DNA from: Eubacteriales bacterium
GTDB taxonomy: Bacteria > Bacillota > Clostridia > Oscillospirales > CAG-272
Reading direction: 5' to 3'
Length of the DNA stretch: 64,000 nt
Assembly (NCBI GenBank): GCA_045643945.1
Contig: JAZRGA010000052.1
Span: 15,311 to 79,310 of the forward strand
In this document: in pieces, positions 1-64,000 of the stretch
How positions within the stretch are numbered: the stretch's first letter is position 1
Layout: each line of letters opens with the position of its first letter
The notes under the pieces: generated by a model
Databases searched by the model: none
Seen by the model: the letters and a program-made list of their open reading frames with translations, nothing else
Told to the model about the DNA's origin: nothing
Translations under genes and position numbers: made by a program

Positions 1-1257
1 GAAAGCGGTCGATTCAATAAGCGCGCGGTATATATCCTCAGGCTTTGTTGATAATCGTAAGCCTAAAATCATACCTGAAAAATCGTTGCCAAGTGTCATA
101 GAGCGACATCCGTTAAACCAATCAAGCGCAATAAGACCGTGCGCACCGATTTCTTGCTTTTCTGAAAGAGAACGAAGATATTGATGCAGATTTAGTCCTA
201 AGCTTTTTGCGGTTTTGTTATATTCCTCTGGAACGTATGATTTAACAAACCAATCAAATAAATCTCCCATAGCGGCAAGCCCTGCCTCGATGGTTGTAAA
301 TCCGCTTGCGACCGATTCGTAAGAGTGAGCGAGTATTCCGTCTATTTTCGTATGATTTTTGATAAGCATTTCAACCACCGCAGAAGTTCCGAGTGATAAT
401 ACTATACGGCCGTCCTCGATTCCCGAGGCGGTGATAGCGCTATGCGCATCAAGAATTGGTGCGCTTACCGAAACAGAGCGACTAAGACCCGTCTTTTTAG
501 TCCATTCGGAGGTGATTTTTCCAATCGAGCCTTCAACCGATGAAAGTCTTGTTACTGTTTTTTCTTCGTATACATTTTCAAAGCCTGCGTCTATTCTTTT
601 GAAAAAATCACGGCTTGGATAAGTATTACCGTTATAGTGCTGCTTTGCCGAATATGCTTTACTGTGTATATTGCGGTTGCCTGTTAATAAATAGGTTATA
701 AAATCTCCCGCTAAGATAAATTTGTGAGTATTCTCATAGATGCTCGGCGCATCGCAAAAAATCTCGTAAAGCTTGGGTATAAGAAATTCGCTTGTCATTC
801 TTCCACCCGTAACCGATAAAATGTCGGGGTCGAAATCAAGGACGATATTTTCTATTTTTTTAGCGTATTTTTCTTTTGTGTGGTGCTTCCATATTTTTGC
901 GTAGGCATGAGGCTCGTTTTTGTATTGCTCAAGTAAACAAAGCGGTATAAAATCCTCGTTTACAGGAAGAACGGTGCAATCGGTAAAATCAATTCCGATG
1001 CTGATTACTTCCTCGGGAGATATGGGATTGTTTTTCAATAGGTCACAGATTAAGTATTCGAGCGCGTCGATATAGTCCTTAGGATTTTGGAGTGCAAAGT
1101 GAGAGGGGAGAGATGAGCCGTTTATTTCAGTCAAAATTCCGTTGGGATATTCAAAAACGCTTTTATGCGGGAGCTGATGCCCATTTTCTACGTTCGCTAT
1201 AATTCCTCTTGCGGAAAGAGTACCGAAATCAAGACCTATTGAATATTTACAACGCAT
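1..1257 (-). CDS. araB: FGGY-family carbohydrate kinase, L-ribulokinase-like (N-terminal 419 codons; C-terminus lies beyond window start)
   Basis: Hand translation of the minus strand from ATG (cat at 1255-1257) gives MRCKYSIGLDFGTLSARGIIANVENG... The frame stays open to position 1 and ends ...ALDWFNGCRSMTLGNDFSGMILGLRLSTKPEDIYRALIESTAF, which is typical of ribulokinase. It is absent from the ORF track because there is no stop in the window. Confidence 0.7.
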   Translation of the reverse strand, partial: MRCKYSIGLDFGTLSARGIIANVENGHQLPHKSVFEYPNGILTEINGSSLPSHFALQNPKDYIDALEYLICDLLKNNPISPEEVISIGIDFTDCTVLPVNEDFIPLCLLEQYKNEPHAYAKIWKHHTKEKYAKKIENIVLDFDPDILSVTGGRMTSEFLIPKLYEIFCDAPSIYENTHKFILAGDFITYLLTGNRNIHSKAYSAKQHYNGNTYPSRDFFKRIDAGFENVYEEKTVTRLSSVEGSIGKITSEWTKKTGLSRSVSVSAPILDAHSAITASGIEDGRIVLSLGTSAVVEMLIKNHTKIDGILAHSYESVASGFTTIEAGLAAMGDLFDWFVKSYVPEEYNKTAKSLGLNLHQYLRSLSEKQEIGAHGLIALDWFNGCRSMTLGNDFSGMILGLRLSTKPEDIYRALIESTAF

Positions 1258-1315
1258 ATTTGCCTCCTTAAATCTTTTTTATAATTATATATGATTATTA
1301 ATTTATTGTCAATAG

Positions 1316-1358
1316 AAAAAACCAAACTAAAAATCCGCTCTTGCGAACGGATTTTTAG
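1316..1358 (-). terminator. Rho-independent terminator of the pot operon
   Basis: Arms CTAAAAATCCG (1327-1337) and CGGATTTTTAG (1348-1358) form the stem. On the minus strand this is followed by TTTGGTTTTTT. It lies 8 nt downstream of the potCD stop. Confidence 0.6.
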
Positions 1359-1365
1359 TTAAAGA

Positions 1366-3405
1366 TTATTGTGCTGTTACAAGCTCATTCCAAAGATTAT
1401 TAAGATATTCCTTCATATCTGCGGGAAGGTCCTTGTAGCAGTTCGCATCATAATTTGCGTGGAAGTCAAAGCCCTCAGGGTAGAGTATTTCGATAACGTC
1501 CTCGCCCATATCCTCTTTATAAACCTCACTGTTATATACGTTAGCGTGTGGAGATGCGTAATAAATATATTCTGCGTTAGCAATAGCCGCATCATCGCTT
1601 AACATAAAGTTTATATAGATTTCCGCAAGCTCCTTGTTTTGTGCGCAGGTCGGAATACACATAGCGTCAACAAAGAGATTTGTGTTTTCGGGATAATAGA
1701 ACTGAAGATCTACGTTTTCGGCTTGGTTATCAAGCATTGTGAAATAGTCACCCGCATAGTACGAGCCGATTGCCGCCTCACCCGATTCCATCATATTATA
1801 GATTTCATCCATAACGAATTTTTTAAGAAGGGGCTTTTGCGCTTGAAGCTCGATAAGAGCCTTGTCCCAAACGGTTTTGTCGGTCGTATTTACGTCTTGA
1901 CCGTTTTTGTAGAAAGCAGTACCAAAGGCATCGCGTGAGTTGTTAAACTGCACTATCTGTCCCTTGTACTTTTCGTTCCACATAAGGTCCCAAGAGCCGA
2001 TATCCTCCTCTGAAACACGGTTTGCATCGTATATAATTCCAATCATACCGTAGGTGTAGGGAACAGAATATTTATTCTCGGGGTCATAGTAAAGTCCTCG
2101 GAAATCATCTGTGATAGAGGTTTCGTAGTTGGGAATGTTTTCAAAGTTGATTTCTTGCAGATATCCCTCGTTTGCAAGTCTTGCAATCATATAATCCGAG
2201 GGGATAATAACGTCATAGCTTACCGCATTTGAGGAAAGCTTTGCGTAGAGGTCTTCGTTTGATGAGAAGGTGATGTAATTCACCTTAACGTTCATTCCAA
2301 GCTCCTCGCGGCAATATTTTTCAAATTCCGCATTTGTATCGTAGCTATCCTCAGAGCCGTCGGAAATATATTCACCCCAGTTGTAGACGTTAAGAGTGAT
2401 TGTCTTTTCCGAAAATACGCTGAATATTATGCAGGTAGAAAGAATTATAGCTAAAACGCAGATAACTGCAATAATTTTTGTAAAGTTCGTAGACTTTCCG
2501 TAGGAAACCGCAATTTCCTTTTCTGAGGTCTTTTTAACCTTTAAGGGCTTACCGGTTTTCTGCGCTTTTGCAATAGCCGATTTGAGCTTTCTTTCCTCCC
2601 TTAATCGCTTTGCTTCAAGACGTTCGTCGCTTGTCTTTTCACGGTTTGTAATAAGAAGCAGAACGAGAATTATAACGAATACAATAGTGGAAAGCGCATA
2701 AATCGTAGGTTTAACGCTCTTTTTAGTCATACTGTAAATAAGTATTGGGAGCGTTTGGAAATCAACACCGCTTGTGAAATAGCTTATTACAAAGTCATCG
2801 AGCGACATCGTAAATGCCATTATCATACCGGTAAAGACACCGGGGAGAATTGCGGGAAGCTCTACCTTGAAAAATGCTTGTAGAGGCGTGCAGCCAAGGT
2901 CGAGCGCAGCCTCGGGAAGCGCCTTGTCCATCTGCCTAAACTTAGGAAGCACGTTAAGAATAACGTAGGGAAGACAGAAGGTTACATGCGCAATAAGCAT
3001 AGTTCCAAAGTTCAACTTGGTCGACATACCTAAGAATGTTCCAACGAAAACAAAGAGGAACATAAGCGAAATACCCGTAATAATATCGGGGTTCATCATA
3101 GGTATATTGGTAGCCGTCATAACCGAACGGCGAAGCCACTTTTTCTTCATATGGTGAATTCCGTAGGATGCGGCAGTACCGATAACCGTTGATATTGCGG
3201 CAGAGGTTACTGCGAGAATAAGAGAGTTTTTCAGTGCGTCGAGTATTTCGGCGTTTTTAAAAAGCTCCTTATACCATCTAAGCGAAAATCCTTCAAAAAC
3301 AGATGTGCTTGAGCCCGAGTTAAACGAGAAGAATATAAGCACCGCAATAGGCGCAAATAGGAATATAAGAATGATGGCGGTGTATATTTTAGAAAAACTT
3401 TTCAT
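1366..3405 (-). CDS. potCD: Spermidine/putrescine ABC transporter, fused permease (PotC-like) and substrate-binding (PotD-like) protein
   Basis: The N-terminal ~260 aa form a 6-TM permease with an EAA loop (EAALDLGCTPLQAFFKVELP). A Lys/Arg-rich linker and one extra TM segment (FTKIIAVICVLAIILSTCIIFSVF) follow. The last ~330 aa are a PotD-type binding domain (NVYNWGEYIS..., SDYMIARL, YTYGMIGIIY). There is a 4-nt ATGA overlap with potB. Confidence 0.85.
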   Translation of the reverse strand: MKSFSKIYTAIILIFLFAPIAVLIFFSFNSGSSTSVFEGFSLRWYKELFKNAEILDALKNSLILAVTSAAISTVIGTAASYGIHHMKKKWLRRSVMTATNIPMMNPDIITGISLMFLFVFVGTFLGMSTKLNFGTMLIAHVTFCLPYVILNVLPKFRQMDKALPEAALDLGCTPLQAFFKVELPAILPGVFTGMIMAFTMSLDDFVISYFTSGVDFQTLPILIYSMTKKSVKPTIYALSTIVFVIILVLLLITNREKTSDERLEAKRLREERKLKSAIAKAQKTGKPLKVKKTSEKEIAVSYGKSTNFTKIIAVICVLAIILSTCIIFSVFSEKTITLNVYNWGEYISDGSEDSYDTNAEFEKYCREELGMNVKVNYITFSSNEDLYAKLSSNAVSYDVIIPSDYMIARLANEGYLQEINFENIPNYETSITDDFRGLYYDPENKYSVPYTYGMIGIIYDANRVSEEDIGSWDLMWNEKYKGQIVQFNNSRDAFGTAFYKNGQDVNTTDKTVWDKALIELQAQKPLLKKFVMDEIYNMMESGEAAIGSYYAGDYFTMLDNQAENVDLQFYYPENTNLFVDAMCIPTCAQNKELAEIYINFMLSDDAAIANAEYIYYASPHANVYNSEVYKEDMGEDVIEILYPEGFDFHANYDANCYKDLPADMKEYLNNLWNELVTAQ

Positions 3406-4268
3406 ATCAACATACCTCCGTCATCCGAATCGGTATATTTATTCATTATCGCAAGACCGATAAGAAGAATTATCATCAATACAAAGGAAAGAGCCGCAGT
3501 AAGATGATAGTTTGAGGCGTTGTAGCTCTGCTCGATAACGTCACCGATAAGGAGCGTGCTTGGACCGCCAAGCTTTTGAGAAATATAGAAGGTACTGATT
3601 GAAGGAACGAATACCATAGTTATTCCCGAAATAACGCCCGAAAGTGAGAGCGGGAATATTACCTTTGTCATTACCTTAAATCCATTACAGCCAAGGTCGC
3701 CCGCCGCTTCTACAAGTCGATAATCAAGCTTTGCCATAACCGAATAGATAGGTAATATCATATAGGGCAGATAATCGTAAACCATACCTAAAACAACTGC
3801 GCCCTCTGTTCCGAGAATACGCATAGGCGCAATTCCAAAATTACCCAAGAACGAGTTTATAATGCCCGTATCCTGTATAAGCACCATTATAGCGTAGGTT
3901 CTTATAAGAAAGTTCATCCACATCGGGAGCATTATTAAGAGAATAAGCAGACGTTGTGTTTTAGGCTTTGTTCTTGAAATAAAATATGCTATCGGATAAC
4001 CGAGAAGCAAGCATATCAAGGTTGATATAAGCGCAAGAGTTACCGAACGCGCAAATATCTTAAGATAGGTTGGAGTAAAAAATGCTTTTATATTTTCAAA
4101 CGAAAATACAACCGTACCGTCAACGGTGGCGGTGAACGCATAATAAGCAACGAAGATTATTGGCGCGATGATGAACAATACCGCCCAAACTATATGAGGT
4201 GCCGCCGCAAAGCGTTGAAGTAATGAGGCGTTAGGCGTTCTTTTTTTGATTTTGGGAGCCGACGTCAT
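3402..4268 (-). CDS. potB: Spermidine/putrescine ABC transporter permease
   Basis: Multi-TM protein with an EAA-type loop ([20 protein letters not shown]). It is translationally coupled (ATGA overlaps) to potA upstream and potCD downstream. Confidence 0.85.
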
Positions 4269-5383
4269 TCCTCATCCTCCTCAACTATATCCGAAAGATG
4301 CTCCATTTCATCGGAGAAGGTAGAGTAGTCGCCAAACATATTTGAGTATTCCGACTTTTTCATTATATGAATTGCATCGGGCTCTATGTAAAGACCGATA
4401 ACCGAGTCAACGCCAACGAAGTCGGAGGTTTCAAGCATCCACTTAAATCCCTGTACGTCAACGATTATCTCGTAATAATCGCCCTTAAACGTAACGTTTG
4501 TAACCGTTCCGACAAGCATTCCCTTATCAACGGGAACTACGTCAACGTCCTCGGGTCGCACAACTACGTCAATAGGCTCGTTTTTCTCAAAGCCCTTATC
4601 AAGACACTTAAATTTCTGTCCCGCAAATCGAACCGAGAAGTCCTCAAGCATAACTCCGTCAAGAATATTAGACTCACCGATAAAGTCGGCAACGAACGCA
4701 TTCTTCGGCTCGTTGTATATATCGGTCGGAGAGCCTATCTGCTGTATCTTGCCGCCTGCCATAACAACGATGGTATCGGACATAGAAAGCGCTTCCTCTT
4801 GGTCGTGTGTTACATAAATAAAGGTTATTCCCGTCTTTTGCTGAATATTTTTAAGCTCTATTTGCATATCCTTGCGAAGCTTAAGGTCAAGCGCTCCGAG
4901 AGGCTCGTCCAACAAAAGCACCTTAGGCTTATTAATAAGCGCTCTTGCAATAGCAACACGCTGCTGCTGACCGCCCGAAAGAAGTGAAACGTTTCGCTTT
5001 TCAAATCCTCTGAGGTTTACAAGCGCCAACATCTCTGCTACACGCTCTTTAATTTCCGATTCCTTAACCTTTGCAACTCGCAATCCAAAGGCTATGTTAT
5101 CGTATACGTTAAGGTGGGGGAACAGTGCGTATTTTTGAAATACCGTATTTACGTTTCTTTTATGAGGCGGAATATCATTAATTCTTTCGCCATCAAAGAA
5201 AAGGTCGCCGTTGTCGGCATGCTCGAAGCCGCCGATAATTCTCAGCGTAGTAGTTTTTCCGCATCCCGATGGACCTAAGAGAGTAATAAACTCTTTATCG
5301 TTAATATAAAGGTTTATGTTCGAAAGAACCACCTCTCCGTCAAAGGATTTCGAAATGTTTTTTAATTCAACAAGCTTGTTCAT
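4265..5383 (-). CDS. potA: Spermidine/putrescine ABC transporter ATP-binding protein
   Basis: Walker [10 protein letters not shown], signature [14 protein letters not shown], Walker [12 protein letters not shown], and a C-terminal TOBE-like domain. I prefer the start at [10 protein letters not shown] (5383) because GAAGGAG lies 12 nt upstream. The ORF track extends the ORF to 5404. Confidence 0.88.
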
Positions 5384-5630
5384 TCTACAAAAAAACTCCT
5401 TCAAAAAAAGTAATGAACCGATTTTAAAAGTCGAAAGCTAATAGCCTCGCACTCAAAAAATCTAATATCAAATATTGTAACAGATAATCAATAAAAATGC
5501 AATATATTTTTATAAAAAAGTCAAAAAAAAAGACATTATTTTTGATGAGGCGCAAAAATACGGCAAAAATCGAGTAAAATTAACCTAAATTTGCGATTTT
5601 CTTGTAAATTCTACCGATTTTTGCAAAAAT

Positions 5631-6230
5631 TTAGCAATAATTACTTTCTTGTGATAGAAATATTTTGGAGAAAAGAGATATTGAAAAAATGAATAAAGAT
5701 ACAGTGCTTGAAAGGCGCAGTAAAAGATATACCGATAAGCTCCAAAGTATAAAAATGAGTATGAACGAGCTTATTCGTGTTATGCGGTTTGCCGTCTTTA
5801 CTGAAAAGTGCAGAGAAAGAATAGAATTTAATATTCGTCCTCCGTCAAATTCGTATATCGGTAAAAGATTTAAAAATCCCAAAAACAGAGAGGCGTTCAT
5901 AAAAAGCTCCATTCCATCGCGTAGCGGTGAGAAAAAAATAAACACAGCAAGGGCGGAAATTAAATTAACGAGAGGACCTGCTAAGCAGAGAATTATTTCT
6001 TTTTTATATGAGCAGAGCATAGGACTTGATGAAAGCGATGCTCCGAATATCCCGAGCCTTAGCTCATAAAGGTCGACCTTTAATGCTTTTGCGGCTACTA
6101 TGTGTCCAATCTCGTGAAGCGAAGCCGCAATTAACGCAGCCAAGGACAGATAGGAGTGTGTTAAAAAAAGAGCAACTATCATTATTGCCCCCGAAAAGCT
6201 TAATTTGATTTTCGTTGATTGCTTTTTCAT
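5631..6230 (-). CDS. M50-family (site-2 protease-like) membrane metallopeptidase
   Basis: HEIGH zinc motif inside a TM helix (SLHEIGHIVAAKAL), plus NLLPIYEFDGGRIL (the NxxPxxxxDG motif of S2P/SpoIVFB-type proteases). Polytopic membrane protein of 199 aa with no CBS/PDZ domain. Confidence 0.7.
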   Translation of the reverse strand: MKKQSTKIKLSFSGAIMIVALFLTHSYLSLAALIAASLHEIGHIVAAKALKVDLYELRLGIFGASLSSSPMLCSYKKEIILCLAGPLVNLISALAVFIFFSPLRDGMELFMNASLFLGFLNLLPIYEFDGGRILNSILSLHFSVKTANRITRISSFILIFILWSLSVYLLLRLSSTVSLFIFSISLFSKIFLSQESNYC

Positions 6231-6283
6231 AAAAATCCCCCTCCGTAAGGATATAAAATCTTATGACGGAGGGGGAAAAATTA

Positions 6284-6817
6284 TTAAAATTTTTTAACGA
6301 AAACAAGAGGAGCGTTGGATTTCAATATATTCAATATACGGTCATCGGCTTCAAGAAAAATAAGCGTTCTCGGCTCGTTTTCTTCACCCGTTACTATCAA
6401 CCAAATATCGTCTGCATATTCGTTCGAAACGGCAATTATACGACCGTCTGGCTCTAATTGCTCGGCTTTTTGGAGGGCTTGCTCGGTTAACGGAGAGATA
6501 AGGATAAGCTTTTGAAGGTCTACTTCTATAATATGCTTTATTTTTCGCTTGCCATAGACCTTTGAAAGTGTGAGCGTTCCTTGGTAGAACGAATATTCAT
6601 ATTCAAGAAAAAAATATTTATAGCTTACTAAAATAATAAGTAAAAGAGATAAAATTCCTCCAGTAAATATAAGCATTGAGGATAGGGGATTGAAAATACC
6701 CGCAAATATCCAAACGAGAGAATAGAGGATATATAAAAGTATTCCGCTGATAAGCTTTGCTGTTTGCTTTGCGCCCTTGACCTTTACTGTTTTCTCATAG
6801 ATTTGAGTGCTTGCCAT
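6284..6817 (-). CDS. Hypothetical membrane protein (2 TM plus a cytoplasmic C-terminal domain)
   Basis: 177-aa ORF with two hydrophobic helices (ILLYILYSLVWIFAGIF, MLIFTGGILSLLLIILV). No family recognised. Confidence 0.5.
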   Translation of the reverse strand: MASTQIYEKTVKVKGAKQTAKLISGILLYILYSLVWIFAGIFNPLSSMLIFTGGILSLLLIILVSYKYFFLEYEYSFYQGTLTLSKVYGKRKIKHIIEVDLQKLILISPLTEQALQKAEQLEPDGRIIAVSNEYADDIWLIVTGEENEPRTLIFLEADDRILNILKSNAPLVFVKKF

Positions 6818-6976
6818 GATAGCTCCTTTTGTATATACGTCGAGTTTATATGAATTATATCATAAAATATGACTGCTTTGCAAGACGTTTTTATAATTTT
6901 TCGAAGAATGCTTGACATAATTTCGATTATAGTGTATGATTATATAAATAATATATAAAGAGGTATTTAAAACTAT

Positions 6977-7723
6977 ATGGACAGAGAAAATCTTAATAGC
7001 GTTGTAAAGGATGCGTTAAACGATGCAGAGCTTGAAAGCACTCAAATACCTGCGTTAGACCTTTACGTTGATCAAATATTAAATCTTATAAACGAAAGAT
7101 TAAAGGACGGCTCAGAGCGATACCACGAACGTCAATTAACAAAAACAATGGTTAATAATTACTCCAAGGAGGGGCTTATAACTCCCGTCAAGGGTAAGAA
7201 ATACGATAAAGAGCAGATATTGCAAATGCTTACGATATATACTCTTAAAAGCACACTTTCTATTAACGAGATAAAAAGACTTTTGCAGGGTATGTATGCA
7301 ACCGATGATTTTAACGGCGACTCGCTTACAAGGCTTTATGACAGACATTTAGAAATAAAGGATACCAACAGAGAATATGCTTTTGAGGCTCTGGATGGAA
7401 TAATAGAACGCAATTCACTCGATATTTCGGATGATCTCGATTATATCAGTCTTGTTTGCGCTTTAGCGGCGTTTAGTGCGCAGCTTAAAAATATAGCTCA
7501 GGCAATGATTGATGCCCGATTTCCCCAAGTGATAAACGAGGAGGACGTCGATCCTATTATTAATAAGCGAGAGCAAAAAATAGAACGCAAAAAGGAAAAA
7601 ATAAGCGCAAAGGCAGAGGCTAAGGTTGCAAGGGTTGAGGCGAAGGTCGCAAAGGTCGAGGCGCGCACCGAAATAAAAATGGCAAAGGTTACCTTGAAAT
7701 CTAAATCAAAGCAAGGTGAATAA
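6977..7723 (+). CDS. DUF1836-family protein with a Lys/Ala-rich repetitive tail
   Basis: IPALDLYVDQILNLINERL...TKTMVNNYSKEGLITPVKGKKYDKEQILQMLTIYTLKSTLSINEIKRLL matches my memory of the DUF1836 N-terminal module. A TTGACA-17-TATGAT promoter lies upstream (~6913-6941). Confidence 0.6.
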   Translation: MDRENLNSVVKDALNDAELESTQIPALDLYVDQILNLINERLKDGSERYHERQLTKTMVNNYSKEGLITPVKGKKYDKEQILQMLTIYTLKSTLSINEIKRLLQGMYATDDFNGDSLTRLYDRHLEIKDTNREYAFEALDGIIERNSLDISDDLDYISLVCALAAFSAQLKNIAQAMIDARFPQVINEEDVDPIINKREQKIERKKEKISAKAEAKVARVEAKVAKVEARTEIKMAKVTLKSKSKQGE

Positions 7724-7738
7724 TACCGAATGATACTT

Positions 7739-7771
7739 AAAAAAGACCGATTATCAAAATGGTCTTTTTTA
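7739..7771 (+). terminator. Rho-independent terminator
   Basis: AAAAAAGACC ... GGTCTTTTTT stem followed by ATTTTTT. Confidence 0.6.
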
Positions 7772-7815
7772 TTTTTTGGAATAGTGATATAATAAATATA
7801 GGAGAGGTGGCTAAA

Positions 7816-8259
7816 ATGAAGTTTAAATTATTTATAGATGAGAATGCAGAGGAATCTGTAACGGTGATAGCGCATAAGCAAAGCTCGCTAACCGATGCAA
7901 TAGAAAACGCTGTAATGCAGTATTGCGGCGAGGATAAGATTACGGTTTTTCGTGACGGTGAAATACGGCAAATTGTTTTTTCGGACATTGAATGTGTGAG
8001 CGCATATGAGGGTAAATGCGAAATCGTATATAAGGACGGAAACAGATATCTTCTTAAGGAAAGGCTTTATGAAATAGAGCAGAGATTGCCGCATTATTTT
8101 ATAAGGATAAATAAATCTGCGATTGCAAATGAAAAAGCAATATCTAAATTCAGAACTGATTTTGGCGGCGGTGTTACCGTTGAATTTAGGTGCGGATATA
8201 GCGATTATGTGTCCCGAAGATGCTTTGGAGAAATAAAAAGGAGATTTAAGAAAAAATGA
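7816..8259 (+). CDS. LytTR-family DNA-binding protein
   Basis: 148 aa starting at MKFKLFIDEN, with GGAGAGG 7 nt upstream of the ATG at 7816. C-terminal LytTR-like region (FIRINKSAIANEKAISKF...YVSRR). It overlaps the downstream membrane gene by 4 nt, the usual LytTR/DUF3021 pairing. Confidence 0.7.
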   Translation: MKFKLFIDENAEESVTVIAHKQSSLTDAIENAVMQYCGEDKITVFRDGEIRQIVFSDIECVSAYEGKCEIVYKDGNRYLLKERLYEIEQRLPHYFIRINKSAIANEKAISKFRTDFGGGVTVEFRCGYSDYVSRRCFGEIKRRFKKK

Positions 8260-8678
8260 AGAGCTTTATAAAGGAATTTTGCAAAAGGGGTATTATTGCG
8301 TTTGGATTTGGTCCAGTAGTAGTTGCAATAATATATATTTTCTTAACGCTGAGCGGTGTAGAGGATTGTCTTACCTTAGGAGAGGTAGGAAAGCAAATTT
8401 TGCTCGTATCGTTTTTGGCATTTACTGCGGCGGGGATAACGGCAATATATCAAATTGAAAGATTGCCGTTGCCGTTTGCAATTTTAATACAAGCGTCAAT
8501 TCTTTATCTTGACTATATAATAGTTTATTTAATTAACGGATGGCTCGCTAATGCTTTTATACCTATAATGGTTTTTACTGTGATATTTATAATAAGCTTT
8601 GCGCTTATATGGGGAATAGTTTATTTCTTCACAAAACGCGGTGCAAAAAAATTGAACGAAAGATTAAATAAGCGATAA
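8256..8678 (+). CDS. DUF3021-like small membrane protein (partner of the LytTR regulator)
   Basis: 140 aa, 4 predicted TM helices, translationally coupled to the LytTR gene. Confidence 0.55.
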   Translation: MKSFIKEFCKRGIIAFGFGPVVVAIIYIFLTLSGVEDCLTLGEVGKQILLVSFLAFTAAGITAIYQIERLPLPFAILIQASILYLDYIIVYLINGWLANAFIPIMVFTVIFIISFALIWGIVYFFTKRGAKKLNERLNKR

Positions 8679-8703
8679 TAAAAAAACAGACAATACAGAA
8701 AAA

Positions 8704-8738
8704 ACGGGGAAGGCTTTATTAAAAAAAGCATTCCCCAT
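8704..8738. terminator. Bidirectional hairpin between convergent genes
   Basis: GGGGAAGGCTTT ... AAAGCATTCCCC (one mismatch), flanked by A- and T-runs. Confidence 0.5.
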
Positions 8739-8748
8739 ATATTTTAGC

Positions 8749-9198
8749 TTATAAAAAGCTTTTTAAGCGCTCAACTGTTTCTTCTTCGTATTTTATAACT
8801 CTGCGGGCAATATCAAGAGCCTTTTCCGAGCAGGAAGTGTTTTCGTATTCTCTCAAAAGCTTGAGAGCGTCGGTTATTCCCATAGTTCCGCCTTGAATCA
8901 TCATTTCGGCAATGTGAGACGTGGTGGAGTCTATAACTGTATTCATTGCAACGCTCATTTTTGTTCCGAGCTTTGCGAGGATGCCTTGGTCCTTTGCTTC
9001 TTCTCCCATATCAAGAACAACGGTTTCGATTTCTTTTGAAAATTCCTCATAGCGCTCAAGCTCACTTGTAAGCTCGGAGCGCATTTTTTCGTCGGCAACC
9101 TTAGGCATAATGTCAATTATCGAATCTGCGCCCATTCTTACGTTTTTGTATATCGCCTCCAATAGCGAAAGCGTAGCGGCATTGTTTTCATTTTTCAT
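8749..9198 (-). CDS. Hypothetical all-helical cytoplasmic protein
   Basis: 149-aa ORF, highly charged and helical (ELTSELERYEEFSKEIE...). No family confidently recognised. Confidence 0.5.
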   Translation of the reverse strand: MKNENNAATLSLLEAIYKNVRMGADSIIDIMPKVADEKMRSELTSELERYEEFSKEIETVVLDMGEEAKDQGILAKLGTKMSVAMNTVIDSTTSHIAEMMIQGGTMGITDALKLLREYENTSCSEKALDIARRVIKYEEETVERLKSFL

Positions 9199-9386
9199 AG
9201 TATTCTGTTATCTCCCAAAATTAATTGTATTTTGATGCTTTACAATAAATAGAGTTTGCGATTTTATTAAAAATATTCCTTTTCTTATTTTTTTCGCTTG
9301 AAAAAGAAATAAAAATATGATACAATTATGAAGTATAAATTAAATCAAAACGATTGTTATAATACATTTGAAAGGGAGATATAAAA

Positions 9387-10511
9387 ATGAAAGAAAAGGA
9401 GATAGCGGAAATCCGAAGACGCTACAGAAGCGATAAAAGCGGTATAAGCCGTATTTGCGGATGCTACGTTGACAGTAAAAAGGAAATAATTTCAGAGTTC
9501 GACCAAAGCCTCGGTCTTATGAGCGAGGAGGATGCAAACGGTATGCTCGGGGTTTTGAAAAAAACCTTGTCGGGACATATAGGAACTAATCTTCACGAAA
9601 TAGAATTTACTACCTTGGAAATTGCCGAGAGTGAAAATTATGCGCTTTTATCAAAGCTTAGAGCATCTGAGCTTAAGGATTCAGAGCTTCGCGCGGAGCT
9701 TTACAAAAAAATAATAGAAAATCTTGAATTTAAGGGAAGTTATTTAATACTTCTCGCACACGATAATTTCGATGTTTTCGATATAAGTGCAGATGGAATG
9801 AGAGCAGAGGATTCGACAACGGTTTATTCTTATATCGTTTGCGCAATTTGCCCCGTAAGGGAGGGAAAGGCTTCGCTTAGCTATTATTTCCCCGAGAAAT
9901 GCTTTAGAACGGTTTGCGCCGATACCGTTTTGTCAAAGCCCGAAATTGGATTTATTTTCCCTGTACTCGAGGATAGACAGACTAATATTTATAAGGCGGC
10001 ATATTATACGAAAAATCTTGAAAACAATTATTCCGAGCTTATAAACGCACTTTTTGCCAAGGAAGCGCCTATGCCTCCTAAGGAGCAAAAGCAGACCTTT
10101 GGCGAGGTTTTGCAGGAAACGGTTGGGGATGATTGCAGTCTTCGCTTGGTTTCATCCTTGCATGCACAGATTAATCAAAAGATAGAGGAAAACAAAAACG
10201 AGGGCGATGACGTTATTCCGTATATAAACAAGGACGATGCGGCGCAGATGCTCCGCTATTGCGGAATTCCCGAGGATAAGGTCGAGGCGTTCGAGAAGGG
10301 ATTTGATGAGGGATTTGGAGAAAATGCAGAAATTCCTCCAACCAACCTTTCGGGCACAAAGCAGCTTCAAATCGAAACACCCGACGTCACCGTTAAGGTA
10401 AACGCAGGGCATAGTGAGCTTGTTCAGTCAAGAATAATAGACGGTGTCAAATATATACTTATAAGAGCCGATAACGAGGTTACGGTTAACGGAATAAACA
10501 TTAAGATATAG
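9387..10511 (+). CDS. DUF4317-family protein
   Basis: The N-terminus MKEKEIAEIRRRYRSDKSGISRICGCYVDSKKEIISEF resembles the DUF4317 signature (ITRICGCYV). GGGAG RBS upstream. Confidence 0.55.
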   Translation: MKEKEIAEIRRRYRSDKSGISRICGCYVDSKKEIISEFDQSLGLMSEEDANGMLGVLKKTLSGHIGTNLHEIEFTTLEIAESENYALLSKLRASELKDSELRAELYKKIIENLEFKGSYLILLAHDNFDVFDISADGMRAEDSTTVYSYIVCAICPVREGKASLSYYFPEKCFRTVCADTVLSKPEIGFIFPVLEDRQTNIYKAAYYTKNLENNYSELINALFAKEAPMPPKEQKQTFGEVLQETVGDDCSLRLVSSLHAQINQKIEENKNEGDDVIPYINKDDAAQMLRYCGIPEDKVEAFEKGFDEGFGENAEIPPTNLSGTKQLQIETPDVTVKVNAGHSELVQSRIIDGVKYILIRADNEVTVNGINIKI

Positions 10512-10559
10512 TATAATTTGATTTTGGTTTCAAGATGACACGGTAGGTCAAAAAAAGAC

Positions 10560-10588
10560 TTGAAATGAAAATAATTCTATGATATAAT
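10560..10588 (+). promoter_or_regulatory. SigA-type promoter for the glgB-malQ/pullulanase operon
   Basis: TTGAAA (10560-10565), 17-nt spacer, TATAAT (10583-10588). It leaves a leader of roughly 100 nt. Confidence 0.45.
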
Positions 10589-10696
10589 GAATTTAGAAAT
10601 TTATTTGGGTAATAATATATTTGATATGTTCAATAGAGATTATTGCGGCAAATACTTTTTACTTATTAATACTTACTGAATAAAATTTTATTTTAA

Positions 10697-13600
10697 TTGG
10701 CGGTGATGATTTTGACTAATGAGCTTCATAATTTGCCTGCATATTTGTTCCATCAAGGCACAAATTATAAGGCGTACGAATATTTGGGCGTGCATAAGGA
10801 AAACGGTCGCTACGTTTTCAGAGTTTGGGCGCCTAATGCAGATGCGGTTTATGTGGTAGGTAATTTTAACGTATGGTGCGAGGATATGCCTATGTACCGA
10901 GTTACCGACGGTATTTGGGAATATATCGATAAAGCGCACAGAGTGTCCGAGGGGGATATTTATAAATTCAAAATATGGAATTCCTACAGATGCGTATATA
11001 AGGCTGACCCGTACGGAATTTATTGCGAAAAGAGCCCCGATACTGCTTCTGTTATTTATGAAAGCAATTATAAATGGCAGGATTGCTCTTGGAGAGAGAA
11101 CGCACTCAAAAATGCGGCTGAATATTATAATAAGCCGATGAATATTTATGAGGTGCATCTTGGCTCTTGGAAGAAGAATAGCGACGGAGGGTATTTATCA
11201 TATCTTGAAATCGCAAAGGAGCTTTCCAAATATGTAAAGAAAATGGGATATACACACGTTGAGCTTCTCCCGATAATGGAGCATCCCTTTGACGGCTCGT
11301 GGGGATATCAGGTAGGATGCTATTATGCGCCTACGTCACGCTTCGGTACGCCCGATGAGTTCAGAGCCTTTATCGATATTATGCATAATGAGGGCATTGG
11401 CGTAATACTTGATTGGGTCCCCGCACATTTTCCAAAGGATGCGCACGGACTCTATGAGTTTGACGGTCAACCCTTGTACGAATATCAAGGCTGGGATAGA
11501 ATGGAGCATAAGGGATGGGGCACACGTTGCTTCGACGTTGGACGAAACGAGGTTCAATCCTTCCTTGTTTCTAATGCAATTTATTGGCTCGAGGAATTTC
11601 ACGCAGACGCATTGCGTGTAGATGCGGTTGCCGCGATGCTTTATCTTGATTGCGACAAAGCTCCCGGTGAATGGGTGCCGAACGTATTTGGAGATAACAG
11701 AAATCTTGAATCTATTGCTTTTTTCAAAAAGCTTAATTCGGCTATAAAAAATATGTGTCCGCATGCGTTAATGATTGCTGAGGAGTCATCGGCATTCGGT
11801 AACGTTACGGGATTCCAAAATGACGGACTCGGATTTGATATGAAATGGAATATGGGCTGGATGAACGATACGCTTGAGTATGTTAAGGTCGACCCATTTT
11901 TCAGAAAGCATCATCACGATAAGCTTACCTTTTCGCTTACCTATTCGTTTAGCGAGAAATACGTTCTTCCGATTTCCCACGATGAGGTTGTTCACGGAAA
12001 GCTTTCCTTAATCAATAGAATGTACGGTGATTACAATCAAAAATTTGCGGGCGCGCGTGCTTTTGCAACCTATATGATGACTCATCCCTGCAAGAAGCTT
12101 ACCTTTATGGGAACTGAAATTGGTCAATTCAGCGAATGGGATGAGGTAAAGGGAATTGAATGGTTTTTGCTTGAATATGAGATGCATTCTAAGCTTCAGC
12201 TTTTCCATTCCGAGTTAAACCGTTTTTATCTTGAAAACCCTGCTTTATGGCAAAATGACAGTAATTGGGACGGCTTTGAATGGATAGACCCCGATAACCG
12301 TGAAGAAAGCGTGCTTTCTTACAGACGTATTGATAAAGATGGAAATGAGGTAACCGTTGTTGTAAACTTTACTCCCGTTACGCGCGAGGAATTTACCGTT
12401 GGCGTTTCCGACCTTTGTGCATACAGAGAAGTGTTTAATTCCGATTCCGAAAGATACGGAGGTAGCGGAATATCCAATATCGGAGATATCGAGGCTATGG
12501 ACATTCCTACTCAAAGAGATTCTTATTCAATAAAGATAACCTTGCCCGCTCACGGTGCTATTATTTTGAAAAAGGCTAAGGATGTAAAGCAAGTAAGCGG
12601 TATATACGATATGGAGAAAATATTAAACGGCAAAAATGAATATACGCCGGATAAAGCATTAAAGGAAAAATACGATATGAATTACACTAAAAATTTCGGT
12701 TTTAAAAATAAGGCGGGAGTAGTAATGCCCGTAAGCAGCTTGCCTTCAAAATACGGAATAGGAAGCTTTGGAAAGGCGGCACACGATTTTATTGATTTTC
12801 TCGATGCAACGGGACAAAAATGCTGGCAGGTGCTTCCTTTGAATCCTACCTCTTACGGTGATAGCCCATATCAATCCCCCTCATCGGTAGCGGGAAATCC
12901 CTATTTTATCGACCTTGATATACTTGCGCAAAAGGGACTTCTCACAAAGGAGGAGCTTGAGGAGCAAAAGAACGATTCTGAAAAGGTAGATTACGGCAGA
13001 CTCTTTAACGTAAGATACGTTGCTTTGCGCACAGCCTTCGGTCGATTTGCTCCCGATAAGGAGTATAAGGCCTTCGTAAAGAAAAACGCTTCTTGGCTTG
13101 AGGATTATGCGCTCTTTATGGCTCTTAAGGTGCACTATGGATTTGCACAGTGGACAAGCTGGAGCGAGGAGCATCGTAACTATAAAAAGGCTATCGAGCT
13201 TAAGGCAGATTTTGAAGATGAAATGTCCTTCTGGAGATGGATTCAGTATGAATTTGCGGCAGAGTGGAAGGATATACTTCGCCACGCTCACGAAAAGGAT
13301 ATTATGTTGATTGGTGATATGCCTATCTACGTTGCGCACGACAGTATGGACGTTTGGTCTGCGCCCGAGCAGTTCTTGCTTGATGAAGACTTTAATCCTA
13401 CCGTTGTTGCAGGTTGTCCCCCCGACGGATTTTCTCCCGACGGTCAGCTTTGGGGAAATCCGATATATAACTGGGAGCTTATGGAGAAGGACGGATTTTC
13501 TTGGTGGGTAAACCGTGTTCACCTTGCGTTTTCTCTTTATGATATTCTTCGTATCGACCATTTCAGAGGATTTGCGGGATATTATAATATTCCCTACGGT

Positions 13601-14167
13601 GATGCTACGGCAAGAAACGGAAAATGGGATGCCGCCCCCGGTATTGCATTGTTCAGTAAGATTGCAGAGGTATTCCCGAAGGCAAAAATTATTGCAGAGG
13701 ACCTTGGATTTATAACCGATGACGTTCGTGAGCTTTTGCTTCACGCAGGTTGTCCCGGAATGAAGATGCTTCACTTTGCATTTTACGATGAGGACAGCGA
13801 ATATCTTCCCAGAACCTACGATACGAAAAACTGCGTTGTATACGCATCCTCGCACGATTCCGATTGCACATATTCTTGGCTTAAGAATCTCGATAAGGAT
13901 GCTAAAAAGCGCTTTAATAAGGAATGCCCCAGAAACAAGGAGCAGAGCCGAGTTTATGACGTTATAGAGCTTGCGTTTACGAGTATTGCAAACCTTGCAA
14001 TAGTACCTATGCAGGATTATTTGGAGCTTTCAAATGAGGAGGGAAGAATGAATACTCCCGCCACTGCAGAGGGTAACTGGGCGTGGAGAATAAGTCCTCG
14101 TTATAATACCGCAAAGCTTCGTGAAAAAATGTTAGCTCTTGCCGAAAAAACAGGCAGAGCGAAATAA
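10697..14167 (+). CDS. glgB-malQ: Fusion protein: 1,4-alpha-glucan branching enzyme (GH13_9) plus 4-alpha-glucanotransferase/amylomaltase (GH77)
   Basis: Residues ~1-625 carry GlgB motifs: DWVPAHF, ALRVDAVAAMLY, MIAEES, SHDEVVHGK. Residues ~680-1156 carry MalQ motifs: GVVMPVSSLPSKYGIGSFG, GDMPIYVAHDSMDVW, LRIDHFRGF, IAEDLG. It is one uninterrupted 1156-codon ORF. The exact start is ambiguous (TTG 10697, GTG 10703 or ATG 10706). Confidence 0.85.
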   Translation: MAVMILTNELHNLPAYLFHQGTNYKAYEYLGVHKENGRYVFRVWAPNADAVYVVGNFNVWCEDMPMYRVTDGIWEYIDKAHRVSEGDIYKFKIWNSYRCVYKADPYGIYCEKSPDTASVIYESNYKWQDCSWRENALKNAAEYYNKPMNIYEVHLGSWKKNSDGGYLSYLEIAKELSKYVKKMGYTHVELLPIMEHPFDGSWGYQVGCYYAPTSRFGTPDEFRAFIDIMHNEGIGVILDWVPAHFPKDAHGLYEFDGQPLYEYQGWDRMEHKGWGTRCFDVGRNEVQSFLVSNAIYWLEEFHADALRVDAVAAMLYLDCDKAPGEWVPNVFGDNRNLESIAFFKKLNSAIKNMCPHALMIAEESSAFGNVTGFQNDGLGFDMKWNMGWMNDTLEYVKVDPFFRKHHHDKLTFSLTYSFSEKYVLPISHDEVVHGKLSLINRMYGDYNQKFAGARAFATYMMTHPCKKLTFMGTEIGQFSEWDEVKGIEWFLLEYEMHSKLQLFHSELNRFYLENPALWQNDSNWDGFEWIDPDNREESVLSYRRIDKDGNEVTVVVNFTPVTREEFTVGVSDLCAYREVFNSDSERYGGSGISNIGDIEAMDIPTQRDSYSIKITLPAHGAIILKKAKDVKQVSGIYDMEKILNGKNEYTPDKALKEKYDMNYTKNFGFKNKAGVVMPVSSLPSKYGIGSFGKAAHDFIDFLDATGQKCWQVLPLNPTSYGDSPYQSPSSVAGNPYFIDLDILAQKGLLTKEELEEQKNDSEKVDYGRLFNVRYVALRTAFGRFAPDKEYKAFVKKNASWLEDYALFMALKVHYGFAQWTSWSEEHRNYKKAIELKADFEDEMSFWRWIQYEFAAEWKDILRHAHEKDIMLIGDMPIYVAHDSMDVWSAPEQFLLDEDFNPTVVAGCPPDGFSPDGQLWGNPIYNWELMEKDGFSWWVNRVHLAFSLYDILRIDHFRGFAGYYNIPYGDATARNGKWDAAPGIALFSKIAEVFPKAKIIAEDLGFITDDVRELLLHAGCPGMKMLHFAFYDEDSEYLPRTYDTKNCVVYASSHDSDCTYSWLKNLDKDAKKRFNKECPRNKEQSRVYDVIELAFTSIANLAIVPMQDYLELSNEEGRMNTPATAEGNWAWRISPRYNTAKLREKMLALAEKTGRAK

Positions 14168-14185
14168 GGAATTTTGGAGGTACAT

Positions 14186-18191
<4,006 letters not shown>

Positions 18192-18217
18192 TTTATAATG
18201 AATAAAAGGTACACAAT

Positions 18218-19816
18218 ATGAGAAAAATACGTAAAATTTTAACTTTATTTTTGGCGGTGACGATTATGCTTACCTCGCTTGCGAGTTTTGGGTGTGAAAA
18301 AGAGCAAGCTCCCAAGGTCGACGATATCGATGATAATTTCAGAACCTTTTATCAAATATTCGTAGGCTCATTTTCCGATTCAAATGGCGACGGCATAGGT
18401 GATATAAGAGGAATTATTAATAGATTTGACTATTTGAACGACGGTGACGTTAACTCGGGAAAGAGTCTTGGCGTGCAGGGAATATGGCTTTCTCCTATCT
18501 TTTCCTCTCCGTCATATCATAAGTATGATGCGACCGATTACTATAAAATAGATTGGCGCTTCGGAACTGAGGAGGATTTGAAGGAGCTTATAGCCCTCTG
18601 TCACGAAAGAAACGTCAAGCTTATACTTGACGTGGCTATAAATCATACCTCGGAGCAGCATTCTTGGTTTATGAATTTTAAGAGTGCGAGAATGAACGGA
18701 GATACCTCGAATAAGTATTATGATTATTATACCGCAGTTACTACCGACCAAAAGATAAACGGTAACACTTATCAAAAAATTGCGGGAGTGGATTATTGGT
18801 TTGAGTGCAATTTTTCGGGTAGCATGCCCGAGCTTAATTTTGACAATTCCGAGGTAAGAAATGAAGCGTTGAATATTGCCAAATATTATCTTGACCTCGG
18901 TGTCGACGGATTTAGATTTGATGCTATAAAATACATCTATTACGGTAATACTAATGCCAACGTTGATTTTTGGAATTGGTATATGTCAGAGCTTAGAAAG
19001 ATAAAGTCCGATATTTATTGCGTTGGAGAGTGCTGGTCGGGCGATACCGAAATACTCGAATATTATGAGGCTATGGATTGCTTCGGCTTTGGATTCTCTC
19101 AGCAAGAGGGCGTTATTTCGGTTGCGGCAAAGGGAATGAGCTATCTTTCAAATTACACTAATTACGTCGAATCTTGGCAAAAGAGAATAATTGAAAAAAA
19201 TCCTAACGGTATGGTTATGTCATTCCTTTCCAATCACGATATGGATAGAATTGCAGGCGCTTTTGTTACTGAAAATAATATGAGAATGGCGGCTAACTTG
19301 AATATCTTCACCCCCGGCTCTCCGTTTATTTACTACGGTGAGGAATTGGGTATGCGGGGCTCTCGAGGCTCGGCTAATACCGATGCAAACAGAAGACTTG
19401 CTATGCTTTGGGGAGATGATGATATTATTAAAGACCCTACGGGCGCAAATTATCCTGAGGCAAATCAGATAAAATCAACGGTTGCACAGCAAATAGAAGA
19501 TGAAAACAGTCTTTATAATTACTATTGTGAGCTTATTGCATTGAGAAATAAGTACAAGGCTATAGGACGCGGAATTTATAATTCACTTGGAACGTCCGAG
19601 AAAAATCTTGGCGGATTTCTTATTGATTATAACGGAGAAAAGCTTGTTATCATTCATAACACATCAACCGAGGAGATAAGCTATAATTTGTCTGAATGCG
19701 CAGACCTTGAGGGCGTTGAAATATCCGAGCTTTGCGATTTTATCGGGGTTGGTGATGCCGAGCTTGACGGAAATATGCTCACCGTTGGACCTCAAACAAG
19801 TGTAATTTTGAAGTAA
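18218..19816 (+). CDS. GH13 alpha-amylase-family lipoprotein
   Basis: Signal and lipobox MLTSLASFGC. Motifs FYQIFVGSFSDSNGDGIGD, DVAINHTS, GVDGFRFDAIKY, VGECW, FLSNHDMDR. Confidence 0.8.
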   Translation: MRKIRKILTLFLAVTIMLTSLASFGCEKEQAPKVDDIDDNFRTFYQIFVGSFSDSNGDGIGDIRGIINRFDYLNDGDVNSGKSLGVQGIWLSPIFSSPSYHKYDATDYYKIDWRFGTEEDLKELIALCHERNVKLILDVAINHTSEQHSWFMNFKSARMNGDTSNKYYDYYTAVTTDQKINGNTYQKIAGVDYWFECNFSGSMPELNFDNSEVRNEALNIAKYYLDLGVDGFRFDAIKYIYYGNTNANVDFWNWYMSELRKIKSDIYCVGECWSGDTEILEYYEAMDCFGFGFSQQEGVISVAAKGMSYLSNYTNYVESWQKRIIEKNPNGMVMSFLSNHDMDRIAGAFVTENNMRMAANLNIFTPGSPFIYYGEELGMRGSRGSANTDANRRLAMLWGDDDIIKDPTGANYPEANQIKSTVAQQIEDENSLYNYYCELIALRNKYKAIGRGIYNSLGTSEKNLGGFLIDYNGEKLVIIHNTSTEEISYNLSECADLEGVEISELCDFIGVGDAELDGNMLTVGPQTSVILK

Positions 19817-19941
19817 TTGCTTTAATATTTTCTAATATAATGTAGAAAAATTTTTCTCTTTGCGATGGTGGCATTTTGTCTAAAATTTAACATTACATTT
19901 TAGGGTAAATGCTAAAAAATACGGGAAATATAATATTGTCC

Positions 19942-19970
19942 TTGACAAAACACGTTAAAAGTGATATTAT
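19942..19970 (+). promoter_or_regulatory. Strong SigA-type promoter (extended -10) for the binding-protein gene
   Basis: TTGACA (19942-19947), 17-nt spacer ending in TGa, then TATTAT (19965-19970). Confidence 0.55.
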
Positions 19971-20011
19971 ATATATGCTTTATAGCAAAAAAAAACAGGA
20001 GGAAAACTCGT

Positions 20012-21553
20012 ATGAAAATGAGAAAGCTTTTAGCTCTCACACTCGCTCTTCTTATGATGGTTTCTGCACTCGCAGCTTGCGGCAACAATAATAATGAAGA
20101 CGAAACAAACAAGCCGAGCGGCGACGCTAATGCTGAGCTTGCCGGCACTTACGACATTACCATGTGGGTTTCCGAAAAAGAAGGCGTTGCTGATCAGTTC
20201 AAAACTCAGATCGCAGACTTTATGAAGGAAAATCCCGGTATTGTTATCAACGCTTCTATTGAAGGCGTTACCGAGGCAGATGCAGGTTCTAAGGTAGTTG
20301 CAGACGTTGCAACCGCTCCCGACATTTACTGCTTCGCACAGGACCAGCTCGCACGTCTTGTACAGGCTGCTGCTCTCGCAGCTCCCGGTAAGAAGGCAAC
20401 CGAGGAAATCAAGGCTAACAACGATGCAGGCTCTGTAGCAGCTGCTTCCGTTGCAGGCACCGTTTACGCTTATCCTATGACAAGCGACAACGGCTATTAT
20501 ATGTACTATAACAAGAGCATCGTTACAGACCCCGAGAATCTTGAGAAGATTATCGCTGACTGTGAGGCAAACAACGTAAAGATTCGTTTCGCTCTTGAGA
20601 ATGCATGGTACACCGCTTCCTTCTTCTTTGCAACAGGTTGTACTTCTACCTGGACCATGGATGAAAACGGACAGTTCGTTGCTATCAACGATGACTTCAA
20701 CTCTGACAAGGGTATGGCTGCGATGAAGGGTATGAAGATGCTTGCTCAGTCCAAGGCTTACGATTCTAACGCTGATATCTTCACCGATGCAGGCGTTGTT
20801 GTAACAGGTATTTGGAATGCACAGGCTGCAGCAGATCACTTCGGTGATAACCTCGCTGCTACCGACCTTCCTTCTTTCACTGTAGACGGTAAGTCTTACC
20901 ACCTCGGCTCTTACTCCGGTAACAAGCTTATGGGTGTTAAGCCTCAGTCCGATGCTAAGAGAGGCGCAGTTCTTTCGCTCCTCGCTCAGTACCTTACCGG
21001 TGAGAAGTGCCAGAATGATAGATTTGCAAGCTTCGAGTGGGGCCCCTCTAACAAGAAGGCTCAGTCTTCCGAGGCAGTTCAGAAGAACATTTCTCTTGCA
21101 GCTCTTGCAAAGCAGAACGCTTTTGCAACTCCTCAGGGTCAGATCGGCGGCGCTTGGTGGGATATAGCTAAGGTTCTTGGCGCAGACGCTAAGGCAGCAG
21201 CTGATGATGCAGCTCTTAAGGCATCTCTTGAGAACTACGTTAAGGCTATCAATTCTTGGTTGGAAATTCCCCCCGAGAAGAGAGAGGCTTGGACGGTTAT
21301 CGGTAATGTTGGTGGAACAAACTGGGATACCGACTTTACTATGACTGAGGATCCTAAGGGCACTTGGACCTCTGTTGCTATCGATATGGCAGCAGGAAAT
21401 GAGTTCAAGGTTCGTCAGGGACTCTCTTGGGATAACAACTACGGTGCAAACGGTGAGAACAACGGTGCAAACATTGTTGTTGAAACCGCAGGCAAGTACA
21501 AGGTTAAGCTCGTTCTTGGCGATACCGTAACTGTTGAGCTTATTCCCGCTTAA
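20012..21553 (+). CDS. Maltodextrin/alpha-glucan ABC transporter substrate-binding lipoprotein with an extra C-terminal beta-sandwich (CBM-like) domain
   Basis: Start at ATG 20012, 9 nt after AGGAGG. Lipobox MMVSALAAC. MalE-like body. The C-terminal ~88 aa read WTVIGNVGGTNWDTDFTMTEDPKGTWTSVAIDMAAGNEFKVRQGLSWDNNYGANG...GKYKVKLV. Codon usage is markedly biased (gct/ggt/ctc/ttc), as in highly expressed genes. Confidence 0.8.
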   Translation: MKMRKLLALTLALLMMVSALAACGNNNNEDETNKPSGDANAELAGTYDITMWVSEKEGVADQFKTQIADFMKENPGIVINASIEGVTEADAGSKVVADVATAPDIYCFAQDQLARLVQAAALAAPGKKATEEIKANNDAGSVAAASVAGTVYAYPMTSDNGYYMYYNKSIVTDPENLEKIIADCEANNVKIRFALENAWYTASFFFATGCTSTWTMDENGQFVAINDDFNSDKGMAAMKGMKMLAQSKAYDSNADIFTDAGVVVTGIWNAQAAADHFGDNLAATDLPSFTVDGKSYHLGSYSGNKLMGVKPQSDAKRGAVLSLLAQYLTGEKCQNDRFASFEWGPSNKKAQSSEAVQKNISLAALAKQNAFATPQGQIGGAWWDIAKVLGADAKAAADDAALKASLENYVKAINSWLEIPPEKREAWTVIGNVGGTNWDTDFTMTEDPKGTWTSVAIDMAAGNEFKVRQGLSWDNNYGANGENNGANIVVETAGKYKVKLVLGDTVTVELIPA

Positions 21554-21583
21554 TTAATAAATTAAGTTAAATAAAGCTATAAC

Positions 21584-21611
21584 GAGGGGAGAGCCCTTGG
21601 ACTCTCCCCTC
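21584..21611 (+). promoter_or_regulatory. GC-rich intercistronic stem-loop without a U-tract (possible mRNA 3'-end stabiliser)
   Basis: GAGGGGAGAG (21584-21593) pairs with CTCTCCCCTC (21602-21611). It is followed by AAAAAAGG rather than Ts. Confidence 0.45.
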
Positions 21612-21617
21612 AAAAAA

Positions 21618-21680
21618 GGCATTGTTAGCCTACATACAAGGACGACAGTTGTCTTGTGTTTGGGCTAATAATGCCTTTTT
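21618..21680 (+). terminator. Long compound hairpin with a U-tract (partial terminator/attenuator between the binding-protein and permease genes)
   Basis: GGCATTGTTAGCC (21618-21630) pairs with GGCTAATAATGCC (21663-21675, one G-U). An inner ACAAG..CTTGT hairpin is present. TTTTT follows (21676-21680). Confidence 0.55.
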
Positions 21681-21723
21681 ATCATATAAAGGAGTCAGTA
21701 TAAATTTATTTTATGCGTTTGTT

Positions 21724-23283
21724 ATGAAAAAATTAAACGATTTAGAATATTTAAAACTAAATAAATTTAAAGCCTTTTGGTATAATGTGCTGCTCTTCTT
21801 TTGCGCAATTCCGACATGGTTTAAAAATCTCGGAAAGAAGATTGGCAGTGGTATATTAGGCTGCGGTCTTGGCATAAAAAATGAAGTGCTTGACATAGGC
21901 TCTACCTTTGCTAAGGGCAATTGGGCGGTAAAAATATCGTTCTTTATTTTTGGATTTGGTAATTTTTATTATGGACAGATACTTAGAGGAATACTTTTCC
22001 TCTTGTTCGAAATAGTGTTTATCGCTTATATGGCTTTGCCCAGTGGCGGTATTTATTGGCTTTCTAAATGTAATTGGTTTCAGAAGGGCGTTACTGTCGG
22101 TACCGTTCAGGGCGAAATGGTTTATAATGAAATTTACGATACACAATCGTGGGTTCCCGGTGATGACTCGGTAAAGGTTCTTCTTTACGGATTGCTTACG
22201 GTTATTTTCATTGTAGCATTTATATACACATGGCGTCTTCAGGTTAAGCAGTGCCGCTTGTGTATGGATATAACCGCAAAGGGTAAAAAGGTAAAAAGTG
22301 GTAGTAGCGACCTTAAATCGCTTCTTGACGATCAGTTCCACAAAACTCTTTTGGCACTTCCGTTGTTTGGCATTTTTGCGTTTACTGTGCTTCCCATAAT
22401 ATTTATGGTGCTTATAGCATTTACAAGCTATGATGCGGCTCACGACGGTTATTCTAACCTCTTTACTTGGGTTGGATTTGACCACTTTAACGAAATATTC
22501 AATTTCGAAGCAGGCGGACTCGGACTTACCTTCGGAGAGATACTCTCGTGGACTCTTATGTGGGCATTCTTTGCAACCTTTACTAACTATTTCCTTGGTA
22601 TGCTCGTTGCAATAATGATTAATAAAAAGGGAATTAAGATTAAAAAATTCTGGAGAACGGTTCTCGTTATGACGATAGCAATTCCTCAGTTTGTTTCGCT
22701 TTTGTATGTTTCGAGAGCATTTGGCTCATCAGGACTTATAGGTAGAGTTCTCGGAGAAATTCCGTTTATAGATAATTATTTGTTCACGAATAATTTCGTT
22801 TCTCTTTGGGACTCTCCGATAATTGCAAAGGTATTGCTTATAGTAATTAATATTTGGGTAGGTATTCCTTATATTATGCTTATGGCAACGGGTATTCTTA
22901 TGAATATTCCTCAGGACCTTTATGAATCGGCAAAGATTGACGGTGCAAACGGTACTCAGCAGTTTATGAAGATTACACTTCCTTATATGCTCTTTGTAAC
23001 AGGTCCGTATTTGCTTACAAGCTTTGTAGGAAACCTTAATAACTTTAACGTTATTTATCTTCTTTCGGAAGGAAACCCGATAAAGGGAGTTGCGGGCGGA
23101 GCATCTGTCGGACATACCGATTTGCTTATAACGTGGCTCTTTAAGATGACGTTCGGAAGTACGGAAAGTAAATATTATATGGCATCTATCGTAGGTATTT
23201 TGATATTCGTGGTAGTTGCGGTGCTTTCGCTTATCATCTATAATGTAATTCCGTCAAGTAAGAATGAGGAGGATTACAAGTAA
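21724..23283 (+). CDS. malF: Sugar ABC transporter permease, MalF-like
   Basis: 519 aa starting at MKKLNDLEYLKL. Multi-TM, with an EAA loop (ESAKIDGANGTQQFMKITLP). The ORF-track start at 21622 lies inside the upstream terminator hairpin and is rejected. Confidence 0.78.
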   Translation: MKKLNDLEYLKLNKFKAFWYNVLLFFCAIPTWFKNLGKKIGSGILGCGLGIKNEVLDIGSTFAKGNWAVKISFFIFGFGNFYYGQILRGILFLLFEIVFIAYMALPSGGIYWLSKCNWFQKGVTVGTVQGEMVYNEIYDTQSWVPGDDSVKVLLYGLLTVIFIVAFIYTWRLQVKQCRLCMDITAKGKKVKSGSSDLKSLLDDQFHKTLLALPLFGIFAFTVLPIIFMVLIAFTSYDAAHDGYSNLFTWVGFDHFNEIFNFEAGGLGLTFGEILSWTLMWAFFATFTNYFLGMLVAIMINKKGIKIKKFWRTVLVMTIAIPQFVSLLYVSRAFGSSGLIGRVLGEIPFIDNYLFTNNFVSLWDSPIIAKVLLIVINIWVGIPYIMLMATGILMNIPQDLYESAKIDGANGTQQFMKITLPYMLFVTGPYLLTSFVGNLNNFNVIYLLSEGNPIKGVAGGASVGHTDLLITWLFKMTFGSTESKYYMASIVGILIFVVVAVLSLIIYNVIPSSKNEEDYK

Positions 23284-23285
23284 TT

Positions 23286-24392
23286 ATGGCAAATAATATG
23301 AAATCATTAAAGAAACAGCTTAAAGAGCAGGAAAAGCTTGCAAACAAGGAAAAGGCTCAAGCATTAAAGGAAAGCAAAGAGAAGCGCGCTAACGAGATTG
23401 CTTTACTTTTAAATGAAGCAAGCGAGTTGAGAAAAGAAGCTAAAATTTTGAAAAAAGCCGATAAAGCTCTCGCCGATGATAAGCTCTCGCGCGCTAAAGA
23501 ACTCGAAGAAAATGCTCGCAATATAAAGAATAGCGGCAAAAAGAGCCTTGGTATTAAGACGAGCAGACGCATAGGTAACTTTGTAATATATACGTTACTT
23601 ATCGCTATGACTGTTATTTGGCTTGCACCCTTCGTTGGTATTGTTCTTGAGTCCTTTAAGGCGGAAACTACAATGCAGACTCCTTATCTTTTACCAAAGG
23701 AATGGGGATTAAAGCATTATATTAGACTTTTCACCGAAACAGACTTTATGAAATGGTTTATAAATACCGCAATAATGGGCGTTGCTACTGCGGTTTTGCA
23801 GACGGTATTCGTTCTTGCGATGAGCTACGTTCTTTCCCGTATGAGATTTAAGGGCAGAAAGGCTCTTATGAACTTTATGCTTATTCTCGGAATGTTCCCA
23901 GGATTTCTTACGATGATACTCATTTATAAGGTATTTTCCGATGCGGGACTTACTATGAATATGGCGCCTCTCGGACTTATTATCGTTTATTGCGCAAGCA
24001 GTGCTATGGGCTATTACGTTTCAAAGGGCTTCTTCGATACTATTCCTAAGAGCCTTGATGAAGCAGCAAGAGTTGACGGCGCTACACGATTTCAGGTATT
24101 TTATAAGGTTATAATGCCCCTTTCAAAGCCGATAGTTATTTATACTGTTCTTATGGGATTTATGGCTCCTTGGGGTGACTTTATGATGGCAAGCTATCTT
24201 ATACACGAAAACAGCCAGGGTATGAACGTTGCAGTTGGTATGTTTGAGTGGCTTTCAAGAACTAATCTCAATTCTTATTATACAATGTTCTGCGCGGCAG
24301 GCGTAATTGTAGCAATTCCCGTTGTAATAGTATTCCTCGCACTTCAAAAATATTACGTTGAAGGCGTTACGGGTGGAGCAGTTAAAGGTTAA
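23286..24392 (+). CDS. malG: Sugar ABC transporter permease, MalG-like, with a ~95-aa Lys/Glu-rich N-terminal extension
   Basis: EAA loop EAARVDGATRFQVFYKVIMP and 6 TM segments. The N-terminus MANNMKSLKKQLKEQEKLANKEKAQALKESKEKRANE... is predicted to be a charged helix. Confidence 0.78.
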   Translation: MANNMKSLKKQLKEQEKLANKEKAQALKESKEKRANEIALLLNEASELRKEAKILKKADKALADDKLSRAKELEENARNIKNSGKKSLGIKTSRRIGNFVIYTLLIAMTVIWLAPFVGIVLESFKAETTMQTPYLLPKEWGLKHYIRLFTETDFMKWFINTAIMGVATAVLQTVFVLAMSYVLSRMRFKGRKALMNFMLILGMFPGFLTMILIYKVFSDAGLTMNMAPLGLIIVYCASSAMGYYVSKGFFDTIPKSLDEAARVDGATRFQVFYKVIMPLSKPIVIYTVLMGFMAPWGDFMMASYLIHENSQGMNVAVGMFEWLSRTNLNSYYTMFCAAGVIVAIPVVIVFLALQKYYVEGVTGGAVKG

Positions 24393-24404
24393 TCGGAGGA
24401 AATT

Positions 24405-25529
24405 ATGGCAAGTGTTAAATTAACTAATGTAAAAAAGATATACGGCAAGGATACGGTTGCTGTTCAGGATTTCAACCTCGATATTGCCGATAAAGAATTT
24501 ATAGTATTCGTAGGACCGTCAGGATGCGGTAAATCCACGACTCTCCGTATGATTGCGGGTCTTGAGGATATTTCTGCGGGAACTGTTGAAATTGACGGAG
24601 TTGTAGTTAACGATCTTCAGCCCCGCGACCGTGATATAGCAATGGTATTCCAAAACTATGCGCTTTATCCGCATTTAACGGTATTTGAAAATATGGCGTT
24701 TAGCCTTCGTCTTAAGAAGGTGTCGCAGGATGAGGTTTATGAAAGAGTAACTCAGGCTGCGGAAATTCTCGGTATTACACAGTACCTTACCAGAAAGCCG
24801 AGAGCGCTTTCGGGTGGTCAGCGTCAGAGAGTCGCTATCGGACGCGCTATGGTTAGAGATAGTAAGGTTTTCCTTATGGACGAGCCGCTTTCTAACCTTG
24901 ATGCAAAGCTTCGTAATCAGATGAGAGCAGAAATTATTTTGCTCCGTCAAAAGATTGATACTACTTTTATTTATGTAACTCACGACCAGACCGAGGCTAT
25001 GACGCTTGGCGACCGTATTGTTATTATGAAGGATGGCTTCATTCAGCAGGTCGGAACACCAACAGAGGTGTTTGATATGCCTAAAAACCTTTTTGTAGCG
25101 GAGTTTATTGGTGCACCTAAGATGAATACCTTTAAAACTCAGCTCGTTCGCGAAAACGGTAAATATTACGTTACACCTTACGGAGCAAAGATTGAGGTTA
25201 GCGGTAAGAAGGCAGAACAGCTCGCAGAGAGGGGCGTAGATACACAGGAAATAATTTTGGGCGTTCGTCCTGAGCATATTATTCTTGCAGATTCTTCTGA
25301 CCCCGCAGCTATACCTTGTAAGATAGTTGTAAACGAAATGATGGGAAGCGAACTTCATATTCACGCAGTTGAGGATAACGGTGATAAGCTTATCGTTCGT
25401 ATTCCTACTATTCGCTTGACTGATGAGGAAAGAAAATCTCTTGTTTACGGTACAACGATTTACGTAACCTTCGAAAGTAAGGTAATGCATTTCTTCAATA
25501 AGGATACAGAGGAAAATCTTCTCGTTTAA
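24405..25529 (+). CDS. msmK: Sugar ABC transporter ATP-binding protein (MsmK/MalK/UgpC type)
   Basis: Walker A GPSGCGKST, signature LSGGQRQRVAIGRA, Walker B VFLMDEPLSNLDA, and a C-terminal regulatory (TOBE) domain. Confidence 0.9.
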   Translation: MASVKLTNVKKIYGKDTVAVQDFNLDIADKEFIVFVGPSGCGKSTTLRMIAGLEDISAGTVEIDGVVVNDLQPRDRDIAMVFQNYALYPHLTVFENMAFSLRLKKVSQDEVYERVTQAAEILGITQYLTRKPRALSGGQRQRVAIGRAMVRDSKVFLMDEPLSNLDAKLRNQMRAEIILLRQKIDTTFIYVTHDQTEAMTLGDRIVIMKDGFIQQVGTPTEVFDMPKNLFVAEFIGAPKMNTFKTQLVRENGKYYVTPYGAKIEVSGKKAEQLAERGVDTQEIILGVRPEHIILADSSDPAAIPCKIVVNEMMGSELHIHAVEDNGDKLIVRIPTIRLTDEERKSLVYGTTIYVTFESKVMHFFNKDTEENLLV

Positions 25530-25550
25530 TCAGTATTGAATCAATAAAAG

Positions 25551-25577
25551 GCATCGGTGAAATATCCGATGCTTTTT
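25551..25577 (+). terminator. Rho-independent terminator of the transporter operon
   Basis: GCATCGG (25551-25557) pairs with CCGATGC (25565-25571), followed by TTTTTT. Confidence 0.6.
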
Positions 25578-25679
25578 TGTATGTATTAGTATTAAATAAA
25601 AGTAAGGCGGAGGTATAATTTTTTTAAAACAACAGATACTAACAGTACAAATCTGTAAATTAAGGAGATTTTTATATAA

Positions 25680-26237
25680 ATGAAAGCCACAGGAATTGTG
25701 AGAAGAATTGATGACCTCGGACGTGTAGTTATTCCTAAAGAAATAAGACGAACAATGCGTATCCGCGAGGGCGACCCGCTTGAAATATATACAAACAGAG
25801 AAGGCGAGGTTATTTTTAAAAAGTATTCGCCTATCGGAGAGATAAATTCATTTGCTTCTCAATACGCAGAAACTCTTTACCGCACCTGCAATTTGGAAAT
25901 TCTTATTTCTGACCGTGATGCTGTAATAGCGCTTGCAGGTGTTTCAAAAAAGGAATATATGGACAGAGCATTGAGTCACGAGCTTGAAAAAATTATGGAG
26001 GGAAGAAGCGTTTACCGTTATCGCGAGGGTGATGAATATATTTACCCGATAAACACTCCGACAGGACATTTTGTAAGCTGCGCTATGCCGATAATAACAG
26101 AGGGGGACGTTATCGGTTGCGTGGTAGCCCTTTCGCCCATTGGTAAGGAGCGGACTACCGATATGACTGTATACGATACCGAGGCAAAGCTTATAACGAC
26201 CGCCGCAATATTTTTAGGAAAGCAAATGGAATCTTAA
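25680..26237 (+). CDS. spoVT: Stage V sporulation protein T (AbrB-type N-terminal domain plus GAF-like C-terminal domain)
   Basis: MKATGIVRRIDDLGRVVIPKEIRRTMRIREGDPLEIY is the SpoVT/AbrB swapped-hairpin motif. The length of 185 aa fits SpoVT rather than AbrB. Confidence 0.85.
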   Translation: MKATGIVRRIDDLGRVVIPKEIRRTMRIREGDPLEIYTNREGEVIFKKYSPIGEINSFASQYAETLYRTCNLEILISDRDAVIALAGVSKKEYMDRALSHELEKIMEGRSVYRYREGDEYIYPINTPTGHFVSCAMPIITEGDVIGCVVALSPIGKERTTDMTVYDTEAKLITTAAIFLGKQMES

Positions 26238-26341
26238 GAATAAATTAAAAATCATACCGCTTTAAATCGTTTATGATATTTAGCGGTATTTTTTGATGTA
26301 ATAATATTTTTCAAAAAATATTTTATTTTTCCAAAAAGGTA

Positions 26342-26370
26342 TTGATTTTTTGTATTTTTTATGATATAAT
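26342..26370 (+). promoter_or_regulatory. SigA-type promoter for tRNA-Ser
   Basis: TTGATT (26342-26347), 17-nt spacer, TATAAT (26365-26370), about 42 nt upstream of the tRNA. Confidence 0.5.
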
Positions 26371-26412
26371 ATCAACGTTGCAAAATCGCAACCCTATATT
26401 TAGTTAATATTT

Positions 26413-26501
26413 GGAGAGATATCGAAGTGGTCATAACGGGGCTGACTCGAAATCAGTTTGTGCTAACGCACACGAGGGTTCGAATCCCTCTCTCTCCGCC
26501 A
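26413..26501 (+). tRNA. tRNA-Ser (anticodon CGA), class II with long variable arm, CCA encoded
   Basis: Acceptor GGAGAGA/TCTCTCC. Anticodon stem GCTGA/TCAGT with loop CTCGAAA. Variable arm GTGC-TAAC-GCAC. T-arm GAGGG-TTCGAAT-CCCTC. Discriminator G followed by CCA. Confidence 0.9.
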
Positions 26502-26505
26502 AGTG

Positions 26506-26549
26506 AAACCTAAATTGAACTTTACGTTTGATTTAGGTTTTTCTTTTTT
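26506..26549 (+). terminator. Rho-independent terminator after tRNA-Ser
   Basis: AAACCTAAAT (26506-26515) pairs with ATTTAGGTTT (26531-26540), followed by TTCTTTTTT. Confidence 0.65.
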
Positions 26550-26618
26550 ATCAAGCGAAGCGATATCGACTTGTATCAAGACAAGCACACGCCTTAGTAC
26601 CAAAAAATATCAAGCACC

Positions 26619-26647
26619 TTGACAGGTTTGCCTATATATGATATAAT
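26619..26647 (+). promoter_or_regulatory. Consensus SigA promoter of the five-gene cassette
   Basis: Perfect TTGACA (26619-26624), exactly 17 nt of spacer, then a perfect TATAAT (26642-26647). Confidence 0.6.
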
Positions 26648-26715
26648 TCTACCAGAAGTAGAATTACATTATTTTCATCATAAATCAAAAAAATTCCACA
26701 TCTACGAGATGTAGG
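26645..26715 (+). promoter_or_regulatory. Two CTAC-N5-GTAG inverted repeats (candidate operators)
   Basis: AATTCTAC-cagaa-GTAGAATT (26645-26665) overlaps the -10 box and transcription start. ATCTAC-gagat-GTAGG (26700-26715) lies ~53 bp downstream, just upstream of a possible second, extended -10 promoter (TGaTAGAAT, 26736-26744). Confidence 0.4.
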
Positions 26716-26777
26716 TTTACCTTTTTTCAAATTTGTGATAGAATTATATCAACAAAATACAGGAGGTTTTTATAGGA

Positions 26778-28691
26778 ATGTTAGATAAAAAACACAGCGT
26801 AGGAAAAACAATTGCTACACTCAGAAAAGCAAAAGGATTAACTCAAGTTGAACTTGCCGAGAAGCTCCAAGTCAGCGACAAGGCAATCAGCAAGTGGGAA
26901 AAGGATGATTCCTTTCCAAGCATAGAATTTTTCCCCGCACTTGCCGAATTATTTAATGTTAGTATTGATTATCTCATTACTGGCAAGGCTCCCGAAAAAG
27001 AAATTATTTTAATGTCAAAATTAGAATATTGTGCAAAGACGGATGATCCCTCTTTTTTAAGTAATATCAATTTAAAAGCTACAGATGAAAATGGAAAAAC
27101 AATCTTAAATTACGTAAAGCAGTATGAAAGTTATAATGTTTTTTCTGCAATTTGCGATAAGGACCCAGCTTTAATAAAGAAAATGGATTTTGAAACCGCA
27201 TTTAAGTTTTCGTTAATTGCAAACCGTATTGATATACTCAAAAAAGATATTATTTCGTGTTTAAATTTTCAAAGTTCAAATTTTATGCAACATGTATCAA
27301 AAGCAGGTATTAAAAATCTCTTTCATATTGAAGACAAATCGTACACTCGCTATATTCACGATAAAACATTATGTTGCATAAGTGATGATATGCTTGATAT
27401 AATAGTTACAAATACAAGAATTAACGATGACACAATGCAATATATATTATCAAAGCACGATATAATGACAAGCGTTTGGTATCAAATGTTCCCATATCTA
27501 ATTCATCAAAGTTATCTACATAACAATACCGAATTACTCAACAAAATATTAGAAATATCCATAGGCAACAATCAATATGCGTACGAAAAATATAAAGGAT
27601 ATTACGATACTGATTGTTTGCTACAGGGTGCGGGAAATCTGTTCGCATATTCTGATAGATATTTTGATGAGGGAAGACATGGGCTTGTTAGAATTTTAGA
27701 AAAAACTATAAAGTTAGCTCTTGTGAGAGGTGATTTTGAATTGGTAGAAAAATTCAATGAAATCAATTCAAATATAATGAATCACTATAGGCAAAGTAAA
27801 TGCTACATAGCTAATTCTGATGAAATTCGTGTTGCTAAACTTAAACAAGATAAAAACGTCAGCAACGATGAAATCGCTATACAGTCTGCAATCCATTACG
27901 GAATTATTTGCGTTGATGAATTATTGACTATTAACAATCTTGCACTTGTGAAAAAAACGTTAAATGAATATCCTATAACAATTATTGATTGGACATATAA
28001 TTTAATAAAATCTGACAATTGGAAACCTCTGTTCCAGTTTGCAGTAGATAATAAATTTAATCGCTTGGCTAATATTATATTGAATGCGAAGAAAGAAGAC
28101 GAAATATTTGAATTCCTCTGGTCAACAATTTACCAAACAAATTACTCACAACCCGATATGAGATGTGATATAAGATATCAGCTTTACTCATTAAATCAAA
28201 ATTATCTTAACACTAACAATAAGTATGGATCATATTTTCCTAATTGTATTCCGCATGCGAATTTTGATTCTGTGGTTAGTTATTTACAAAAGTGTAAAGA
28301 ACAAATTGTATTAACCTTAGAAAATCAATTTAATAAAAATAAGGCTATCAAGGATTTAACCAAAGATTATTTTGAAACCGAACTAAAAAAAGGCAATTTC
28401 AAAATTGTTATAATAGAGCTTTGCAAAAGACTGGAGGCTATTCTAAAATTCGATTATCACTATGAAGGTGATCTTTCTGATATGCTCAAACGCTATTGCG
28501 ATAAGCAATTAAAGTGGGAAGAAGACGATGGATGGGGGTATACATCATGGAGAAGGGACGAAAAGACGATAAAAGCACTTACATCATTGCGTCTCCAAAG
28601 AAACAATATTGCTCATCCCGATAAACGCATATCTAATATGAGCCTTGAAGAAATAGAATATTGCATTGATTATATTTGCAAAATGGGATAA
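26778..28691 (+). CDS. XRE-family HTH protein with a long alpha-helical repeat region and a C-terminal DUF4145/HEPN-like module (function unknown)
   Basis: AGGAGG RBS. Residues 7-68, KTIATLRKAKGLTQVELAEKLQVSDKAISKWEKDDSFPSIEFFPALAELFNVSIDYLITG, form a classic Cro/C1 HTH. The C-terminal ~95 aa read ...IIELCKRLEAILKF...TIKALTSLRLQRNNIAHPD...LEEIEYCIDYI, with the Rx4H motif at nt 28599-28616. The middle ~450 aa are helical with at least one ankyrin-like unit (TDENGKTILNYVKQYESYNVF). Confidence 0.6.
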   Translation: MLDKKHSVGKTIATLRKAKGLTQVELAEKLQVSDKAISKWEKDDSFPSIEFFPALAELFNVSIDYLITGKAPEKEIILMSKLEYCAKTDDPSFLSNINLKATDENGKTILNYVKQYESYNVFSAICDKDPALIKKMDFETAFKFSLIANRIDILKKDIISCLNFQSSNFMQHVSKAGIKNLFHIEDKSYTRYIHDKTLCCISDDMLDIIVTNTRINDDTMQYILSKHDIMTSVWYQMFPYLIHQSYLHNNTELLNKILEISIGNNQYAYEKYKGYYDTDCLLQGAGNLFAYSDRYFDEGRHGLVRILEKTIKLALVRGDFELVEKFNEINSNIMNHYRQSKCYIANSDEIRVAKLKQDKNVSNDEIAIQSAIHYGIICVDELLTINNLALVKKTLNEYPITIIDWTYNLIKSDNWKPLFQFAVDNKFNRLANIILNAKKEDEIFEFLWSTIYQTNYSQPDMRCDIRYQLYSLNQNYLNTNNKYGSYFPNCIPHANFDSVVSYLQKCKEQIVLTLENQFNKNKAIKDLTKDYFETELKKGNFKIVIIELCKRLEAILKFDYHYEGDLSDMLKRYCDKQLKWEEDDGWGYTSWRRDEKTIKALTSLRLQRNNIAHPDKRISNMSLEEIEYCIDYICKMG

Positions 28692-28702
28692 GGAGAGCGA
28701 TT

Positions 28703-29419
28703 ATGGATAAATACCAAGAATATATATTTAAAAATTCAAATAGTTATTACGGTTTATCTGTTTGCGGCAAATCTGATTTGGAAAAAGTCATTTTTGAAGA
28801 TAAAATCATATTTAAACAAAACGAAGATATAATGATAACTGATTATGTTTTTTATATAGCAAATATTGGAATTGAATCTGTTCTTTCAATCACAGACGGT
28901 AAAGAAACACCTCTAAAACAAGAGTCAGACCCCCAAAGAAGTCGCAAAAACAGATTCTTTTTACATGTTAGTTTTGATGACAAAATCGATGCTATTAAAA
29001 TTATTTTTAAAAATAATTTAGCGGACGATTTAACTTTTCCCGTTACATATGTGTATGCCGATAAAGAGAAATTTTATGCCAAAAGAGAAAAAGAGCGTAA
29101 AGAAAAATTAATAAAAAAAGCAAATATCAAAGTGACTACCGGCGCGGATTTGGTTAATATTTATTTTCAGCCTTGTTGTAATGATTATGCGCGAACTGAA
29201 ATTATTCTTTATAAAGATGATATGATGATTGCAAAATATAAAGTGAATGCAGAAAGTTTCTTTAAATCAATAAGCGGGTTGGCGTACGGCAAATACATGT
29301 TTACGTTAAAACAGCTTGATTCGAAGGAAAACATTCTTATTGAAACAGCGAAAAAAGCGTTTATTATTAGTGCTCCAGAAATTGATCCAGATGATTTTAT
29401 TCCTTATACAGTTATATGA
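28703..29419 (+). CDS. Hypothetical protein, predicted beta-rich, two-lobed with a KREKERKEKLIKK linker
   Basis: Start at ATG 28703, 7 nt after AAGGAGAG and 11 nt after the upstream stop. 238 aa. No family recognised. The stop overlaps the next start (ATGA at 29416-29419). Confidence 0.55.
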   Translation: MDKYQEYIFKNSNSYYGLSVCGKSDLEKVIFEDKIIFKQNEDIMITDYVFYIANIGIESVLSITDGKETPLKQESDPQRSRKNRFFLHVSFDDKIDAIKIIFKNNLADDLTFPVTYVYADKEKFYAKREKERKEKLIKKANIKVTTGADLVNIYFQPCCNDYARTEIILYKDDMMIAKYKVNAESFFKSISGLAYGKYMFTLKQLDSKENILIETAKKAFIISAPEIDPDDFIPYTVI

Positions 29420-29973
29420 ATAACAAATATTTAAAAGTACAATTTAATTCTGATATTGCAAAGGGCAACGATGATGTTCGTATTTCATTTTATGCAAATA
29501 TCGGATTTTTCATTGAAGTTGCACAAATGTTTGAATTTAATTTGCGTAAACTGATATGTTACGAAAGATCTGTTAAGGAAATAGAACAAGGCGAGATCAC
29601 CAAAGAAAATGTGGAACGTATATGCGCAAAGTACGATCAGTATTATGATGACACATATTTTAAAAAATCCAAATTCACTTTAGGAAAGCTTATCGGAGAA
29701 TCAAAAAGTGATTCCTCGATCCCGAAGGAGGTCTTCGATTTCCTTGATGAGTTGAATGATTTTAGAGTAAATCTTGTCCATAAGATTTTTCAAAACAATA
29801 TCATTAGACATTATTTTGATTCTGCAGAATTTGTCCTTGAATATACGAACAAACGAATTATCCCTATGACGGATAAAGCGATTGAAATTAATAAAGTTAT
29901 CATAGAAATAATTGATTTATATCGTAATGACTTGCATGACTATAAAAAGCAAGTTGGAATAAAAATCAACTAA
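29416..29973 (+). CDS. Hypothetical small helical protein with a DUF4145/HEPN-like Rx4H motif
   Basis: 185 aa. GFFIEVAQMFEFNLRKLI ... TLGKLIGESKSDSSIPKEVFDFLDELNDFRVNLVHKIF, with the Rx4H motif (R-VNLV-H) at nt 29764-29781. Translationally coupled to the preceding gene. Confidence 0.5.
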   Translation: MNNKYLKVQFNSDIAKGNDDVRISFYANIGFFIEVAQMFEFNLRKLICYERSVKEIEQGEITKENVERICAKYDQYYDDTYFKKSKFTLGKLIGESKSDSSIPKEVFDFLDELNDFRVNLVHKIFQNNIIRHYFDSAEFVLEYTNKRIIPMTDKAIEINKVIIEIIDLYRNDLHDYKKQVGIKIN

Positions 29974-30091
29974 TGATTTTCTTGATAATTTGATGGGTTA
30001 AACTATCCGATTTCAATACAATCGAGGCGGGAGAATCCAAGTTCAATTTATATACTTATATACTCAAAGAAGTGACAGGAGGTGACCGCTA

Positions 30092-30583
30092 TTGTTTTAT
30101 GTTTTGATGATTGTGATAGCGTTTTACAATCTTTTCTTATATACAATTTTTCGTAGCGGCATATATTCCTATTTTCGTTTATCAAAAATGAGCAAAACAT
30201 ACATTAAGAAAAACAGAAAAGGATTTATCAATTATTGGTTGTATTATTCAATCAATAAGCAGAACTCGCTTGGAGCTTTATACGGTTTAAATATTGCTTT
30301 CTTTATAGCCACGGTTACTTTCATGTTTTTTACGATTGCATTGGGATATATTAGGGTGATTCAGCCAATACTTTTTGTATTTTCTATCCTAGTTTGCATA
30401 ATAGAGATACCGTGTATGATTATTGCTTCAATTCACAGCTCCAACGAGGATTATGGAAAACCGTTTGTTTTTCTTGCAAAACGAAAGGGTTTCAGAGGAT
30501 ACACCAGCTCGCTGATTGAATGTCTATCTTGGATATTGACTGTTCTTTTGATTTATTTATCTTTTCAAATATTATTACGATGA
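30092..30583 (+). CDS. Hypothetical 4-TM membrane protein
   Basis: TTG start 9 nt after GGAGG (30078-30082). Hydrophobic segments MFYVLMIVIAFYNLFLYTIF, LNIAFFIATVTFMFFTIALGYI, ILFVFSILVCIIEIPCMIIASI, LIECLSWILTVLLIYLSF. Confidence 0.5.
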   Translation: MFYVLMIVIAFYNLFLYTIFRSGIYSYFRLSKMSKTYIKKNRKGFINYWLYYSINKQNSLGALYGLNIAFFIATVTFMFFTIALGYIRVIQPILFVFSILVCIIEIPCMIIASIHSSNEDYGKPFVFLAKRKGFRGYTSSLIECLSWILTVLLIYLSFQILLR

Positions 30584-30640
30584 TTTATCATTTTTTATCA
30601 AATATTTCGCAACACAACTATAAAAGTATTGAGAGGTTAT

Positions 30641-30916
30641 ATGTCACACAGTAAATTTGCAAAACGAGGAAAGTCGTTATACATTGAAAAATGGAATCCG
30701 TCCGCTAAAAGATTTATTAATACTTGCATCATTTGCGGAGCGCAAGGGTACAACCCGAGTATTGACGATGCGGGATTTGTTTATGATAATGAGCAAAAGA
30801 TTGCTAATTTTGAGCATCGAGCCATTCGGGATGAGCTTAAGCGCACTTTAAATCCATTATCATTAGATTCTTTGGGGCGTTGCGACAATTGCGCAAGGCT
30901 AATGGAAAAGGATTGA
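30641..30916 (+). CDS. Hypothetical small protein with a CxxC...CxxC (zinc-ribbon-like) pair
   Basis: MSHSKFAKRGKS... with CIICGAQGY and CDNCARLM about 50 residues apart. GAGAGG RBS. The track start at 30629 is rejected in favour of ATG 30641. Confidence 0.45.
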   Translation: MSHSKFAKRGKSLYIEKWNPSAKRFINTCIICGAQGYNPSIDDAGFVYDNEQKIANFEHRAIRDELKRTLNPLSLDSLGRCDNCARLMEKD

Positions 30917-30940
30917 TGTTTTTTTGATTTTAATAATTAA

Positions 30941-30972
30941 AGGGTGTTTCAAATGTTGATTTGATACACCCT
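30941..30972. terminator. Bidirectional hairpin closing the cassette (convergent with the spoVB-like gene)
   Basis: AGGGTGTTTCAAAT (30941-30954) pairs with ATTTGATACACCCT (30959-30972): 14 bp with one T-T mismatch and a GTTG loop. Confidence 0.55.
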
Positions 30973-30987
30973 AATTGTTTATGACGT

Positions 30988-32553
30988 TTATGCCGAAAGA
31001 AAGTTTTTAATGGCTTTTTTTATTCCTTTTGGTGAGATAGCTTTGAGGAGTATGAGAATAGTAAGATAGATAACCGTTATAATAACGATATGAAGCGCTA
31101 TTTCGAGTCTGTTTTCTGCGTAGGTATTGAGATTATATAAGATAAACGCGGTTGCAGATGTAGCGCATATTATTCCCATTATCGGTTTTATTATCCAGTC
31201 GAATATTTTAAATTTGATTTTTGTGGCGCACAAAAGCTTAGTAATACTAAGTGTCGCATTTACCGTTTCGGTAAAATAAACCGTGATGATATAGCCGATA
31301 ATTCCGTAACGTGGCAAGAGCATCCATACTAATATTACCGATAGCAGGGCATCGACTATATTTATTATCATACAGTAAAATTGATGTCCGAGTCCTTTGA
31401 GTATAGAGTCTACCGATGTATCGAGATACATTATAGGCACAAGCGGAGCGATAAAAATAATATATTTAATTATATTTTTATCAGTGAAAAGTACAAATCC
31501 AAATTCATTCGCAAGGCATATGAATATTCCCGCTACACAGACTGAGTATATTAATACGGTTTTTAATACCTTACTTGTAATACGTTCAATGCGCTCAAAA
31601 TCGCCGCTCGCTGCGGACTCGGATATTTCGGGGACAAGTAAACCTGCAAATGATGAGGATATTGCAGAGGGAAAGAGAACAAGCGGAAAAATTATACTGT
31701 GAAGACTTCCGTAGGTGGCGAGTGAGGCATCGCGCCCCGAGCCGCTTTTTTGTAAGCCCCAGGGAATAAGTAGATGCTCGATTGTAACGAGTGCCGAGCG
31801 AACATATGCGCTAAAAGCAACTGGCAGAGTAAAGGGAATAAGCTTTTTAGCAAGCGAGTCGTCGGCGTGACCCTTGCTTTTTTGTCTTTTTATATCTATT
31901 ACATAAGAGAGTATATGAATAATAAACGAGGAAATCTCTGCAATAGACCCGCCCCAAATTACCGCAAGACAAGCACTCTCTACATCGCTTGCAACTGTTG
32001 CGCTCAGTAAATATATGCAAGAAAATATTTTAATGGCGTAACCGAAAACCTGAACCGCCGCATTTTTTTGTACCTTTCTTACCGCTACAAAATATCCGCT
32101 TATCGAGGATGAAAGAGCGATAGGAACTAATGTATAAGAAAGGACCTTTAAAGCCGTCAACGTTCGCATATCCTTTAGAATGCGTTCCGCAATAATTGGA
32201 GAAAGCAGGTACAAGCCTATTGATACCGCAAGGCTGATAAAAAATGCAAACGCAAGACTTTTTTTCATTATCGCTTTAACGGTAGAGGCTCGATTTTTTT
32301 CCTCAAGTCCTCCAAGAGCCTCAGAAACAAGCTTTGTTGTTGCAAGACTTATTCCCGAGGTTGCAAGGGTCAAAGCGAAGCCGTAAACGCTTGAAACCAG
32401 AGTAAAGAGTCCCATAGCGACCGTACCGATTTTATTTGTTAAATATACGTTAAACGCTACCGATATATAACGAATGGCAATCGATACCGCCGTCATTAAA
32501 AATCCGTTTATAAAAAATCGTTTTAGTCTGTCCAAGAAAACACTGCCTTTCAA
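30988..32553 (-). CDS. spoVB: MOP-superfamily flippase, SpoVB/MurJ-like polysaccharide or peptidoglycan-precursor exporter
   Basis: 521 aa with about 14 TM segments. The N-terminal region FINGFLMTAVSIAIRYISVAFNVYLTNKIGTVAMGLF... is typical of stage V sporulation protein B / YabM-like proteins. The annotated start is a TTG without a clear SD, so the start is uncertain. Confidence 0.65.
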   Translation of the reverse strand: MKGSVFLDRLKRFFINGFLMTAVSIAIRYISVAFNVYLTNKIGTVAMGLFTLVSSVYGFALTLATSGISLATTKLVSEALGGLEEKNRASTVKAIMKKSLAFAFFISLAVSIGLYLLSPIIAERILKDMRTLTALKVLSYTLVPIALSSSISGYFVAVRKVQKNAAVQVFGYAIKIFSCIYLLSATVASDVESACLAVIWGGSIAEISSFIIHILSYVIDIKRQKSKGHADDSLAKKLIPFTLPVAFSAYVRSALVTIEHLLIPWGLQKSGSGRDASLATYGSLHSIIFPLVLFPSAISSSFAGLLVPEISESAASGDFERIERITSKVLKTVLIYSVCVAGIFICLANEFGFVLFTDKNIIKYIIFIAPLVPIMYLDTSVDSILKGLGHQFYCMIINIVDALLSVILVWMLLPRYGIIGYIITVYFTETVNATLSITKLLCATKIKFKIFDWIIKPIMGIICATSATAFILYNLNTYAENRLEIALHIVIITVIYLTILILLKAISPKGIKKAIKNFLSA

Positions 32554-32676
32554 GATTTTTTATAAATATATGAAAAATTATATAAAAAAAGAACGCCGAA
32601 TTGAAGTGAACCCAAAAGTTAGACATTTTGGAGGTCCATATCAAATTGACGTTCTTTAATTTTGCTTTATTAAAAA

Positions 32677-34335
32677 TTAAAACTTAATAATGCTTTCATC
32701 CCACATTTCGGGTGCTTCAAAGCCCATAAGATTAACCATAGTAGCCGCTACGTTGGAAAGACCGAAGTTGCCCTCGTCTGCCTTAACCGTATATGCGCCG
32801 TTAGTTACGTTATCGTAAATAATGCAGGGAACGGGGTTTAACGTATGGCTTGTCTTAGACTTGTAGTTGCCGTTCTTGTCAGCCTTGGGAAGACCTGTTT
32901 TCTTGTCCATTTCGTACATTTCATCAGCGTTTCCGTGGTCTGCGGTAATAAGTGCTACACCGCCAACCTTGTCAAGAGCCTTAAGAATTCTCGCAAGCTG
33001 AAGATCGAGAGCTTCCATTGAGCAACGGGTTGCAAGGAGTGAGCCTGTGTGTCCAACCATATCGCCATTCGGGAAGTTTACACGCAAATATTTATATTCA
33101 CCGCTTTCAAGGCATTCAATGAGCTTGTCGGTGATTTCTGCGCACTTCATCCAAGGTCTTTGCTCAAAGGGAACAACGTCGGAGGGAATTTCAATGTAAG
33201 TTTCAAGCTCCTCAGAGAACTTGCCCGAGCGGTTACCGTTCCAGAAGTAAGTTACGTGACCGTATTTCTGCGTTTCGGAAATAGCCAACTGCTTAACACC
33301 GCTAAGGGTGAGATATTCGCTCATAGTATTGGTAATTTCGGGAGGAGAAACAAGGTAACGAGAGGGGATATGAAGGTCGCCGTCATACTCGAGCATACCT
33401 GCATAAACAACAGAGGGAACACGCTTTCTGTCAAATTTATCAAACTCGCCGTCCTTTGCATCAAAGGTCTTTGAAATTTCAATAGCGCGGTCGCCACGGA
33501 AATTAAAGAAGATAACACTGTCACCATCGTTTATAGTTCCAACGGGAGTGCCGTTTTCTGCGATAACGAAGGGAGGAAGATCCTGGTCGATAACAGAAAG
33601 CTCTGCGCGATATGCTTTAACTGCCTCAGCAGCCGATGCAAACTGTCTGCCCTCGCCGAGAACGTGAGTCTGCCATCCGCGCTCAACCATCGACCAATCA
33701 GCCTCGTATCTGTCCATAGTGATTTTCATTCTGCCGCCGCCCGAAGCAATCTTTATATCAAAGCTTGCGTCACGAAGGTCTGCAATAAATGCCTCAAAGG
33801 GATCAATGTATTCAAGAGCGCTTGTTTCACCAACGTCACGACCGTCGATAAGAATGTGAATTCTAACCGATGCAACGCCTTCGTCCTTTGATTTAACTAT
33901 CATAGCCTTAAGGTGATCGATGTGAGAGTGAACGTTTCCGTCGGAGAAAAGTCCGAGGAAGTGAAGCGTAGAGCTGTTGCTCTTTACGTTAGAAACGATA
34001 GTCTGCCAAGTTTCGGATGCAAACATTTTGCCTGACTCGATAGATTGAGAAACGAGCTTAGCACCCTGTGCGAAAACCTGACCTGCGCCGAGAGCATTGT
34101 GACCGACCTCGGAGTTACCCATATCATCATCCGAGGGAAGACCTACTGCCGTTCCGTGAGCCTTAAGAGATACCATAGGGTAATTCTTCATAAGCATATC
34201 AAGTGTAGGTGTGTAAGCGGTTGCGACAGCATTGGAAACAGTATCGGGAGCAAGTCCAACACCGTCCATAACAATAGTAAGAACGGGACCGTTAACGCCG
34301 TCAAAGCTTGAGAGCTTCTTTAAAGCTTCTGCCAT
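32677..34335 (-). CDS. gpmI: 2,3-bisphosphoglycerate-independent phosphoglycerate mutase (long, plant-like iPGM type)
   Basis: Start at MAEALKKL (cat 34333-34335), preceded by GGAGG. Motifs VMDGVGL, HGTAVGLPSDDDMGNSEVGHNALGAGQVFAQGAKLV, TADHGNADEM. Confidence 0.88.
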   Translation of the reverse strand: MAEALKKLSSFDGVNGPVLTIVMDGVGLAPDTVSNAVATAYTPTLDMLMKNYPMVSLKAHGTAVGLPSDDDMGNSEVGHNALGAGQVFAQGAKLVSQSIESGKMFASETWQTIVSNVKSNSSTLHFLGLFSDGNVHSHIDHLKAMIVKSKDEGVASVRIHILIDGRDVGETSALEYIDPFEAFIADLRDASFDIKIASGGGRMKITMDRYEADWSMVERGWQTHVLGEGRQFASAAEAVKAYRAELSVIDQDLPPFVIAENGTPVGTINDGDSVIFFNFRGDRAIEISKTFDAKDGEFDKFDRKRVPSVVYAGMLEYDGDLHIPSRYLVSPPEITNTMSEYLTLSGVKQLAISETQKYGHVTYFWNGNRSGKFSEELETYIEIPSDVVPFEQRPWMKCAEITDKLIECLESGEYKYLRVNFPNGDMVGHTGSLLATRCSMEALDLQLARILKALDKVGGVALITADHGNADEMYEMDKKTGLPKADKNGNYKSKTSHTLNPVPCIIYDNVTNGAYTVKADEGNFGLSNVAATMVNLMGFEAPEMWDESIIKF

Positions 34336-34688
34336 AATAAAACCTCCAAAATAAAATAATATTTTCAATCTTATATAGTATAACTTAATTTTAAGAGTTT
34401 TGCAAGAGTTATGTGAAATTTTTTTGATTATACAATAAAACTTTTTGGGTTTATTAGCAAAACAATAGAAAAATTCTTTTAAATCAGATATAATTATATA
34501 TTTTAGCCGATGGATTAAAGGTAAGCGAATATTCGATGTCGACTAAAATGCACTTTTGAAGAATGGACTTAAAATTGTATGTATTGAAATTCTATTAAGA
34601 TAACTTAGTCTGACATCTATCAATGCTTGATGTCCGTTTTGCTATTTTTAACTCAATGTAAATTTCTTTACTACTTTTTTCTAAACTA

Positions 34689-34717
34689 TTGAATTTTATT
34701 TTTATTTGTAGTATAAT
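34689..34717 (+). promoter_or_regulatory. SigA-type promoter for the mrp-like gene
   Basis: TTGAAT (34689-34694), 17-nt spacer, TATAAT (34712-34717). Confidence 0.5.
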
Positions 34718-34769
34718 ATATTTGTATGTTTATGACTATTTTCGTATATATATTAAAGGAGGCTCAAAA

Positions 34770-35609
34770 ATGTCAGAAGAATGTACTCATAACTGTTCAA
34801 CCTGTTCGGCAAACTGTTCTTCAAAGGAGAAGGCAAGTCTTACCGAGCAGCCCCATGCTTTAAGCTCTGTAAAGCACATAATCGCAGTAGTAAGCGGAAA
34901 GGGCGGAGTTGGAAAATCTCTCGTTACCTCTATGCTTGCCGTTAATATGCAAAGACTCGGCTACAAGACCGCAATACTTGATGCCGACGTAACCGGTCCC
35001 TCTATCCCCAAGGCTTTCGGTCTTAAGGCGGGAGTAGATGGAGATAACAACGGAATGATTCCCCCCACAACCACCTCGGGAATTGATATAATGTCTGTAA
35101 ACCTTATGCTTGAGGATGAAACTCGCCCCGTTGTTTGGCGTGGACCCGTTATCGCAGGCGTGGTTAAGCAATTCTGGACCGATACCATTTGGCACGATAT
35201 AGATTATATGTTTATCGACTGTCCTCCCGGAACGGGTGACGTACCGCTTACCGTTTTTCAGTCTATCCCGATTGACGGTATCGTTATAGTAAGCAGCCCG
35301 CAGGAGCTTGTTTCTATGATAGTTGCTAAGGCGGCTAATATGGCTCAGATGATGAACGTTCCTGTTTACGGACTCGTTGAAAATATGAGCTACGTTAAGT
35401 GTCCCGATTGCGGCAAGGAAATAAAGGTGTTCGGCGAAAGTCATATTGATAAGATTGCAGATGACTTTGGCTATGATCTTCTTGCTCGTATTCCTATGGA
35501 TCCCAAGCTTACCGCTCTCGTTGACAAGGGATGGATTGAAATGATGGAAAATGATTATCTCGAGTCTGCGGCACAGGCGATTGTAAACAGAACGCAAAAG
35601 AAGCTTTAA
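34770..35609 (+). CDS. mrp: Mrp/NBP35-family Fe-S cluster carrier ATPase
   Basis: Start at MSEECTHNCSTCSANC (AGGAGG RBS). Deviant Walker A VVSGKGGVGKS. CPDCG motif. Confidence 0.85.
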   Translation: MSEECTHNCSTCSANCSSKEKASLTEQPHALSSVKHIIAVVSGKGGVGKSLVTSMLAVNMQRLGYKTAILDADVTGPSIPKAFGLKAGVDGDNNGMIPPTTTSGIDIMSVNLMLEDETRPVVWRGPVIAGVVKQFWTDTIWHDIDYMFIDCPPGTGDVPLTVFQSIPIDGIVIVSSPQELVSMIVAKAANMAQMMNVPVYGLVENMSYVKCPDCGKEIKVFGESHIDKIADDFGYDLLARIPMDPKLTALVDKGWIEMMENDYLESAAQAIVNRTQKKL

Positions 35610-35642
35610 TTTATTAATATTTTAATTGAAAGGAAAAAGGGC

Positions 35643-36251
35643 GTGAGTAAAAAAATGATGGTTTTATGGATTTTTATAGCTATTGTTGCGCTCGTTTTGA
35701 TTTTTCTTTTAACTGTAAATTTTATAGTAATTGCGGGCGCAGGCAAAATTACCGTTGGAAATAAGGATTATTCGATTGATAAAAAATACGATGCAATCGT
35801 AGTTTTAGGAGCAGGACTTCGCCCAGACGGAACTCCCTCCAATATGCTCGAGGATCGCTTAAAGGGTGCTATCGAATTATATGAAAAGGGAGTATCCTCT
35901 AAAATAATTCTCAGCGGAGATTGCTCGGGTGAGGATTATGACGAGGTTTCCTCTATGAAGAAATTTTGCATTGATAACGGTGTTCCCGAAGATGCTATTG
36001 TGCGTGACGATAAAGGCTTTTCCACCTATGAAACGATGGAAAACGTTGTAGAAAAAATGGGATATAAAAGCGTAATCGTCGTTACACAAAAATATCATCT
36101 GTATCGCTCGGTTTATATCGCAAGACGAATGGGCGCAGATGCCGACGGCTTTTCAACCGATTACAGAGAATATATTTTCTGGGCTCAAAGAAAGCGCGAC
36201 GTTCGTGAGCTTGTGGCTCGCATAAAGGATTTTTTTAAGGTTAATTTTTGA
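35643..36251 (+). CDS. sanA: SanA/YdcF (DUF218) family membrane-anchored protein
   Basis: N-terminal TM segment, then YDAIVVLGAGLRPDGTPSNMLEDRLKGAIELYEKGVSSKIILSGD. GTG start at 35643, or ATG at 35655. Confidence 0.7.
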   Translation: MSKKMMVLWIFIAIVALVLIFLLTVNFIVIAGAGKITVGNKDYSIDKKYDAIVVLGAGLRPDGTPSNMLEDRLKGAIELYEKGVSSKIILSGDCSGEDYDEVSSMKKFCIDNGVPEDAIVRDDKGFSTYETMENVVEKMGYKSVIVVTQKYHLYRSVYIARRMGADADGFSTDYREYIFWAQRKRDVRELVARIKDFFKVNF

Positions 36252-36269
36252 ACAAGGCTTCAAACAACA

Positions 36270-36300
36270 AATAAGGACGGAAACAACAACCGTCCTTATT
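36270..36300. terminator. Bidirectional terminator
   Basis: AATAAGGACGG (36270-36280) pairs with CCGTCCTTATT (36290-36300). Confidence 0.6.
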
Positions 36301-36314
36301 TATGATTTTTAAAT

Positions 36315-37064
36315 TTATTTACCGCTACTCTCACCCGCGTAATTGCAGGTTATCGGTAGAGATTTTAGAATATCGTTTCCTTTACCTATGGATATCGATT
36401 CAAATTCTGCGGTGCTTTTGGAATAGAGTATTACCGAGATATTCTTTGCCCCCTCAAAGGCGTAATCGTTTATCACTTTTACGTTTGGATTTATATAATA
36501 TTTGCTTTCGGCTCTGCTCGGAGGATAGAATATAAGCTGCGTTCGGCTTTTTGAAAAAAGGACTCCGCTAAGAGATGTAAAGGCTTCATTGTCGATAGCA
36601 ACGTCTATGTAGGCAAGCGAGGAGCAACCTCTGAAAGCACCGTCCCCAATGCGCTCGACACTGCTCGGTATGCTTATGGCTTCAATTGTGTCACAGTTTT
36701 TAAATGCGTTGGAGCTAATTTCGATAACGGGCTCTCCAAATGGACTTTCGTGAGGGATTTTTAATTCTTTTCCCTTAAAATCACCAATTCCCACTACGGC
36801 GCAGCATCCGTTTCCGAGGCTTTCGAATTTTATGCCATATGGACTGTCGGGAGGGTAGGTACGCTTCTCGGTAGGCGCTTCGGTAACAAATACCGCTTCA
36901 TCGGGAGGCTTTGGCGTTTTTTGATTGCTAAACAAAAGCATCAATGCGCAAACAGAAAGAGCGACAAGCGAAAGAGGAATGCAAATAAAAATTGCAATTC
37001 TTTCTCTACTTAAATTTTTAAAATACGAAACAATGTAAATTTTTACGTCGGTTAGCATTTTCAT
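36315..37064 (-). CDS. Membrane-anchored leucine-rich-repeat (BspA/LRR_5-type) surface protein
   Basis: N-terminal TM segment (IAIFICIPLSLVALSVCALMLLF). Repeats such as ISSNAFKNCDTIEAISIPSSVERIGDGAFRGCSSLAYIDV and INDYAFEGAKNISVI. Confidence 0.65.
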   Translation of the reverse strand: MKMLTDVKIYIVSYFKNLSRERIAIFICIPLSLVALSVCALMLLFSNQKTPKPPDEAVFVTEAPTEKRTYPPDSPYGIKFESLGNGCCAVVGIGDFKGKELKIPHESPFGEPVIEISSNAFKNCDTIEAISIPSSVERIGDGAFRGCSSLAYIDVAIDNEAFTSLSGVLFSKSRTQLIFYPPSRAESKYYINPNVKVINDYAFEGAKNISVILYSKSTAEFESISIGKGNDILKSLPITCNYAGESSGK

Positions 37065-37231
37065 TTTGTGTATCTCCTAAATTTTGTAACTTTATGGTTA
37101 TATTTTAACACATTTGGAAAATATTGTCAATTAATATCGTTCGACAGATATTGACACTCATCGACGAAAAATTCTATAAATAAATTAAAAACAACATAAA
37201 AAAACAAGAAATAACAAAAAAGGAGCAGGAT

Positions 37232-38239
37232 ATGGGATTAAAAATCGGAAATATTGAATTTCATCACGGGCTCGTTCTCGCTCCAATGGCAGGCGTTACT
37301 GATAGAACATTTCGAACCATTTGCAAGGAATACGGAGCGGAATATACCGTTAGTGAGATGGTTTGCGCAAAATCACTTTGTTATGAGCAAAAGGCAAGGA
37401 AAAAGGAGTTTTCCACAACCGCAGAGCTTGCAACAGTTCTCTCGGGTGACGGACCTATGGCAATACAAATCTTTGGAAGTGAGCCTTCATTTATGGCAGA
37501 GGCAGCTTCAATGCTTGCAGAGGGAGCTTATAAAAATTGTATTTCTACCGAAGCTCCACTTGCGATAGATATAAATATGGGATGTCCTGTTCGAAAAATA
37601 ACCTCTAACGGTGAAGGTAGCGCACTTATGAAAAATCCCGAATTGGCAGGGCAGATAGTAAGAGCAACAGTTGATGCCGTCAAGCTACCCGTTACTGTAA
37701 AAATACGCGCGGGGTGGGATGACGATTCAAAAAACGCCGTTGAGCTTTCTAAAATTCTTGAAGCTAACGGAGCGAGCGCTATTTGCGTTCACGCAAGAAC
37801 AAGGGAGCAGCTTTACCGACCTGGAATTGATATAGATATTATTTCTCGGGTGAAAAAAGCCGTTTCAGTTCCCGTAATCGGTAACGGTGATATTTACAGT
37901 GCAAGCGATGCAATAAATATGCTAAATATTACGGGGTGCGACGGTATAATGGTAGGCAGGGGTGCTATGGGAAATCCTTGGATTTTTAAGGAAATACTTT
38001 GCGCGCTTGACGGCAGAGAATACATAGCTCCGACCCAAGAGGAAAAAATTTCTCTTGCTCTGCGTCAGCTTAGTCAAATGATAGAAGCAAAGGGCGAGCG
38101 AGTTGGTATTGCCGAGGGTAAAAAGCATATAGCTTGGTATTTAAGCGGTATGAATGGCGCGGCTTCGGCAAGAAACCGTGTTATGTCGGCTTTAACATTT
38201 GAAGAAATTAAGAGCATACTTGAAGAAATGTTGGTGTGA
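37232..38239 (+). CDS. dusB: tRNA-dihydrouridine synthase
   Basis: LAPMAGVTDRTFRTICKEYGA, DINMGCPVRKI, VTVKIRAGWD. Confidence 0.88.
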   Translation: MGLKIGNIEFHHGLVLAPMAGVTDRTFRTICKEYGAEYTVSEMVCAKSLCYEQKARKKEFSTTAELATVLSGDGPMAIQIFGSEPSFMAEAASMLAEGAYKNCISTEAPLAIDINMGCPVRKITSNGEGSALMKNPELAGQIVRATVDAVKLPVTVKIRAGWDDDSKNAVELSKILEANGASAICVHARTREQLYRPGIDIDIISRVKKAVSVPVIGNGDIYSASDAINMLNITGCDGIMVGRGAMGNPWIFKEILCALDGREYIAPTQEEKISLALRQLSQMIEAKGERVGIAEGKKHIAWYLSGMNGAASARNRVMSALTFEEIKSILEEMLV

Positions 38240-38245
38240 GGCATT

Positions 38246-38872
38246 ATGAAGAATAAAAAAATTATCATAATATCGGCATCTGCGAACGTTAGAAATTTTT
38301 TTGCACTTGAGGCACTTAATTTTGATTTTACCGTCGAGGTTGCCGAAAAAATCACCAAAGCATATAACGATATTTCATCGTATGATCTTTCTATCATTGA
38401 TGTAGATACAGTAAAGCAAATGCCTCTGAACTCCGCAAAACAGCAAATTACCGTTTCATCGCAGGGAAAGCGCGCGGATATAGTTTATCCTTGCTTAATA
38501 AGCGAGGTAAGAGAGATATATAACGGACTATATTCGCAGTCCTCTTTAAAAAGTGATAGCACCGATGACGGCATAAAGATAGTTTTTTACGAGAGTCAAA
38601 GCGATACAAATAAAAATTTGGTATGTGTTAATAACCGAAAATATATTCTTTCCGATACAGAATATAAAATTTTAACGCTTCTTTGCAAAAGCCCGCAGGA
38701 AGCGATTTCAAGAGAAAAAATTCAAGGGCTTTTGGAAAACGAAAAAAGTAACATTGGCGACGTTTATATATGCAGGCTCAGAAAAAAGCTTGAAGAGCCA
38801 TTAGGACAGAGATTGATATTTACCGTTCGCGGTAAGGGGTATAAAATTGTTGCCGATGCGGAATGGAGATAA
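38246..38872 (+). CDS. Atypical OmpR/PhoB-type winged-helix regulator with a degenerate receiver-like N-terminus
   Basis: The C-terminus LSDTEYKILTLLCKSPQEAISREKIQ...VYICRLRKKLEEPLGQRLIFTVRGKGYKI is a Trans_reg_C domain. The N-terminus lacks the acidic DD pair (it reads IIIISASANV). No kinase gene is nearby. Confidence 0.65.
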   Translation: MKNKKIIIISASANVRNFFALEALNFDFTVEVAEKITKAYNDISSYDLSIIDVDTVKQMPLNSAKQQITVSSQGKRADIVYPCLISEVREIYNGLYSQSSLKSDSTDDGIKIVFYESQSDTNKNLVCVNNRKYILSDTEYKILTLLCKSPQEAISREKIQGLLENEKSNIGDVYICRLRKKLEEPLGQRLIFTVRGKGYKIVADAEWR

Positions 38873-38881
38873 TTAGATAAT

Positions 38882-40990
38882 ATGGTATTAATTATAGCCG
38901 AAAAGCCGAGTCTTGGTAGAAATATAGCCGCGGGACTCGGAGCTTTTAGTCGGCGTGACGGTTATCTTGAAAGCAAGGATTGTATAATAACCTGGGCATT
39001 TGGACATTTGTTTTCGCTTGCAGATATCGAAGCATACAATCCAAGACCCGAGGGAGAGAAGCATTGGACTATGAAAAATCTACCGTGCTTTCCATCGGAT
39101 TTTAAGTTTGAGCTTCGTCTTGGCGATGATAAAACCGTTGACGAGGGCGTTGTTAAGCAATTTAATATTATTAAAACGCTTTGTAATAGAGAGGACGTTG
39201 ACCTTATAGTAAATGCAGGGGACGCCGACCGTGAGGGTGAAATTATAGTACGAACCTGTGTAAATAAGGCTCTTGAGTCGCCAAAAACGCAAAAAAGGCT
39301 TTGGTTGCCCGACCAAACCCCCGAAACCGTTAAAGCGGCATTTGAGAGCATGAAGGATGAAGTGGAATATGATAATCTCGCAAACGAGGGATACGCTCGA
39401 ACATACATAGATTGGCTTTACGGTGTTAATCTTACTCGACTTGCAACGCTTCGAACGGGAACGCTTTTGCGTGTTGGACGAGTTATCGTGCCGATAGTAA
39501 AGGCTATTTACGATAGAGATATGGCGATAAAAAACTTCGTTCCCGAAAAATATTATTCTATATCCTCTAAGGAAGAAACGAACGGAGAAATCGTCGAGCT
39601 TCAAAGTAAATTAAAATTCAATAAAGATGAATATGATAAGGCGATAAAGGCTTGCGAGCTTTATAACGGTAGTGAAGCGACAGTAACCTCGGTTAAAAAG
39701 AAAAAGGATACCATTTCACCGAGTAAGCTGTATTCGTTATCTAAGCTTCAAAGCGTTCTCGGTAAAAAGTATAAAATATCAATGAACGATAGCCTTGCGA
39801 TAGTTCAAAAGCTTTATGAGGAGGGATATCTTACATATCCAAGAACGAATTCCGAGTATCCTGCAACCGCAGAAAAGGACAAGGTTAAGAAAATTCTCGA
39901 TAACTGCGCAAAGCTTGGTTATCCCGTTAAATTCAAGGATAAAAAGACGATATTTGACGATAGTAAGATAGAATCTCACTCGGCAATAACGCCAACGTAT
40001 AAGATACCTGATAAATCAAAGCTCACCGAGGATGAAATGAAGGTTTATTCCACGGTCTTTCGTCGATTTATCGCGGTTTTCTGCGCAGAGGACTGTCTTG
40101 CGGAGCGAGTTGAGATAACTGTCGACGTAGGCGGTCATGAAAGCTTCACCCTTAAAGGACTTTCGATAGTCGAAAAGGGATGGATGAAATATGACGATGC
40201 AACGCAAAAGGATAAAATTTTACCTAATCTAAAAAAAGGCGATAAGGTAAATATAAAATTTGCTCCTAATGAAAAGGAAACCTCTCCGCCAAAGCATTAT
40301 ACTATTGAAACTTTGAATAATTATTTAAAAAATCCGTTCAGAGAGGAGAAAAATGCTATCGAGGATACAGTCGGAGCGGATGACGCAGAGGAATACAGAG
40401 CGATGCTTGAGGGCGTTGAGCTTGGTACAGAGGCAACTCGCTCGGGTATAATAGAGAACGCCAGAAAGAGCGGATATATACAGCTTAAAAAGGACGTTTA
40501 TACCATTTTGCCCGACGGTATATATATGATAGAAAGTCTTACTCGAATGAATATTTGTATGGATAAATTTAAAACCTCGGAAATGGGCAAGGCGCTTAAA
40601 TCGGTATTCAGGGGAGAAATGAGTATAGAGCAGAGTGTAGATATGGCTACCGACGAGATATCGAAGTATTTTTCTCCGAGTGGTGAGGTTGCTATCGAGG
40701 ATGATATCGATATGGGCTTTTTCGGTGATTATATAGGAAAATGTCCTCTTTGTCAAAAGGAGGTAAAGCGCGGAAAATACGGATACGGCTGTATGGGCTA
40801 TAAGGAAGGATGTACGTTTAGAGTTAATTCCTTTATATGCGGCAGAGTAATTTCTAAGCGGAACGTAGCGCTTATGCTTGAAAGCGGCAGAACGTCATTA
40901 ATTCGAGGCTTCGTATCTCGAAAAACGGGTAAGGCGTTTGATGCTTATTTAAAGATTGAGGACGGAAAAGCCGTTTTTGAATTTAATTAA
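38882..40990 (+). CDS. topB: DNA topoisomerase III
   Basis: TOPRIM MVLIIAEKPS and DADREGE. Active-site region LTYPRTNSEY. C-terminal zinc fingers CPLCQKEV...GYGCMGYKEGC. Confidence 0.88.
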   Translation: MVLIIAEKPSLGRNIAAGLGAFSRRDGYLESKDCIITWAFGHLFSLADIEAYNPRPEGEKHWTMKNLPCFPSDFKFELRLGDDKTVDEGVVKQFNIIKTLCNREDVDLIVNAGDADREGEIIVRTCVNKALESPKTQKRLWLPDQTPETVKAAFESMKDEVEYDNLANEGYARTYIDWLYGVNLTRLATLRTGTLLRVGRVIVPIVKAIYDRDMAIKNFVPEKYYSISSKEETNGEIVELQSKLKFNKDEYDKAIKACELYNGSEATVTSVKKKKDTISPSKLYSLSKLQSVLGKKYKISMNDSLAIVQKLYEEGYLTYPRTNSEYPATAEKDKVKKILDNCAKLGYPVKFKDKKTIFDDSKIESHSAITPTYKIPDKSKLTEDEMKVYSTVFRRFIAVFCAEDCLAERVEITVDVGGHESFTLKGLSIVEKGWMKYDDATQKDKILPNLKKGDKVNIKFAPNEKETSPPKHYTIETLNNYLKNPFREEKNAIEDTVGADDAEEYRAMLEGVELGTEATRSGIIENARKSGYIQLKKDVYTILPDGIYMIESLTRMNICMDKFKTSEMGKALKSVFRGEMSIEQSVDMATDEISKYFSPSGEVAIEDDIDMGFFGDYIGKCPLCQKEVKRGKYGYGCMGYKEGCTFRVNSFICGRVISKRNVALMLESGRTSLIRGFVSRKTGKAFDAYLKIEDGKAVFEFN

Positions 40991-41027
40991 TTGTTTATAA
41001 ATAATAAATATATATAAGGAGAAGATT

Positions 41028-42728
41028 ATGCAAAAAAAATCAGTAAGAATTATAGTTTCGGCAATATTGACGTTGATTTTTGTAGCGTTGAGCTTTTACG
41101 TTACCTTGCCGGCAATCAATCCTCAAAGCGAAGGCTTTTGGATGTTTTTGCTTTACGGAATAGCTTTTTATATCGGAGCTTACGTTCTGTTCAGCTTTTT
41201 GGGTGAGCGCAAGACGAATAAAAGAGCGAAGTCTAATTTTAAGCTTAAGAAAACAGCGGGCGTGATAGTCGGTGTTTGCGTTTTGCTTGTGCCGATTTTG
41301 GTTTTGGCCGTAGGCTCGTTTGTTTCCTCTACCTTTTTTAATGCAAATGCCTACGCAAATCTTATAGAGGTTCCCGAGGCGGATTTTGCGGAAGATATGC
41401 CTGAGGCGGAGATTGTAAACAATATTGCGCTTATGGATACAGATACCGCTATAAAAATGGGTAACAGAACTCTCGGCGCACTTTCAAACGTTGTTTCGCA
41501 GTACGAGATAAGCTCAAATTATAAGCAGATAAATTATAATAAAGCGCCTCAAAAGGTTTCAACGCTCGAATATGCGGATTTCTTTAAATGGTACGCAAAC
41601 AAGGCGCAGGGAATACCCGGTTATGTAATGGTTGACCCCGTAAACGTAACCGATGCAAAGTATATAGAGCTTGAAAAGCCCATTAAATATTCCGATAGCG
41701 GTTATTTTGGCGACGATCTTATGCGTAAGCTTAGATTTTCATATCCTACCAAAATATTCGGTAATATTTCGTTTGAAATCGACGACGAGGGTAATCCTTA
41801 TTATATAGTTGCCTGCATAAAGCCTCGAATTGCAATGTTTGGCGCTTATGATGTAAATGAGGTGGTGATATTCGACCCCGTAAGCGGTGAGTCGACCATT
41901 TACGCACTCTCCGATGTTCCGTCTTGGGTGGATAACGTCTTTACGGGAACGCTTGCATCGCAAAAATACGATTGGTTCGGAACGCTTAAGAACGGTTATT
42001 GGAATAGCATTATAGGAAATAAGGACTGTAAGGTAACAACCGATGATTACGGATATATTGTTATCGGAGATGACGTTTGGTTTTTCACGGGCGTTACTTC
42101 GGTGGTAAGCGATGAAAGTAATATTGGATTTATCATAAGTAACGCAAGAACGGGTGAATATAAATTCTATCCCGTAACCGGTGCAGAGGAGTATTCTGCT
42201 ATGCATTCCGCAGAGGGTCAGGTTCAGGAAAAGGGTTACGTTGCTTCTTTCCCATCTCTTATAAACGTATCGGGTGAGGCTACCTATATTATGGTGCTTA
42301 AGGATAGCGCAGGGCTCGTTAAGCTTTATGCACTTGTAAACGTAGAAAACTATGCAATAGTTGCTACTGGAAGCACGCAGACTGAGGCTAAGGAGGAATA
42401 CCTTAAGCTCTTAAAGCAAAATGGCTTGATAGATAAAATTCCCGAAAAGGAGGAGGTAGAGGATTCCAATTCAGCTGATGCCACTGTTGAAATTGCAGAT
42501 ATAAGTGTTTACACTGTTGGAGGCGAATCTGTATTCTATATAACCGACGCGGACGGTCATATATATAAGCAAAGACTTTGCGACGATGAGAGCTTGATAA
42601 TTCTCAAAAACGGAGATATCGTTAATATTAAATATAAGCTCGACAATAACGCTTTGGTACGTGAAATGATATCCTTTAAGGTACTTCCCGCAGAGCCTTC
42701 GGCTGACGCAGAGAATAAGGCGGAATGA
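41028..42728 (+). CDS. Hypothetical membrane protein (3 N-terminal TM segments, large extracytoplasmic domain)
   Basis: 566-aa ORF with a GGAG RBS. TM segments IIVSAILTLIFVALSFYV, FWMFLLYGIAFYIGAYVLFSF, GVIVGVCVLLVPILVLAVGSFV. No family recognised. Confidence 0.55.
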   Translation: MQKKSVRIIVSAILTLIFVALSFYVTLPAINPQSEGFWMFLLYGIAFYIGAYVLFSFLGERKTNKRAKSNFKLKKTAGVIVGVCVLLVPILVLAVGSFVSSTFFNANAYANLIEVPEADFAEDMPEAEIVNNIALMDTDTAIKMGNRTLGALSNVVSQYEISSNYKQINYNKAPQKVSTLEYADFFKWYANKAQGIPGYVMVDPVNVTDAKYIELEKPIKYSDSGYFGDDLMRKLRFSYPTKIFGNISFEIDDEGNPYYIVACIKPRIAMFGAYDVNEVVIFDPVSGESTIYALSDVPSWVDNVFTGTLASQKYDWFGTLKNGYWNSIIGNKDCKVTTDDYGYIVIGDDVWFFTGVTSVVSDESNIGFIISNARTGEYKFYPVTGAEEYSAMHSAEGQVQEKGYVASFPSLINVSGEATYIMVLKDSAGLVKLYALVNVENYAIVATGSTQTEAKEEYLKLLKQNGLIDKIPEKEEVEDSNSADATVEIADISVYTVGGESVFYITDADGHIYKQRLCDDESLIILKNGDIVNIKYKLDNNALVREMISFKVLPAEPSADAENKAE

Positions 42729-42731
42729 TAT

Positions 42732-43484
42732 ATGCCAAGATTTTTTGTAAGACAGGAAAGAATAACCGACGGAAATATTTCAATAATCGGTGAGGATGCC
42801 CATCATATCGCCCGTTCGCTTCGTATGGCGGCGGGCGAGGAAATAACCGTTTGCGATATGCAGGGGAACGAGTATAAATGTAAAATAACCTCATTTGATG
42901 ATGACAGAGAGGTTATAGCCGAGATTTTGTCGCAGAAATCATCCGAGAATGAGCCGAAGGTCTTTATCACGTTATATCAGGCGTTACCTAAGGGCGATAA
43001 GCTTGATACGATAATTCAAAAGGCGGTCGAGTGCGGTGCTTCGAGAATAGTTCCTTTTCAAAGTGAAAGGTGTGTCGTTAAGATTAAAAACGATAACGAA
43101 GAAAAAAAGAAGGAGCGTAGGCAAAGAATATCTGCCGAGGCGGCTAAGCAGTGCGGAAGAAGCGTTATTCCCGAAATATCGGGCTCTGTAAGCTTTAATG
43201 ATGCTTTAAATGAAGCGCAAGATAACGATTTGATTTTGTTTTGCTATGAGGGGGACGGCACGGTTTCACTCGGTAAAATTTTAAACGATGCATTTTCCGA
43301 GGAAAGCTCCTCTCCTAAGAGCATAGCTATATTTGTCGGTAGCGAGGGAGGCTTTTCAATTAAGGAGGCAGAGCTTGCTAAGGAAAGCAGTGCTTTAATG
43401 GTAGGTCTTGGAAAGAGAATATTAAGAACCGAAACCGCATCGGGATTTGTTTTGGCTTGCTTGGTCTGCTTTTCCGAGCTTTAA
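42732..43484 (+). CDS. rsmE: 16S rRNA (uracil1498-N3)-methyltransferase
   Basis: MPRFFV...IIGEDAHHIARSLRM N-terminus and a C-terminal SPOUT knot (VGSEGGFS...LGKRILRTETA). Confidence 0.85.
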   Translation: MPRFFVRQERITDGNISIIGEDAHHIARSLRMAAGEEITVCDMQGNEYKCKITSFDDDREVIAEILSQKSSENEPKVFITLYQALPKGDKLDTIIQKAVECGASRIVPFQSERCVVKIKNDNEEKKKERRQRISAEAAKQCGRSVIPEISGSVSFNDALNEAQDNDLILFCYEGDGTVSLGKILNDAFSEESSSPKSIAIFVGSEGGFSIKEAELAKESSALMVGLGKRILRTETASGFVLACLVCFSEL

Positions 43485-43659
43485 ATTCCAATATCTGTTA
43501 TTTAACAAATTGTATTTATACTTTTGATATAATATTTACAAAAAAAATTAAAAAAATTATAAAAAATATTCAAATGCCTATTGAAAAATAACAAAAAATA
43601 GTTTATAATATAGGATAGAATGTACAATTATTCTACAAAAAACAATTTTGAGGTTAAAT

Positions 43660-44745
43660 ATGTCAAATCGGTTATTTCAAGGTGTAGTTTATCAAATGAA
43701 GGATGCGTTCGAGCGCGTTATCGGTGTTATTGATGAAACGGGCTCGGTAATTGCTTGCTCCGATCTAAATAAAATGGGCGATATACGTCAGGGCGTTTGC
43801 GAGGAGCTTCCTTTTTCATCGGATGTAATTTCTGTTGGCGGTTATACATATCGTTATATGGGTACAGGCGCAAAGAGTGAATATATAGTATTTGTCGAGG
43901 GTGAGGACAAGATGGCAGAGAAAATGTCAAAGCTTCTTGCTGTTTCTCTTGGAAATATTAAAAATCTTTATGATGAGAAGTATGATAAAAGCTCGTTTAT
44001 AAAGAATATTATTATTGACAATATTTTGCCTACCGATATTTATATAAAGTCAAAGGAGCTTCATTTTAATATTGAAGAGCCCAGAGTTGTATTTCTTATA
44101 AAATTCCTTAATAAAACGGATATGATGCCGTTTGAAATGCTCCAGAATATGTTCCCCGATAAATCCAAGGATTACGTTGTAAGTGTTTCCGAGAATGATA
44201 TCGTGCTTGTTAAGGAGCTTAAGGAGAATACCGAAATGCGCGATATCGAGCGTATGGCGGTGAATATAGCGGATACTCTCTCAACCGAATTTTATACTAA
44301 GGTGTTTATAGGTATTTCTACCGTTGTAGATAGCTTGAAGGACCTTGCTAAGGCTTATCAGGAGGCTCAGGTAGCCCTTGAGGTAGGTAAGGTGTTCGAA
44401 ACCGAAAAGAATATCATCAGCTATGAAAATCTCGGTATAGGTAGACTTATCTATCAGCTTCCTACAACGCTTTGCGAAATGTTTTTGCAGGAGGTATTTA
44501 AGAAGGGAAGCCTTGATTCGCTTGATAGAGAAACCTTAATGACAATTCAATGCTTCTTTGAAAATAACCTTAATGTTTCTGAGGCTTCAAGAAAGCTTTT
44601 CGTTCACAGAAATACATTGGTCTACCGTCTTGATAAGATCAGAAAGCTTACAGGACTTGATTTGCGCGAATTTGAGCACGCGATAACCTTTAAGGTTGCT
44701 CTTATGGTAAGAAAATATCTCGATTCAAAAGAAGTGAAATATTAA
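43660..44745 (+). CDS. PucR/CdaR-family transcriptional regulator
   Basis: C-terminal HTH NVSEASRKLFVHRNTLVYRLDKIRKLTGLDLREFEH. Start at MSNRLFQG (ATG 43660 after GAGG). Confidence 0.75.
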   Translation: MSNRLFQGVVYQMKDAFERVIGVIDETGSVIACSDLNKMGDIRQGVCEELPFSSDVISVGGYTYRYMGTGAKSEYIVFVEGEDKMAEKMSKLLAVSLGNIKNLYDEKYDKSSFIKNIIIDNILPTDIYIKSKELHFNIEEPRVVFLIKFLNKTDMMPFEMLQNMFPDKSKDYVVSVSENDIVLVKELKENTEMRDIERMAVNIADTLSTEFYTKVFIGISTVVDSLKDLAKAYQEAQVALEVGKVFETEKNIISYENLGIGRLIYQLPTTLCEMFLQEVFKKGSLDSLDRETLMTIQCFFENNLNVSEASRKLFVHRNTLVYRLDKIRKLTGLDLREFEHAITFKVALMVRKYLDSKEVKY

Positions 44746-44848
44746 TATTACATATAATTTAATTGCGGAATACTCTTAACGGGGTATTTCGCATTTGATA
44801 TTGAATATCGGTACTTATATAGCTTGTATAAAAAGGAGAAAATACCGA

Positions 44849-46405
44849 ATGTCAGAGGAAAACAAGAATATTATTGAAAATGACGGTGAAACCGTAAGCG
44901 AGAGCGCCGATAATACGGTGAACGAGTCGGAAACCGTTTATTTCTCAACCTCTCCCGATGAAGCCTCTCAAATTGATAATCTTGACAATCGTGAGCAGGC
45001 GCAAGAGGAGAATATAAAACCGAAGCGTCGAGTTTCGATAAAAACGCTTGTCGTGTCTTTAATTGCGGTTGCAGTTGCGACGTTAATGCTTACCTATTCT
45101 ATATGTAGCTCGATTTATCAGTCGCTTTATGCAAAGGCGTATGTTGATGCGCATCAAAATTCGATTATAAACGGTAACGTAGCTACTGCTCAGCCTAATG
45201 AGCTTGATATTATAGGTCAACTCATAAAGGATGCATATTATGGCGAGGCTGACTCCGAAAAAATGATGGCAGCGGCAATTGAAGCCTATGTCAGACAAAC
45301 GGGTGATATCTATGCGGCATATTATACACCCGCAGAGCTTGAGGAAATGCTTCGAGAGGATATTGGAAAGACGGTTGGCGTTGGTGTTACTATAATTGAT
45401 GATACAGTTAAATTTAAAGGCGTTGAAATAGAGGCTTTGAAGATAATTAATGTCGTAAAGGATTCCCCTGCTGAAAAGGCAGGTCTTAAGTTAGGCGATT
45501 ACGTTTACGCGGTTGTAATTGACGGAATACCTTTAACGGTTAGCGAGCTTGGATATGATGATGCTCTTAATAAGCTTCGCGGCGAGGAGGGTACTACTGT
45601 AAGCTTCATCTTGCTTCGTGATAACGGCAACGGATTAGAGGAAATGAATTTTAGTATAGTCCGTGAAAGCATAGTTTCTCAAAGCGTGTATTACAGAATT
45701 CCGGAGCTGCCGAGTAATGTCGACAAGAAGATTGGTGTTGTTAAAATAACCAATTTCGATTATACGACCCCTACTCAGTTTTGCGCGGCGATTGAAGCTT
45801 TGAAATCGCAGGGCTGTGAAAAATTCGTTTTTGACGTTCGATATAATCCGGGAGGCAATGTGTCCTCGGTGGGAGCGGTTTTGAGTTATTTCTTAAACGA
45901 GGGCGACGTATATATCCGAGTCAAGGATAAATCGGGTAATATTCAAAGCGACGTGGTTAGGGAAGTAACAAGCTTTGAGGGCGATTATGCGGGATGCAAC
46001 GTATCTAAGGCGGATATCGGAAAATACAAGGGACTTGACGTAGTTGTTCTTTGTAACGAATATACCGCAAGCGCAGGAGAGCTTTTTGTCGCTACCTTTA
46101 AGGATTATGGACTTGGCAAGATTGTGGGTAACACCACATATGGCAAGGGTAAGATTCAAACCGTTTACTATTTGGAGCAATACGCTCTTTATCAGTACGG
46201 CATATCCGGAGTTGGCGGCGCTATTAAGCTAACAACAGGTGAATATTATTCTGCTAAGAGCGATAGCTATGATGGAATAGGTATAGAGCCTAACGAAAAG
46301 GTGATGCTTTCGGATGAGGCAGAAAATCTTAATATATATGACTATCAGAAGCTCGACCCGATTGACGATCAGCTTTTGAAGGCAATAAATATTTTAAACG
46401 GTTAA
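44849..46405 (+). CDS. ctpA: S41-family C-terminal processing peptidase (membrane-anchored, PDZ domain)
   Basis: PDZ VKDSPAEKAGLKLGDYV. Catalytic region RYNPGGN and NEYTASAGELF...GKG. Start at MSEENKNI (AGGAG RBS). Confidence 0.8.
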   Translation: MSEENKNIIENDGETVSESADNTVNESETVYFSTSPDEASQIDNLDNREQAQEENIKPKRRVSIKTLVVSLIAVAVATLMLTYSICSSIYQSLYAKAYVDAHQNSIINGNVATAQPNELDIIGQLIKDAYYGEADSEKMMAAAIEAYVRQTGDIYAAYYTPAELEEMLREDIGKTVGVGVTIIDDTVKFKGVEIEALKIINVVKDSPAEKAGLKLGDYVYAVVIDGIPLTVSELGYDDALNKLRGEEGTTVSFILLRDNGNGLEEMNFSIVRESIVSQSVYYRIPELPSNVDKKIGVVKITNFDYTTPTQFCAAIEALKSQGCEKFVFDVRYNPGGNVSSVGAVLSYFLNEGDVYIRVKDKSGNIQSDVVREVTSFEGDYAGCNVSKADIGKYKGLDVVVLCNEYTASAGELFVATFKDYGLGKIVGNTTYGKGKIQTVYYLEQYALYQYGISGVGGAIKLTTGEYYSAKSDSYDGIGIEPNEKVMLSDEAENLNIYDYQKLDPIDDQLLKAINILNG

Positions 46406-46418
46406 GGAGAACAGAACA

Positions 46419-46886
46419 ATGGCAGTAGAACAAAAATATACAAAAGAAGGCTTTAAGAAGCTTCAGGACGAATACGATTATTTAACAAAAATAAGAATGG
46501 AGGAAATCAAAATAGCGATTGCTGAGGCACGCTCGTTTGGTGACCTTTCGGAGAATGCCGAGTATGACGAGGCAAAGAATGAGCAGACAAAGTGCTTTAC
46601 AAGAATTAAAGAGCTAGAGCAGCTTATTCAGCACGCAATAGTAGTAGAGGAGAGCGATAACGGTACTATCGGTCTTGGTATGAGCGTTAAGATTTTGCGC
46701 GACGGAGTTGAGAGCGAGTATAAGATAGTTGGTTCAAACGAGGCAGATCCGTTTGAAAATAAGATTTCCGACCGCTCGCCTATCGGTGCCGCTATAATCG
46801 GTAAAAAGGTTGGCGACGTTGTACATGCTACTACTAACAAGAACAAGGTTATCGAGATAAAAATACTTGACGTATTCAAGGCATAA
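46419..46886 (+). CDS. greA: Transcription elongation factor GreA
   Basis: GFKKLQDEYDYL...AIAEARSFGDLSENAEYDEAKNEQ and a C-terminal FKBP-like ISDRSPIGAAIIGKKVGD. Confidence 0.9.
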   Translation: MAVEQKYTKEGFKKLQDEYDYLTKIRMEEIKIAIAEARSFGDLSENAEYDEAKNEQTKCFTRIKELEQLIQHAIVVEESDNGTIGLGMSVKILRDGVESEYKIVGSNEADPFENKISDRSPIGAAIIGKKVGDVVHATTNKNKVIEIKILDVFKA

Positions 46887-46994
46887 GTTGAAGATATAAC
46901 GCAAGGGACTGTTACTGTAGTAGCAGCCCCTCGTTGTATATAAAAATGCTTTGTGATTTATATATGAATTTTTATTAATAATTGAGGAAATATA

Positions 46995-47744
46995 ATGAGG
47001 GAAGAAAAACGTCAAACAGAAGAAATATCAGTGCAAGGCAATAAATTTCTTGCGTGGCTTGATAATTTTTGGTATCATTATAAATGGCAGACTATAGCTG
47101 CGGCTTTTATTGTTTTAGTGCTTGGTACTTGCATAATTCAGTTTGCTACAACGCCTAAGAGTGATATTATATTCACTTATGCGGGGCCCAAGGAATTCGT
47201 AACCGCTCCCGAAGAAAAGGCGGCTATAAACAGTGCGCTCGGAAATGTGGCAAGTAAGGCTTACGGTGAGGAATCAAGAGCGACTATGAATAGCTTTTTG
47301 ATATATTCAAGAGAGCAAATAGAGAAAATCGAAAGCGAGCTTGATGAAAATGGAAAGCAAAAATATGTCGTTGATACTGCCTTCAATACGAGCGAATTGA
47401 ATAGCTTTGATGAGTTTTCAAGGTCCGGTGCAAGCTTTATTTTGCTGCTTGACCCGTTTGTTTATCAAAGATTATTAAATCAAAGCGGCGAGTCGGAGCG
47501 CCTTGTTGAGCTTTCTGCAATTTACGGTGAAACGCCGAATGGAGCTATTGATAAATATTCGGTAAGACTCGGTGACACTAAGGCTTATCAAGAGATACCC
47601 GAGCTTCGTGCTTTGCCTGCTGATACAAGAGTTTGCTTGCACGGTAAGCTTGTTTTCGGAACAAACCAAAAGGAATATGATATGCAGACATCCGTGTTTA
47701 AGGATTTTGCAGTTCTTGGAGAGATTGCAGGCGAAACAGATTAA
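46995..47744 (+). CDS. Hypothetical membrane-anchored protein
   Basis: 249-aa ORF with a single TM segment (WQTIAAAFIVLVLGTCIIQF). No family recognised. Confidence 0.5.
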   Translation: MREEKRQTEEISVQGNKFLAWLDNFWYHYKWQTIAAAFIVLVLGTCIIQFATTPKSDIIFTYAGPKEFVTAPEEKAAINSALGNVASKAYGEESRATMNSFLIYSREQIEKIESELDENGKQKYVVDTAFNTSELNSFDEFSRSGASFILLLDPFVYQRLLNQSGESERLVELSAIYGETPNGAIDKYSVRLGDTKAYQEIPELRALPADTRVCLHGKLVFGTNQKEYDMQTSVFKDFAVLGEIAGETD

Positions 47745-47794
47745 GTGAGCTTATTTTATAATCATAGATACATAAAAAATAAAGAGGTGTATTT

Positions 47795-47914
47795 ATGAAA
47801 AATAGAAAACCCAAATCAACGCAAATGTCATTTTATAGGGGATACGTCATTGGAGTTGCTTTTTGCGGCTTTGTGGCGTTCCTGCTTTTGACTGTTTTAT
47901 GGTGCTTGATGTAA
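47795..47914 (+). CDS. Unannotated 39-aa small membrane protein
   Basis: AAAGAGG RBS 7 nt upstream of the ATG. Hand translation gives MKNRKPKSTQMSFYRGYVIGVAFCGFVAFLLLTVLWCLM*, a basic N-terminus followed by one TM helix. It is below the ORF-track length cut-off. Confidence 0.4.
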   Translation: MKNRKPKSTQMSFYRGYVIGVAFCGFVAFLLLTVLWCLM

Positions 47915-47934
47915 TAAAGGATTGTTAGTAATTT

Positions 47935-48660
47935 ATGAGAATAGATAAATTTTTAAGCGTTACCGGTACGGCAAGTCGAACCGAGGCTAAAAAGGCGGTA
48001 AGAGCAAAGGCGGTTACCGTTAATGGGATAGCCGTAGGCTCTGCGGATACGCATATCGACCCGTTTAAGGATGAGATTACTTTTTACGGAGCGAAAATTA
48101 TATATAGAGAGCATACCTATATAATGATGAACAAGCCTGACGGAGTGGTTAGTGCAACCGAGGATGGCAGAGATAAAACCGTTATCGACCTTTTGCCGCC
48201 AATTTTGCAAAGCGATAAGCTTTTTCCATGCGGTCGCCTTGATAAAAACACCCTTGGTTTGATGCTTATAACCGACAACGGTGATCTTGCGCACGAGCTT
48301 CTTTCACCGAGGTCGCACGTATCAAAATCATATCGCTTTAAATCGGCAGAGCCTATATCCGAGGAGGATGCAAGACGCTTTGAAAAGGGCGTAACGCTTG
48401 CCGACGGATACGTTACTATGCCTGCAAAAATAGAGCTTACGGGCAACGGTGACGAGGGAATTATTACCTTAAAGGAAGGCAAATACCATCAAATTAAGCG
48501 AATGCTCGGTGCGCTTGATAACAGAATAATTTATTTGGAGCGCATTTCCTTTGGACCGCTTGAGCTTGATAAGAACTTGGCGAGAGGAGAGTGGCGTTTT
48601 CTTACCGAGAATGAAATTGAAGAATTGAAACAACATAAAAATAAATTCGGCGAGGTATAA
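47935..48660 (+). CDS. rsuA: RsuA/RluB-family rRNA pseudouridine synthase
   Basis: S4 domain MRIDKFLSVTGTASRTEAKKAV. Catalytic GRLDKNTLGLMLITDNG. Confidence 0.85.
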   Translation: MRIDKFLSVTGTASRTEAKKAVRAKAVTVNGIAVGSADTHIDPFKDEITFYGAKIIYREHTYIMMNKPDGVVSATEDGRDKTVIDLLPPILQSDKLFPCGRLDKNTLGLMLITDNGDLAHELLSPRSHVSKSYRFKSAEPISEEDARRFEKGVTLADGYVTMPAKIELTGNGDEGIITLKEGKYHQIKRMLGALDNRIIYLERISFGPLELDKNLARGEWRFLTENEIEELKQHKNKFGEV

Positions 48661-48662
48661 CA

Positions 48663-50822
48663 ATGGATATAATTAAAAAAATTGCGGAAGAATTTAATTT
48701 AAAGATAGAGCAGGTTGAAAAAACGGTTGCTCTTATTGACGAGGGCAATACTATTCCTTTTATTGCGAGATACCGTAAGGAGGAAACGGGAAGCCTTGAC
48801 GATACCGTTTTGCGTGATCTTGATGATAGACTTACTTATTTAAGAAATATCGAAAAGCGTAAGCAGGAGGTTACCGACCTCATTACAGAGCAGGGAAAGA
48901 TGACCGACGAGATTGCGGCGGCAATAGCAAATGCTCAAACCATTACCGAGGTTGACGATATATACCGTCCATTCCGTCCTCACAGAAAAACAAGAGCGTC
49001 GGTTGCTAAGGAAAAGGGACTCGAGCCGCTTGCAGAGCTTATTTTGGCTCAGGAAAAGAAGTACGAGCCTGCTATTGAAATTCAAGCCGAGGCGTATACA
49101 AACGAGGAGCTTGGCGTTTTGAGCGTTGAGGATGCTATAAGCGGCGCTTGCGATATTATCGCTGAGAGCGTTTCCGATAACGCTGATTTCAGAAAGACGG
49201 TAAGAAAGATTACCTTTGATACGGGTCTTATTTCTACAAAGGGCGCAACCGAGGAGGATTCGGTTTATGCTCAGTATTATGATCATACCGAGGCTATTTC
49301 CAAAATTCCCTCGCATAGAGTTCTTGCAATAAACCGCGGAGAAAAGGAAGAATTTTTAAAGGTTTCGATAAGCGTTGAAAAGGGTATTATATTGAATTAT
49401 CTTTGCTCCGAAATGATAACCGAGTTAAAGAGCCCTGCCGCAAAATATATCGAGGCGTCAGTTATTGATAGCTATGACCGTTTGATTGCACCGTCAATTG
49501 AGCGTGAGGTTAGAAATGAGCTTTTTGATACCGCAAGCGAAAGCGCAATTAAGCTTTTTGCCGATAATTTAAAGCATTTGCTTATGCAATCGCCGCTTAA
49601 AGGCAAGACGGTTCTTGGATTTGACCCGGGATTTATTAACGGATGTAAAACCGCAGTTGTTGATAAAACAGGTAAGGTTCTTGATACGGCGGTTGTTTAT
49701 CCTACTACTAAATCAGAGTACAAAACCAAGGAAGCGACTAAGATTATCAAGGGAATGGTCGAAAAGTACAAGGTTGACGTTATCGCTATAGGAAACGGTA
49801 CGGCATCTCGTGAAAGTGAGCAGTTCATTGCCGAAACACTTAAAAAAGTAAATTATGACTGCAAGTATATCATAATCAGTGAGGCGGGAGCTTCGGTTTA
49901 TTCCGCATCTAAGCTTGCGGCAGAGGAATTTCCCGATTTTGACGTTATGCAGCGTTCTGCGGTTTCTATCGCACGAAGATTGCAGGACCCGCTTGCCGAG
50001 CTTGTTAAGATAGACCCCAAGTCTATCGGTGTCGGTCAGTATCAGCACGATATGAAGCCTGCTCGTCTTGACGGTGCTTTGCAGGGCGTTGTTGAGGATT
50101 GCGTAAATAGCGTAGGTGTTGACGTAAACACAGCTTCATATTCCTTGCTTTCATATATTGCGGGAATTAATACTACCGCCGCTAAGAACATAGTAAAATA
50201 CCGCGAGGAAAATGGTGAATTTAAGTCGAGAAGCGCTATATTAAAGGTTCCGAGAATAGGAGCAAAGGCGTTTGAGCAGTGCGCGGGATTCTTGAGAGTT
50301 CCGAATGCTAAGGAAATTCTTGATAATACGGGTGTTCACCCCGAATCTTATGATGCGGCTCATAAGCTCCTTGCGCTTTTCGGATATTCCGAGGCAGACG
50401 TTGCGGCATCAAAGCTTGACGGAATTGAGGATAAAATACGCGAATACGGTACGGCAAAGGTATGCGAGGAATGCGGAGTCGGTGCGCCAACCCTCCACGA
50501 TATCGTTAAGGAGCTTCAAAAGCCCGGACGTGATATAAGAGATTCCTTTGAGCCGGTTGAGCTTCGTCAGGATGTAATGAACATCGAGGACCTTAAGCCT
50601 GATATGGTTTTGACGGGTACGGTAAGAAACGTTATTGATTTCGGAGCATTCGTTGATATCGGAGTTCATCAAGATGGCTTGGTCCATATTTCCGAGCTTT
50701 CCGACCGCTTCGTAAAGCATCCCTCTGACGTTGTTTCTCTCGGAGATAAGGTAGAGGTTAGAGTCCTTTCGGTTGATGTAAAGAAAAAGAGAATAGCACT
50801 TTCAATGAAAAAAGCTAAATAA
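48663..50822 (+). CDS. tex: Tex-like RNA-binding transcription accessory protein
   Basis: NTIPFIARYRKEETG, a YqgF/HhH middle region, and a C-terminal S1 domain GTVRNVIDFGAFVDIGVHQDGLVHISE. Confidence 0.9.
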   Translation: MDIIKKIAEEFNLKIEQVEKTVALIDEGNTIPFIARYRKEETGSLDDTVLRDLDDRLTYLRNIEKRKQEVTDLITEQGKMTDEIAAAIANAQTITEVDDIYRPFRPHRKTRASVAKEKGLEPLAELILAQEKKYEPAIEIQAEAYTNEELGVLSVEDAISGACDIIAESVSDNADFRKTVRKITFDTGLISTKGATEEDSVYAQYYDHTEAISKIPSHRVLAINRGEKEEFLKVSISVEKGIILNYLCSEMITELKSPAAKYIEASVIDSYDRLIAPSIEREVRNELFDTASESAIKLFADNLKHLLMQSPLKGKTVLGFDPGFINGCKTAVVDKTGKVLDTAVVYPTTKSEYKTKEATKIIKGMVEKYKVDVIAIGNGTASRESEQFIAETLKKVNYDCKYIIISEAGASVYSASKLAAEEFPDFDVMQRSAVSIARRLQDPLAELVKIDPKSIGVGQYQHDMKPARLDGALQGVVEDCVNSVGVDVNTASYSLLSYIAGINTTAAKNIVKYREENGEFKSRSAILKVPRIGAKAFEQCAGFLRVPNAKEILDNTGVHPESYDAAHKLLALFGYSEADVAASKLDGIEDKIREYGTAKVCEECGVGAPTLHDIVKELQKPGRDIRDSFEPVELRQDVMNIEDLKPDMVLTGTVRNVIDFGAFVDIGVHQDGLVHISELSDRFVKHPSDVVSLGDKVEVRVLSVDVKKKRIALSMKKAK

Positions 50823-50935
50823 TTTTTAATATATTAAAGCATTTTAAAAATTATTAAATTTTAATTATTTGCAAAAAACATCTATTTTGTTGAAAATGCA
50901 CAAAACAATTCTGCAAATTTCGTAGTTTTACCATC

Positions 50936-50964
50936 TTCAAATTTCGGTTAAAATTTGGTATAAT
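50936..50964 (+). promoter_or_regulatory. Extended -10 SigA promoter for the orphan msmK paralog
   Basis: TTCAAA (50936-50941), 17-nt spacer ending in TGg, then TATAAT (50959-50964). Confidence 0.45.
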
Positions 50965-51047
50965 AATATAGGTAAAAAAATGACTATTGAATATTGGCTA
51001 AATAATATCTAAATAATATTGCAATAAAATTAGGAGGCTTAAAAGCT

Positions 51048-52175
51048 ATGGCAAGTTTATCACTTAGACACATCTATAAGAAGTATCCGGGCGGAGTTAC
51101 CGCAGTTTCGGACTTCAATCTTGAAGTAAAGGACAAGGAGTTTTTGGTACTCGTTGGTCCTTCGGGTTGTGGTAAGACCACCACTCTCCGTATGATCGCA
51201 GGTCTTGAGGAAATCACCGAGGGTGAGCTCTTTATCGGCGACAGACTCGTTAATGACGTAGCTCCTAAGGACAGAGAGATTGCGATGGTTTTCCAGAACT
51301 ACGCTCTTTATCCTCATATGTCCGTATTTGAAAATATGTCCTTCGGACTTAAGCTTAATAAGGTTCCCAAGGAGAAAATCAAGCGCCTTGTTGAGGAAGC
51401 GGCAAGAATTCTTGATATTACCCACCTTCTCGACAGAAAGCCTAAGGCATTGTCCGGTGGTCAGAAGCAGCGTGTTGCTCTCGGTCGTGCAATCGTTCGT
51501 GAGCCTAAGGTGTTCTTGCTTGACGAGCCTCTTTCAAACCTCGATGCTAAGCTTCGTGCAGCCATGAGAACAGAGCTTACAAAGCTTCATAAGAGAGTTG
51601 GTACAACCTTCGTATACGTAACACACGACCAGGTAGAGGCTATGACAATGGCAACCCGTATCGTTGTTATGAAGGACGGTCTTATTCAGCAGGTTGATAC
51701 TCCTCAAAGACTTTATGATTATCCTTGCAACATCTTCGTAGCAGGATTTATCGGAACTCCTCAGATGAACTTCATTAACGGTAAGCTCGTTAAGAAGGGT
51801 GAAGACGTTTACTTTGATTTCCAGAACGTATCGCTTAAGCTTCCCGAGGAAAAGGCTAAAGCAGAGGAGCTTAAGGATTATATCGGTCAGGAGGTTGTTG
51901 TTGGTCTTCGTCCTGAGGCAATTTCCGATGTTGCAGATGCAGTCGCAGCTAACCCTGAATACTCCTTCGACGTTAATGTTGACGTTACCGAGCTTATGGG
52001 AGCGGAGATTTATCTCTACCTCACAGTTGGTGACCCCGAGGATGAGCCTACATCTCTTATCGCGCGTGTATCTTCCCGTTCACAGTCAAGAGCAGGCGAC
52101 AAGATTAAGGTTGCTGTTGATATGTCGAGATTCCATATCTTTGATAAGGATACAGAGGTTTGCATACTTCACTAA
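51048..52175 (+). CDS. msmK: Sugar ABC transporter ATP-binding protein (MsmK/UgpC type), stand-alone
   Basis: [36 protein letters not shown]. Monocistronic, with its own promoter and terminator. Codon usage resembles that of highly expressed genes. Confidence 0.88.
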   Translation: MASLSLRHIYKKYPGGVTAVSDFNLEVKDKEFLVLVGPSGCGKTTTLRMIAGLEEITEGELFIGDRLVNDVAPKDREIAMVFQNYALYPHMSVFENMSFGLKLNKVPKEKIKRLVEEAARILDITHLLDRKPKALSGGQKQRVALGRAIVREPKVFLLDEPLSNLDAKLRAAMRTELTKLHKRVGTTFVYVTHDQVEAMTMATRIVVMKDGLIQQVDTPQRLYDYPCNIFVAGFIGTPQMNFINGKLVKKGEDVYFDFQNVSLKLPEEKAKAEELKDYIGQEVVVGLRPEAISDVADAVAANPEYSFDVNVDVTELMGAEIYLYLTVGDPEDEPTSLIARVSSRSQSRAGDKIKVAVDMSRFHIFDKDTEVCILH

Positions 52176-52196
52176 TTTAGATTATATATTAAAAAA

Positions 52197-52221
52197 CGAG
52201 GCATTTTTTGCCTCGTTTTTT
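52197..52221 (+). terminator. Rho-independent terminator
   Basis: CGAGGCA (52197-52203) pairs with TGCCTCG (52209-52215), followed by TTTTTT. An A-tract lies upstream. Confidence 0.65.
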
Positions 52222-52244
52222 GTAATCTTAATAATATAAAAAAT

Positions 52245-52276
52245 AAAAAAACGGATAACCAAAGTCATCCGTTTTT
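52245..52276 (-). terminator. Terminator downstream of tRNA-Leu
   Basis: ACGGAT (52251-52256) pairs with ATCCGT (52267-52272), flanked by A- and T-runs. Confidence 0.5.
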
Positions 52277-52363
52277 TGGTGCCGGTGGTCGGGGTCGAAC
52301 CGACACGGTATCGCTACCACTGGATTTTGAGTCCAGCACGTCTGCCAATTCCATCACACCGGC
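52277..52363 (-). tRNA. tRNA-Leu (anticodon CAA), class II, CCA encoded
   Basis: The reverse complement is GCCGGTGTGATGGAATTGGCAGACGTGCTGGACTCAAAATCCAGTGGTAGCGATACCGTGTCGGTTCGACCCCGACCACCGGCACCA. Acceptor GCCGGTG/CACCGGC. Anticodon stem CTGGA/TCCAG with loop CTCAAAA. Confidence 0.9.
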
Positions 52364-52536
52364 ATATCACGATAAATATTATACCAAACTTAGGATAAAA
52401 AGTCAATAGCTTTTTGCAAAATTATTTAAAAATAAATATAAAATAAACTTAAATTTTAAATTTTAAAAATATCTATTCCATTTATGCCTTGAATATGGTA
52501 TAATAATATAAGATTTTGAAAAAAGGAGGGGATTTT

Positions 52537-54840
52537 ATGAAAAGATTAATGTATCGAGCAATATCGCTGCTTTTATTATTTTCTGTTATGATTTCCGCCT
52601 TTTCTGTTTTGGTATTAGCAGGTGATTTTTCGGAGGCGATTGATGTTCAGGAGAATGAGCTTCTTTCCGAGAATATACTTTCATTTTCTTGTATATATGA
52701 CCCAAATACAAAGAATGTCAACATAAACGGTACTATGAATCACGATGCGTTTGCATTACACGGAGATTCGACGCTTCTTATATATTCTATTCCCGCAGGT
52801 AAAAGTGAGAATGATGTTATATATGATAAAAGCTACTCTCCAATAGCCGAGTCGCCCGTTTCGATATCCTTTGCTTTTTCTTTTAAAATAGATTCCATAG
52901 TAGAAAGATATTGTCGATATGCTATATTTATTCGCTCGACCGACGGAAAATATATTTTAACCACAGAAGCGCAATACGCCGAAACCAATATAGCGTTTGA
53001 GGAAACAGTAGATAAAAGTGCGTTTAAGGGTCTTTCGGGAAATTATTCTTCAAGCATTTCAAGCCTTAATTCTCAGGTCACCGTAATTCCCGTATATTTG
53101 GATTTAATATTCGCAGATGATGCGAGCGGACATATTTATCAGGTTAATGATTACCAAATCTCATTTAACGAAAATTATATCGACGAGCTTGATTCGGAAA
53201 TTCGTTCTTTAAGTATGTTTAATACAACCGTATATCTTCAGTTTCTTTTGCGTTCAGGAGGAATTATTCCGACACTTATGAATGACGGCGCGGAATATGC
53301 TTTACCGAACACCTTTGATGAACAGACGATAATGCATATTCACGCAGTTACTGATTTTCTAATATCGAGGTATTCAAGCAGAGAGAACGGTTACGTTAGC
53401 GGTATAGTTTTGGGAAAGGCGTGGAATAATCCGTCAAAATTTAACTCTTATAAAGATGTAAGCTTTGATAACTACGTTCTGATGTGCGGAAATTATGCGG
53501 CTATCGTATCTAATGCCGCAAGAGATATTAATCCAAAAACAAATATAATTTTATCATTTAGCGCAGACGGATTTTGCATCGAGAAGAATGAAAACGAAAA
53601 TATCAATAATTATTTTTCCTCCCGAAAGCTTTTGTCCGCTCTTATGGAATATTTTGATGAGAGCAGTTATTCGGGAATAAAGTGTTCACTTTCACTTGAA
53701 GCATATGAAACACCGCTTGATATTACATCCGATGACATTAAAAACGGTATAGACACCGAAAAGAATTTGCCTAACGGTAAATTCTACATAGGAAGACAAA
53801 GCGAGATATCCGATTTTTTGGCGGAGCTTTCCACTAAATATAAAAGCGCAACAAAATATTATACCGTATTATGGATTCCTAAAAAGGAGCTTAAGGGTAA
53901 TGCGCTTTGCGCGGCTTATGCATATGCGTATTATGAATTACTTACAGATAATAACGTACTTGGATTTAACGTTGAATTTTCTTCAAAGGCAGAAAATCTT
54001 GAAAATTTATCGGATCTTGCTTTTGTGCTAAAAAATATAGATTCAAGCAGTTCAAGTGAGGCAACCGAGGATTTGCTCGCTTTTTTTGGAAAGGATACTT
54101 GGCTTGAGGTGGTAAACGCAAAGGAATTGCCTAAGTCAACTCAGAAGAAGTATTATTATTCAAGTGTTTTGTCAAATCTTCCTAAAAAAATAAAAGGAGA
54201 ATTTTGCTATTTTGATTTTTCTAAGGCTTTTTTGGCGGACGGTTGGATAAGGGGCGCAGGATGTGACGATATAAAAATTGATTATTTGTTAACTGGTGAT
54301 AAGGCTCTAAAGGCAAATATGCGTGTTGGCGATGGCGATTTTTGCGACCTTATATATAAATATGAGTATTCCGAAAATATATCTTACACGCCGTATATCA
54401 AATTTAATATTGAAATCAACAGTGAGCGCGCATTTCCGCTCTATGAAATTAAATTTGTATTTAACAGTCAAAGCGCAACCTTTGAGAGCAGTACAGTGAT
54501 AAAGGGAAATTCTCAAGCAGAGGTGATTTTGGATATGAGCAAGGCAAAGAGCTTTTCCTTACTCGATTCGGTTAAAATTTCCTTGCGCTCCTTGGATGGC
54601 TCTGTTGACAATGCATCATTATTTATTCGAGATATAACAGGATATAGTAAAAATTTCAGCAATCAAGAGCTTGGCGATTTTATCGAGAAAGAACGTGACA
54701 AGCAAAAATATCATAATCTCGATAGCGAGTATAGCGTTTGGTTTAAGATTGGATTTGTCGCATTAATCATATCGCTTTCCGCGGCTTTGGGCTTCTTATT
54801 TATTTTGTTTATCAGGAAGAACAGTCGAAGAAAAGAATAA
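52537..54840 (+). CDS. Large hypothetical cell-surface protein (N-terminal signal peptide, C-terminal TM anchor)
   Basis: Start at MKRLMYRAISLLLLFSVMISAFSVLVLAG (GGAGGGG RBS). C-terminal anchor WFKIGFVALIISLSAALGFLFILFIRKNSRRKE. The central region has alternating beta/alpha character (VIPVYLDLIF, VYLQFLL, VSGIVLGKAWNN) reminiscent of a TIM-barrel glycosidase-like fold. This is speculative. Confidence 0.5.
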   Translation: MKRLMYRAISLLLLFSVMISAFSVLVLAGDFSEAIDVQENELLSENILSFSCIYDPNTKNVNINGTMNHDAFALHGDSTLLIYSIPAGKSENDVIYDKSYSPIAESPVSISFAFSFKIDSIVERYCRYAIFIRSTDGKYILTTEAQYAETNIAFEETVDKSAFKGLSGNYSSSISSLNSQVTVIPVYLDLIFADDASGHIYQVNDYQISFNENYIDELDSEIRSLSMFNTTVYLQFLLRSGGIIPTLMNDGAEYALPNTFDEQTIMHIHAVTDFLISRYSSRENGYVSGIVLGKAWNNPSKFNSYKDVSFDNYVLMCGNYAAIVSNAARDINPKTNIILSFSADGFCIEKNENENINNYFSSRKLLSALMEYFDESSYSGIKCSLSLEAYETPLDITSDDIKNGIDTEKNLPNGKFYIGRQSEISDFLAELSTKYKSATKYYTVLWIPKKELKGNALCAAYAYAYYELLTDNNVLGFNVEFSSKAENLENLSDLAFVLKNIDSSSSSEATEDLLAFFGKDTWLEVVNAKELPKSTQKKYYYSSVLSNLPKKIKGEFCYFDFSKAFLADGWIRGAGCDDIKIDYLLTGDKALKANMRVGDGDFCDLIYKYEYSENISYTPYIKFNIEINSERAFPLYEIKFVFNSQSATFESSTVIKGNSQAEVILDMSKAKSFSLLDSVKISLRSLDGSVDNASLFIRDITGYSKNFSNQELGDFIEKERDKQKYHNLDSEYSVWFKIGFVALIISLSAALGFLFILFIRKNSRRKE

Positions 54841-54869
54841 TTTATAAATTGTAAAAATGGAGGAATCGG

Positions 54870-57800
54870 ATGTCTGATTTTGTACATCTTCATTTACACA
54901 GTGAATATAGCCTGCTTGACGGAGCGTGTAGAATAAAGGATATTCCGCTTCGAGCAAAGGAGTGCGGTCATAGTGCCGTTGCGCTTACCGACCACGGCTC
55001 TATGTATGGCGTTATTGCTTTTTATAATGAATGTAAAAAGCAAGGAATTAAGCCTATAATCGGATGTGAGGTATATGTAGCATCACGGAGTCGCTTTGAA
55101 AAAAACGAGGGCAGAGGAACTAAATATAACCACCTCGTTTTATTATGTAAAAATGAAATCGGGTATAAAAATCTTACCTATATGGTGTCTAAGGGATTTA
55201 CTGAAGGGTTTTATTCTAAGCCGAGAGTTGATATCGAGCTTTTGAGAGGACATTCCGAGGGATTGATTGCGCTTTCGGGTTGCCTTGCGGGAAAGATACC
55301 ATCGCTTTTGAGCATGGGCGATTACGAGTCGGCTAAAAATACTGCGTATGAGCTTTTAGAAATATTCGGTAAGGATAATTTTTATATCGAAATTCAGGAC
55401 CACGGAATAAATGAGCAGCAGCAAATTCTTCCAAGCCTCGTAAGACTTTCCGAGGAGTGTGACATTCCTTTGGTTGCTACCAATGATTGCCATTACCTTC
55501 GCAGAAGTGATGCGGAGCTTCAAGCGGTGCTTATGTGTATTCAAACGAATAGCTCGATTCTTGACGGCAGACCGATAGGCTTTGAAACTGACGAGTTTTA
55601 TTATAAAACCACTGAGGAAATGAAGATGCTTTTTGGAAGATATCACGGGGCTATCGAAAACACCGTAAAAATTGCCGAAAGATGCAATCTTGAGTTTTCG
55701 TTTGAGGGATATAAGCTTCCAAAATATCCAACACCGAACGGTTTAACCGCGGGAGAATATTTGCGAGAGCTTACCTATGATTCTCTGAAAAGCAGAGTTG
55801 AAGCGAAAACTCTGGTTTATGCCGACGATAAGTCGAAGTATATTGATAGAATCGAATATGAGCTTTCTGTAATCGAGTCTATGGGATATTCCGACTATTT
55901 TTTGATAGTTTGGGATTACGTTAATTTTGCTCATAAGAATAATATTCCCGTAGGACCGGGGCGAGGCTCGGGAGCGGGAAGCCTTGTAGCCTTTTTGATA
56001 GGTATTACCGATATAGACCCTATAAAATTCGACCTTCTTTTCGAGCGCTTTCTTAATCCTGAGAGAGTAAGTATGCCCGATATAGACGTTGATTTTTGCT
56101 ATAATCGCAGGGACGAGGTTATACGGTATATGTATGAGAGGTACGGAGAGGACCATGTTTCGCAGATTATTGCATTTGGAACTCTTGGAGCTAAGGCGGC
56201 AATCCGTGACGTTGGACGTGTAACGGGTATGTCATATTCCGACGTTGACGTTGTAGCTAAGTTGATACCTAAAGACCCCTCGATAACCATTGAAGAAGCT
56301 TTAAAGCAAAAGGACCTTCAAGCCTTGTATCAGGAGTCCCGTGACGTAAGGCGACTCATAGATACCGCCAAAGCGCTTGAGGGAATGCCGAGAAATGTGA
56401 CTATACACGCTGCGGGACTTGTTGTTAGTGATAAGCCTATAACGGAGTATCTTCCTTTAGCGACGAGTAACGGTAGCATAGTAACGCAGTTTGATATGGA
56501 TACCGTGGCGATGCTTGGACTGTTAAAGTTCGATTTTTTGGCGTTGCGATATTTAACGATAATTGACGATGCTTGCAAATTTATTAAAGATACTAATCCC
56601 GATTTTGATATAGAAACGATTCCACTTGATGATAAGATAACATATGAACTTATTTCATCGGGAAATACACTTGGAATTTTCCAGCTCGAGTCAGGCGGAA
56701 TGCGACAGATGCTCACAGAGCTTTCTCCTGATAGATTTGAGGACGTTATTGCCGCTATTGCGCTATATAGACCCGGTCCGATGGATTCAATTCCTAAATA
56801 TATCGAGGCTCGTCATAATCCAAGTAAAATAACTTATGCGCACAGTCTTTTAGAGCCTATATTGCGCTCAACCTACGGCTGCATAGTTTATCAAGAGCAG
56901 GTAATGAGTATTTTCCGCGTAATAGCGGGTTACACATACGGACATGCCGACGTAGTAAGACGTGCAATATCCAAAAAGAAAGGTAACGTGCTTGAGGCGG
57001 AAAAGGATAATTTCTTAAACGGTGCCGTATCAAACGGAATTGAGCGCTCGATTGCCGAGAAGCTTTTTGACGATATTGCTTCATTTGCAAACTACGCCTT
57101 TAATAAGAGCCATGCGGCGGCGTATGCTCTTATTTCGTATCGTACCGCATACTTAAAGGCTCATTATACGTGTGAATATATGGCGGCACTTATAACGTCT
57201 GTTCTCGGTAATATGACTAAGCTTGCAGAATATATCAGTGAATGCGGCAAATATAACATTAAGGTACTTCCGCCCGATATTAATGAAAGTCGCTTGCTTT
57301 TTTATCCTCGAAAGAATAATATTATATTTGGCTTATTGGCGCTTAAGAATGTTGGTAGACAGTTCGTTGAGGGTATAATTACCGAGCGTGACGTTAACGG
57401 ACGTTATGAAAGCTTTGAGGATTTTATTTCAAGAGCGTCCCAATATGATATTAATAAGCGAATGATAGAGGCTCTTATTAAGGTAGGAGCATTTGACAAG
57501 CTTGGTGTTTTCAGAAGTCAGCTTCTTGCGTCTTATGAATCGATAATTGACACCGAGCAGCAAAAGAGCCGTAATAATCTTTCGGGTCAGCTCGATATGT
57601 TCTCGGCATTACCGTCGGTATCTACCTTGAATTTACGGTTTAAATATCCAGATATCCCCGAAAGACCCGCAAAGGAAAAGCTTAAAATGGAAAAAGAAGT
57701 GGCGGGAATGTATTTTTCGGGAAATCTTTTGGATAGCTATTCCGAGCATATTTCAAAGCTTTCTCCTATGAGAATTAGCGATATTATCGGAAACGAAGAA

Positions 57801-58340
57801 ATCAACGACCGTCAATATGTAAAGGTTGCGGGAATGATAACCTCAATAACCTTTAAAACAACAAAGAGAAACGATAGAATGGCATTTATTACTCTTGAGG
57901 ATAAATACGGAGAAATAGAATGTATTTTCTTTGCAAATCAACTCGAGCGCCATGCCGATATGGTTTCGGAGGATAATGCGATTTGCGTAGAGGGAAATAT
58001 TTCCTTGCGTGAGGACGAGGATTCCAAGCTTATCGTTAATAAGGTAACGCTCTTGATTGAGAACGGAGCGCAAAACATTTCCGCAGGAAATATAATAAAA
58101 ATAAAAAAAGAGCTTCCTAAAAGCTTTTCGAAAATATATCTTAGATTTCCCGATTTGATTTGTGACGAGGTTTCGGATGTAAAGAGGCTTATATCCGAGA
58201 ATAGAGGCTCTTCAAGCGTAATTTTCTATGATACAAGTAAAAAGGCATATCAATCTTATGATGGAGCGATGGATTTAAATATCGACACCTATAACCGATT
58301 GATAGATATTCTCGGTGAGGAGAACGTCGTTCCAAAATAA
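54870..58340 (+). CDS. dnaE: DNA polymerase III alpha subunit
   Basis: PHP domain FVHLHLHSEYSLLDGA, palm region GPGRGSGAGSLVAF and DIDVDF, and a C-terminal OB fold. Confidence 0.92.
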   Translation: MSDFVHLHLHSEYSLLDGACRIKDIPLRAKECGHSAVALTDHGSMYGVIAFYNECKKQGIKPIIGCEVYVASRSRFEKNEGRGTKYNHLVLLCKNEIGYKNLTYMVSKGFTEGFYSKPRVDIELLRGHSEGLIALSGCLAGKIPSLLSMGDYESAKNTAYELLEIFGKDNFYIEIQDHGINEQQQILPSLVRLSEECDIPLVATNDCHYLRRSDAELQAVLMCIQTNSSILDGRPIGFETDEFYYKTTEEMKMLFGRYHGAIENTVKIAERCNLEFSFEGYKLPKYPTPNGLTAGEYLRELTYDSLKSRVEAKTLVYADDKSKYIDRIEYELSVIESMGYSDYFLIVWDYVNFAHKNNIPVGPGRGSGAGSLVAFLIGITDIDPIKFDLLFERFLNPERVSMPDIDVDFCYNRRDEVIRYMYERYGEDHVSQIIAFGTLGAKAAIRDVGRVTGMSYSDVDVVAKLIPKDPSITIEEALKQKDLQALYQESRDVRRLIDTAKALEGMPRNVTIHAAGLVVSDKPITEYLPLATSNGSIVTQFDMDTVAMLGLLKFDFLALRYLTIIDDACKFIKDTNPDFDIETIPLDDKITYELISSGNTLGIFQLESGGMRQMLTELSPDRFEDVIAAIALYRPGPMDSIPKYIEARHNPSKITYAHSLLEPILRSTYGCIVYQEQVMSIFRVIAGYTYGHADVVRRAISKKKGNVLEAEKDNFLNGAVSNGIERSIAEKLFDDIASFANYAFNKSHAAAYALISYRTAYLKAHYTCEYMAALITSVLGNMTKLAEYISECGKYNIKVLPPDINESRLLFYPRKNNIIFGLLALKNVGRQFVEGIITERDVNGRYESFEDFISRASQYDINKRMIEALIKVGAFDKLGVFRSQLLASYESIIDTEQQKSRNNLSGQLDMFSALPSVSTLNLRFKYPDIPERPAKEKLKMEKEVAGMYFSGNLLDSYSEHISKLSPMRISDIIGNEEINDRQYVKVAGMITSITFKTTKRNDRMAFITLEDKYGEIECIFFANQLERHADMVSEDNAICVEGNISLREDEDSKLIVNKVTLLIENGAQNISAGNIIKIKKELPKSFSKIYLRFPDLICDEVSDVKRLISENRGSSSVIFYDTSKKAYQSYDGAMDLNIDTYNRLIDILGEENVVPK

Positions 58341-58348
58341 TTCTTTTA

Positions 58349-58381
58349 ATATCCTATGCTTTGGCGTAGGATATTTTTTTC
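58349..58381 (+). terminator. Rho-independent terminator after dnaE
   Basis: ATATCCTA (58349-58356) pairs with TAGGATAT (58367-58374), followed by TTTTTTT. Confidence 0.6.
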
Positions 58382-58417
58382 TTTTTTGTAAATACTATTA
58401 AAAAATGAGGTAGGCTT

Positions 58418-60838
58418 ATGAAAAAGAGAATTTTAAACGCGATACTTATAATATTTATTATAATCATTATTGCCGCACTTGTTGCAGGACTTGCACTTGC
58501 GGTTTATGTGATAAGAAATACCGAGAGGGAAATAGACAGTGCGATTTTCGAGGCGATAAGCACAAGCAGTGCATCGAATATATATTATTATCAAAGCGAG
58601 GCGGATAGAATAAGTGATAATGCCACACAGCTTGAGGGCGAGGATATTTATGGCGGATTTAGAAATATTCCCGTAGAATATGAAAATATTCCTAAAAAGC
58701 TTGTAGATGCCTTTGTTTGTATTGAGGATAAGCGTTTTTTCGAGCATAGCGGAGTAGATTGGAAAAGAACGATTGGCGCTACCGCTAATTATTTTTTAAA
58801 ATTTAGAAATGAATTCGGTGGCTCAACAATAACGCAACAATTAATAAAAAACGTTACGGGCGAGGATTCTTATTCATTAAAAAGAAAGATACAAGAGATA
58901 TTTTGGGCGCTTGATCTTGAATCGAAAATGAGCAAGGAGGAGATACTTGCCTCATATCTTAATATAATAAATCTTTCAAACGGATGCTATGGTGTTGGAG
59001 CGGCGGCAAAATATTATTTTTCAAAGGATTTATCCGAGCTTACTCTTGCCGAAACGGTTGCGATAGCCGCAATAACGAATAATCCGTCGTACTATGATCT
59101 TAAAAATAATCCTCAAAATAATAAAAAAAGGCGCAATATCATTCTCGGTGAAATGCTATCGCAAGGCTTTATAAGCGAGGCGGAATATGACGAGGCATAT
59201 AATAGCTCTGTTATTTTAAATCTGCAAAGCGATAACAAGGGAATCAATATGTGGTATGTCGATATGGTTCTTGAGGATGTTATCGACGGTTTGGTCGAGC
59301 AAAAGGGGTATAGCAGAGAGCTTGCAAGTAATCTGATATATACGGGCGGACTCAAAATTTATACCGCTATGGATATTGAAATTCAAAGATTGCTCGAGGA
59401 ATATTATGCGAATGTAAAAAATTTTCATCAAACGGGCGATGGTGAGGAGCCGCAATCGGCTATGATAATAATAGACCCGTATAACGGCGCTATTTTGGGA
59501 GTGGCGGGGGCAATCGGAGCTAAGATGGGAAACCGATTGCAGAATTATGCCACCGATGCTCAAAGACCGGCAGGCTCTGTAATAAAGCCTATATCTGTTT
59601 ATGCGCCTGCGCTTGAAAAAAATAAAATTACTTGGGCAACGGTTTATGATGATACTCCTGTGAATTTTTCAAATGCTCAAGAGCCAAGTCAAGCAAATGC
59701 GTGGCCTAAAAACGTAACGAGAGATTACAGAGGACTAACCAATATAAATTATGCGATAGAGCATTCCGTAAATACCGTCAGTGTAAAGGTATTGAATGAT
59801 ATAGGGCTTGATGCTTCGTTCGATTTTTTGAAAAATAAATTGCATATCGAAAGCTTAATTGAAAGTAGGACGCTTGAAAATGGAATGACTATAAGCGATA
59901 AGGATTATGCCGCACTTGGGCTTGGACAGTTTAATTATGGTGTTACCTTGCTTGAAATGACAGCGGCATATTCGATATTTGTTAATAACGGGATATATTC
60001 AAAGCCCCGAAGCTTTTATAAGGTGACAGATGTTAACGGAAATATTATTCTTGATAATGAGTATCACGGTGAAGCGGTTATAAGTGCGGAAAATTCTATT
60101 ATAATGACAAGGATGCTACAAAATGTGTTAGCAAACGGTACTGCAAAAAGCATTACTCTCCAAAAAAAGCTTGAATGTGCAGGTAAAACAGGAACAACGC
60201 AGGATAATTGCGATAGATGGTATATAGGTTATACCCCTTATTACGTCGGAGGTGTTTGGTACGGATATGAATATCCCAAGCCGCTTAGCGCATCAACTAA
60301 TAAGGTGTGTATTGAAGCATGGGATAGGATAATGACAAGGCTTCATCAAAAATATTTAGATAGCGGAGATATTAAAAAATTTAATACCTCCGAGAATATA
60401 ATTACTGCGGAGTATTGCAAGGATTCGGGCTTGCTTGCATGCGAGGCGTGTGCGAAGGACCCGAGAGGAGAACGTACCGAGATTGGGTATTTTGTAAAGG
60501 GAACAGAGCCAAGGCAAAGATGCAAGACCCATATTTTGGTAAGATACGATTCTTCTGAGGAATGTATAGCAAGTAACGAATGTAATAACGATGATATCAT
60601 TTTAGTCGGGATGATAAGAGTAAAAAGAAGCTTTCCCACTCAATTATATATTACCGATGCGCAATACGTTTGGAGAGATATCGGTAAAGATGTGCTTCCC
60701 GAAACGGCAAGCGGTCTACCGTTTTTTAACAACCTTTTATCGGATAATGAATATTCGGGAATCAGTAACGTAGAAAAGCAATTTAATTCTTATTGTCGAA
60801 AGCATTTTAATTATCAAAAGTGGAAGGAGAGGGAATAG
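58418..60838 (+). CDS. Class A penicillin-binding protein (transglycosylase/transpeptidase)
   Basis: GT51 motifs EDKRFFEHSGVD and GGSTITQQL. Transpeptidase motifs SVIKP, SVN, KTGTT. N-terminal TM anchor. Confidence 0.88.
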   Translation: MKKRILNAILIIFIIIIIAALVAGLALAVYVIRNTEREIDSAIFEAISTSSASNIYYYQSEADRISDNATQLEGEDIYGGFRNIPVEYENIPKKLVDAFVCIEDKRFFEHSGVDWKRTIGATANYFLKFRNEFGGSTITQQLIKNVTGEDSYSLKRKIQEIFWALDLESKMSKEEILASYLNIINLSNGCYGVGAAAKYYFSKDLSELTLAETVAIAAITNNPSYYDLKNNPQNNKKRRNIILGEMLSQGFISEAEYDEAYNSSVILNLQSDNKGINMWYVDMVLEDVIDGLVEQKGYSRELASNLIYTGGLKIYTAMDIEIQRLLEEYYANVKNFHQTGDGEEPQSAMIIIDPYNGAILGVAGAIGAKMGNRLQNYATDAQRPAGSVIKPISVYAPALEKNKITWATVYDDTPVNFSNAQEPSQANAWPKNVTRDYRGLTNINYAIEHSVNTVSVKVLNDIGLDASFDFLKNKLHIESLIESRTLENGMTISDKDYAALGLGQFNYGVTLLEMTAAYSIFVNNGIYSKPRSFYKVTDVNGNIILDNEYHGEAVISAENSIIMTRMLQNVLANGTAKSITLQKKLECAGKTGTTQDNCDRWYIGYTPYYVGGVWYGYEYPKPLSASTNKVCIEAWDRIMTRLHQKYLDSGDIKKFNTSENIITAEYCKDSGLLACEACAKDPRGERTEIGYFVKGTEPRQRCKTHILVRYDSSEECIASNECNNDDIILVGMIRVKRSFPTQLYITDAQYVWRDIGKDVLPETASGLPFFNNLLSDNEYSGISNVEKQFNSYCRKHFNYQKWKERE

Positions 60839-60840
60839 CA

Positions 60841-60871
60841 AAAGGGGAGGATTTTTTGAATCTTCCCCTTT
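60841..60871. terminator. Bidirectional terminator between convergent genes
   Basis: AAAGGGGAGGATT ... AATCTTCCCCTTT (one G-U). Confidence 0.6.
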
Positions 60872-60886
60872 AAATATTTTACCGTA

Positions 60887-62653
60887 TCAGACCTCAGGAA
60901 ACTGACTATTATAAAGCTTATAATAAAAGCCTTTTTTCTCAAGAAGCTCGGTATGTGAGCCTTGCTCAACGATATTTCCTGCATTCATAACGAGAATAAC
61001 ATCGCAATCTTTTATAGTTGAAAGTCTATGGGCAACTATAAATGCCGTTTTGCCTTGCATAGCGGTTTTAAACGCCTTTTGTATGCGTATCTCGGTTCGA
61101 GTATCAATTGAGGACGTAGCCTCGTCTAAAATAAGAATTTCCGGCTCACAGAGCATAATTCTTGCGATGCAAAGCAGCTGTCGCTGTCCTTGCGAAAGCG
61201 AGGTTGCTCCGTCACCGATTACAGTGTTGTAGCCATCGGGTAAGCGCTTGATAAAGCTATGCGCGTGAGCCGCCTTTGCGGCGGAAATAATTTCCTCGTC
61301 GGTTGCATCGGGCTTACCGTAGGAGATATTTTCTTTAATAGTTCCGTCGGAAAGCCAGGTTTCTTGAAGGACCATTCCGTATTTTTTGCGAAGCTCGCCT
61401 CGGTCGATATTACGAATATCCTTTCCTCCAAGCTTTATAGATCCTTCCTTTACGTCATAAAATCTCATAAGAAGATTTATAAGCGTAGTCTTGCCGCAGC
61501 CCGTAGGACCGACGATTGCAATATGCTTTCCCGATTCGGCTTTAAAGCTGAAATTGCTTATAAGCGGCTTTTCGGGAACGTAGGAGAATGACACGTTGCA
61601 AAATTCAATTTCGGAATTATTTATAACATCACCGTTATCCGTTACTGCAATTTCGGAGGGTGATTCGATAAGGTCGAATACTCGCTCTGCGCTCGCAAGA
61701 GCATTTTGAAGCTCGGTAACTACTCCCGATATCTCATTGAAGGGCTTGGTGTATTGCGTAGCGTATGATAAAAAGCTTGAAAGCATACCGACCTTTAAAA
61801 CTGCGCCACCAAAATTTGCGCATATCATAGCGCCTGCAAATGCAACGAATGCGTATACTGTTGCATTTACGAATCTTGTTGACGGGTTTGTAAGAGATGA
61901 AAAGAATATAGCCTTGAGCGATGTTTTTTCAAGTCTGTTATTGATTTCGTCAAAACGCTCGGAGGCTTTATTTTCATAGCCGAACGCAACTACGGTTTTA
62001 TGCTCACCTATCATTTCATCAATAAGCGCGGTTTGTTCGCTCCTGATTTCCGATTGCTTTTTAAATAGATTAAAGGTTCTCTTTGCGATAAATGATGCCA
62101 CAAAAAGCGAGAGAGGAGTTATAACTATAACTATGAACGTCACGGGAACGCTTATCATAAACATAAAGACAATCGTTCCAAGAATAGTCATTATGCCGTT
62201 AAAAAATTGCGAAAATCCCATTAGGAGTCCGTCGGAAAATTGATCGGAATCAGCTATAAGGCGATTAACGATATCTCCTGAGCGATGTGAATCGACGAAT
62301 GAAACGGGAAAGCTTTGAATTTTTACAAACGCCTCGTGACGAACGTTTCGTACAATTCCGTACACCATTCGGTTGTTGATTACGTTTATTATCCATTGGA
62401 ATATTGCGGTAAATCCTATACATATTGCAACTTGGATAAGTAGCTTACCGATTTGAACGCTATCTACAAGTCCCTCTCCTGCGGCAAGGTCGATTGCTTG
62501 TCCTATGAGTATAGGAACGTAAAGCGTAAGAATAACCACCGCAAGCGTAAGAATGATTGAGAGTATAAACAGTGAGATATATCCCTTAAGATATTTGAGT
62601 ACCTTAATGAAAACAGAGGCGTTATTTTTTAGTGAGGTGGATTTCTTTTTCAT
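60887..62653 (-). CDS. ABC exporter, fused TMD-NBD half-transporter (heterodimer partner B)
   Basis: 6-TM N-terminal domain. GPTGCGKTT, LSQGQRQLLCIAR, ILILDEATSSID. The start overlaps the upstream stop by 1 nt (TAATG). Confidence 0.85.
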   Translation of the reverse strand: MKKKSTSLKNNASVFIKVLKYLKGYISLFILSIILTLAVVILTLYVPILIGQAIDLAAGEGLVDSVQIGKLLIQVAICIGFTAIFQWIINVINNRMVYGIVRNVRHEAFVKIQSFPVSFVDSHRSGDIVNRLIADSDQFSDGLLMGFSQFFNGIMTILGTIVFMFMISVPVTFIVIVITPLSLFVASFIAKRTFNLFKKQSEIRSEQTALIDEMIGEHKTVVAFGYENKASERFDEINNRLEKTSLKAIFFSSLTNPSTRFVNATVYAFVAFAGAMICANFGGAVLKVGMLSSFLSYATQYTKPFNEISGVVTELQNALASAERVFDLIESPSEIAVTDNGDVINNSEIEFCNVSFSYVPEKPLISNFSFKAESGKHIAIVGPTGCGKTTLINLLMRFYDVKEGSIKLGGKDIRNIDRGELRKKYGMVLQETWLSDGTIKENISYGKPDATDEEIISAAKAAHAHSFIKRLPDGYNTVIGDGATSLSQGQRQLLCIARIMLCEPEILILDEATSSIDTRTEIRIQKAFKTAMQGKTAFIVAHRLSTIKDCDVILVMNAGNIVEQGSHTELLEKKGFYYKLYNSQFPEV

Positions 62654-64000
62654 TATTTCTCACCTCCGTCGGAAAATTGTGTATTATATATTTCCTTGTA
62701 AATATCACAAGATATAAGCAGGTCATTATGCTTTCCAATGCCGACGGGAGCGCCGTCATCAAGTACGATTATTGTATCTGCGTGCATAATTGAAGATGCT
62801 CGCTGAGAAATTATGAATACTGTGGGGGAATAATCAAGAGAGGCGATGTTTTTTCTGAGAGCCGCCTCGGTTGCGTAGTCGAGCGCAGATGATGAGTCAT
62901 CTAAAATAAGAATTTTAGGCTTTCTCGTAAGCGCTCGGGCAATTGTTAAGCGTTGGCGTTGACCGCCTGAAAAATTAGTACCGTTTTGAAGCACAGCTTC
63001 GTCAAGCTTATCGGGCTTTTCGGATACGAAATCCTTTGCCATAGCAAGCTCGAGAGCTGACCAAAGAGCATCATCACTTGCATTAGGGTCGCCAAACAAT
63101 AGGTTGGAGCGGATAGTTCCCGCAAATAGCGTAGCCTTCTGCGGTACGATGCCGAAAATTTCTTTTCTATCGCTTTCTGTTAGAAGGGATGCGTTTTTAC
63201 CGTAAACAAAAGCATTTCCGTCTGTGGCGTGATAAAAACCCGCTATAAGATTTGCAAGAGTGGTTTTTCCCGAGCCCGTTCCGCCGATGATTCCGACGGT
63301 TTCTCCTTCTTTTACCGAAAATGAAATATTTTCGATTACGTTGTCCTCGGATTCGCTTGAATACTTGAAGCTTACGTTTTCAAATTTTACCGCATAATCT
63401 TCGGAATCACGGCTTTTTCTAACCTTAAATTCAACGTCGCTCGGCGCTTCAAGCACATCCGAAATTCTCTCTGCGCTTGCCGCCGCTTTATTTAACGTAA
63501 TTATAAGACTTGCAAGCTTAATAAGCTCAACGAGGATTTGCGACATATAATTATAAAGCGCAATAAGCTCACCCTGTGTTATATTACCAGAATTTACTTG
63601 CAAAGCACCGTTTTTTATTAGCAAAATGATTGCAAAATTTATAACGGCATATGTGAGCGGATTCATAAGCGCAGAAATGCGTCCCGCAAAGCGCTGTATT
63701 TTTGTGAGAGCATCTATTTTTTCATCGAAATCATCTATTTCGTCCTGCTCCTTGTTAAAAGCGCGAACTACTCGAGTGCCGTTGTAATTTCCGCGGACCT
63801 TTGAAACCACGCTATCTAAGCGCTTTTGCGTTTTTTTATGTATTGCGATACTAACAAGCATTATACCAAAAACGATTATTGCTAAGATTATGATAACTCC
63901 AATAAATATAAGTCCGAGCCTTACGTCGATTATAAGCGCGCAAATCATTGCTCCGAATACAATGAACGGAGAACGCAAAAAAAGGCGCAGAAACATATTT
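62653..64000 (-). CDS. ABC exporter half-transporter (heterodimer partner A; N-terminus beyond window end)
   Basis: GGTGSGKTT, FSGGQRQRLTIARA, ILILDDSSSALD. The reading frame is open to the window edge. The ORF-track M at 63996 is internal to the TM domain. Confidence 0.8.
   Translation of the reverse strand, partial: NMFLRLFLRSPFIVFGAMICALIIDVRLGLIFIGVIIILAIIVFGIMLVSIAIHKKTQKRLDSVVSKVRGNYNGTRVVRAFNKEQDEIDDFDEKIDALTKIQRFAGRISALMNPLTYAVINFAIILLIKNGALQVNSGNITQGELIALYNYMSQILVELIKLASLIITLNKAAASAERISDVLEAPSDVEFKVRKSRDSEDYAVKFENVSFKYSSESEDNVIENISFSVKEGETVGIIGGTGSGKTTLANLIAGFYHATDGNAFVYGKNASLLTESDRKEIFGIVPQKATLFAGTIRSNLLFGDPNASDDALWSALELAMAKDFVSEKPDKLDEAVLQNGTNFSGGQRQRLTIARALTRKPKILILDDSSSALDYATEAALRKNIASLDYSPTVFIISQRASSIMHADTIIVLDDGAPVGIGKHNDLLISCDIYKEIYNTQFSDGGEK

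Follow-up and report, generated by a model that had tools for sequence, protein, structure and literature searches.

The locus

In the window (the whole 64,000-nt stretch of DNA analysed here), nucleotides 10697-14167 of the plus strand form one uninterrupted ORF of 1156 amino acids, with neither stop nor frameshift. It encodes a glycogen branching enzyme (GlgB) followed by an amylomaltase (MalQ), and it stands first in a starch-import operon on contig C52 (Table 1). An earlier note, made from this DNA alone, described a single polypeptide holding a complete GlgB and a complete MalQ. That description holds: the ORF is open, both halves pass the models of their families, and all eight motifs named in the note are present in the translation. 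The linker, which the note put at about 55 residues, is shorter than that, since MalQ's own N-terminus already starts at Met661.

Table 1. Features of the fusion gene and the starch-import locus (window coordinates)
Feature	Position	Strand	Remarks
Candidate promoter, best sigma-70-like match of the region	10560..10588	+	TTGAAA-17-TATAAT with TG; 11/12 matches, extended -10; consensus match only
glgB::malQ fusion gene	10697..14167	+	1156 aa; TTG start aligns with homologues' ATG, conserved ATGGCGGTGA start context
GlgB module	10697..12583	+	aa 1-629; CBM48, GH13_9 catalytic domain, C-terminal beta domain
New interdomain linker	12584..12676	+	aa 630-660; Lys/Glu/Asp-rich, ~31 aa
Old malQ translation start, still present within the ORF	12662..12679	+	AAGGA 12662-12666, 10-nt spacer, ATG 12677
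MalQ module	12677..14167	+	aa 661-1156; GH77 4-alpha-glucanotransferase
Type I pullulanase (PUD-CBM48-GH13)	14174..16864	+	lipoprotein signal peptide, LVAC lipobox
GH53-family lipoprotein	16848..18191	+	position conserved in related loci
GH13 alpha-amylase-family lipoprotein	18218..19816	+	SFGC lipobox
Second promoter-like site	19942-19970		precedes sugar-binding lipoprotein gene
Sugar-binding lipoprotein of ABC importer	19961..21553	+	probable start ATG 20012
MalF-like permease (21622-23283) and MalG-like permease (23286-24392)	21622..24392	+	
MsmK/MalK-type ATPase	24405..25529	+	
Terminator-like hairpin	25546-25577		follows MsmK/MalK-type ATPase gene

The candidate promoter precedes the fusion gene by about 110 nt. 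Downstream come pullulanase, amylase, binding protein, permeases and ATPase; the fusion does head a maltodextrin/starch import locus, as the note had said. The same locus is headed by a stand-alone malQ in about 30 related species. Lipoboxes are present in the pullulanase, the GH53 protein, the amylase and the binding protein, and the pullulanase's lipoprotein signal peptide implies that this enzyme is extracellular. The same check found no signal peptide in the fusion protein. On balance, the gene product is probably a cytoplasmic bifunctional enzyme with both halves working.

The two halves

The GlgB half has the full set of Pfam domains: CBM_48 (aa 30-107), the GH13 catalytic domain (Alpha-amylase) and Alpha-amylase_C (529-625). 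It scores 839 bits against the NCBIfam GlgB equivalog NF008967 (cut-off 577, aa 12-629) and also passes NF003811 (825 vs 741 bits) and TIGR01515 (762 vs 464 bits). Its best matches among PDB sequences are the GH13_9 enzymes 3K1D, 5GQU and 1M7X (E 1e-167 to 3e-177), and eukaryote-type branching enzymes match it at only 1e-42. It keeps D239/H244 of region I, R307/D309 (the nucleophile), E362 (the acid/base) and H428/D429, and each of the eight clusters of fused homologues has these residues too. By domain order, score and conserved regions I-IV it belongs to GH13_9 GlgB, and branching activity is predicted.

The MalQ half is the only GH77 protein in the genome. Pfam Glyco_hydro_77 (PF02446) covers aa 677-1133 over nearly its full length (profile positions 1-460 of 465, E 1.7e-164). 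The NCBIfam MalQ subfamily NF011080 gives 589 bits against a cut-off of 477 (aa 669-1154) and TIGR00217 gives 327 against 206. D954 (the nucleophile), E1001 and D1054 are invariant in an alignment of 36 MalQ sequences, and D954, E1001 and H1053/D1054 are invariant columns in one of 74 rows. The motifs RIDH, EDLG and SHD I take, from established knowledge of the family, to be the GH77 catalytic triad. Among PDB sequences it matches 1TZ7, 2OWC and 1CWY (E about 1e-123). These features are those of a GH77 amylomaltase, with disproportionation as the predicted activity.

A real fusion with a single local origin

The open fusion is kept in nine independently assembled clusters (clustered at 90% identity), at 76-87% identity, and in two other species genomes, G247 and G241, which answers the earlier note's suggestion to look for the same architecture in related genomes. 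The assemblies come from ENA, Logan and GenBank and differ in nucleotide sequence, so the fusion is no assembly artefact; the question that the note had raised is thereby settled, more firmly than by a second look at a single data set. All catalytic motifs are retained in nine of the nine fused clusters. Comparison of the genome of the window (G000) with G247 gives a dN/dS of about 0.06 for each half, a rough value with dS saturated (0.7-2.2), which indicates purifying selection on each of them.

The fusion is confined to 3 of the 72 species of the genus and was found in none of 200 other genomes of the family. In the trees, the GlgB halves of the fusions group as a single clade (support 99), nested within the operon-type GlgBs of G245 and G255; their MalQ halves share a clade (support 98) with the unfused MalQ of G245 and of two other loci. 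Close unfused relatives of the halves stand at 75% and 89% identity. The phylogeny indicates a single origin of the fusion, within a small clade. By the same evidence, a sister-lineage glgB, of the type that heads glgBCDAP operons, landed before the malQ that leads a conserved starch operon. The G241 fusion retains the upstream element TTTTTGCACATTTTGG, typical of donor-type glgB genes. No intermediate with glgB and malQ adjacent but unfused turned up in about 30 related loci.

The architecture as such is no novelty. At least 13 other clusters (50% identity) carry fusions of GH77 with GH13_9, some in one domain order and some in the other, and a MalQ-GlgB fusion has been mentioned in Neisseria (PMC11046441). 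The 13 other two-domain clusters comprise 10 with MalQ first and 3 with GlgB first; at no more than 47% identity, they represent independent lineages.

The linker

Alignment with unfused MalQ proteins places the ancestral MalQ N-terminus at Met661 (ATG 12677), and the spacing from AAGGA to this ATG is identical to that of the unfused malQ of a sister species. Among fused homologues the linker measures about 20 to 32 aa, and the translated remnant of the ribosome binding site is its one conserved stretch. The linker derives from the former malQ 5' leader.

The earlier note had held out the prospect of substrate channelling between the two active sites. That prospect fades with a linker hypervariable in length and sequence and modelled as disordered; nothing points to a fixed interface. 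In the AlphaFold2 model, pLDDT falls below 50 for aa 632-666. The full-length model (74-row mixed alignment) is confident in its MalQ half but poor in the GlgB catalytic domain, where pLDDT is 30-50 for much of aa 190-530; pTM is 0.50. It is uninformative on domain arrangement or interface and unsuited to a fold search. The tether would give co-expression and proximity, and no tunnel. Given the hypervariable linker and the retained malQ ribosome binding site and ATG, free MalQ may be made as well, and the tether may not matter kinetically.

A dead branching enzyme in the glg operon

Then there is the matter of the rest of the glycogen genes. The genome is a metagenome-assembled one, from an uncultured member of the gut Clostridia, 95.9% complete in 77 contigs. 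The earlier note saw no glgC or glgA in the window, and there is none, but both are in the same genome: the check elsewhere that it advised finds them on contig C60, where glgC, glgD, glgA and glgP are present, intact and under purifying selection. Storage therefore has no need of the MalQ route.

On C60 the place of glgB in the glgCDAP operon is taken by another GlgB, here called GlgB2, and it is catalytically dead. Where the fused GlgB reads RVDAV in region II, the operon GlgB reads KISAV, so that the nucleophile is lost; the His of region I and the His-Asp of region IV are gone as well, and the protein scores 460 bits against the 577-bit GlgB cut-off. The same decay of the operon GlgB is seen in G247, G241, G246, G264 and G208. 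Such losses mark the operon-encoded protein as incapable of catalysis. A literature search on dead operon GlgBs found nothing relevant. Many further deviant GlgB-like clusters are present in the protein library.

The death of the operon GlgB changes what the fused GlgB is for. A GH13_8 branching enzyme is present in 28 of the 72 species of the genus. The fused relatives L007 and G241 have one, but the search of the genus gave no match in G000, where tblastn with GH13_8 hits only the fusion and the dead copy. No GH57 branching enzyme was found in the genome, which has one GT35 phosphorylase and one MalQ. Since the operon GlgB lacks its nucleophile and neither a GH13_8 nor a GH57 enzyme was found, the fused GlgB is probably the only competent branching enzyme of the genome, although a GH13_8 enzyme could lie in the missing part of the assembly.

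What the fusion may do

I propose that the lipoprotein pullulanase and amylase would cut starch outside the cell and that the ABC importer would take up the resulting maltodextrins. Within, the MalQ half would disproportionate them to glucose and longer alpha-1,4 chains, and the GlgB half, present in equal amount and in the same place, would cut chains longer than about DP 10 and re-attach the pieces via alpha-1,6 bonds. Being effectively irreversible, branching would pull the MalQ equilibrium toward a soluble glycogen-like polymer. Building this polymer would cost no ATP, and GlgP together with the glg operon's cytoplasmic GH13 would mobilise it later. There would be a second role: with the operon GlgB dead and no GH13_8 or GH57 enzyme found, the fused GlgB probably also branches the chains made by GlgA. 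What each half catalyses, which way carbon flows and that the fused GlgB is the sole branching enzyme, I infer. The link of MalQ elongation with GlgB branching is biochemically plausible by analogy with E. coli, with in-vitro ensembles of the two enzymes and with the frequent fusion of MalQ to phosphorylase, a user of its products.

A bolder form of this proposal would have branching supplied only together with MalQ under starch-operon control. The tethered pair would then act as an ATP-free 'polymerase' from maltodextrins to glycogen, with a kinetic advantage over separated enzymes, and GlgB2, dead yet conserved, would serve as a non-enzymatic glucan-binding partner of GlgC, GlgD and GlgA. 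In its entirety this is speculative and rather unlikely.

An alternative view is that the fusion is an accident of gene replacement. On this view the decayed operon copy gave way to an active glgB that came from a neighbouring lineage, and the fusion survives only because the site before malQ supplied a promoter and a reading frame; the domains work independently, mainly GlgA-made chains are branched, and there is no selection for MalQ-coupled synthesis. Much would fall into place: the dead operon GlgB with no other branching enzyme found in G000, a xenologous fused GlgB that groups within the operon GlgBs of G245 and G255, an unconstrained linker with the internal malQ start retained, and the donor-type element still upstream of the G241 fusion. 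What it does not readily explain is that the fusion has stayed intact, never re-split, down to 76% identity across at least nine lineages, and that lineages with a GH13_8 enzyme to fall back on (L007, G241) keep it too. Moreover, GH77/GH13_9 fusions arose repeatedly in both orders, which argues for a selectable link. I regard this account as possible but lean against it.

The fusion might instead be a catabolic helper only, in which branching keeps long chains soluble and adds non-reducing ends, so that the GT35 phosphorylase drains maltodextrin faster and the polymer is transient, not a store. The gene does lie in a catabolic starch operon of a genome with one phosphorylase and one MalQ, and many relatives fuse MalQ to phosphorylase, showing selection on the hand-off from MalQ to phosphorolysis. 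Branch points, however, block phosphorylase and need debranching, a costly arrangement for pure throughput, and the full GlgC/GlgD/GlgA set shows that the cell stores glycogen. This makes the helper role unlikely.

The reading in the earlier note was of an ADP-glucose-independent path to storage. The step from MalQ elongation to GlgB branching remains plausible, but glgC, glgD, glgA and glgP sit on C60. A pathway that replaces GlgC and GlgA, with direct channelling between active sites, has in its favour no more than that the fusion exists and stands first in an import locus; the intact genes under purifying selection and the short, unconserved, disordered linker weigh against it. The presence of glgC and glgA largely refutes the replacement, and I find the combination very improbable. 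Finally, an artefact, or a decaying pseudo-fusion with one half inactive, can be dismissed on conservation across ENA, Logan and GenBank assemblies at 76-87% identity, motifs in all nine clusters and dN/dS.

The proposed coupling matters in several ways. With the fusion one can ask cleanly whether glycogen forms from maltodextrins, free of ATP cost, when a reversible elongating transferase is tethered to a branching enzyme that works irreversibly. It suits this question because it is compact (1156 aa), comes from a mesophilic gut anaerobe, has close unfused relatives, and belongs to a class of fusions for which no assay was found. The question bears on how gut Clostridia capture and hoard the products of starch breakdown, and on the enzymatic making of highly branched, slowly digestible glucans, for which current practice uses mixtures of both enzymes. 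Intact but catalytically dead GlgB genes heading glg operons caution against reading branching capacity from annotation alone, and point to a possible non-catalytic role for such proteins.

Comparison with known systems

The nearest described case is the MalQ-GlgB fusion mentioned, with no enzymology given, in the glycogen/amylosucrase gene cluster of Neisseria sicca (Chem Rev 2024, PMC11046441). There too GH77 and a GH13 branching enzyme share one chain beside genes that supply alpha-1,4 chains without GlgA. Assignment to the Neisseria type was nonetheless rejected, as the domains come in the opposite order, MalQ first there and GlgB first here. The phylum also differs, the context is amylosucrase there and a starch import operon here, and the origins are independent, ours lying inside one Oscillospiraceae-type genus. 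No assay of a natural GlgB/MalQ fusion turned up in the literature.

For the chemistry there are two precedents. In E. coli, maltose enzymes contribute to glycogen synthesis (Park 2011, J Bacteriol 193:2517, as cited in PMC10395257 and PMC4301808); as those papers relate it, MalQ is proposed to elongate imported maltodextrins, which GlgB branches to give glycogen without GlgA. Unlike here, the E. coli MalQ and GlgB are, on that account, separate proteins from different operons, and the glg operon GlgB is active, not dead. In vitro, ensembles of branching enzyme and 4-alpha-glucanotransferase consume oligomers through an elongation-branching cycle 'in a polymerization-like process' (PMC13515694). 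With the Rhodothermus branching enzyme and the Thermus GH77 transferase this alternating cycle raises molecular weight and branch density (section 3.1), but these are separate thermophile enzymes mixed for starch modification, with no physiological role implied.

Other fusions tether MalQ differently. MalQ-phosphorylase fusions (PF02446+PF00343, about 1250-1330 aa) occur in dozens of gut Clostridia clusters and in Collinsella. Common in the same habitat and class, they likewise join MalQ to a consumer of its long-chain products, but the GT35 phosphorylase is C-terminal to MalQ, whereas here a GH13_9 branching enzyme is N-terminal. NF011083, 'bifunctional glycogen debranching protein GlgX/4-alpha-glucanotransferase', has GH13 then GH77 at a similar length (about 1186 aa), but its GH13 part resembles the genome's separate glg-operon cytoplasmic GH13 (495 bits), not GlgB. 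That identity was rejected: the MalQ half alone matches its C-terminal part, with 449 bits against a cut-off of 1322.

An inactive GlgB sequence kept while another GlgB works has a parallel in the Criblamydiaceae and Waddliaceae, whose GlgA-GlgB fusion has an inactive branching domain (PMC11046441, section 7.2). There the dead domain lies inside the fusion and the GlgE pathway takes over; here the stand-alone operon copy is dead and the fused copy would be the live one. Last is the Firmicutes glgB-glgC-glgD-glgA-glgP cluster. The fused gene heads a starch import operon on C52, not glgCDAP, yet by phylogeny its GlgB descends from just such operon genes, those of the G245/G255 lineage.

One gene, two complete enzymes

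The earlier note described a single polypeptide in which a glycogen branching enzyme (GlgB) is followed by an amylomaltase (MalQ), each complete, and this is borne out. The gene is one open frame of 1156 codons. Pfam finds CBM48, GH13 catalytic and Alpha-amylase_C domains in the first half and a full-length GH77 domain (E 1.7e-164) in the second. In NCBIfam, aa 12-629 match the GlgB equivalog NF008967 (839 bits vs a cut-off of 577) and aa 669-1154 match NF011080 (589 bits vs 477). The best relatives of solved structure, by sequence search, are GH13_9 branching enzymes for the GlgB half (3K1D, 5GQU, 1M7X) and Thermus/Aquifex-type amylomaltases for the MalQ half (1TZ7, 2OWC, 1CWY). All catalytic residues are kept: D239/H244, R307/D309, E362 and H428/D429 in the one, D954, E1001 and H1053/D1054 in the other. 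No signal peptide was found on the protein, which is therefore cytoplasmic.

An assembly artefact is ruled out, since the same fusion is found in separate assemblies, 76-87% identical, with its motifs kept and with low dN/dS. A search of 5.8 billion proteins gave eight full-length clusters of the same four-domain architecture (99-100% coverage), stemming from separate ENA and Logan assemblies, one of them on two contigs from different samples with the same downstream genes. Collections holding one genome per species add two further species of the genus, G247 (87% identity) and G241 (81%). Every catalytic motif is retained in all nine fused clusters, and between G247 and the window's genome, G000, dN/dS stands at about 0.066 (GlgB half) and 0.056 (MalQ half), similar to neighbouring genes, with dS saturated. 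The fusion is rare: of 72 species in the genus 3 have it, and of 200 other genomes sampled across the family, none.

Features of the fusion, its surroundings and the related loci (window coordinates unless a contig or residues are named)
Feature	Location	Strand	Remark
glgB::malQ fusion gene	10697-14167	+	1156 codons
CBM48	aa 30-107 of fusion		Pfam
GH13 catalytic domain	first half of fusion		Pfam
Alpha-amylase_C	aa 529-625 of fusion		Pfam
GH77	aa 677-1133 of fusion		Pfam, full-length
Ancestral malQ Shine-Dalgarno-like AAGGA and ATG	12662-12679	+	inside fusion ORF
GH53-family lipoprotein	16848-18191	+	between pullulanase and amylase genes
MalG-like permease	23286-23580 (N-terminal part)	+	N-terminal extension
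GlgB2	C60:12736-14517	-	outside window
GlgB2 orthologue	L047:17021-18793
GlgB2 orthologue	L051:2726-4438
GlgB2 orthologue	L052:7848-9632
GlgB2 orthologue	L053:7282-9096
GlgB2 orthologue	L054:386-2176
GH13_8-type branching enzyme	L007:1-1542	+	fused lineage

The junction

The C-terminus of GlgB, ...ILKKAKD, is followed by a stretch of 20-32 aa, its length and sequence different from one fused lineage to the next. The sole conserved piece of this otherwise hypervariable linker is its end, L-K-E-x-Y-x-M, after which comes the N-terminus of MalQ, NYTKNFGFK, unchanged. In the DNA, this end is what was once the ribosome-binding site and start codon of malQ: AAGGA stands 10 nt before ATG, in the register of unfused malQ genes, and both are kept in each of the four fusion genes compared at this level. 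From this anatomy, the fusion came about when glgB lost its stop codon and malQ most of its leader. Internal initiation at the retained start, giving free MalQ as well, is possible.

Origin of the two halves

The nearest unfused GlgBs (75% identity) come from the genomes G245 and G255 and from a JGI metagenome contig, and all are encoded first in classical glgB-glgC-glgD-glgA-glgP operons. In a tree of GlgB, the ten fused halves group in a single clade (support 99), nested in the operon-type group and sister to G245. In a tree of MalQ, a clade with support of 98 unites the fused halves with unfused MalQ from G245 and from two other loci. RpoB of G245 is only 80% identical to that of G000 (G247, 97%; G246, 90%), and species at a similar RpoB distance show about 64% identity in GlgB and about 45% in MalQ. 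Both halves are thus nearer to the G245 lineage than the organisms themselves are, from which I infer lateral exchange of glgB and malQ within the genus.

The fused gene retains the donor-type glgB start context, ATGGCGGTGA. Upstream of operon-type glgB (L048, L009, L010) and of the fusion gene of G241 (L013), at a distance of about 60-90 nt, stands a conserved element, TTTTTGCACATTTTGG, possibly a glg promoter or operator.

A glycogen operon with a decayed GlgB

From the lack of glgC and glgA the earlier note argued for storage independent of ADP-glucose. Neither gene is found within the 64-kb window, but the route is not absent from the genome: glgC, glgD, glgA and glgP all lie on another contig, C60, in the order glgB2-glgC-glgD-glgA-glgP-amy, where amy encodes a cytoplasmic GH13 of the neopullulanase/cyclomaltodextrinase type.

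GlgB2, the paralogue at the head of that operon, has 593 aa and shares 37-39% identity with the GlgB of the fusion. Region I reads DIPIVAF instead of DWVPAHF, region II KISAVDEL instead of RVDAVAAM (the nucleophile Asp replaced by Ser) and region IV GHVDL instead of SHDEV; the GH13 machinery has been lost. The orthologues in G247, G241, G246, G264 and G208 are equally decayed, and that of G205 is in an intermediate state. GlgB2 copies fall under the GlgB cut-off (460 vs 577 bits), and the degenerate ones make up one long-branched clade (support 100) whose topology broadly fits the ranking by RpoB identity. At least six species keep the frame intact. Its dN/dS is about 0.1 and its dN two to three times as high as in GlgC and GlgA, which means that constraint is relaxed, not absent. 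GlgB2 is perhaps a pseudo-enzyme, conserved but non-catalytic. No paper was found on a catalytically dead GlgB at the head of a glg operon.

Among about 140 GlgB-like representatives of 50%-identity clusters (P0122-P0271), about 38 show a change in at least one of seven GH13 positions that are catalytic or conserved, a count in which alignment errors are possible, and several (e.g. P0130, P0144, P0158, P0189) have Gly at the nucleophile position. Dead members may be widespread among GlgB-like proteins.

In each checked species whose GlgB2 is dead, another branching enzyme is present. In G208, G246, G264 and G205 there is a GH13_8-type (eukaryote-like) enzyme of about 670 aa, its motifs intact; G241 and the L007 lineage have both this enzyme and the fusion; G000 and G247 lack it and have the fusion only. 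The GH13_8-type enzyme is patchy in the genus (28 of 72 genomes). G000 has one GH77 and one GT35 phosphorylase, and no GH57 was found in it.

The starch locus

About 30 related species, whose NCBI names include Oscillospiraceae, Faecousia, Ca. Pelethomonas and 'Eubacteriales bacterium', have the locus malQ-pulA-GH53-amylase-binding protein-malF-malG-msmK. A stand-alone malQ is always first, and in none of these loci is glgB upstream of it. The fusion gene is placed co-transcriptionally with an ABC importer and with lipoproteins that cut starch outside the cell. Lipoprotein signal sequences start all three downstream glycosidases and the binding protein, the best predicted promoter-like site of the region is upstream of the fusion gene, and a terminator-like hairpin is predicted 3' of msmK. 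In G247 the glg operon immediately precedes the fusion and shares its strand; in G000 and in L007 other genes stand there. Since these upstream neighbours vary, it is the starch operon that the fusion travels with.

The GH53-family lipoprotein occupies the same position in about 25 related starch loci. GH53 is the endo-beta-1,4-galactanase family, an odd member for an alpha-glucan locus. At its N-terminus the MalG-like permease is extended by about 90 residues rich in Lys and Glu.

A possible role

The fusion is a cytoplasmic two-enzyme polypeptide with its active-site residues intact. I propose, from knowledge of the families and the cited literature, that the MalQ half would turn imported maltodextrins into glucose and longer chains, and that the GlgB half would move segments to 6-OH positions when chains exceed roughly DP 10. 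Because branching is effectively irreversible and disproportionation reversible, the pair would alternate elongation and branching, using up small oligomers in a polymerisation-like manner. An oligomer-consuming cycle of this kind is described for branching enzyme with 4-alpha-glucanotransferase (PMC13515694, section 3.1), and a functional link between MalQ and branching is reported for the separate enzymes of E. coli in a passage of PMC10395257 citing Park 2011. Incoming carbon would be stored without spending the ATP that the GlgC/GlgA route costs, and GlgP and the cytoplasmic GH13 would release it later. As the operon GlgB is dead, the fused GlgB most probably branches the products of GlgA too.

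The functional coupling of MalQ and GlgB put forward in the earlier note is plausible, then, but not as a substitute for the ADP-glucose route, nor with substrate channelling between the active sites. Channelling finds no support. The linker is unconstrained and is modelled as disordered (pLDDT below 50, aa 632-666), and in other respects the model is too poor for an interface to be assessed. The tether can be credited with proximity and a fixed 1:1 stoichiometry at most.

Comparison with known fusions

GH77/GH13_9 fusions are not unique to this clade. Among the best 150 representatives of 50%-identity clusters, 13 contain both domains (ten MalQ-GlgB, three GlgB-MalQ), all at most 47% identical to this protein. 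A MalQ-GlgB fusion adjoining amylosucrase is mentioned for Neisseria sicca in a 2024 review (PMC11046441). Searches of the literature turned up no biochemical work on a natural GlgB/MalQ fusion. Fusions of MalQ to GT35 phosphorylase (PF02446+PF00343, about 1250-1330 aa; P0275-P0382) differ in partner and are very common in gut Clostridia and Collinsella; other partners of MalQ among the same representatives are PF03372 endonuclease/phosphatase-like, GNAT and HAD domains. The present protein also falls outside the NCBI-curated GlgX-like/MalQ bifunctional family. It is of independent, recent origin, with GlgB N-terminal, and it sits in a starch-utilisation operon, coupled to decay of the resident operon GlgB. 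The genus offers a clean evolutionary series, from the unfused sister through the fusion with a GH13_8 backup to the fusion alone, and the functional question is therefore experimentally tractable.

Follow-up and report, generated by a model that had tools for sequence, protein, structure and literature searches.

In the known HEPN toxin-antitoxin pairs, the antitoxin is an MNT nucleotidyltransferase. The combination of a helix-turn-helix (HTH) and of helical repeats is that of RRNPP-type regulators. The locus analyzed here lies in a 64-kb stretch of DNA (64,000 nucleotides, hereafter the window), and its first gene, G1, combines an HTH, helical repeats and a putative HEPN domain; unlike the known HEPN pairs, the module that it forms with G2 and G3 includes no MNT nucleotidyltransferase. 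Searches of this module with PADLOC 2.0, Pfam, NCBIfam and PHROGs returned only the HTH and weak, sub-threshold HEPN matches, in agreement with the first-pass annotation, made from the sequence alone, which could not match it to any known system. We estimate at about 60% the probability that positions 26587 to 30071 carry a self-contained, autoregulated three-gene conflict module, an anti-phage system of the abortive-infection type (or a toxin system) whose effector would be a HEPN RNase. The fusion of an HTH to a putative toxin domain is unusual among toxin-antitoxin systems, a point that we count against this reading.

The module starts, with G1, 276 nt 3′ of a tRNA-Ser(cga) gene (26413-26501, + strand; ARAGORN; Rfam tRNA, 54 bits), which belongs to its context but lies outside it and is followed by a terminator-like hairpin (26505-26541). 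Five ORFs occupy the + strand: G1 (26778-28691, 637 aa), G2 (28703-29419, 238 aa counted from ATG), G3 (29416-29973, 185 aa), G4 (30092-30583, 163 aa, TTG start) and G5 (30641-30916, 91 aa, CxxC...CxxC). A second hairpin (30941-30972; −20.5 kcal/mol, z = −4.85 versus shuffles) is found in the interval between the convergent G5 and spoVB genes and is probably a bidirectional terminator for both. ORF coordinates and folds confirm the initial description of five + strand ORFs located 3′ of tRNA-Ser between two hairpins, as well as the tight coupling of G1-G3 (an 11-nt gap between G1 and G2, then an ATGA overlap of the G3 start with the G2 stop). The shift toward AT is also real, the G+C content being 0.28-0.33 inside the block versus 0.38-0.49 in the flanks. 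Gene by gene, the G+C content amounts to 0.309 for G1, 0.291 for G2, 0.299 for G3 and 0.311 for G4; that of G5 (0.399) is host-like, the overall value of the window being 0.396. With a G+C content of 0.304, the 26587-30071 segment is essentially the lowest-GC 3.5-kb stretch of the window, whose sliding-window minimum (0.301) is located at 27001.

The unit that is both shared and variable includes three genes, G1-G3 (26587 to ~30071), and not five. Two conspecific contigs (L072 and L073) have the same five-gene order as the window; the similarity with them begins at 26587 (blastn; junction sequences), the left junction of the shared module, upstream of which L072 carries an IS transposase gene (rve) in place of the tRNA gene. 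In this comparison, the flank is 97.8% identical from G3 rightwards, with 92% identity for G3, 96% for G4 and 100% for G5, versus 46% for G1 and 33% for G2; G1 and G2 are swapped together between strains of one species. Other conspecific strains harbor a NERD-domain gene where G1-G3 would be. Similarity with these strains begins at 30071 (blastn; junction sequences), the right junction of the variable slot, 21 nt before G4, and their NERD-domain gene ends 6 nt before the G4 start. Furthermore, two decayed copies of the module (L037 and L056) have lost G1 and carry a truncated G2. The variable presence suspected at first is thus borne out, conspecific strains carrying either the NERD-domain gene or a highly divergent allele.

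The same comparison already largely refutes the candidate initially put forward, a five-gene defence cassette in which G1-G5, including the 4-TM (G4) and CxxC (G5) proteins, would constitute a single system inserted at tRNA-Ser. All five genes do share one strand between two hairpins, G4 is AT-rich too, the gene order is identical in L072 and L073, and one other locus (L022) carries a G5 homologue ~1.7 kb 3′ of a G1-G2-G3-like module. However, L022 is the only other locus with a G5 homologue, and an unrelated radical-SAM gene separates it there from the module; a G4 homologue was sought beside the other G1-G2 loci and none was found, and elsewhere either G2 or the third gene is the last of the module. 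In the strains where the NERD-domain gene replaces G1-G3, G4 is kept at ~96-98% identity (96-100% for G4 and G5 taken together), and an identical G5 protein, whose gene has a host-like G+C content, is encoded by 22 contigs both with and without G1-G3. We therefore regard such a cassette as highly improbable. A Kyte-Doolittle scan of G4 reveals three to four hydrophobic segments. Nothing ties this membrane protein to G1-G3, of which it had been proposed to be a partner; G4 and G5 are residents of the locus that stay when the content of the slot changes, and not components of the module.

G1 comprises an XRE HTH (aa 8-68, nt 26799-26981; HTH_3, E = 3.6e-14), an alpha-helical repeat domain of ~400 aa (~aa 81-480, nt 27018-28217) and a C-terminal HEPN domain (aa 496-637, nt 28263-28688) that includes the Rx4H motif RNNIAH (aa 608-613, nt 28599-28616). 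Residues R608, N609 and H613 (RNxxxH) are invariant in the 58 sequences of the family, 29 of which match HEPN_RiboL-PSP (best E = 3.6e-6). The G1 protein of the window scores 21.6 bits with this Pfam model, below the 28.4-bit cutoff, which we also count against the main reading. Mean pairwise identity reaches 78% for the HTH, 45-48% for the repeats and 56% for the HEPN domain. Foldseek searches with the AlphaFold2 model (mean pLDDT 83) retrieved the HTH, weak RRNPP-type matches, a weak ankyrin match and nothing else, the top full-length matches being the HTH + TPR regulators ComR, PlcR and Rgg. These matches would suit an RRNPP-like regulator of transcription, specific to the lineage and serving housekeeping or development (e.g., sporulation); the HEPN domains would then bind a ligand or RNA instead of acting as toxins. 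Such a role would also agree with the spoVT/spoVB surroundings of the window, the direct adjacency of another locus (L058) to a spoVT homologue, the predominance of housekeeping neighbours and the strong conservation of the HTH and of the operators described below. However, the matches are poor without the HTH (TM ~0.2, E ~0.01), the catalytic Rx4H residues are invariant and no signalling-peptide gene is evident. In addition, the module is absent or replaced in conspecific strains and decaying in others, its positions are not syntenic, and identities of 46% for G1 and 33% for G2 within one species are far too low for a housekeeping regulator. Therefore, we consider this explanation improbable.

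G2 is an obligate partner of G1, since it lies directly 3′ of it (gap of ~11-20 nt) in almost all of ~70 loci found in unrelated contexts. The AlphaFold2 model of this cytoplasmic protein, devoid of signal peptide (mean pLDDT 90), displays two Ig/FN3-like beta-sandwich domains with a long helix (aa 121-140) between them. Foldseek provided generic tandem FN3/Ig matches and nothing more specific, and none of the 477 clusters of G2 homologues has a Pfam domain; the modelled fold, being generic, gives no hint of an activity, which is likewise counted against the main reading. Mean identity is 43% for the N-terminal domain versus 64% for the C-terminal one, and this N-terminal beta-sandwich and the helical repeats of G1 are the fastest-evolving parts of the module.

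The Rx4H motif of G3, RVNLVH (R117-H122; aa 117-122, nt 29764-29781), is located mid-protein, and N114, R117 and H122 are invariant among 36 sequences. A local hhalign comparison of G3 with the G1 C-terminus (E = 0.0046) places both Rx4H motifs in register, and distant relatives of G3 match the HepT-like PF01934 model, P0452 exceeding its cutoff (25.1 versus 23.5 bits). According to these profile matches, which are weak and for that reason also counted against the main reading, and to this transitive link, G3 may be a small stand-alone HEPN-like protein. Two of the five proteins had been described as ending in a DUF4145/HEPN-like helix pair with an Rx4H motif: both motifs are real and invariant, but that of G3 is central and not terminal, and the DUF4145 assignment is weak: among HEPN models, G1 is best matched by RiboL-PSP-HEPN and distant relatives of G3 by HepT-like. 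The content of the third slot of the operon differs among genomes: a G3-type HEPN gene fills it in 16 of 28 distinct cases, a TIR_2 gene (E = 3e-15) in L040 and a DUF4238 gene (E = 2e-14) in L054, the remaining cases being proteins without assignment or an empty slot. The TIR gene of L040 is located 174 nt from G2 and could belong to a separate transcription unit; this spacing is another observation counted against the main reading.

Two promoters were predicted by scanning upstream of G1. P1 (26619-26647, + strand) combines TTGACA, a 17-nt spacer and TATAAT with a TG extension (12/12 consensus matches), and its −10 hexamer is kept in most homologous loci. The palindrome O1, AATTCTAC-cagaa-GTAGAATT (26645-26665), overlaps the −10 of P1 and the expected transcription start, and the HTH domain of G1 is predicted to bind it. 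Its half-sites, TCTAC and GTAGA, are invariant in the 30 loci that were aligned, whose G1 proteins are just 25-50% identical to that of the window. The O1 stem shows no covariation across these loci, which fits a DNA site and not an RNA helix. A second operator-like site, TCTAC-gagat-GTAGG (26701-26720), ends in GTAGGTTTAC, a family-conserved sequence that 37 of the 47 distinct upstream regions contain, with a constant spacing of ~63 nt relative to O1. This site overlaps the −35 hexamer of P2 (26716-26744, + strand; TTTACC, 17 nt, TAGAAT, extended −10 TGnTAnAAT), both hexamers of which are kept in alignment A5, and an AGGAGG ribosome-binding site (26761-26766) lies 3′ of P2. Overall, this family-wide promoter/operator region (TCTAC-N5-GTAGA) points to autoregulation by G1.

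The ~70 G1-G2 loci include those of 52 species-representative genomes, nearly all of them from uncultured gut or rumen Clostridia. Their positions are not syntenic and their neighbours are diverse. A defence-island setting had been proposed; instead, the module is usually found among housekeeping genes, the only defence-type proteins among 148 neighbours being one methyltransferase, two TIR proteins and one PDC-S27 match. Some loci adjoin serine recombinases and a relaxase, others a tyrosine integrase or an IS transposase, and 8 of the 56 other loci have a tRNA or tmRNA gene within ~100-520 nt of it. The scarcity of known defence genes nearby and the restriction of the family to one clade are also counted against the main reading; given this restriction, vertical inheritance and frequent loss could account for part of its patchiness.

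These surroundings, like the occasional location on integrative elements, would also agree with a selfish toxin-antitoxin or addiction module without dedicated anti-phage role. Its toxin would be the HEPN domain of G1 (possibly also G3), which carries the invariant Rx4H motif, and its antitoxin G2, binding G1, to which it is tightly coupled and with which it is exchanged as a pair. The fused HTH, with conserved operators over the promoters, would provide a conditional autoregulation resembling that of type II systems, and the cost of losing the module would make it persist and spread. We consider this possibility unlikely, although clearly less so than the previous alternatives. Besides the lack of an MNT nucleotidyltransferase, a 637-aa protein with 400 aa of fast-evolving repeats resembles a sensor-effector more than a minimal toxin, TIR or DUF4238 in the third slot is more typical of defence systems, and a NERD-domain gene occupies the slot in conspecific strains, as seen at defence hot spots. 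Nevertheless, addiction and defence are not mutually exclusive.

Our preference for a conflict module is based on the conservation of the G1-G2 pair in unrelated places, the strain-level exchange, the decayed copies, the invariant Rx4H signatures, the swappable third gene, the fast-evolving parts, the conservation of the operators, the low G+C content and the tRNA/tmRNA proximity. We infer from these features a role in defence or toxicity, an RNase activity and phage resistance. In this conflict module, the HTH of G1 would bind TCTAC-N5-GTAGA at P1 and the second site at P2, so that the operon would be kept low and self-limited. The C-terminal HEPN domain of G1 would be the effector RNase; since the active site of HEPN domains generally requires pairing, its activity is probably gated by oligomerisation. 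The helical repeats of G1 may form a specific interface with the N-terminal beta-sandwich of G2, with G2 either restraining the HEPN domain or recognising a phage protein, and infection would free the RNase and lead to cell arrest. G3 could act as an accessory effector or pair with the G1 HEPN domain, the position of G3 being taken by TIR, DUF4238 or other genes, which would fulfil this part in other lineages. Taken as a whole, the module resembles an as yet uncharacterised anti-phage or toxin system acting through an RNase.

Downstream of the tRNA-Ser(cga) gene (26413-26501), which is followed by a terminator-like hairpin, five ORFs lie on the + strand: G1 (26778-28691), G2 (28703-29419, 11 nt after G1), G3 (29416-29973, whose start overlaps the G2 stop in an ATGA), G4 (30092-30583, encoding a membrane protein) and G5 (30641-30916, encoding a 91-aa CxxC...CxxC protein). 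A strong hairpin (-20.5 kcal/mol, z = -4.85) is located at 30941-30972. The layout described in the first-pass annotation (tRNA-Ser, five same-strand ORFs, hairpins, 11-nt gap and ATGA overlap) was entirely retrieved at the locus, and the shift toward AT that it had noticed was confirmed, the G+C content being 0.28-0.33 in the block versus 0.38-0.49 in the flanks. The segment 26587-30071 is essentially the lowest-GC 3.5 kb in the window; G5 (G+C 0.399, equal to the host) is the exception within the block. The same annotation had proposed that all five genes form one undescribed HEPN-type module. The candidate status stands but the unit comprises three genes, G1-G3, and not five, as G4 and G5 are kept when G1-G3 are replaced and no G4 homologue was found at other G1-G2 loci.

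The comparison of strains delimits this unit. In four other contigs from the same species, a NERD-domain gene (L074 72-644; L076 61-783; L078 81-824; L079 3-476) is present instead of G1-G3, its end lying 6 nt upstream of G4, and the similarity of these contigs to the window begins at about 30071. Two further contigs, L072 and L073, keep the five-gene order; from G3 (29414) to the right, their identity to the window is 97.8%. On the left of G3, just the promoter and HTH region (26587-27159) aligns, with 83% identity, and no nucleotide alignment was obtained for the rest of G1 and the whole of G2. The proteins encoded by the window and by L072/L073 share 46% identity for G1, 33% for G2, 92% for G3, 96% for G4 and 100% for G5. 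Therefore, the variable slot corresponds to 26587-30071 and G4 and G5 are residents of the locus, which bears out the suggestion that the cassette could be variably present or replaced in related genomes. The putative sensor/effector part of G1 is exchanged with G2 as a pair. G4 may originally have been the partner of the NERD-domain gene. Weak matches link the NERD ORFs to the NERD parts of two defence kinases, MADS6 and PglW. The exact G5 protein was found on 22 contigs of this species. A G5 gene was also found at one other G1-G2 locus, L022, where a radical-SAM gene stands between it and the module; this homologue (9154-9441, 64% identical, from another species) lies beside radical-SAM and HD-domain genes. 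G5 is a small conserved protein unrelated to the module.

Rearrangements and decay were also observed. L072 does not carry spoVT and tRNA-Ser upstream of G1. Since its upstream DNA differs from that of the window, this part of the genome has been rearranged between strains; L072 1-5900 encodes an rve-family IS transposase, a PP2C phosphatase and a protein with NERD and SF1-helicase domains. At L001 (772-3984), a G1 gene sharing 90.6% nucleotide identity with that of the window is followed, right after its stop codon and on the opposite strand, by a tyrosine integrase gene instead of G2. In two decayed copies, L037 (10046-11049) and L056, G1 is missing and G2 is reduced to its C-terminal half, G3 being intact and 56-82% identical to the window protein. 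In the contexts retrieved, G2 nearly always follows G1 after 11-20 nt. A scan based on one genome per species gave 52 loci with G1 directly upstream in almost all of them, nearly all from uncultured gut or rumen Clostridia (Christensenellaceae, Scatosoma, Coproplasma and others).

The AlphaFold2 model of G1 (pLDDT 83) comprises an HTH (residues 8-68), a stretch of about 400 residues in which short helices are paired, and a C-terminal domain made of helices (496-524, 529-537, 541-558, 566-577, 595-612 and 623-635) into which a beta-hairpin (579-593) is inserted. The HTH is of the XRE type (HTH_3 match, E = 3.6e-14) and is the most conserved part of the protein, with a mean pairwise identity of 78% compared to 45-48% for the repeat domain. 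Residues 502-636 match RiboL-PSP-HEPN (PF18735) with 21.6 bits, below the cutoff of 28.4 bits; this family is matched by 29 of 58 G1 family members (best E = 3.6e-6). Among 58 homologues sharing 42-88% identity with the window protein, R608, N609 and H613 never vary, and the C-terminal domain carries the Rx4-6H motif that serves as a criterion for the HEPN superfamily. PDB searches with this C-terminus, either as a profile or as a single sequence, gave chance matches alone. In Foldseek searches with full-length G1, the HTH dominates and is the sole recognised part, the other matches, to HTH-plus-repeat regulators and an ankyrin domain, being poor. The middle region weakly matches the ankyrin repeat domain of TRPV6 (TM 0.42 on the target), and no Pfam Ank repeats were detected among the 58 family members. 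G1 was also considered as an RRNPP-type regulator (ComR, PlcR, Rgg); this was rejected, with a Foldseek TM of about 0.2 (E ~0.01) and no small peptide gene conserved in the operon. More than 120 full-length G1 homologues were found in metagenomes. At L040 (570-3483), a short G1 of 318 aa (HTH, reduced middle region and HEPN with RRVRNGLVH) precedes G2 and a TIR protein whose C-terminus is V4R-like, so some lineages can dispense with the long repeat domain.

The AlphaFold2 model of G2 (pLDDT 90) consists of two beta-sandwich domains linked by a long helix, for which Foldseek, PDB and viral libraries included, returned generic FN3/Ig matches alone, and no signal peptide was detected. Its N-terminal domain (43% identity) is, alongside the G1 repeat domain, among the fastest-evolving parts of the module. 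Metagenomes contain 477 clusters of G2 homologues, the representative of one of them being 100% identical to the window protein. Exact-sequence look-ups with this representative, G1, G3 and SpoVT did not match any contig.

G3 can be assigned to the HEPN domains with moderate confidence because its motif N114-x2-R117-x4-H122 is invariant among homologues, a local alignment to the G1 C-terminus places the Rx4H motifs in register (hhalign E = 0.0046), and some of its most distant relatives match the HepT-like family PF01934 across the motif (25.1 bits for P0452, above the cutoff). G3 itself falls short of the HepT model, and one member of its family matches PF18735 (E = 2.5e-4). The G3 profile retrieved 60 cluster representatives among 1.84 billion proteins. 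One apparent match, the 633-aa protein P0416, was discarded as a low-complexity repeat artefact. Two other relatives are composite: P0321 (295 aa) joins an XRE HTH to a G3-like domain, and P0402 combines the initial part of G3 with the C-terminus of a C-5 cytosine methylase; they could be real fusions or assembly/recombination chimeras. The third position of the module is occupied by a G3-type HEPN (185-aa or 158-aa subtype) in 16 of 28 distinct cases. Elsewhere, it encodes a TIR protein (L040), a DUF4238 protein (L054) or unrelated proteins without assignment (L029/L044, L067 and L033), or is empty. N-terminal motifs had suggested that the third genes of L029/L044 and L067 encode DEDD exonucleases, which no tool supported, and these proteins are not detectably related. 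PDB searches with G3 and two alternative third-gene proteins gave chance matches alone.

The upstream non-coding region is conserved across loci whose G1 is just 25-50% identical to that of the window. In the alignment of upstream regions (the window and L001-L083), the segment 26619-26766 is conserved far above the proteins. It includes: (i) a first promoter, P1 (26619-26647), with a perfect TTGACA-17-TATAAT, (ii) a palindrome, AATTCTAC-N5-GTAGAATT (26645-26665), that overlaps P1 and whose TCTAC and GTAGA remain unchanged in 30 of 30 loci, (iii) GTAGGTTTAC (26711-26720), found at a fixed offset of about 63 nt and forming the -35 box of a second promoter, and (iv) this promoter, P2 (26716-26744), with an extended -10 box and a ribosome-binding site downstream. 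RNAalifold found the invariant palindrome alone, without covariation, and the conserved leader did not match any Rfam family. Therefore, the palindrome is better read as a putative DNA operator than as an RNA element. Since this operator-like region is conserved and the HTH is the most conserved part of G1, there are good grounds to infer that G1 autoregulates its operon.

The block was also assessed as a possible integrative island targeting the tRNA gene. No integrase gene was found among the ORFs of 26500-31000, and neither a tRNA-end repeat at the far border nor an att direct repeat at the borders was found, besides short matches of the chance type; the block does not qualify as such an island. 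The stretch AGCGAAGCGA..CTTGTATCAAGACAAGCACACGCC (26553-26600), which extends from the tRNA terminator to the module, recurs upstream of G1 in another species (L049) and could be a remnant of the module border. In 8 of 56 other loci (upstream in L026, L027, L033 and L042, downstream in L032, L035, L046 and L047), a tRNA or tmRNA gene lies within about 100-520 nt of the module. By a rough estimate this exceeds what is expected by chance (~2%), yet no integrase or att repeat accompanies the module. G2 homologues were found neither in GenBank phages nor in PLSDB plasmids, G1 matches there cover the HTH alone, and IMG/VR contains two related contigs and no more; the module is therefore not typically carried by phages or plasmids. 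At L058 (9241-9948), it is directly upstream of a spoVT homologue, and dus or gpmI homologues are close to it in four species (L023, L032, L058 and L059). These neighbours hint at a shared hot spot or at an old position in part of the clade. The genome matched through a SpoVT protein of the same 90%-identity cluster has a different synteny and is uninformative on the slot. As the neighbours of the module are mostly housekeeping genes, its association with known defence genes is weak. This would suit the alternative of a mainly addiction-type toxin module. That reading appears less likely than phage defence, since sister strains have a NERD-domain gene in this slot and TIR or DUF4238 genes fill the third position.

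The module was also compared to known systems. By profile match, the closest sequence family to the G1 C-terminus is RiboL-PSP-HEPN, for which Anantharaman et al. (2013, PMC3710099) describe a conserved Rx4H motif and a distant relation to the abortive-infection proteins AbiD and AbiF; they link this family to mRNA cleavage and Abi proteins. G1 has an R-N-x-x-x-H motif like this family, but the window protein scores below the curated cutoff. Furthermore, the contexts reported for the family are fusion to an L-PSP endoribonuclease and a ParB operon (PMC3710099), whereas the module has neither and pairs G1 with a tandem-Ig protein. No match to Abi_2 (AbiD/AbiF, Pfam) was obtained for the five proteins with E up to 1, and the sole link to AbiD/AbiF is this published remote relation (PMC3710099). 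The module resembles the type II toxin-antitoxin system HepT-MntA (HEPN-MNT) by a small HEPN-like protein with Rx4H (G3), a putative RNase, and by a compact, presumably autoregulated operon. However, its HTH is on the large HEPN protein G1 and not on an antitoxin, no nucleotidyltransferase domain was found in G1-G5, and the fold of G2 is a tandem beta-sandwich. Membership in HepT-MntA is therefore ruled out by the absence of the MNT partner. In RNase L (ankyrin repeats, pseudokinase, KEN/HEPN RNase), as in G1, helical repeats precede a C-terminal HEPN, which in G1 is a putative RNase that dimerisation would activate, and ankyrin-HEPN fusions have been listed (Anantharaman et al., PMC3710099). 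G1 lacks Pfam Ank repeats and any kinase-like domain, shows no sign of a nucleotide ligand, and adds a DNA-binding HTH and a dedicated Ig-like partner; this likeness of layout is a resemblance only. Finally, as in XRE-HTH-regulated defence systems (CapH of CBASS, RmrA-type), the G1 HTH matches the RmrA, CapH and HTH_VI models (E 1e-11 to 6e-7), but these matches are limited to the first 70-110 residues. With PADLOC 2.0, no system model was matched by the rest of G1 or by G2-G5 (one chance-level match each for G2 and G4, E ~0.01; none for G3 and G5). This agrees with the first-pass view that the gene combination corresponds to no recognised system. Four profile libraries gave no other assignment for G2-G5, and no description of this architecture was found in the literature.

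Taken together, the HEPN motif, the Ig-like partner, the fast-evolving parts and the swappable third gene fit an autoregulated conflict system. The presence, absence and allele swaps within the species, the AT-richness and the tRNA/tmRNA adjacency also fit such a system with an RNase effector (the G1 HEPN), whose activity would be gated through the G1-G2 interface. Phage defence is our preferred reading of the module, with a probability of roughly 0.6. More tentatively, at somewhat less than even odds, G1-G2 could represent an unrecognised anti-phage family of uncultured gut Clostridia that associates an HTH-sensor-HEPN polypeptide and a tandem-Ig partner, swapped as a pair, with a plug-in effector. 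In a single polypeptide, G1, a self-repressing HTH would be associated with a repeat sensor that diversifies rapidly and with a HEPN RNase; the cytoplasmic tandem-Ig protein G2 would act as a specificity or restraint subunit; and the third effector would be a small HEPN, a TIR protein, a DUF4238 protein or another protein. Between strains, the sensor and the Ig protein would be swapped as one cassette, with no change in the regulatory region or the third gene.

This work also calls for caution in annotation: an AT-rich same-strand block beside a tRNA gene need not be one system, and here just three of the five genes form a unit. On sequence grounds, regulation (HTH and operator) would be separable from sensing (repeats and Ig-like partner) and from killing (HEPN), the conserved operator provides a direct handle on the predicted autoregulation, and the allele swaps that occur naturally between strains indicate which parts may set specificity. 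The G2 and G3 families have no Pfam domain and no PADLOC model match, and the MAGs matching G1-G2 include Christensenellaceae-type lineages. If confirmed, the module would be an additional immune or toxin system based on a HEPN RNase, from gut anaerobes that experimental defence catalogues hardly cover.

Follow-up and report, generated by a model that had tools for sequence, protein, structure and literature searches.

An XRE-HTH/HEPN-like protein family at the head of a small mobile operon with a candidate operator in gut Firmicutes

The window (the whole 64,000-nucleotide stretch of DNA analysed) contains a low-GC cassette that is adjoined directly upstream by a tRNA-Ser gene. GC content drops from 0.39–0.43 to about 0.30 over approximately positions 26500–30500. 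The cassette genes, here called A, B and C, and the features around them are listed below by position and strand.

26413–26501, + strand: tRNA-Ser(CGA), a possible integration landmark (ARAGORN; Rfam 54.3 bits)
26619–26647, + strand: promoter P1, TTGACA-17 nt-TATAAT with extended TG (12/12 consensus matches)
26645–26665, unstranded: operator O1 (predicted HTH-dimer site), palindrome AATTCTAC-N5-GTAGAATT, overlapping the P1 -10 hexamer
26702–26720, unstranded: second site, CTAC-gagat-GTAGGTTTAC, an O1-like half-site plus the P2 -35
26716–26744, + strand: promoter P2, TTTACC-17 nt-TAGAAT with extended TG, about 35 nt before the start codon of A
26778–28691, + strand: gene A, 637 aa; XRE HTH, helical middle and HEPN-like domain
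26802–26987, + strand: residues 9–70 of A, Cro/C1 (XRE) HTH DNA-binding domain (Pfam, Foldseek)
27000–28259, + strand: residues 75–494 of A, mostly helical middle (AF2 model)
28356–28688, + strand: residues ~527–637 of A, HEPN-like domain (motifs, AF2 secondary structure, PF18735 scores)
28434–28448, + strand: E553-x3-K557, HEPN helix-2 Ex3[KR] motif (homologue alignment, PMC3710099 definition)
28599–28616, + strand: R608-N609-x3-H613, HEPN Rx4H motif (predicted catalytic) at the end of helix 595–612
28703–29419, + strand: gene B, 238 aa, cytoplasmic; two Ig/FN3-like beta-sandwich domains
29416–29973, + strand: gene C, 185 aa, stand-alone HEPN-like protein with E40-x3-R44 and R117-x4-H122

Gene A has an ATG start and a GGAGG Shine-Dalgarno site. 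An earlier note on this DNA, made from the sequence alone, had described the ORF as a tripartite protein, and this description is borne out by sequence, conservation and predicted secondary structure. The peptides it quoted are all where it placed them: LTQVELAEKLQVSDKAISKWEKD at residues 21–43, TDENGKTILNYVKQYESYNVF at 102–122, CKRLEAILKF at 549–558, R608-NNIA-H613 at nt 28599–28616 and LEEIEYCIDYI at 623–633. The N-terminus is of the Cro/C1 type as claimed, with residues 12–66 matching Pfam HTH_3 (PF01381; E 3.6e-14; 53 bits versus a cut-off of 23, above the Pfam gathering threshold) and HTH_19 scoring similarly (E ~4e-14). In Foldseek, the AF2 model of this domain resembles the DNA-binding domains of P22 c2, ImmR and SinR (TM 0.83–0.90, rmsd 1.3–1.7 A). 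No TM-like segment was found in proteins A, B or C, and A is a cytoplasmic three-part protein. Its predicted architecture, an XRE HTH followed by a long helical middle and a HEPN-like C-terminus with a conserved Rx4H motif, is well supported.

The HEPN fold is a four-helix up-down bundle made of two alpha-hairpins (Anantharaman et al., 2013; PMC3710099). Core helix 2 carries an acidic residue, typically in an Ex3[KR] motif; an insert precedes helix 3; and core helix 3 is closed by Rx4-6H with a polar residue (N, D or H) after the arginine (PMC3710099). The AF2 model of A (mean pLDDT 83.8) places HEPN-like helices at residues 529–537, 541–558, 595–612 and 623–635 (pLDDT ~80–94), with an insert between the second and third that consists of a helix (566–577) and a hairpin (579–593). 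E553-AIL-K557 sits in helix 541–558. Rx4H at a helix end, an acidic residue one core helix earlier and an insert between them all agree with the published description. The acidic/basic pair that the earlier note had pointed out in its first helix is the same thing as the published Ex3[KR] motif.

Both motifs are conserved. All 45 homologues have E553, whereas D stands at this position in the two most distant sequences. R608, N609 and H613 are invariant in the 45 homologues (41–88% identity) and in a set of 10 sequences that reaches down to 24% identity; the R/H pair singled out earlier is thus conserved. RNxxxH is found in 118 of 120 homologues of A and in 141 of 148 cluster representatives; substitution of the histidine by Y or F is confined to rare family members. 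As judged from these alignments, conservation of the motifs at the C-terminus is far beyond chance.

Assignment of the domain to DUF4145, the other half of the earlier C-terminal claim, was dropped, while the HEPN-like layout stands on its conserved motifs and helices. DUF4145 (PF13643) has no match to A at E<=1 and none in the 45 homologues at E<=0.01, and reaches 0.062 at best on one relative of gene C. The nearest model is Pfam HEPN_RiboL-PSP (PF18735), the only HEPN model that scores on the family. It matches A with E 2.2e-4 (21.6 bits, under its 28.4-bit gathering cut-off) and 21 of the 45 homologues at E<=0.01 (best 3.6e-6), and is a precomputed domain of some homologues. RiboL-PSP-HEPN shares with A the RNxxxH motif, in which a polar residue follows R, the Ex3[KR] motif and the insert between helices 2 and 3, but A scores below the gathering cut-off and has neither an L-PSP fusion nor a ParB operon; no L-PSP or ParB domain, the trait of PF18735 in Table 1 of PMC3710099, was found in A, B, C or their neighbours. 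RiboL-PSP-HEPN is itself distantly related to AbiD/AbiF (Anantharaman et al., 2013). Across 229 clusters (E<=1e-10), the HEPN subtype of A occurs only as the C-terminal part of the HTH-helical architecture. When the AF2 model of A was searched as a whole with Foldseek in PDB and BFVD, all matches were at the HTH; the HEPN domain and gene C, used as queries in profile and single-sequence searches of PDB sequences, gave nothing meaningful. At the level of sequence, conservation and predicted secondary structure, we consider it well supported that the C-terminus of A is a HEPN-like domain with intact Rx4H and Ex3K motifs; that it acts as an RNase is a prediction.

The middle of A spans about 420 aa. 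Its N-terminal half (~107–352) is variable or dispensable, and its C-terminal half (~360–470) is conserved. Natural short forms of about 350 aa, which omit the N-terminal half of the middle, and natural long forms of about 730–757 aa both occur in the family. Profile and single-sequence searches found no relatives of the middle in Pfam or among PDB sequences. The AF2 model confirms that the region is helical, as the earlier note had said; the ankyrin-like unit also claimed there was not confirmed. Ank models match neither A at E<=1 nor the 45 homologues at E<=0.01, and the likeness is at the level of a motif (D103-E-N-G-K-T) in a segment missing from the natural short forms. We dropped the ankyrin-repeat reading.

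RRNPP-type (TPR) peptide-sensing quorum regulators likewise begin with an XRE HTH and continue into a long helical region, and ComR, PlcR, Rgg2 and PrgX are among the Foldseek matches of A. These matches are driven by the HTH, however (TM 0.19–0.23, rmsd 15–22 A), and there is no end-to-end alignment with such a regulator. No TPR Pfam model matches A or any of the 45 homologues, the C-terminus is a distinct HEPN-like domain and no conserved small peptide gene lies next to A. The structure and TPR searches effectively refute this reading, and we regard it as extremely improbable.

Gene A leads a small operon, with A-B as its core and A-B-C in the subclade of the window. The intergenic gaps in the window are 11 nt between A and B and -4 nt between B and C. 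The correct start codon of B, the ATG at 28703, lies 7 nt after an AGGAG. The AF2 model of B (pLDDT 90.5) gives tandem FN3/Ig matches in Foldseek (E 2.6e-6); a helix at residues 121–140 joins the two domains, and a NIYFQPC motif is invariant. B accompanies A in every full-length locus examined except L167 and L207, and because these A-only loci exist, B is not universally required. The start of gene C overlaps the stop codon of B (ATGA). Its motif residues are invariant in 33 homologues, and R-x4-H is found in 119 of 120. In an hhalign comparison, C and the HEPN domain of A align with E 5.6e-4 and with the two motifs in register, and one member of the C family matches PF18735 (2.5e-4). C is present in 8 loci and limited to one subclade of the family. 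The ORFs that follow at 30092–30583 and 30629–30916 are not conserved in other loci.

The region upstream of A contains two conserved blocks. O1 is a perfect palindrome that occurs once in the window. Of 11 loci identified by protein similarity alone, 8 have CTAC-N5-GTAG at -120 to -133, and TTGAC-N17-TATAAT, the equivalent of P1, lies at an equal distance in homologous loci. At the second block, GTAGGTTTAC is found at -59 to -67 in the window and in L001, L002, L005, L009 and L207, with near-variants elsewhere; wherever it is present, its site is 60–61 bp from O1, centre to centre. The P2 equivalent, TTTACn-N17-TGnTAnAAT, is conserved in L001, L002, L005, L009, L006 and others. Loci L087–L206 came from a metagenome scan for the operator and do not count as independent operator evidence because of the many chance matches among the matches listed. 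A contig scan for the family returned dominantly HTH-only matches because its back-translated patterns were derived from the HTH.

The O1 palindrome is also found 19–49 nt upstream of the start codon of genes for XRE-HTH membrane proteins that are otherwise unrelated to A (8 loci measured). These nuclease-free genes encode HTH-4TM proteins of about 200 aa with an HTH from the same clade. We considered a structured RNA upstream of A and dropped it: the leader, about 125 nt counted from P1, has no Rfam match and shows neither a known RNA family nor a conserved structure, conservation across loci breaks off between the two blocks, and the blocks themselves coincide with -35/-10 hexamers. The presence of the palindrome at nuclease-free HTH genes also argues against a structured RNA. 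Binding of an HTH dimer at O1 is predicted, and the conserved palindrome at the gene's own promoter, together with its recurrence just before other genes of this HTH clade, strongly supports autoregulation of A as the likely arrangement. The earlier note had proposed autoregulation, sensing and an effector in one polypeptide; the palindrome at the gene's own -10 favours the autoregulatory part, and the proposal missed the partners, B in the same operon and, here, C.

The fixed order of DNA-binding and RNase-like modules across the family could also mean that A is a DNA-tethered RNase, whose HTH would park the HEPN domain at specific promoters so that nascent transcripts, those of its own operon or of invading DNA that has similar sites, are cleaved. 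The two operator-like sites with their fixed 60–61 bp spacing bracket the 5' leader, and the leader is long. The idea is purely conceptual, however; the inter-site sequence is unconserved, the leader lacks an RNA family or structure, and other proteins carry the same HTH and operator without a nuclease. We think it very unlikely.

Searches for known defence systems gave little beyond the HTH. With PADLOC-DB v2, no defence system was found in the cassette: only the HTH of A has matches (the RmrA, HTH_VI and CapH models), B has one marginal match (0.011) and C none. NCBIfam and PHROGs likewise gave HTH-level matches for A at most and none for B and C. The 78 neighbour proteins from 16 loci are mostly housekeeping, their PADLOC matches look generic and defence genes are not enriched among them. 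We dropped a defence-island context because the neighbours are largely housekeeping. Type II toxin-antitoxin (TA) systems are small autoregulated operons whose toxin is neutralised by a cognate protein and is harmful when the two are out of balance; of these traits, the operon structure and a candidate autoregulatory operator are seen in the cassette.

With no toxicity or defence signal in the neighbourhoods, A might be purely a transcription factor, with the HEPN-like domain as a non-catalytic ligand or partner module (of the MtlR or nucleotidyltransferase-associated type) that tunes DNA binding, and with B and C as co-regulated cargo or co-regulators. Conservation in the system is highest in the HTH and the operator region, and some HEPN families have lost catalysis (PMC3710099). 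Such non-catalytic families lose Rx4-6H, however (PMC3710099), whereas in A the arginine, the polar N that follows it, the histidine and the upstream acidic residue are strictly conserved, and the operon has gained a second protein, C, that carries these motifs as well. We judge this explanation improbable.

The cassette is horizontally mobile. In a copy that is 90.6% identical, the homology has the operator and the stop codon of A as its exact limits. The neighbourhood differs in each genome and consists of unrelated housekeeping genes, with recombinases as the sole recurrent neighbours: L002, L085 and L086 have large serine recombinases beside the cassette, and L207 has a tyrosine integrase there. 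No flanking direct repeats were found at the window cassette. Relatives of B occur in 2 of 2.9 million viral contigs (IMG/VR), both resembling recombinase-bearing integrative elements, and we rejected a phage origin of the cassette on this count. Hundreds of full-length relatives of A exist. The family comprises about 870 clusters at 90% identity and about 230–280 at 50% identity (229 at E<=1e-10, from 1.84 billion representatives) and belongs to gut Firmicutes (Clostridia and Bacilli), where it is common in human and animal gut metagenomes. No member is named among the relatives found.

These recombinases, together with an HTH that resembles the ImmR, cI and c2 repressors, two loci from IMG/VR contigs and a window copy that abuts a tRNA gene, would fit an immunity-type maintenance repressor of a small integrative element, with the RNase, B and C serving the life cycle of the element or excluding competitors; the cassette would then not be a host defence or TA module. 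Most loci, the window included, nevertheless have no recombinase or element gene and are flanked by housekeeping genes; the window cassette has no direct repeats, and there are no PHROG matches beyond the HTH level. This role for A seems to us unlikely.

Several known systems resemble the cassette in part. Type II TA systems with HEPN toxins (HEPN-MNT), and RnlA/LsoA-RnlB, are also small mobile operons with a HEPN RNase-type effector, an autoregulating DNA-binding component and a partner gene immediately downstream of the effector. Here, in contrast, repressor and putative toxin are in one polypeptide, and the partner is a tandem Ig/FN3-like protein rather than an MNT nucleotidyltransferase or RnlB. 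RNase L/Ire1 (KEN = HEPN) and Csx1/Csm6 (CARF-HTH-HEPN) offer an analogy, in which a sensor or scaffold is followed by a C-terminal HEPN RNase activated by dimerisation; A lacks both a kinase and a CARF domain and is unrelated to them in sequence beyond the HEPN motifs, and its HTH is a genuine XRE domain at the N-terminus, of the operator-binding type. P22 c2, SinR, ImmR, CapH and RstR are similar to the first 70 residues of A (TM 0.83–0.90, 33–40% identity) and have a palindrome at their own -10, but A continues for about 560 residues with an enzyme-like domain; the HTH-operator pair of A is also used by the HTH-4TM membrane proteins. CapRel-type fused TA immune sensors may be compared conceptually, as regulation, sensing and effector functions in one chain, but their domains are unrelated to those of A.

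Our preferred reading is that A-B(-C) is an autorepressed TA-like or Abi-like conflict module in which the repressor and an RNA-cleaving effector share one chain, and we give it about an even chance of being right. Its observed basis is the domain composition, the conservation of motifs and of the operon, the conserved operator and promoters, and mobility. A more specific form, in which A-B(-C) is an undescribed immunity or addiction system and A acts as autorepressor, sensor (through the variable insert and/or B) and HEPN effector, is possible and we hold it tentatively.

In the conflict-module reading, we infer DNA binding at these sites, RNase activity, the biological trigger and what B and C do. 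An HTH dimer would bind AATTCTAC-N5-GTAGAATT at the -10 of its own strong promoter and probably also the related site at the P2 -35, 60 bp downstream, and the operon would stay tightly autoregulated through this binding. The helical middle is most likely a regulatory, sensor or partner-binding scaffold whose N-terminal half differs by subfamily. We predict that the HEPN domain is a metal-independent RNase, switched on by the pairing of two such domains as other HEPN enzymes are. Protein B may either restrain the RNase or provide target recognition, and protein C could be an extra HEPN subunit. In the more specific form, leaving the DNA, or binding a trigger, would de-repress the operon and release RNA cleavage together.

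HEPN RNases are effectors of Cas13, Csm6/Csx1, RNase L, several Abi systems and many TA pairs. The central question for them is how each is silenced and then switched on. The gene A family has a different wiring: a predicted RNase-like domain is covalently joined to an operator-binding domain, its gene is coupled to that of a cytoplasmic tandem Ig-like protein, the operator and two-promoter region can be defined, and the presumed sensor region exists in natural short, standard and long forms. The family is unnamed and absent from PADLOC-DB v2 despite its abundance in gut metagenomes. If the HEPN domain is non-catalytic, the family would be a large XRE regulator family of modest interest. If it functions as predicted, it would represent a new architecture among immunity or addiction modules that target RNA, and a compact RNase switch that regulates itself.

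The cassette is an operon of up to three genes, the first of which had been singled out in the earlier note.

26778-28691 (+), gene A: intact ORF, 637 aa, ATG start with GGAGG ahead of it
28703-29419 (+), gene B: true start at ATG 28703, AGGAG 7 nt upstream, 11 nt past the A stop codon
29416-29973 (+), gene C: start codon shared in part with the B stop codon (ATGA), predicting translational coupling to B

All peptides quoted in the earlier note occur in gene A where it placed them, including the Rx4H motif (R608-H613, nt 28599-28616). The N-terminal Cro/C1-type HTH that it described is upheld as a strong domain (residues 12-66; Pfam HTH_3, E 3.6e-14). The AF2 model of A was built with a 45-sequence alignment (mean pLDDT 83.8, pTM 0.68); searched whole with Foldseek, it matched only HTH proteins (P22 c2, ImmR, SinR; TM 0.83-0.90).

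The C-terminus had been described as DUF4145/HEPN-like. The DUF4145 assignment did not hold: the Pfam search of the window A protein gave no match to DUF4145, TPR or ankyrin, and the single, weak C-terminal match is instead to HEPN_RiboL-PSP (PF18735, E 2.2e-4), at 21.6 bits below the gathering score of 28.4 bits. PF18735 is matched at E<=0.01 by 21 of 45 A homologues (best 3.6e-6). PDB sequence and profile searches with the HEPN region were empty. The predicted C-terminal layout in the AF2 model, by A residues, is as follows.

529-537: helix
541-558: helix with E553-x3-K557
566-577 and 579-593: insert of a helix and a hairpin
595-612: helix ending in R608-N609, with H613 opening the next loop
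623-635: helix

This agrees with HEPN as described by Anantharaman et al. 2013 (PMC3710099), in which a polar residue follows R, helix 2 carries the acidic residue of Ex3[KR] and inserts lie between helices 2 and 3. The catalytic-type residues are conserved. In the alignment of 45 homologues, R608, N609, H613, R551 and E553 are invariant, so the proposed R/H pair stands; R-N-x3-H is kept even in relatives of 24-29% identity, two of which have D for E553. Of 120 homologues, 118 contain RNxxxH and the other two are fragments; 141 of 148 cluster representatives contain it as well. Of the seven exceptions there, three no longer have the motif (H to Y/F in two, degenerate in one), one has D for N after R, and the others are fragments. 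HEPN membership is supported by the motifs, their conservation, the sub-threshold family match and the predicted secondary-structure layout. That A is a regulator only, with a non-catalytic HEPN-like domain, is unlikely, and the motif conservation speaks against it. Against 1.84 billion representatives, a profile built on the last 143 residues found 277 clusters at E<=1e-3 (229 at E<=1e-10). Because the domain is C-terminal in every cluster listed, this HEPN subtype appears to occur essentially in the A architecture alone.

Searching 5.8 billion proteins gave hundreds of full-length A relatives (about 600-640 aa, 41-88% identical), all unnamed and several with precomputed PF18735. The middle of A (residues 75-494) is mostly helical, with no sequence relatives found in Pfam or PDB. 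The ankyrin-like unit proposed there found no confirmation: the standard form conserves its D-E-N-G-K-T, but Ank models do not match. Proteins of the standard form have about 600-650 aa. A short form of about 350-370 aa lacks residues about 107-352 (e.g. locus L128, L128:3757-4815, and protein P0376; also P0411), and a long form of about 700-757 aa has a different insert (e.g. L036, L085, L086, P0473). All size classes retain HTH and RNxxxH. These natural classes thus mark the middle's N-terminal half as a variable module, and the constant core consists of the HTH, the HEPN domain and, from the middle, the segment at about residues 360-470. The alternative that A is an RRNPP regulator is effectively refuted, and we give it next to no credence: no end-to-end match was found, Foldseek superpositions reach TM of about 0.2 with rmsd of 15-22 A, and Pfam finds no TPR.

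Gene B accompanies A in all full-length loci recovered except L167 and L207 (A+B in L001, L002-4, L005, L006, L007, L009, L036, L085, L086, L087, L101, L105, L109, L120, L128 and L188). Its model is confident (pLDDT 90.5) and has two beta-sandwich domains with a helix between them; structural matches are tandem FN3/Ig proteins (Foldseek, E 2.6e-6). A search for a hydrophobic segment in B found none, and we predict a cytoplasmic tandem Ig/FN3-like protein. One strand motif of B, NIYFQPC(C), is invariant and unusual for a beta-sandwich. Gene C is present in eight of the recovered A-B loci, about half. In C, E40-x3-R44 and R117-x4-H122 are invariant, hhalign against the A HEPN domain puts both motifs in register (E 5.6e-4, probability 30%), and one family member matches PF18735. 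The simplest reading of C is as the operon's second HEPN protein, a stand-alone one. PADLOC, NCBIfam and PHROGs searches with A, B and C matched only the HTH, and "hypothetical protein" is the sole name in all sources consulted.

Upstream of gene A lie two predicted promoters, P1 and P2, and two sites.

26619-26647: P1, perfect sigma-70 promoter TTGACA-17-TATAAT with TG
26645-26665: O1, palindrome AATTCTAC-N5-GTAGAATT, overlapping the P1 -10 and unique in the 64-kb window
26702-26720: second site CTAC-N5-GTAGGTTTAC, sixty bp downstream of O1
26716-26744: P2, extended -10 promoter whose -35 is the TTTACC of the second site

The layout and spacing of this region (26619-26751) persist in loci with A-protein identities of only 30-48%. 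Of 11 loci picked by protein similarity, 8 have CTAC-N5-GTAG at -120 to -133; where the arrangement is conserved, GTAGGTTTAC lies at -59 to -67 and the two sites are 60-61 bp apart, centre to centre. In a metagenome scan, where most other matches are those expected by chance, the palindrome adjoins at least 23 genes with same-clade HTHs. Eight of the 23 encode further A homologues, full-length or short, with B behind them and in five cases C too; one more, at L167, encodes a divergent A-type protein and lacks B. The remaining genes encode HTH proteins of about 200 aa with four TM helices and have the site a short way ahead of the start codon. At L093, L095, L104, L112, L125, L176, L197 and L201 the measured distance from palindrome to start codon is 19-49 nt, and the proteins, roughly 195-210 aa long, combine an XRE HTH whose recognition helix reads YSDKAISKWE with four transmembrane helices at the C-terminus. 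The L167 variant has 639 aa; its HTH and operator are the same, its middle is different. The company of same-clade HTH genes argues that the palindrome is the predicted operator of the HTH clade with recognition helix SDKA[VI]SKWE, not an RNA element. Since it also adjoins HTH-4TM genes, one HTH-operator pair appears to be common to two very different architectures. An RNA element was rejected: Rfam gave no match, and conservation does not extend to the stretch between the blocks. Autorepression at P1 is the straightforward inference; the second site may serve in repression, activation or looping. That A instead works as a promoter-tethered RNase on nascent RNA we consider very improbable.

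The cassette occupies a low-GC stretch (about 26500-30900; about 0.30 vs 0.39-0.43 in the flanks) and is flanked by the first and last genes below.

25680-26237: spoVT
26413-26501: tRNA-Ser(CGA), directly upstream of the low-GC stretch
30092-30583 and 30629-30916: orphan ORFs downstream of gene C, in the tail of the low-GC stretch
30988-32553 (-): presumably a SpoVB/MATE-like membrane protein gene, so called for its sequence and its analogy to B. subtilis yabM

The orphan ORFs encode a multi-TM protein of 163 aa and a protein of 95 aa whose CxxC...CxxC spacing may mark a zinc ribbon; both are absent from all other cassette-bearing loci. Direct repeats flanking the window cassette were not found. 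Elsewhere the cassette has different housekeeping neighbours in each genome, and the only recurrent ones are large serine recombinases, single or in tandem pairs beside A-B (L002:3431-5029, L085:4253-6885, L086:110-2990), and a tyrosine integrase (L207). A GIY-YIG protein is encoded at L086 as well. In some genomes small integrative elements may carry the cassette. L207:632-2670 is 90.6% identical in DNA to window 26638-28691, exactly from the -10/O1 to the A stop codon; B and C are absent, and the integrase gene follows on the opposite strand. These bounds suggest cassette-level recombination. A could also be a repressor for maintenance of the element, which we think improbable. At L002 the cassette adjoins spoIIAA-spoIIAB-sigF-spoVA genes; proximity to sporulation genes may be coincidental in hosts that form spores. 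Among 78 neighbouring proteins from 16 loci there was no sign of a defence island, and 2.9 million viral contigs held only two relatives of B. Recorded hosts are uncultured Clostridia, Eubacteriales, Anaeroplasmataceae and Bacilli, from gut samples.

Beyond the observed architecture, residue conservation, operon, operator with promoters, and mobility, we propose that an A dimer would bind O1 and repress its own operon, and probably also bind the second site. Two HEPN domains, A-A or A-C, would form the RNase site, and a trigger may be sensed, or the nuclease held in check, by the variable helical insert and/or B. As the outcome, RNA would be cleaved in a response resembling TA or abortive infection. 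The functional likeness would be to HEPN toxin modules, and in design A resembles RNase L and Csx1/Csm6, where a sensor lies upstream of the HEPN domain. Among HEPN families, Ribo L-PSP-HEPN comes closest, and this clade has a distant relationship to AbiD/AbiF (PMC3710099); A differs from it in scoring below threshold and in lacking the L-PSP/ParB associations that define that family. Full-text literature searches turned up no account of an XRE-HTH-HEPN protein that has an Ig-like partner. The cassette appears to belong, as a bioinformatically well-defined member, among HEPN-based conflict modules; such modules are already known, and relative to the literature found, XRE-HTH-HEPN with an Ig-like partner would be a new combination.

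Follow-up and report, generated by a model that had tools for sequence, protein, structure and literature searches.

A candidate HEPN-based conflict cassette with an exchangeable third gene in a low-GC island of a gut clostridial genome

The locus and its regulatory DNA

The DNA analyzed here (64 kb in total, referred to as the window) carries three genes on the forward strand, named A, B, and C, within an island that has a GC content of 0.29-0.33, compared with 0.38-0.48 in the flanks (Table 1). The neighbors are housekeeping genes (spoVT, a sugar ABC transporter, and a flippase), and no obvious defense island surrounds the locus, which has spoVT/tRNA-Ser on one side and the flippase gene on the other. 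The spoVT and flippase flanks are missing at all other loci with A and B. The genomic surroundings of A-B are variable and their distribution is patchy; the cassette is mainly limited to uncultured gut Clostridia, e.g. Christensenellaceae and Candidatus Scatosoma. Low GC, the adjoining tRNA-Ser, and the differing flanks elsewhere give the cassette an island signature. Integration at the tRNA-Ser gene was considered and dropped: the 64-kb window contains no integrase gene and no second, att-like copy of the tRNA 3′ end. A prophage or viral origin was likewise set aside, given that IMG/VR contains no match to C and just two to B. This scarcity in viral contigs speaks neither for nor against a role in defense.

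Table 1 Genes, motifs, and regulatory DNA of the locus (positions in the window)
Feature	Position	Strand	Evidence
tRNA-Ser(CGA), left edge of the low-GC island	26413..26501	+	ARAGORN; Rfam tRNA 54.3 bits
Low-GC island with A, B, C, and two small unconserved ORFs	26500..30950	.	GC
Promoter P1 (TTGACA, 17 nt, TG-TATAAT)	26619..26647	+	12/12 consensus match
Palindrome AATTCTAC-CAGAA-GTAGAATT over the -10 box and transcription start; probable operator for the HTH of A	26645..26665	+	
Invariant box GTAGGTTTAC and a second conserved promoter-like site (TTTACC, 17 nt, TG-TAGAAT), the -35 of which it overlaps	26711..26744	+	
Gene A, 637 aa: XRE-type HTH (aa 9-70), poorly conserved middle, C-terminal HEPN (~aa 521-637)	26778..28691	+	HTH_3 E 3.6e-14
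R608-NNIA-H613, HEPN motif of A	28599..28616	+	
Gene B, 238 aa: tandem Ig/FN3-like beta-sandwiches with basic connecting helix	28703..29419	+	AlphaFold2, Foldseek
ATGA stop/start overlap of B and C	29416..29419	+	ORF coordinates
Gene C, 185 aa: stand-alone, all-helical, HEPN-like	29416..29973	+	AlphaFold2 pLDDT 89.6, five helices
E40-FNL-R44, Ex3[KR] motif of C	29533..29547	+	invariant in close family
R117-VNLV-H122, Rx4H motif of C	29764..29781	+	

The -35/-10 pair of P1 recurs in most homologous loci. The palindrome is part of an arrangement, AAyTCTAC-N5-GTAGArTT, that keeps a fixed position across ~65 non-redundant loci, and the density of the motif upstream of A amounts to 2.34 per 270 nt against a background of 0.10. 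The box GTAGGTTTAC is found in 47 of the 65 loci; the promoter-like site associated with it was detected in a promoter scan. A structured leader RNA or riboswitch was rejected, as RNAalifold returned 0 conserved pairs for the region upstream of A and Rfam gave no match. The conservation upstream of A was therefore read as that of promoter and operator DNA. The palindrome over the promoter is the probable binding site of the HTH of A, and the cassette is best read as autoregulated.

The HTH of A is 70% identical across the family and accounts for all matches of the protein in PADLOC-DB 2.0 (RmrA, capH, and HTH_VI). At the C-terminus, A matches HEPN_RiboL-PSP (PF18735) with 21.6 bits (E 2.2e-4), which is below the Pfam gathering cut-off of 28.4 bits; 17 of 28 A homologues match the same model at E ≤ 0.01 (best E 2.2e-6), with scores mostly under the curated cut-off. 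A second motif, E553-x3-K557, lies upstream of the Rx4H motif. Membership of this C-terminus in the HEPN superfamily is supported by E553, R608, N609, and H613, all of which are invariant.

The start codon of B (ATG) is preceded by a ribosome-binding site, AAGGAGAG. A longer reading from a TTG at 28676 was rejected as unsupported because all homologues begin uniformly with MDKYQ. In the AlphaFold2 model (pLDDT 89.9), two sandwiches of seven to nine strands each (residues 15-117 and 143-222) are joined by a helix (residues 121-140). A Foldseek search with this model gave 202 PDB matches at E ≤ 1e-3, headed by tandem FN3/Ig receptors (E ~1e-6); the Ig-like/FN3 assignment applies at the level of the fold only. 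No credible sequence family was found in Pfam, NCBIfam, PHROGs, or PADLOC; the best match, PADLOC PDC-S57 at E 0.011, we take as noise. No hydrophobic N-terminal signal sequence is visible, and B is a cytoplasmic protein. These results agree with the sequence-only reading, in which B had two beta-rich lobes and neither a signal peptide nor a recognizable family. The highly basic linker that it described between the lobes is indeed basic (KREKERKEKLIKK), but is modeled as the connecting helix. B has 477 homologues. Mean pairwise identity is 29% for the N-lobe and 53% for the C-lobe.

Gene C as a HEPN-like protein

The ORF coordinates, the ATGA overlap, and the R-VNLV-H motif noted earlier are all present in the sequence. 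No Shine-Dalgarno sequence precedes the start of C, which fits coupling by termination-reinitiation in this genome. Both B and C are real conserved genes. C has 187 homologues, and its family is small, with 59 representatives at 50% clustering.

Conservation within this family centers on the two motifs. R117 and H122 do not vary, neither in 29 close relatives nor in 26 relatives with identities down to 17-27%; Q37 is invariant in this wide set of 26 as well. All close family members keep the pair E40-x3-R44, which is held by the early helix VAQMFEFNLRKLI; in the wide set, conservation of E40 is still 90% or more. As had been noted from the sequence, C repeats the layout of the C-terminus of A, with an Ex3[KR] motif upstream of Rx4H in both proteins. 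In alignments of the two, hhalign weakly paired the motif helices (P 5e-4, 21 columns), and BLASTP found no similarity.

A polar residue (N, D, or H) directly after the motif arginine is typical of HEPN proteins, although not obligatory. In C this position is taken by a non-polar valine; distant relatives read R-N-x3-H. The modeled helices of C span residues 19-58, 63-81, 89-97 (short), 104-131 (bearing R117 and H122), and 137-179. The acidic E40 thus lies in the first long helix, rather than in helix 2 as is typical for HEPN. The overall arrangement is compatible with the described HEPN layout, i.e. four helices in an up-down bundle, an insert separating helix 2 from helix 3, and the motif near the end of helix 3 (PMC3710099).

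Direct searches with C returned little. A Foldseek comparison of the model with PDB and BFVD, which has low power on helical bundles, had no significant match (best E 0.2); the solved HEPN structures AbiV and HepT appeared only at ranks 44 and 50 and were not used as support. Searching PDB sequences with the near and wide C profiles produced noise only. The C protein of the window has no match in Pfam at E up to 1, including DUF4145 (PF13643), which is weakly matched by only 2 of the 26 distant relatives. No credible match was found in Pfam, NCBIfam, PHROGs, or PADLOC, the best being a PHROG at E 0.029, with none in PADLOC. Links to known HEPN families came by way of distant members. In a search of 1.8 billion proteins, the C profile reaches one such protein, P0290, at E 1.3e-4, and this protein matches Pfam HepT-like with 25.1 bits (cut-off 23.5 bits) over a stretch that spans its RNILAH motif. 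Other distant members match DUF4145 (E 2.8e-5), RiboL-PSP (E 8e-4), or Apea. The earlier assignment of C as HEPN-like thus stands on the invariant motifs and these remote matches within the HEPN clan, but not on any direct Pfam or DUF4145 match of C itself. Judged by these sequence features, C appears to be a new, small HEPN-like family without a database model, and a probable RNase.

Linkage of A with B and the exchangeable third slot

Among 47 species genomes, A is the immediate upstream neighbor of B in every case with roughly 2 kb or more of sequence before B, except for two degenerate loci (L028 and L045). Behind B, gene C is found in only 12 of the 41 species genomes that could be evaluated; no C-like gene exists at ~70% of A-B loci. 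A metagenome scan based on the near alignment placed 32 of 48 evaluable close C homologues behind A-B (in a sample that was not de-replicated) and 15 of the 48 apart from A-B. Mantel correlations of pairwise identities were 0.91 for A-B, 0.50 for B-C, and 0.46 for A-C. Of 51 B-C junctions, 3 show the ATGA overlap, and the others have spacings of 0 to +95 nt. In two cases C was clearly swapped between A-B lineages: (i) L001 and L013, with B 85% and C 20% identical; and (ii) the window and L050, with B 34% and C 82% identical. The true conserved pair is B and the upstream A, and the identities indicate that B co-evolves with A, not with C.

The sequence-only reading had described B and C as a translationally coupled pair and, from two HEPN-like modules in one operon, had raised the possibility of a hetero-dimeric nuclease or of a decoy/antitoxin arrangement. 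A dedicated B-C pair was not borne out: C is infrequent behind B, the B-C correlation is weak, and 15 metagenome loci have C apart from A-B. The two genes do occur together outside this genome, but only at part of the loci. A heterodimer of the C-terminal HEPN domain of A with C, sharing a composite active site, could draw on the two motifs common to both proteins, the shared operon, and the roughly two-thirds of close C homologues found behind A-B. It could also draw on a 1.6-kb contig encoding a direct fusion of the HTH of A and a full-length C-like domain (P0081). The weak B-C linkage, the rare overlap, and the occurrence of C without A-B make an obligate heterodimer unlikely. The weak A-C co-divergence with its swaps, the marginal A-C similarity, and the occupation of the same slot by very different HEPN subtypes (~20% identical) point in the same direction, and we regard this explanation as decidedly unlikely.

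HEPN toxins usually require a neutralizer. If C were a HEPN toxin, B might be its translationally coupled protein antitoxin, in line with the overlap in the window and with the position of B upstream of C, at short gaps, in most C-bearing loci. Most genomes have B without C, however, and many loci have C without B, where its upstream neighbor is unrelated to B (JetD, DUF7226, Sel1-like, or HNH_5). Considering also that B co-evolves with A and that the overlap is rare, such a toxin-antitoxin pair is very unlikely.

Decoys usually lose their catalytic residues, whereas R117, H122, E40, and Q37 are invariant in C, which is at odds with C as a decoy or antitoxin. A C protein that caps the HEPN domain of A as decoy, regulator, or antitoxin and keeps A inactive would account for two HEPN modules in one operon and has precedent in inactive HEPN-like domains serving as regulators (PMC3710099). 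The absence of C from most A-B cassettes and its travel independent of A add to the argument from the catalytic residues, and this role appears highly improbable.

The slot behind B, which is empty at some loci, is elsewhere occupied by a 158-aa or a 179-aa protein of other HEPN subtypes (the HEPN subtypes in this slot being ~20% identical to each other) or by a DUF4238 protein (E 2e-14). At three loci (L020, L035, and L055), the third-slot proteins resemble DEDDh exonucleases by eye (FWDTE / FFDIE, H-x4-D); searches of Pfam, PADLOC, and PDB lent no support to this resemblance. Without A-B, C was found (i) after JetC-JetD (Wadjet); (ii) after a Dam methylase with DUF7226; (iii) after the PADLOC candidate PDC-M11A/B and before AbiEii; and (iv) after an HNH gene with a Sel1-like gene. 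In all, at least five operon types, unrelated to one another, carry C at their 3′ end. Pseudogenized C copies follow intact A-B in L078, L108, and L110; the gene content of the cassette is modular and its decay frequent. C is an exchangeable gene that also rides behind other phage-defense systems.

Its varied company could mean that C is an autonomous, single-gene Abi-type HEPN element, which lodges 3′ of other operons and borrows their transcription with no functional tie to A-B. The range of operon types, the swaps among A-B lineages, and the pseudogenized copies would suit such an element, and single-gene AbiD/F-like HEPN defenses such as PD-T4-5 are known (PMC9519451). We nevertheless consider full autonomy unlikely, in view of the 32 of 48 close homologues that follow A-B (not de-replicated). 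Moreover, the repeated filling of the third slot with HEPN proteins of differing subtypes suggests a functional fit over random landing.

The cassette might also be no conflict system, with A an ordinary transcription factor and B and C accessory proteins of RNA metabolism or of some unknown housekeeping function. The housekeeping neighbors in the window would agree, as would the lack of a PADLOC model, PADLOC matching only the HTH of A apart from the weak B match. This is barely credible when set against the patchy distribution, variable context, low GC, modular content, and frequent decay, the fusion of a catalytic HEPN motif to the regulator A, and the known or candidate defense genes that C adjoins elsewhere.

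Proposed working and comparison with known systems

On balance, we read the B-C stretch, with moderate confidence, as the 3′ portion of a three-gene conflict cassette that is built on HEPN proteins and was acquired horizontally. The module most likely acts against phages, by abortive infection or in a toxin-like manner; defense is its candidate role. A and B would form the core. The N-terminal XRE HTH of A probably represses the operon through the CTAC-N5-GTAG palindrome over the promoter, and the AbiD/F-related (RiboL-PSP-like) HEPN domain of A is a probable metal-independent RNase that would work as a dimer. Going by the conservation pattern, the conserved C-lobe of B probably docks on A, while its fast-evolving N-lobe is a candidate surface for recognition of a variable trigger, e.g. 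a phage protein. C, probably an RNase that works as a homodimer and has its active site in Ex3R...Rx4H, would fill the exchangeable third slot behind B. In the window, C presumably shares a transcript with B and is coupled to it in translation, and would in this way come under the control of A. It is best pictured as a mobile add-on effector with no obligate partner in B or in the HEPN domain of A.

A more specific proposal, which we put forward tentatively and regard as doubtful, is that A-B constitutes an undescribed two-gene anti-phage system of gut Clostridia. Here, the tandem-Ig protein B would sense phage proteins by its N-lobe and, via its C-lobe, free the RNase of the auto-repressing HTH-HEPN protein A. 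The plug-in slot would exchange effectors (C, two other HEPN subtypes, or DUF4238), resulting in a modular platform of a sensor plus swappable nuclease.

New in either case are two protein families without any database model (the minimal HEPN C and the cytoplasmic tandem-Ig B) and an operon architecture in which a fusion of an XRE-HTH with HEPN stands beside a tandem-Ig partner and a third gene that can be exchanged, an arrangement for which literature searches turned up no description. If the cassette serves in defense, bacterial immunity would gain a sensor with an Ig fold and a natural case of effector swapping. If it does not, it would be a clean example of how a gene overlap in a single genome can mislead on partnership. 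The conserved operator and the invariant catalytic residues offer direct handles for DNA-binding assays and mutagenesis.

In the HepT/MNT (type II/VII) toxin-antitoxin systems, the toxin is a minimal HEPN RNase of ~120-180 aa with an Rx4H motif. Distant relatives of C match Pfam HepT-like over the motif. However, no MNT nucleotidyltransferase gene is adjacent to C in the window or in the other contexts examined, and the upstream partner in this cassette is an Ig-like protein.

AbiD/AbiF, PD-T4-5, AbiU2, AbiJ, and AbiV are small to medium HEPN proteins with Rx4-6H motifs; mobile, and encoded singly or at the edge of defense loci, they work as RNases in abortive infection (PMC3710099; PMC9519451). 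C shares with these single-gene proteins the motif pair, the stand-alone architecture, defense-island neighbors, and mobility. It differs in that it matches none of their Pfam or PADLOC models and forms an independent family (~59 clusters at 50% identity), has no viral copies, and has an RNase role that is predicted.

The RiboL-PSP-HEPN family was called a distant relative of AbiF/AbiD in the 2013 survey. The PF18735 matches of A homologues and their invariant RN..H and Ex3K residues place A near this group; in contrast to it, A has an XRE HTH at the N-terminus and a long helical middle, with neither an L-PSP fusion nor a ParB neighbor. With CapH- and BrxR-type operons, the cassette has in common an XRE HTH at the 5′ end of the operon and a palindromic operator over the promoter, but in A the HTH and the putative effector nuclease form one protein, whose partner is a tandem Ig-like protein. 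XRE-enzyme fusions are known from defense-type toxin-antitoxin systems such as PD-lambda-2B, and A is likewise an XRE fusion.

Linkage of the three genes

The reading frames that the sequence-only reading had described for proteins B (238 aa) and C (185 aa), their ATGA overlap, and the R-VNLV-H motif were all present in the sequence where it had placed them. Together with the upstream 637-aa protein A, they form the A-B-C cassette. The start codon of B lies five bases past a AAGGAGAG ribosome-binding site, and MDKYQ is the N-terminus of all B homologues. Database searches returned 477 homologues of B and 187 of C (all source names given were 'hypothetical protein'), which identifies both as real conserved genes. 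Neither had a credible match in Pfam, NCBIfam, PHROGs, or PADLOC; E-values were no better than 0.011 (PADLOC PDC-S57, for B) and 0.029 (a PHROG, for C).

Coordinates of the cassette and associated features in the window
Feature	Position	Strand	Remarks
tRNA-Ser(CGA)	26413-26501	+	left edge of low-GC island
Promoter	26619-26647	+	TTGACA, 17 nt, TG-TATAAT; consensus
Perfect palindrome AATTCTAC-CAGAA-GTAGAATT	26645-26665	+	5-nt spacer; -10 box runs straight into palindrome
GTAGGTTTAC box	26711-26720	+	~53 nt downstream of palindrome
A	26778-28691	+	637 aa; XRE-type helix-turn-helix and C-terminal HEPN motif
B	28703-29419	+	238-aa ORF, read from sequence
ATGA overlap of B and C	29416-29419	+	read from sequence
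C	29416-29973	+	185-aa ORF, read from sequence
R-VNLV-H motif of C	29764-29781	+	read from sequence

A scan with the B profile, taking one genome per species, gave 47 loci (41 evaluable for C), almost all from metagenome-assembled gut Clostridia, e.g. Christensenellaceae, Candidatus Scatosoma, Coproplasma, and Eubacteriales. ORF and HMM analysis placed A directly upstream of B in every locus whose upstream sequence extended to about 2 kb or more, except for two degenerate ones, L028 (B truncated, A absent) and L045 (an ORF fusing A and B). B was followed by a C-like gene in only 12 of the 41 evaluable loci. Occupants of this third slot, i.e. the gene position behind B, comprised (i) the 185-aa type; (ii) a 158-aa type that shares about 20% identity with the first and carries R-NYVI-H; (iii) a 179-aa type; (iv) a DUF4238 protein (Pfam E = 2e-14); (v) a 172-aa protein that matched HEPN faintly; and (vi) unannotated proteins.

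The scan centred on C covered metagenome contigs and yielded 54 loci. In the 48 evaluable ones, C lay behind A-B 32 times, ahead of A-B once, and in other contexts 15 times. Without A-B, it was found directly behind JetC-JetD (Wadjet), behind a Dam methylase with DUF7226 or a stand-alone DUF7226 protein, behind metK with an HNH gene and a Sel1-like gene, and behind serine dehydratase. In L003/L071, C lay between the PADLOC candidate PDC-M11A/B (upstream) and AbiEii (downstream).

Co-divergence was measured as the Mantel correlation of pairwise identities across 33 non-redundant A-B-C loci, and r was 0.91 for A-B, 0.50 for B-C, and 0.46 for A-C. Modules were also swapped: B is 85% identical between L001 and L013, with C only 20% identical, whereas the window and L050 share 34% in B and 82% in C. 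The B-to-C spacing ranged from -4 to +95 nt, with the ATGA overlap at only 3 of 51 junctions. By linkage, co-divergence, swaps, and spacing, A-B is thus the conserved pair, with C as an exchangeable accessory gene. The proposal of B and C as a dedicated functional pair, which started from their translational coupling in the window, is disfavoured by this distribution and by the intact catalytic residues of C.

Several individual loci deviated from the common layout. A-B is intact in L078, L108, and L110, but the C-like gene behind it is broken into two ORFs, which suggests decay of C independent of A-B. Single 394-aa ORFs in L045 (5335-6519) and L077 (3789-4973) join A profile positions 7-267 to B positions 30-231 ahead of an intact C; these are probably decayed or deleted cassettes. 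Third-slot proteins in L020 (3665-4258), L035 (6869-7441), and L055 (2977-3927) carry FWDTE or FFDIE together with H-x4-D and, judged by eye, resemble DEDDh 3′-5′ exonucleases; no sequence support for this identity was found in Pfam, PADLOC, or PDB. The DUF4238 protein (L043, 6529-7338) had no PADLOC match; DUF4238 is counted among the single-gene defence candidates (Rst_DUF4238).

HEPN features of proteins C and A

Among 29 close homologues of C (54-84% identity), E40, N42, R44, N114, R117, and H122 were invariant. When distant members (17-27% identity) were added, only Q37, R117, and H122 remained so, with G30, E40, and G90 at least 90% conserved; most distant members have the motif in its classical form, R-N-x3-H. 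The family is small, since an exhaustive search of 1.8 billion representative proteins with HMMER yielded only 59 clusters (E up to 1e-3). The AlphaFold2 model (pLDDT 89.6, pTM 0.82) is all-helical, with helices at residues 19-58, 63-81, 89-97 (short), 104-131 (including R117 and H122), and 137-179. This predicted layout fits the description of the HEPN fold as two alpha-hairpins with a helix 2/3 insert and with Rx4-6H in the later part of helix 3, preceded by Ex3[KR] (Anantharaman et al. 2013, PMC3710099), although E40-x3-R44 lies in the first predicted helix instead of the second.

The C protein of the window had no Pfam match, and C profiles gave only noise against PDB sequences. A distant member, P0290, matched Pfam HepT-like with 25.1 bits (curated cut-off 23.5) across its RNILAH motif. 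Further members matched HepT-like (five), RiboL-PSP (four), DUF4145 (two, best E = 2.8e-5), Apea, and Cthe2314, and weak PADLOC matches to CARF-HEPN, Csx1, and Cas13-ApeA models were seen in the family. On this transitive profile evidence, C is probably the founder of a new family within the HEPN superfamily; Foldseek of its model against PDB and BFVD gave no significant match. Four distant relatives (P0267, P0277, P0285, and P0292) are longer proteins with the C-like HEPN domain at the C-terminus, behind long, low-complexity, apparently disordered regions rich in Lys, Pro, and Glu.

Protein A combines an XRE-type helix-turn-helix (HTH) at residues 9-70 (HTH_3, E = 3.6e-14) with R-NNIA-H at residues 608-613. 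In 28 homologues (26-51% identity), E553, R608, N609, and H613 were invariant, E553 being part of E-AIL-K, an Ex3K motif. HEPN_RiboL-PSP was matched by 17 of the 28 (best E = 2.2e-6); this family is a distant relative of AbiD/AbiF (2013 survey, PMC3710099). The claim that C repeats the C-terminal layout of A stands qualitatively, as both carry Ex3[KR] and Rx4H motifs, but is statistically thin: BLASTP detected no similarity, and hhalign aligned 21 columns centred on the motif (P = 5e-4, 31% probability). Two HEPN-like modules in one operon had led to the proposals that A and C form a hetero-dimeric nuclease or that C acts as a decoy; both are disfavoured by the distribution of C and by its intact catalytic residues.

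No other part of the system is as conserved as the HTH of A (70% mean pairwise identity, as opposed to 24% in the middle region of A). Short forms of A (318-362 aa, with a recurring form at 352-362 aa) occur in L015, L031, L044, L081-L085, L090, and L091; in these the HTH is directly joined to the last ~260 residues and profile positions ~110-357 are absent, so the variable middle region is dispensable. In P0081 (L114, 576-1463; 295 aa), an A-like N-terminal HTH (~110 aa) runs straight into a C-like HEPN domain of full length. This ORF comes from a single 1.6-kb contig of one sample and may have arisen by natural deletion or through chimeric assembly.

Protein B and the DNA upstream of A

The AlphaFold2 model of B (pLDDT 89.9) contains beta-sandwiches at residues 15-117 (N-lobe) and 143-222 (C-lobe). 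The segment between the lobes, described earlier as a basic linker, exists and is modelled as a helix (121-140). Foldseek returned 202 PDB matches (E up to 1e-3), led by tandem FN3/Ig receptor ectodomains (~1e-6), which for this predicted structure is a generic Ig-like fold and no family assignment. B has no signal peptide, which makes it a cytoplasmic tandem-Ig protein. Among 72 non-redundant homologues, mean pairwise identity rises from 29% for the N-lobe through 45% for the helix to 53% for the C-lobe, which holds a near-invariant block, GADLVNIYFQPCC...GLAYGKY.

Upstream of A, the GTAGGTTTAC box overlaps the -35 element of another promoter-like site, whose -10 is of the extended type, and the regulatory region as a whole covers 26619-26744. 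The spacing of promoter, palindrome, and box is fixed in about 65 non-redundant loci, even at 30-50% protein identity, and GTAG[AG][ATG]TT occurs 2.34 times per 270 nt upstream (background 0.10). RNAalifold found no conserved pairs and Rfam no match in this region, which places the conservation at the DNA level. The natural reading of these sites is that A would repress its own transcription at the palindrome and box.

Genomic setting and proposed function

The cassette lies in a low-GC island (~26500-30950; GC 0.29-0.33 vs 0.38-0.48 in the flanks). No att-like repeat of the tRNA-Ser 3′ end and no integrase were found in the window. In other genomes, the cassette is flanked by none of the genes that border it in the window, which suggests that it has moved horizontally. 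Viral contigs essentially lack the cassette. Two small ORFs follow in the low-GC stretch. The first (30092-30583; 163 aa), which contains hydrophobic segments, has a good ribosome-binding site; no terminator was found between C and this ORF. The second (30629-30916; 95 aa) is cysteine-rich, and among the loci analysed it has just one homologue, in L013 (8345-8632), ~1.1 kb downstream of the cassette. An intrinsic terminator-like hairpin (26505-26541) sits just past the tRNA. Upstream of tRNA and island, SpoVT (25680-26237; AbrB-type N-terminal domain and SpoVT_C, E = 2.3e-36) places the host among spore-forming Firmicutes.

We give a little better than even odds to an auto-repressed, HEPN-based conflict or defence cassette, in which A is regulator and RNase, B a co-evolving partner, and C a plugged-in HEPN RNase. 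The analysis itself shows how the genes are built, which motifs are invariant, what folds the models predict, how the genes are linked, that modules are swapped, and that the operator is conserved; that the proteins are active enzymes, contact one another, repress transcription, and serve in defence is inferred. In such a cassette, A would unite regulator and RNase effector in one protein, the conserved C-lobe of B would dock on A, and its variable N-lobe may be presented as a trigger-recognition surface. C, a self-contained and probably homodimeric RNase in the third slot, would be expressed under the control of A.

Neither the full architecture of A nor B or C has a model in Pfam, NCBIfam, PHROGs, or PADLOC 2.0, and no description of the A-B-C architecture was found in the literature searched. 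HEPN nucleases fused or linked to HTH regulators are already well known, as are single-gene HEPN Abi proteins.
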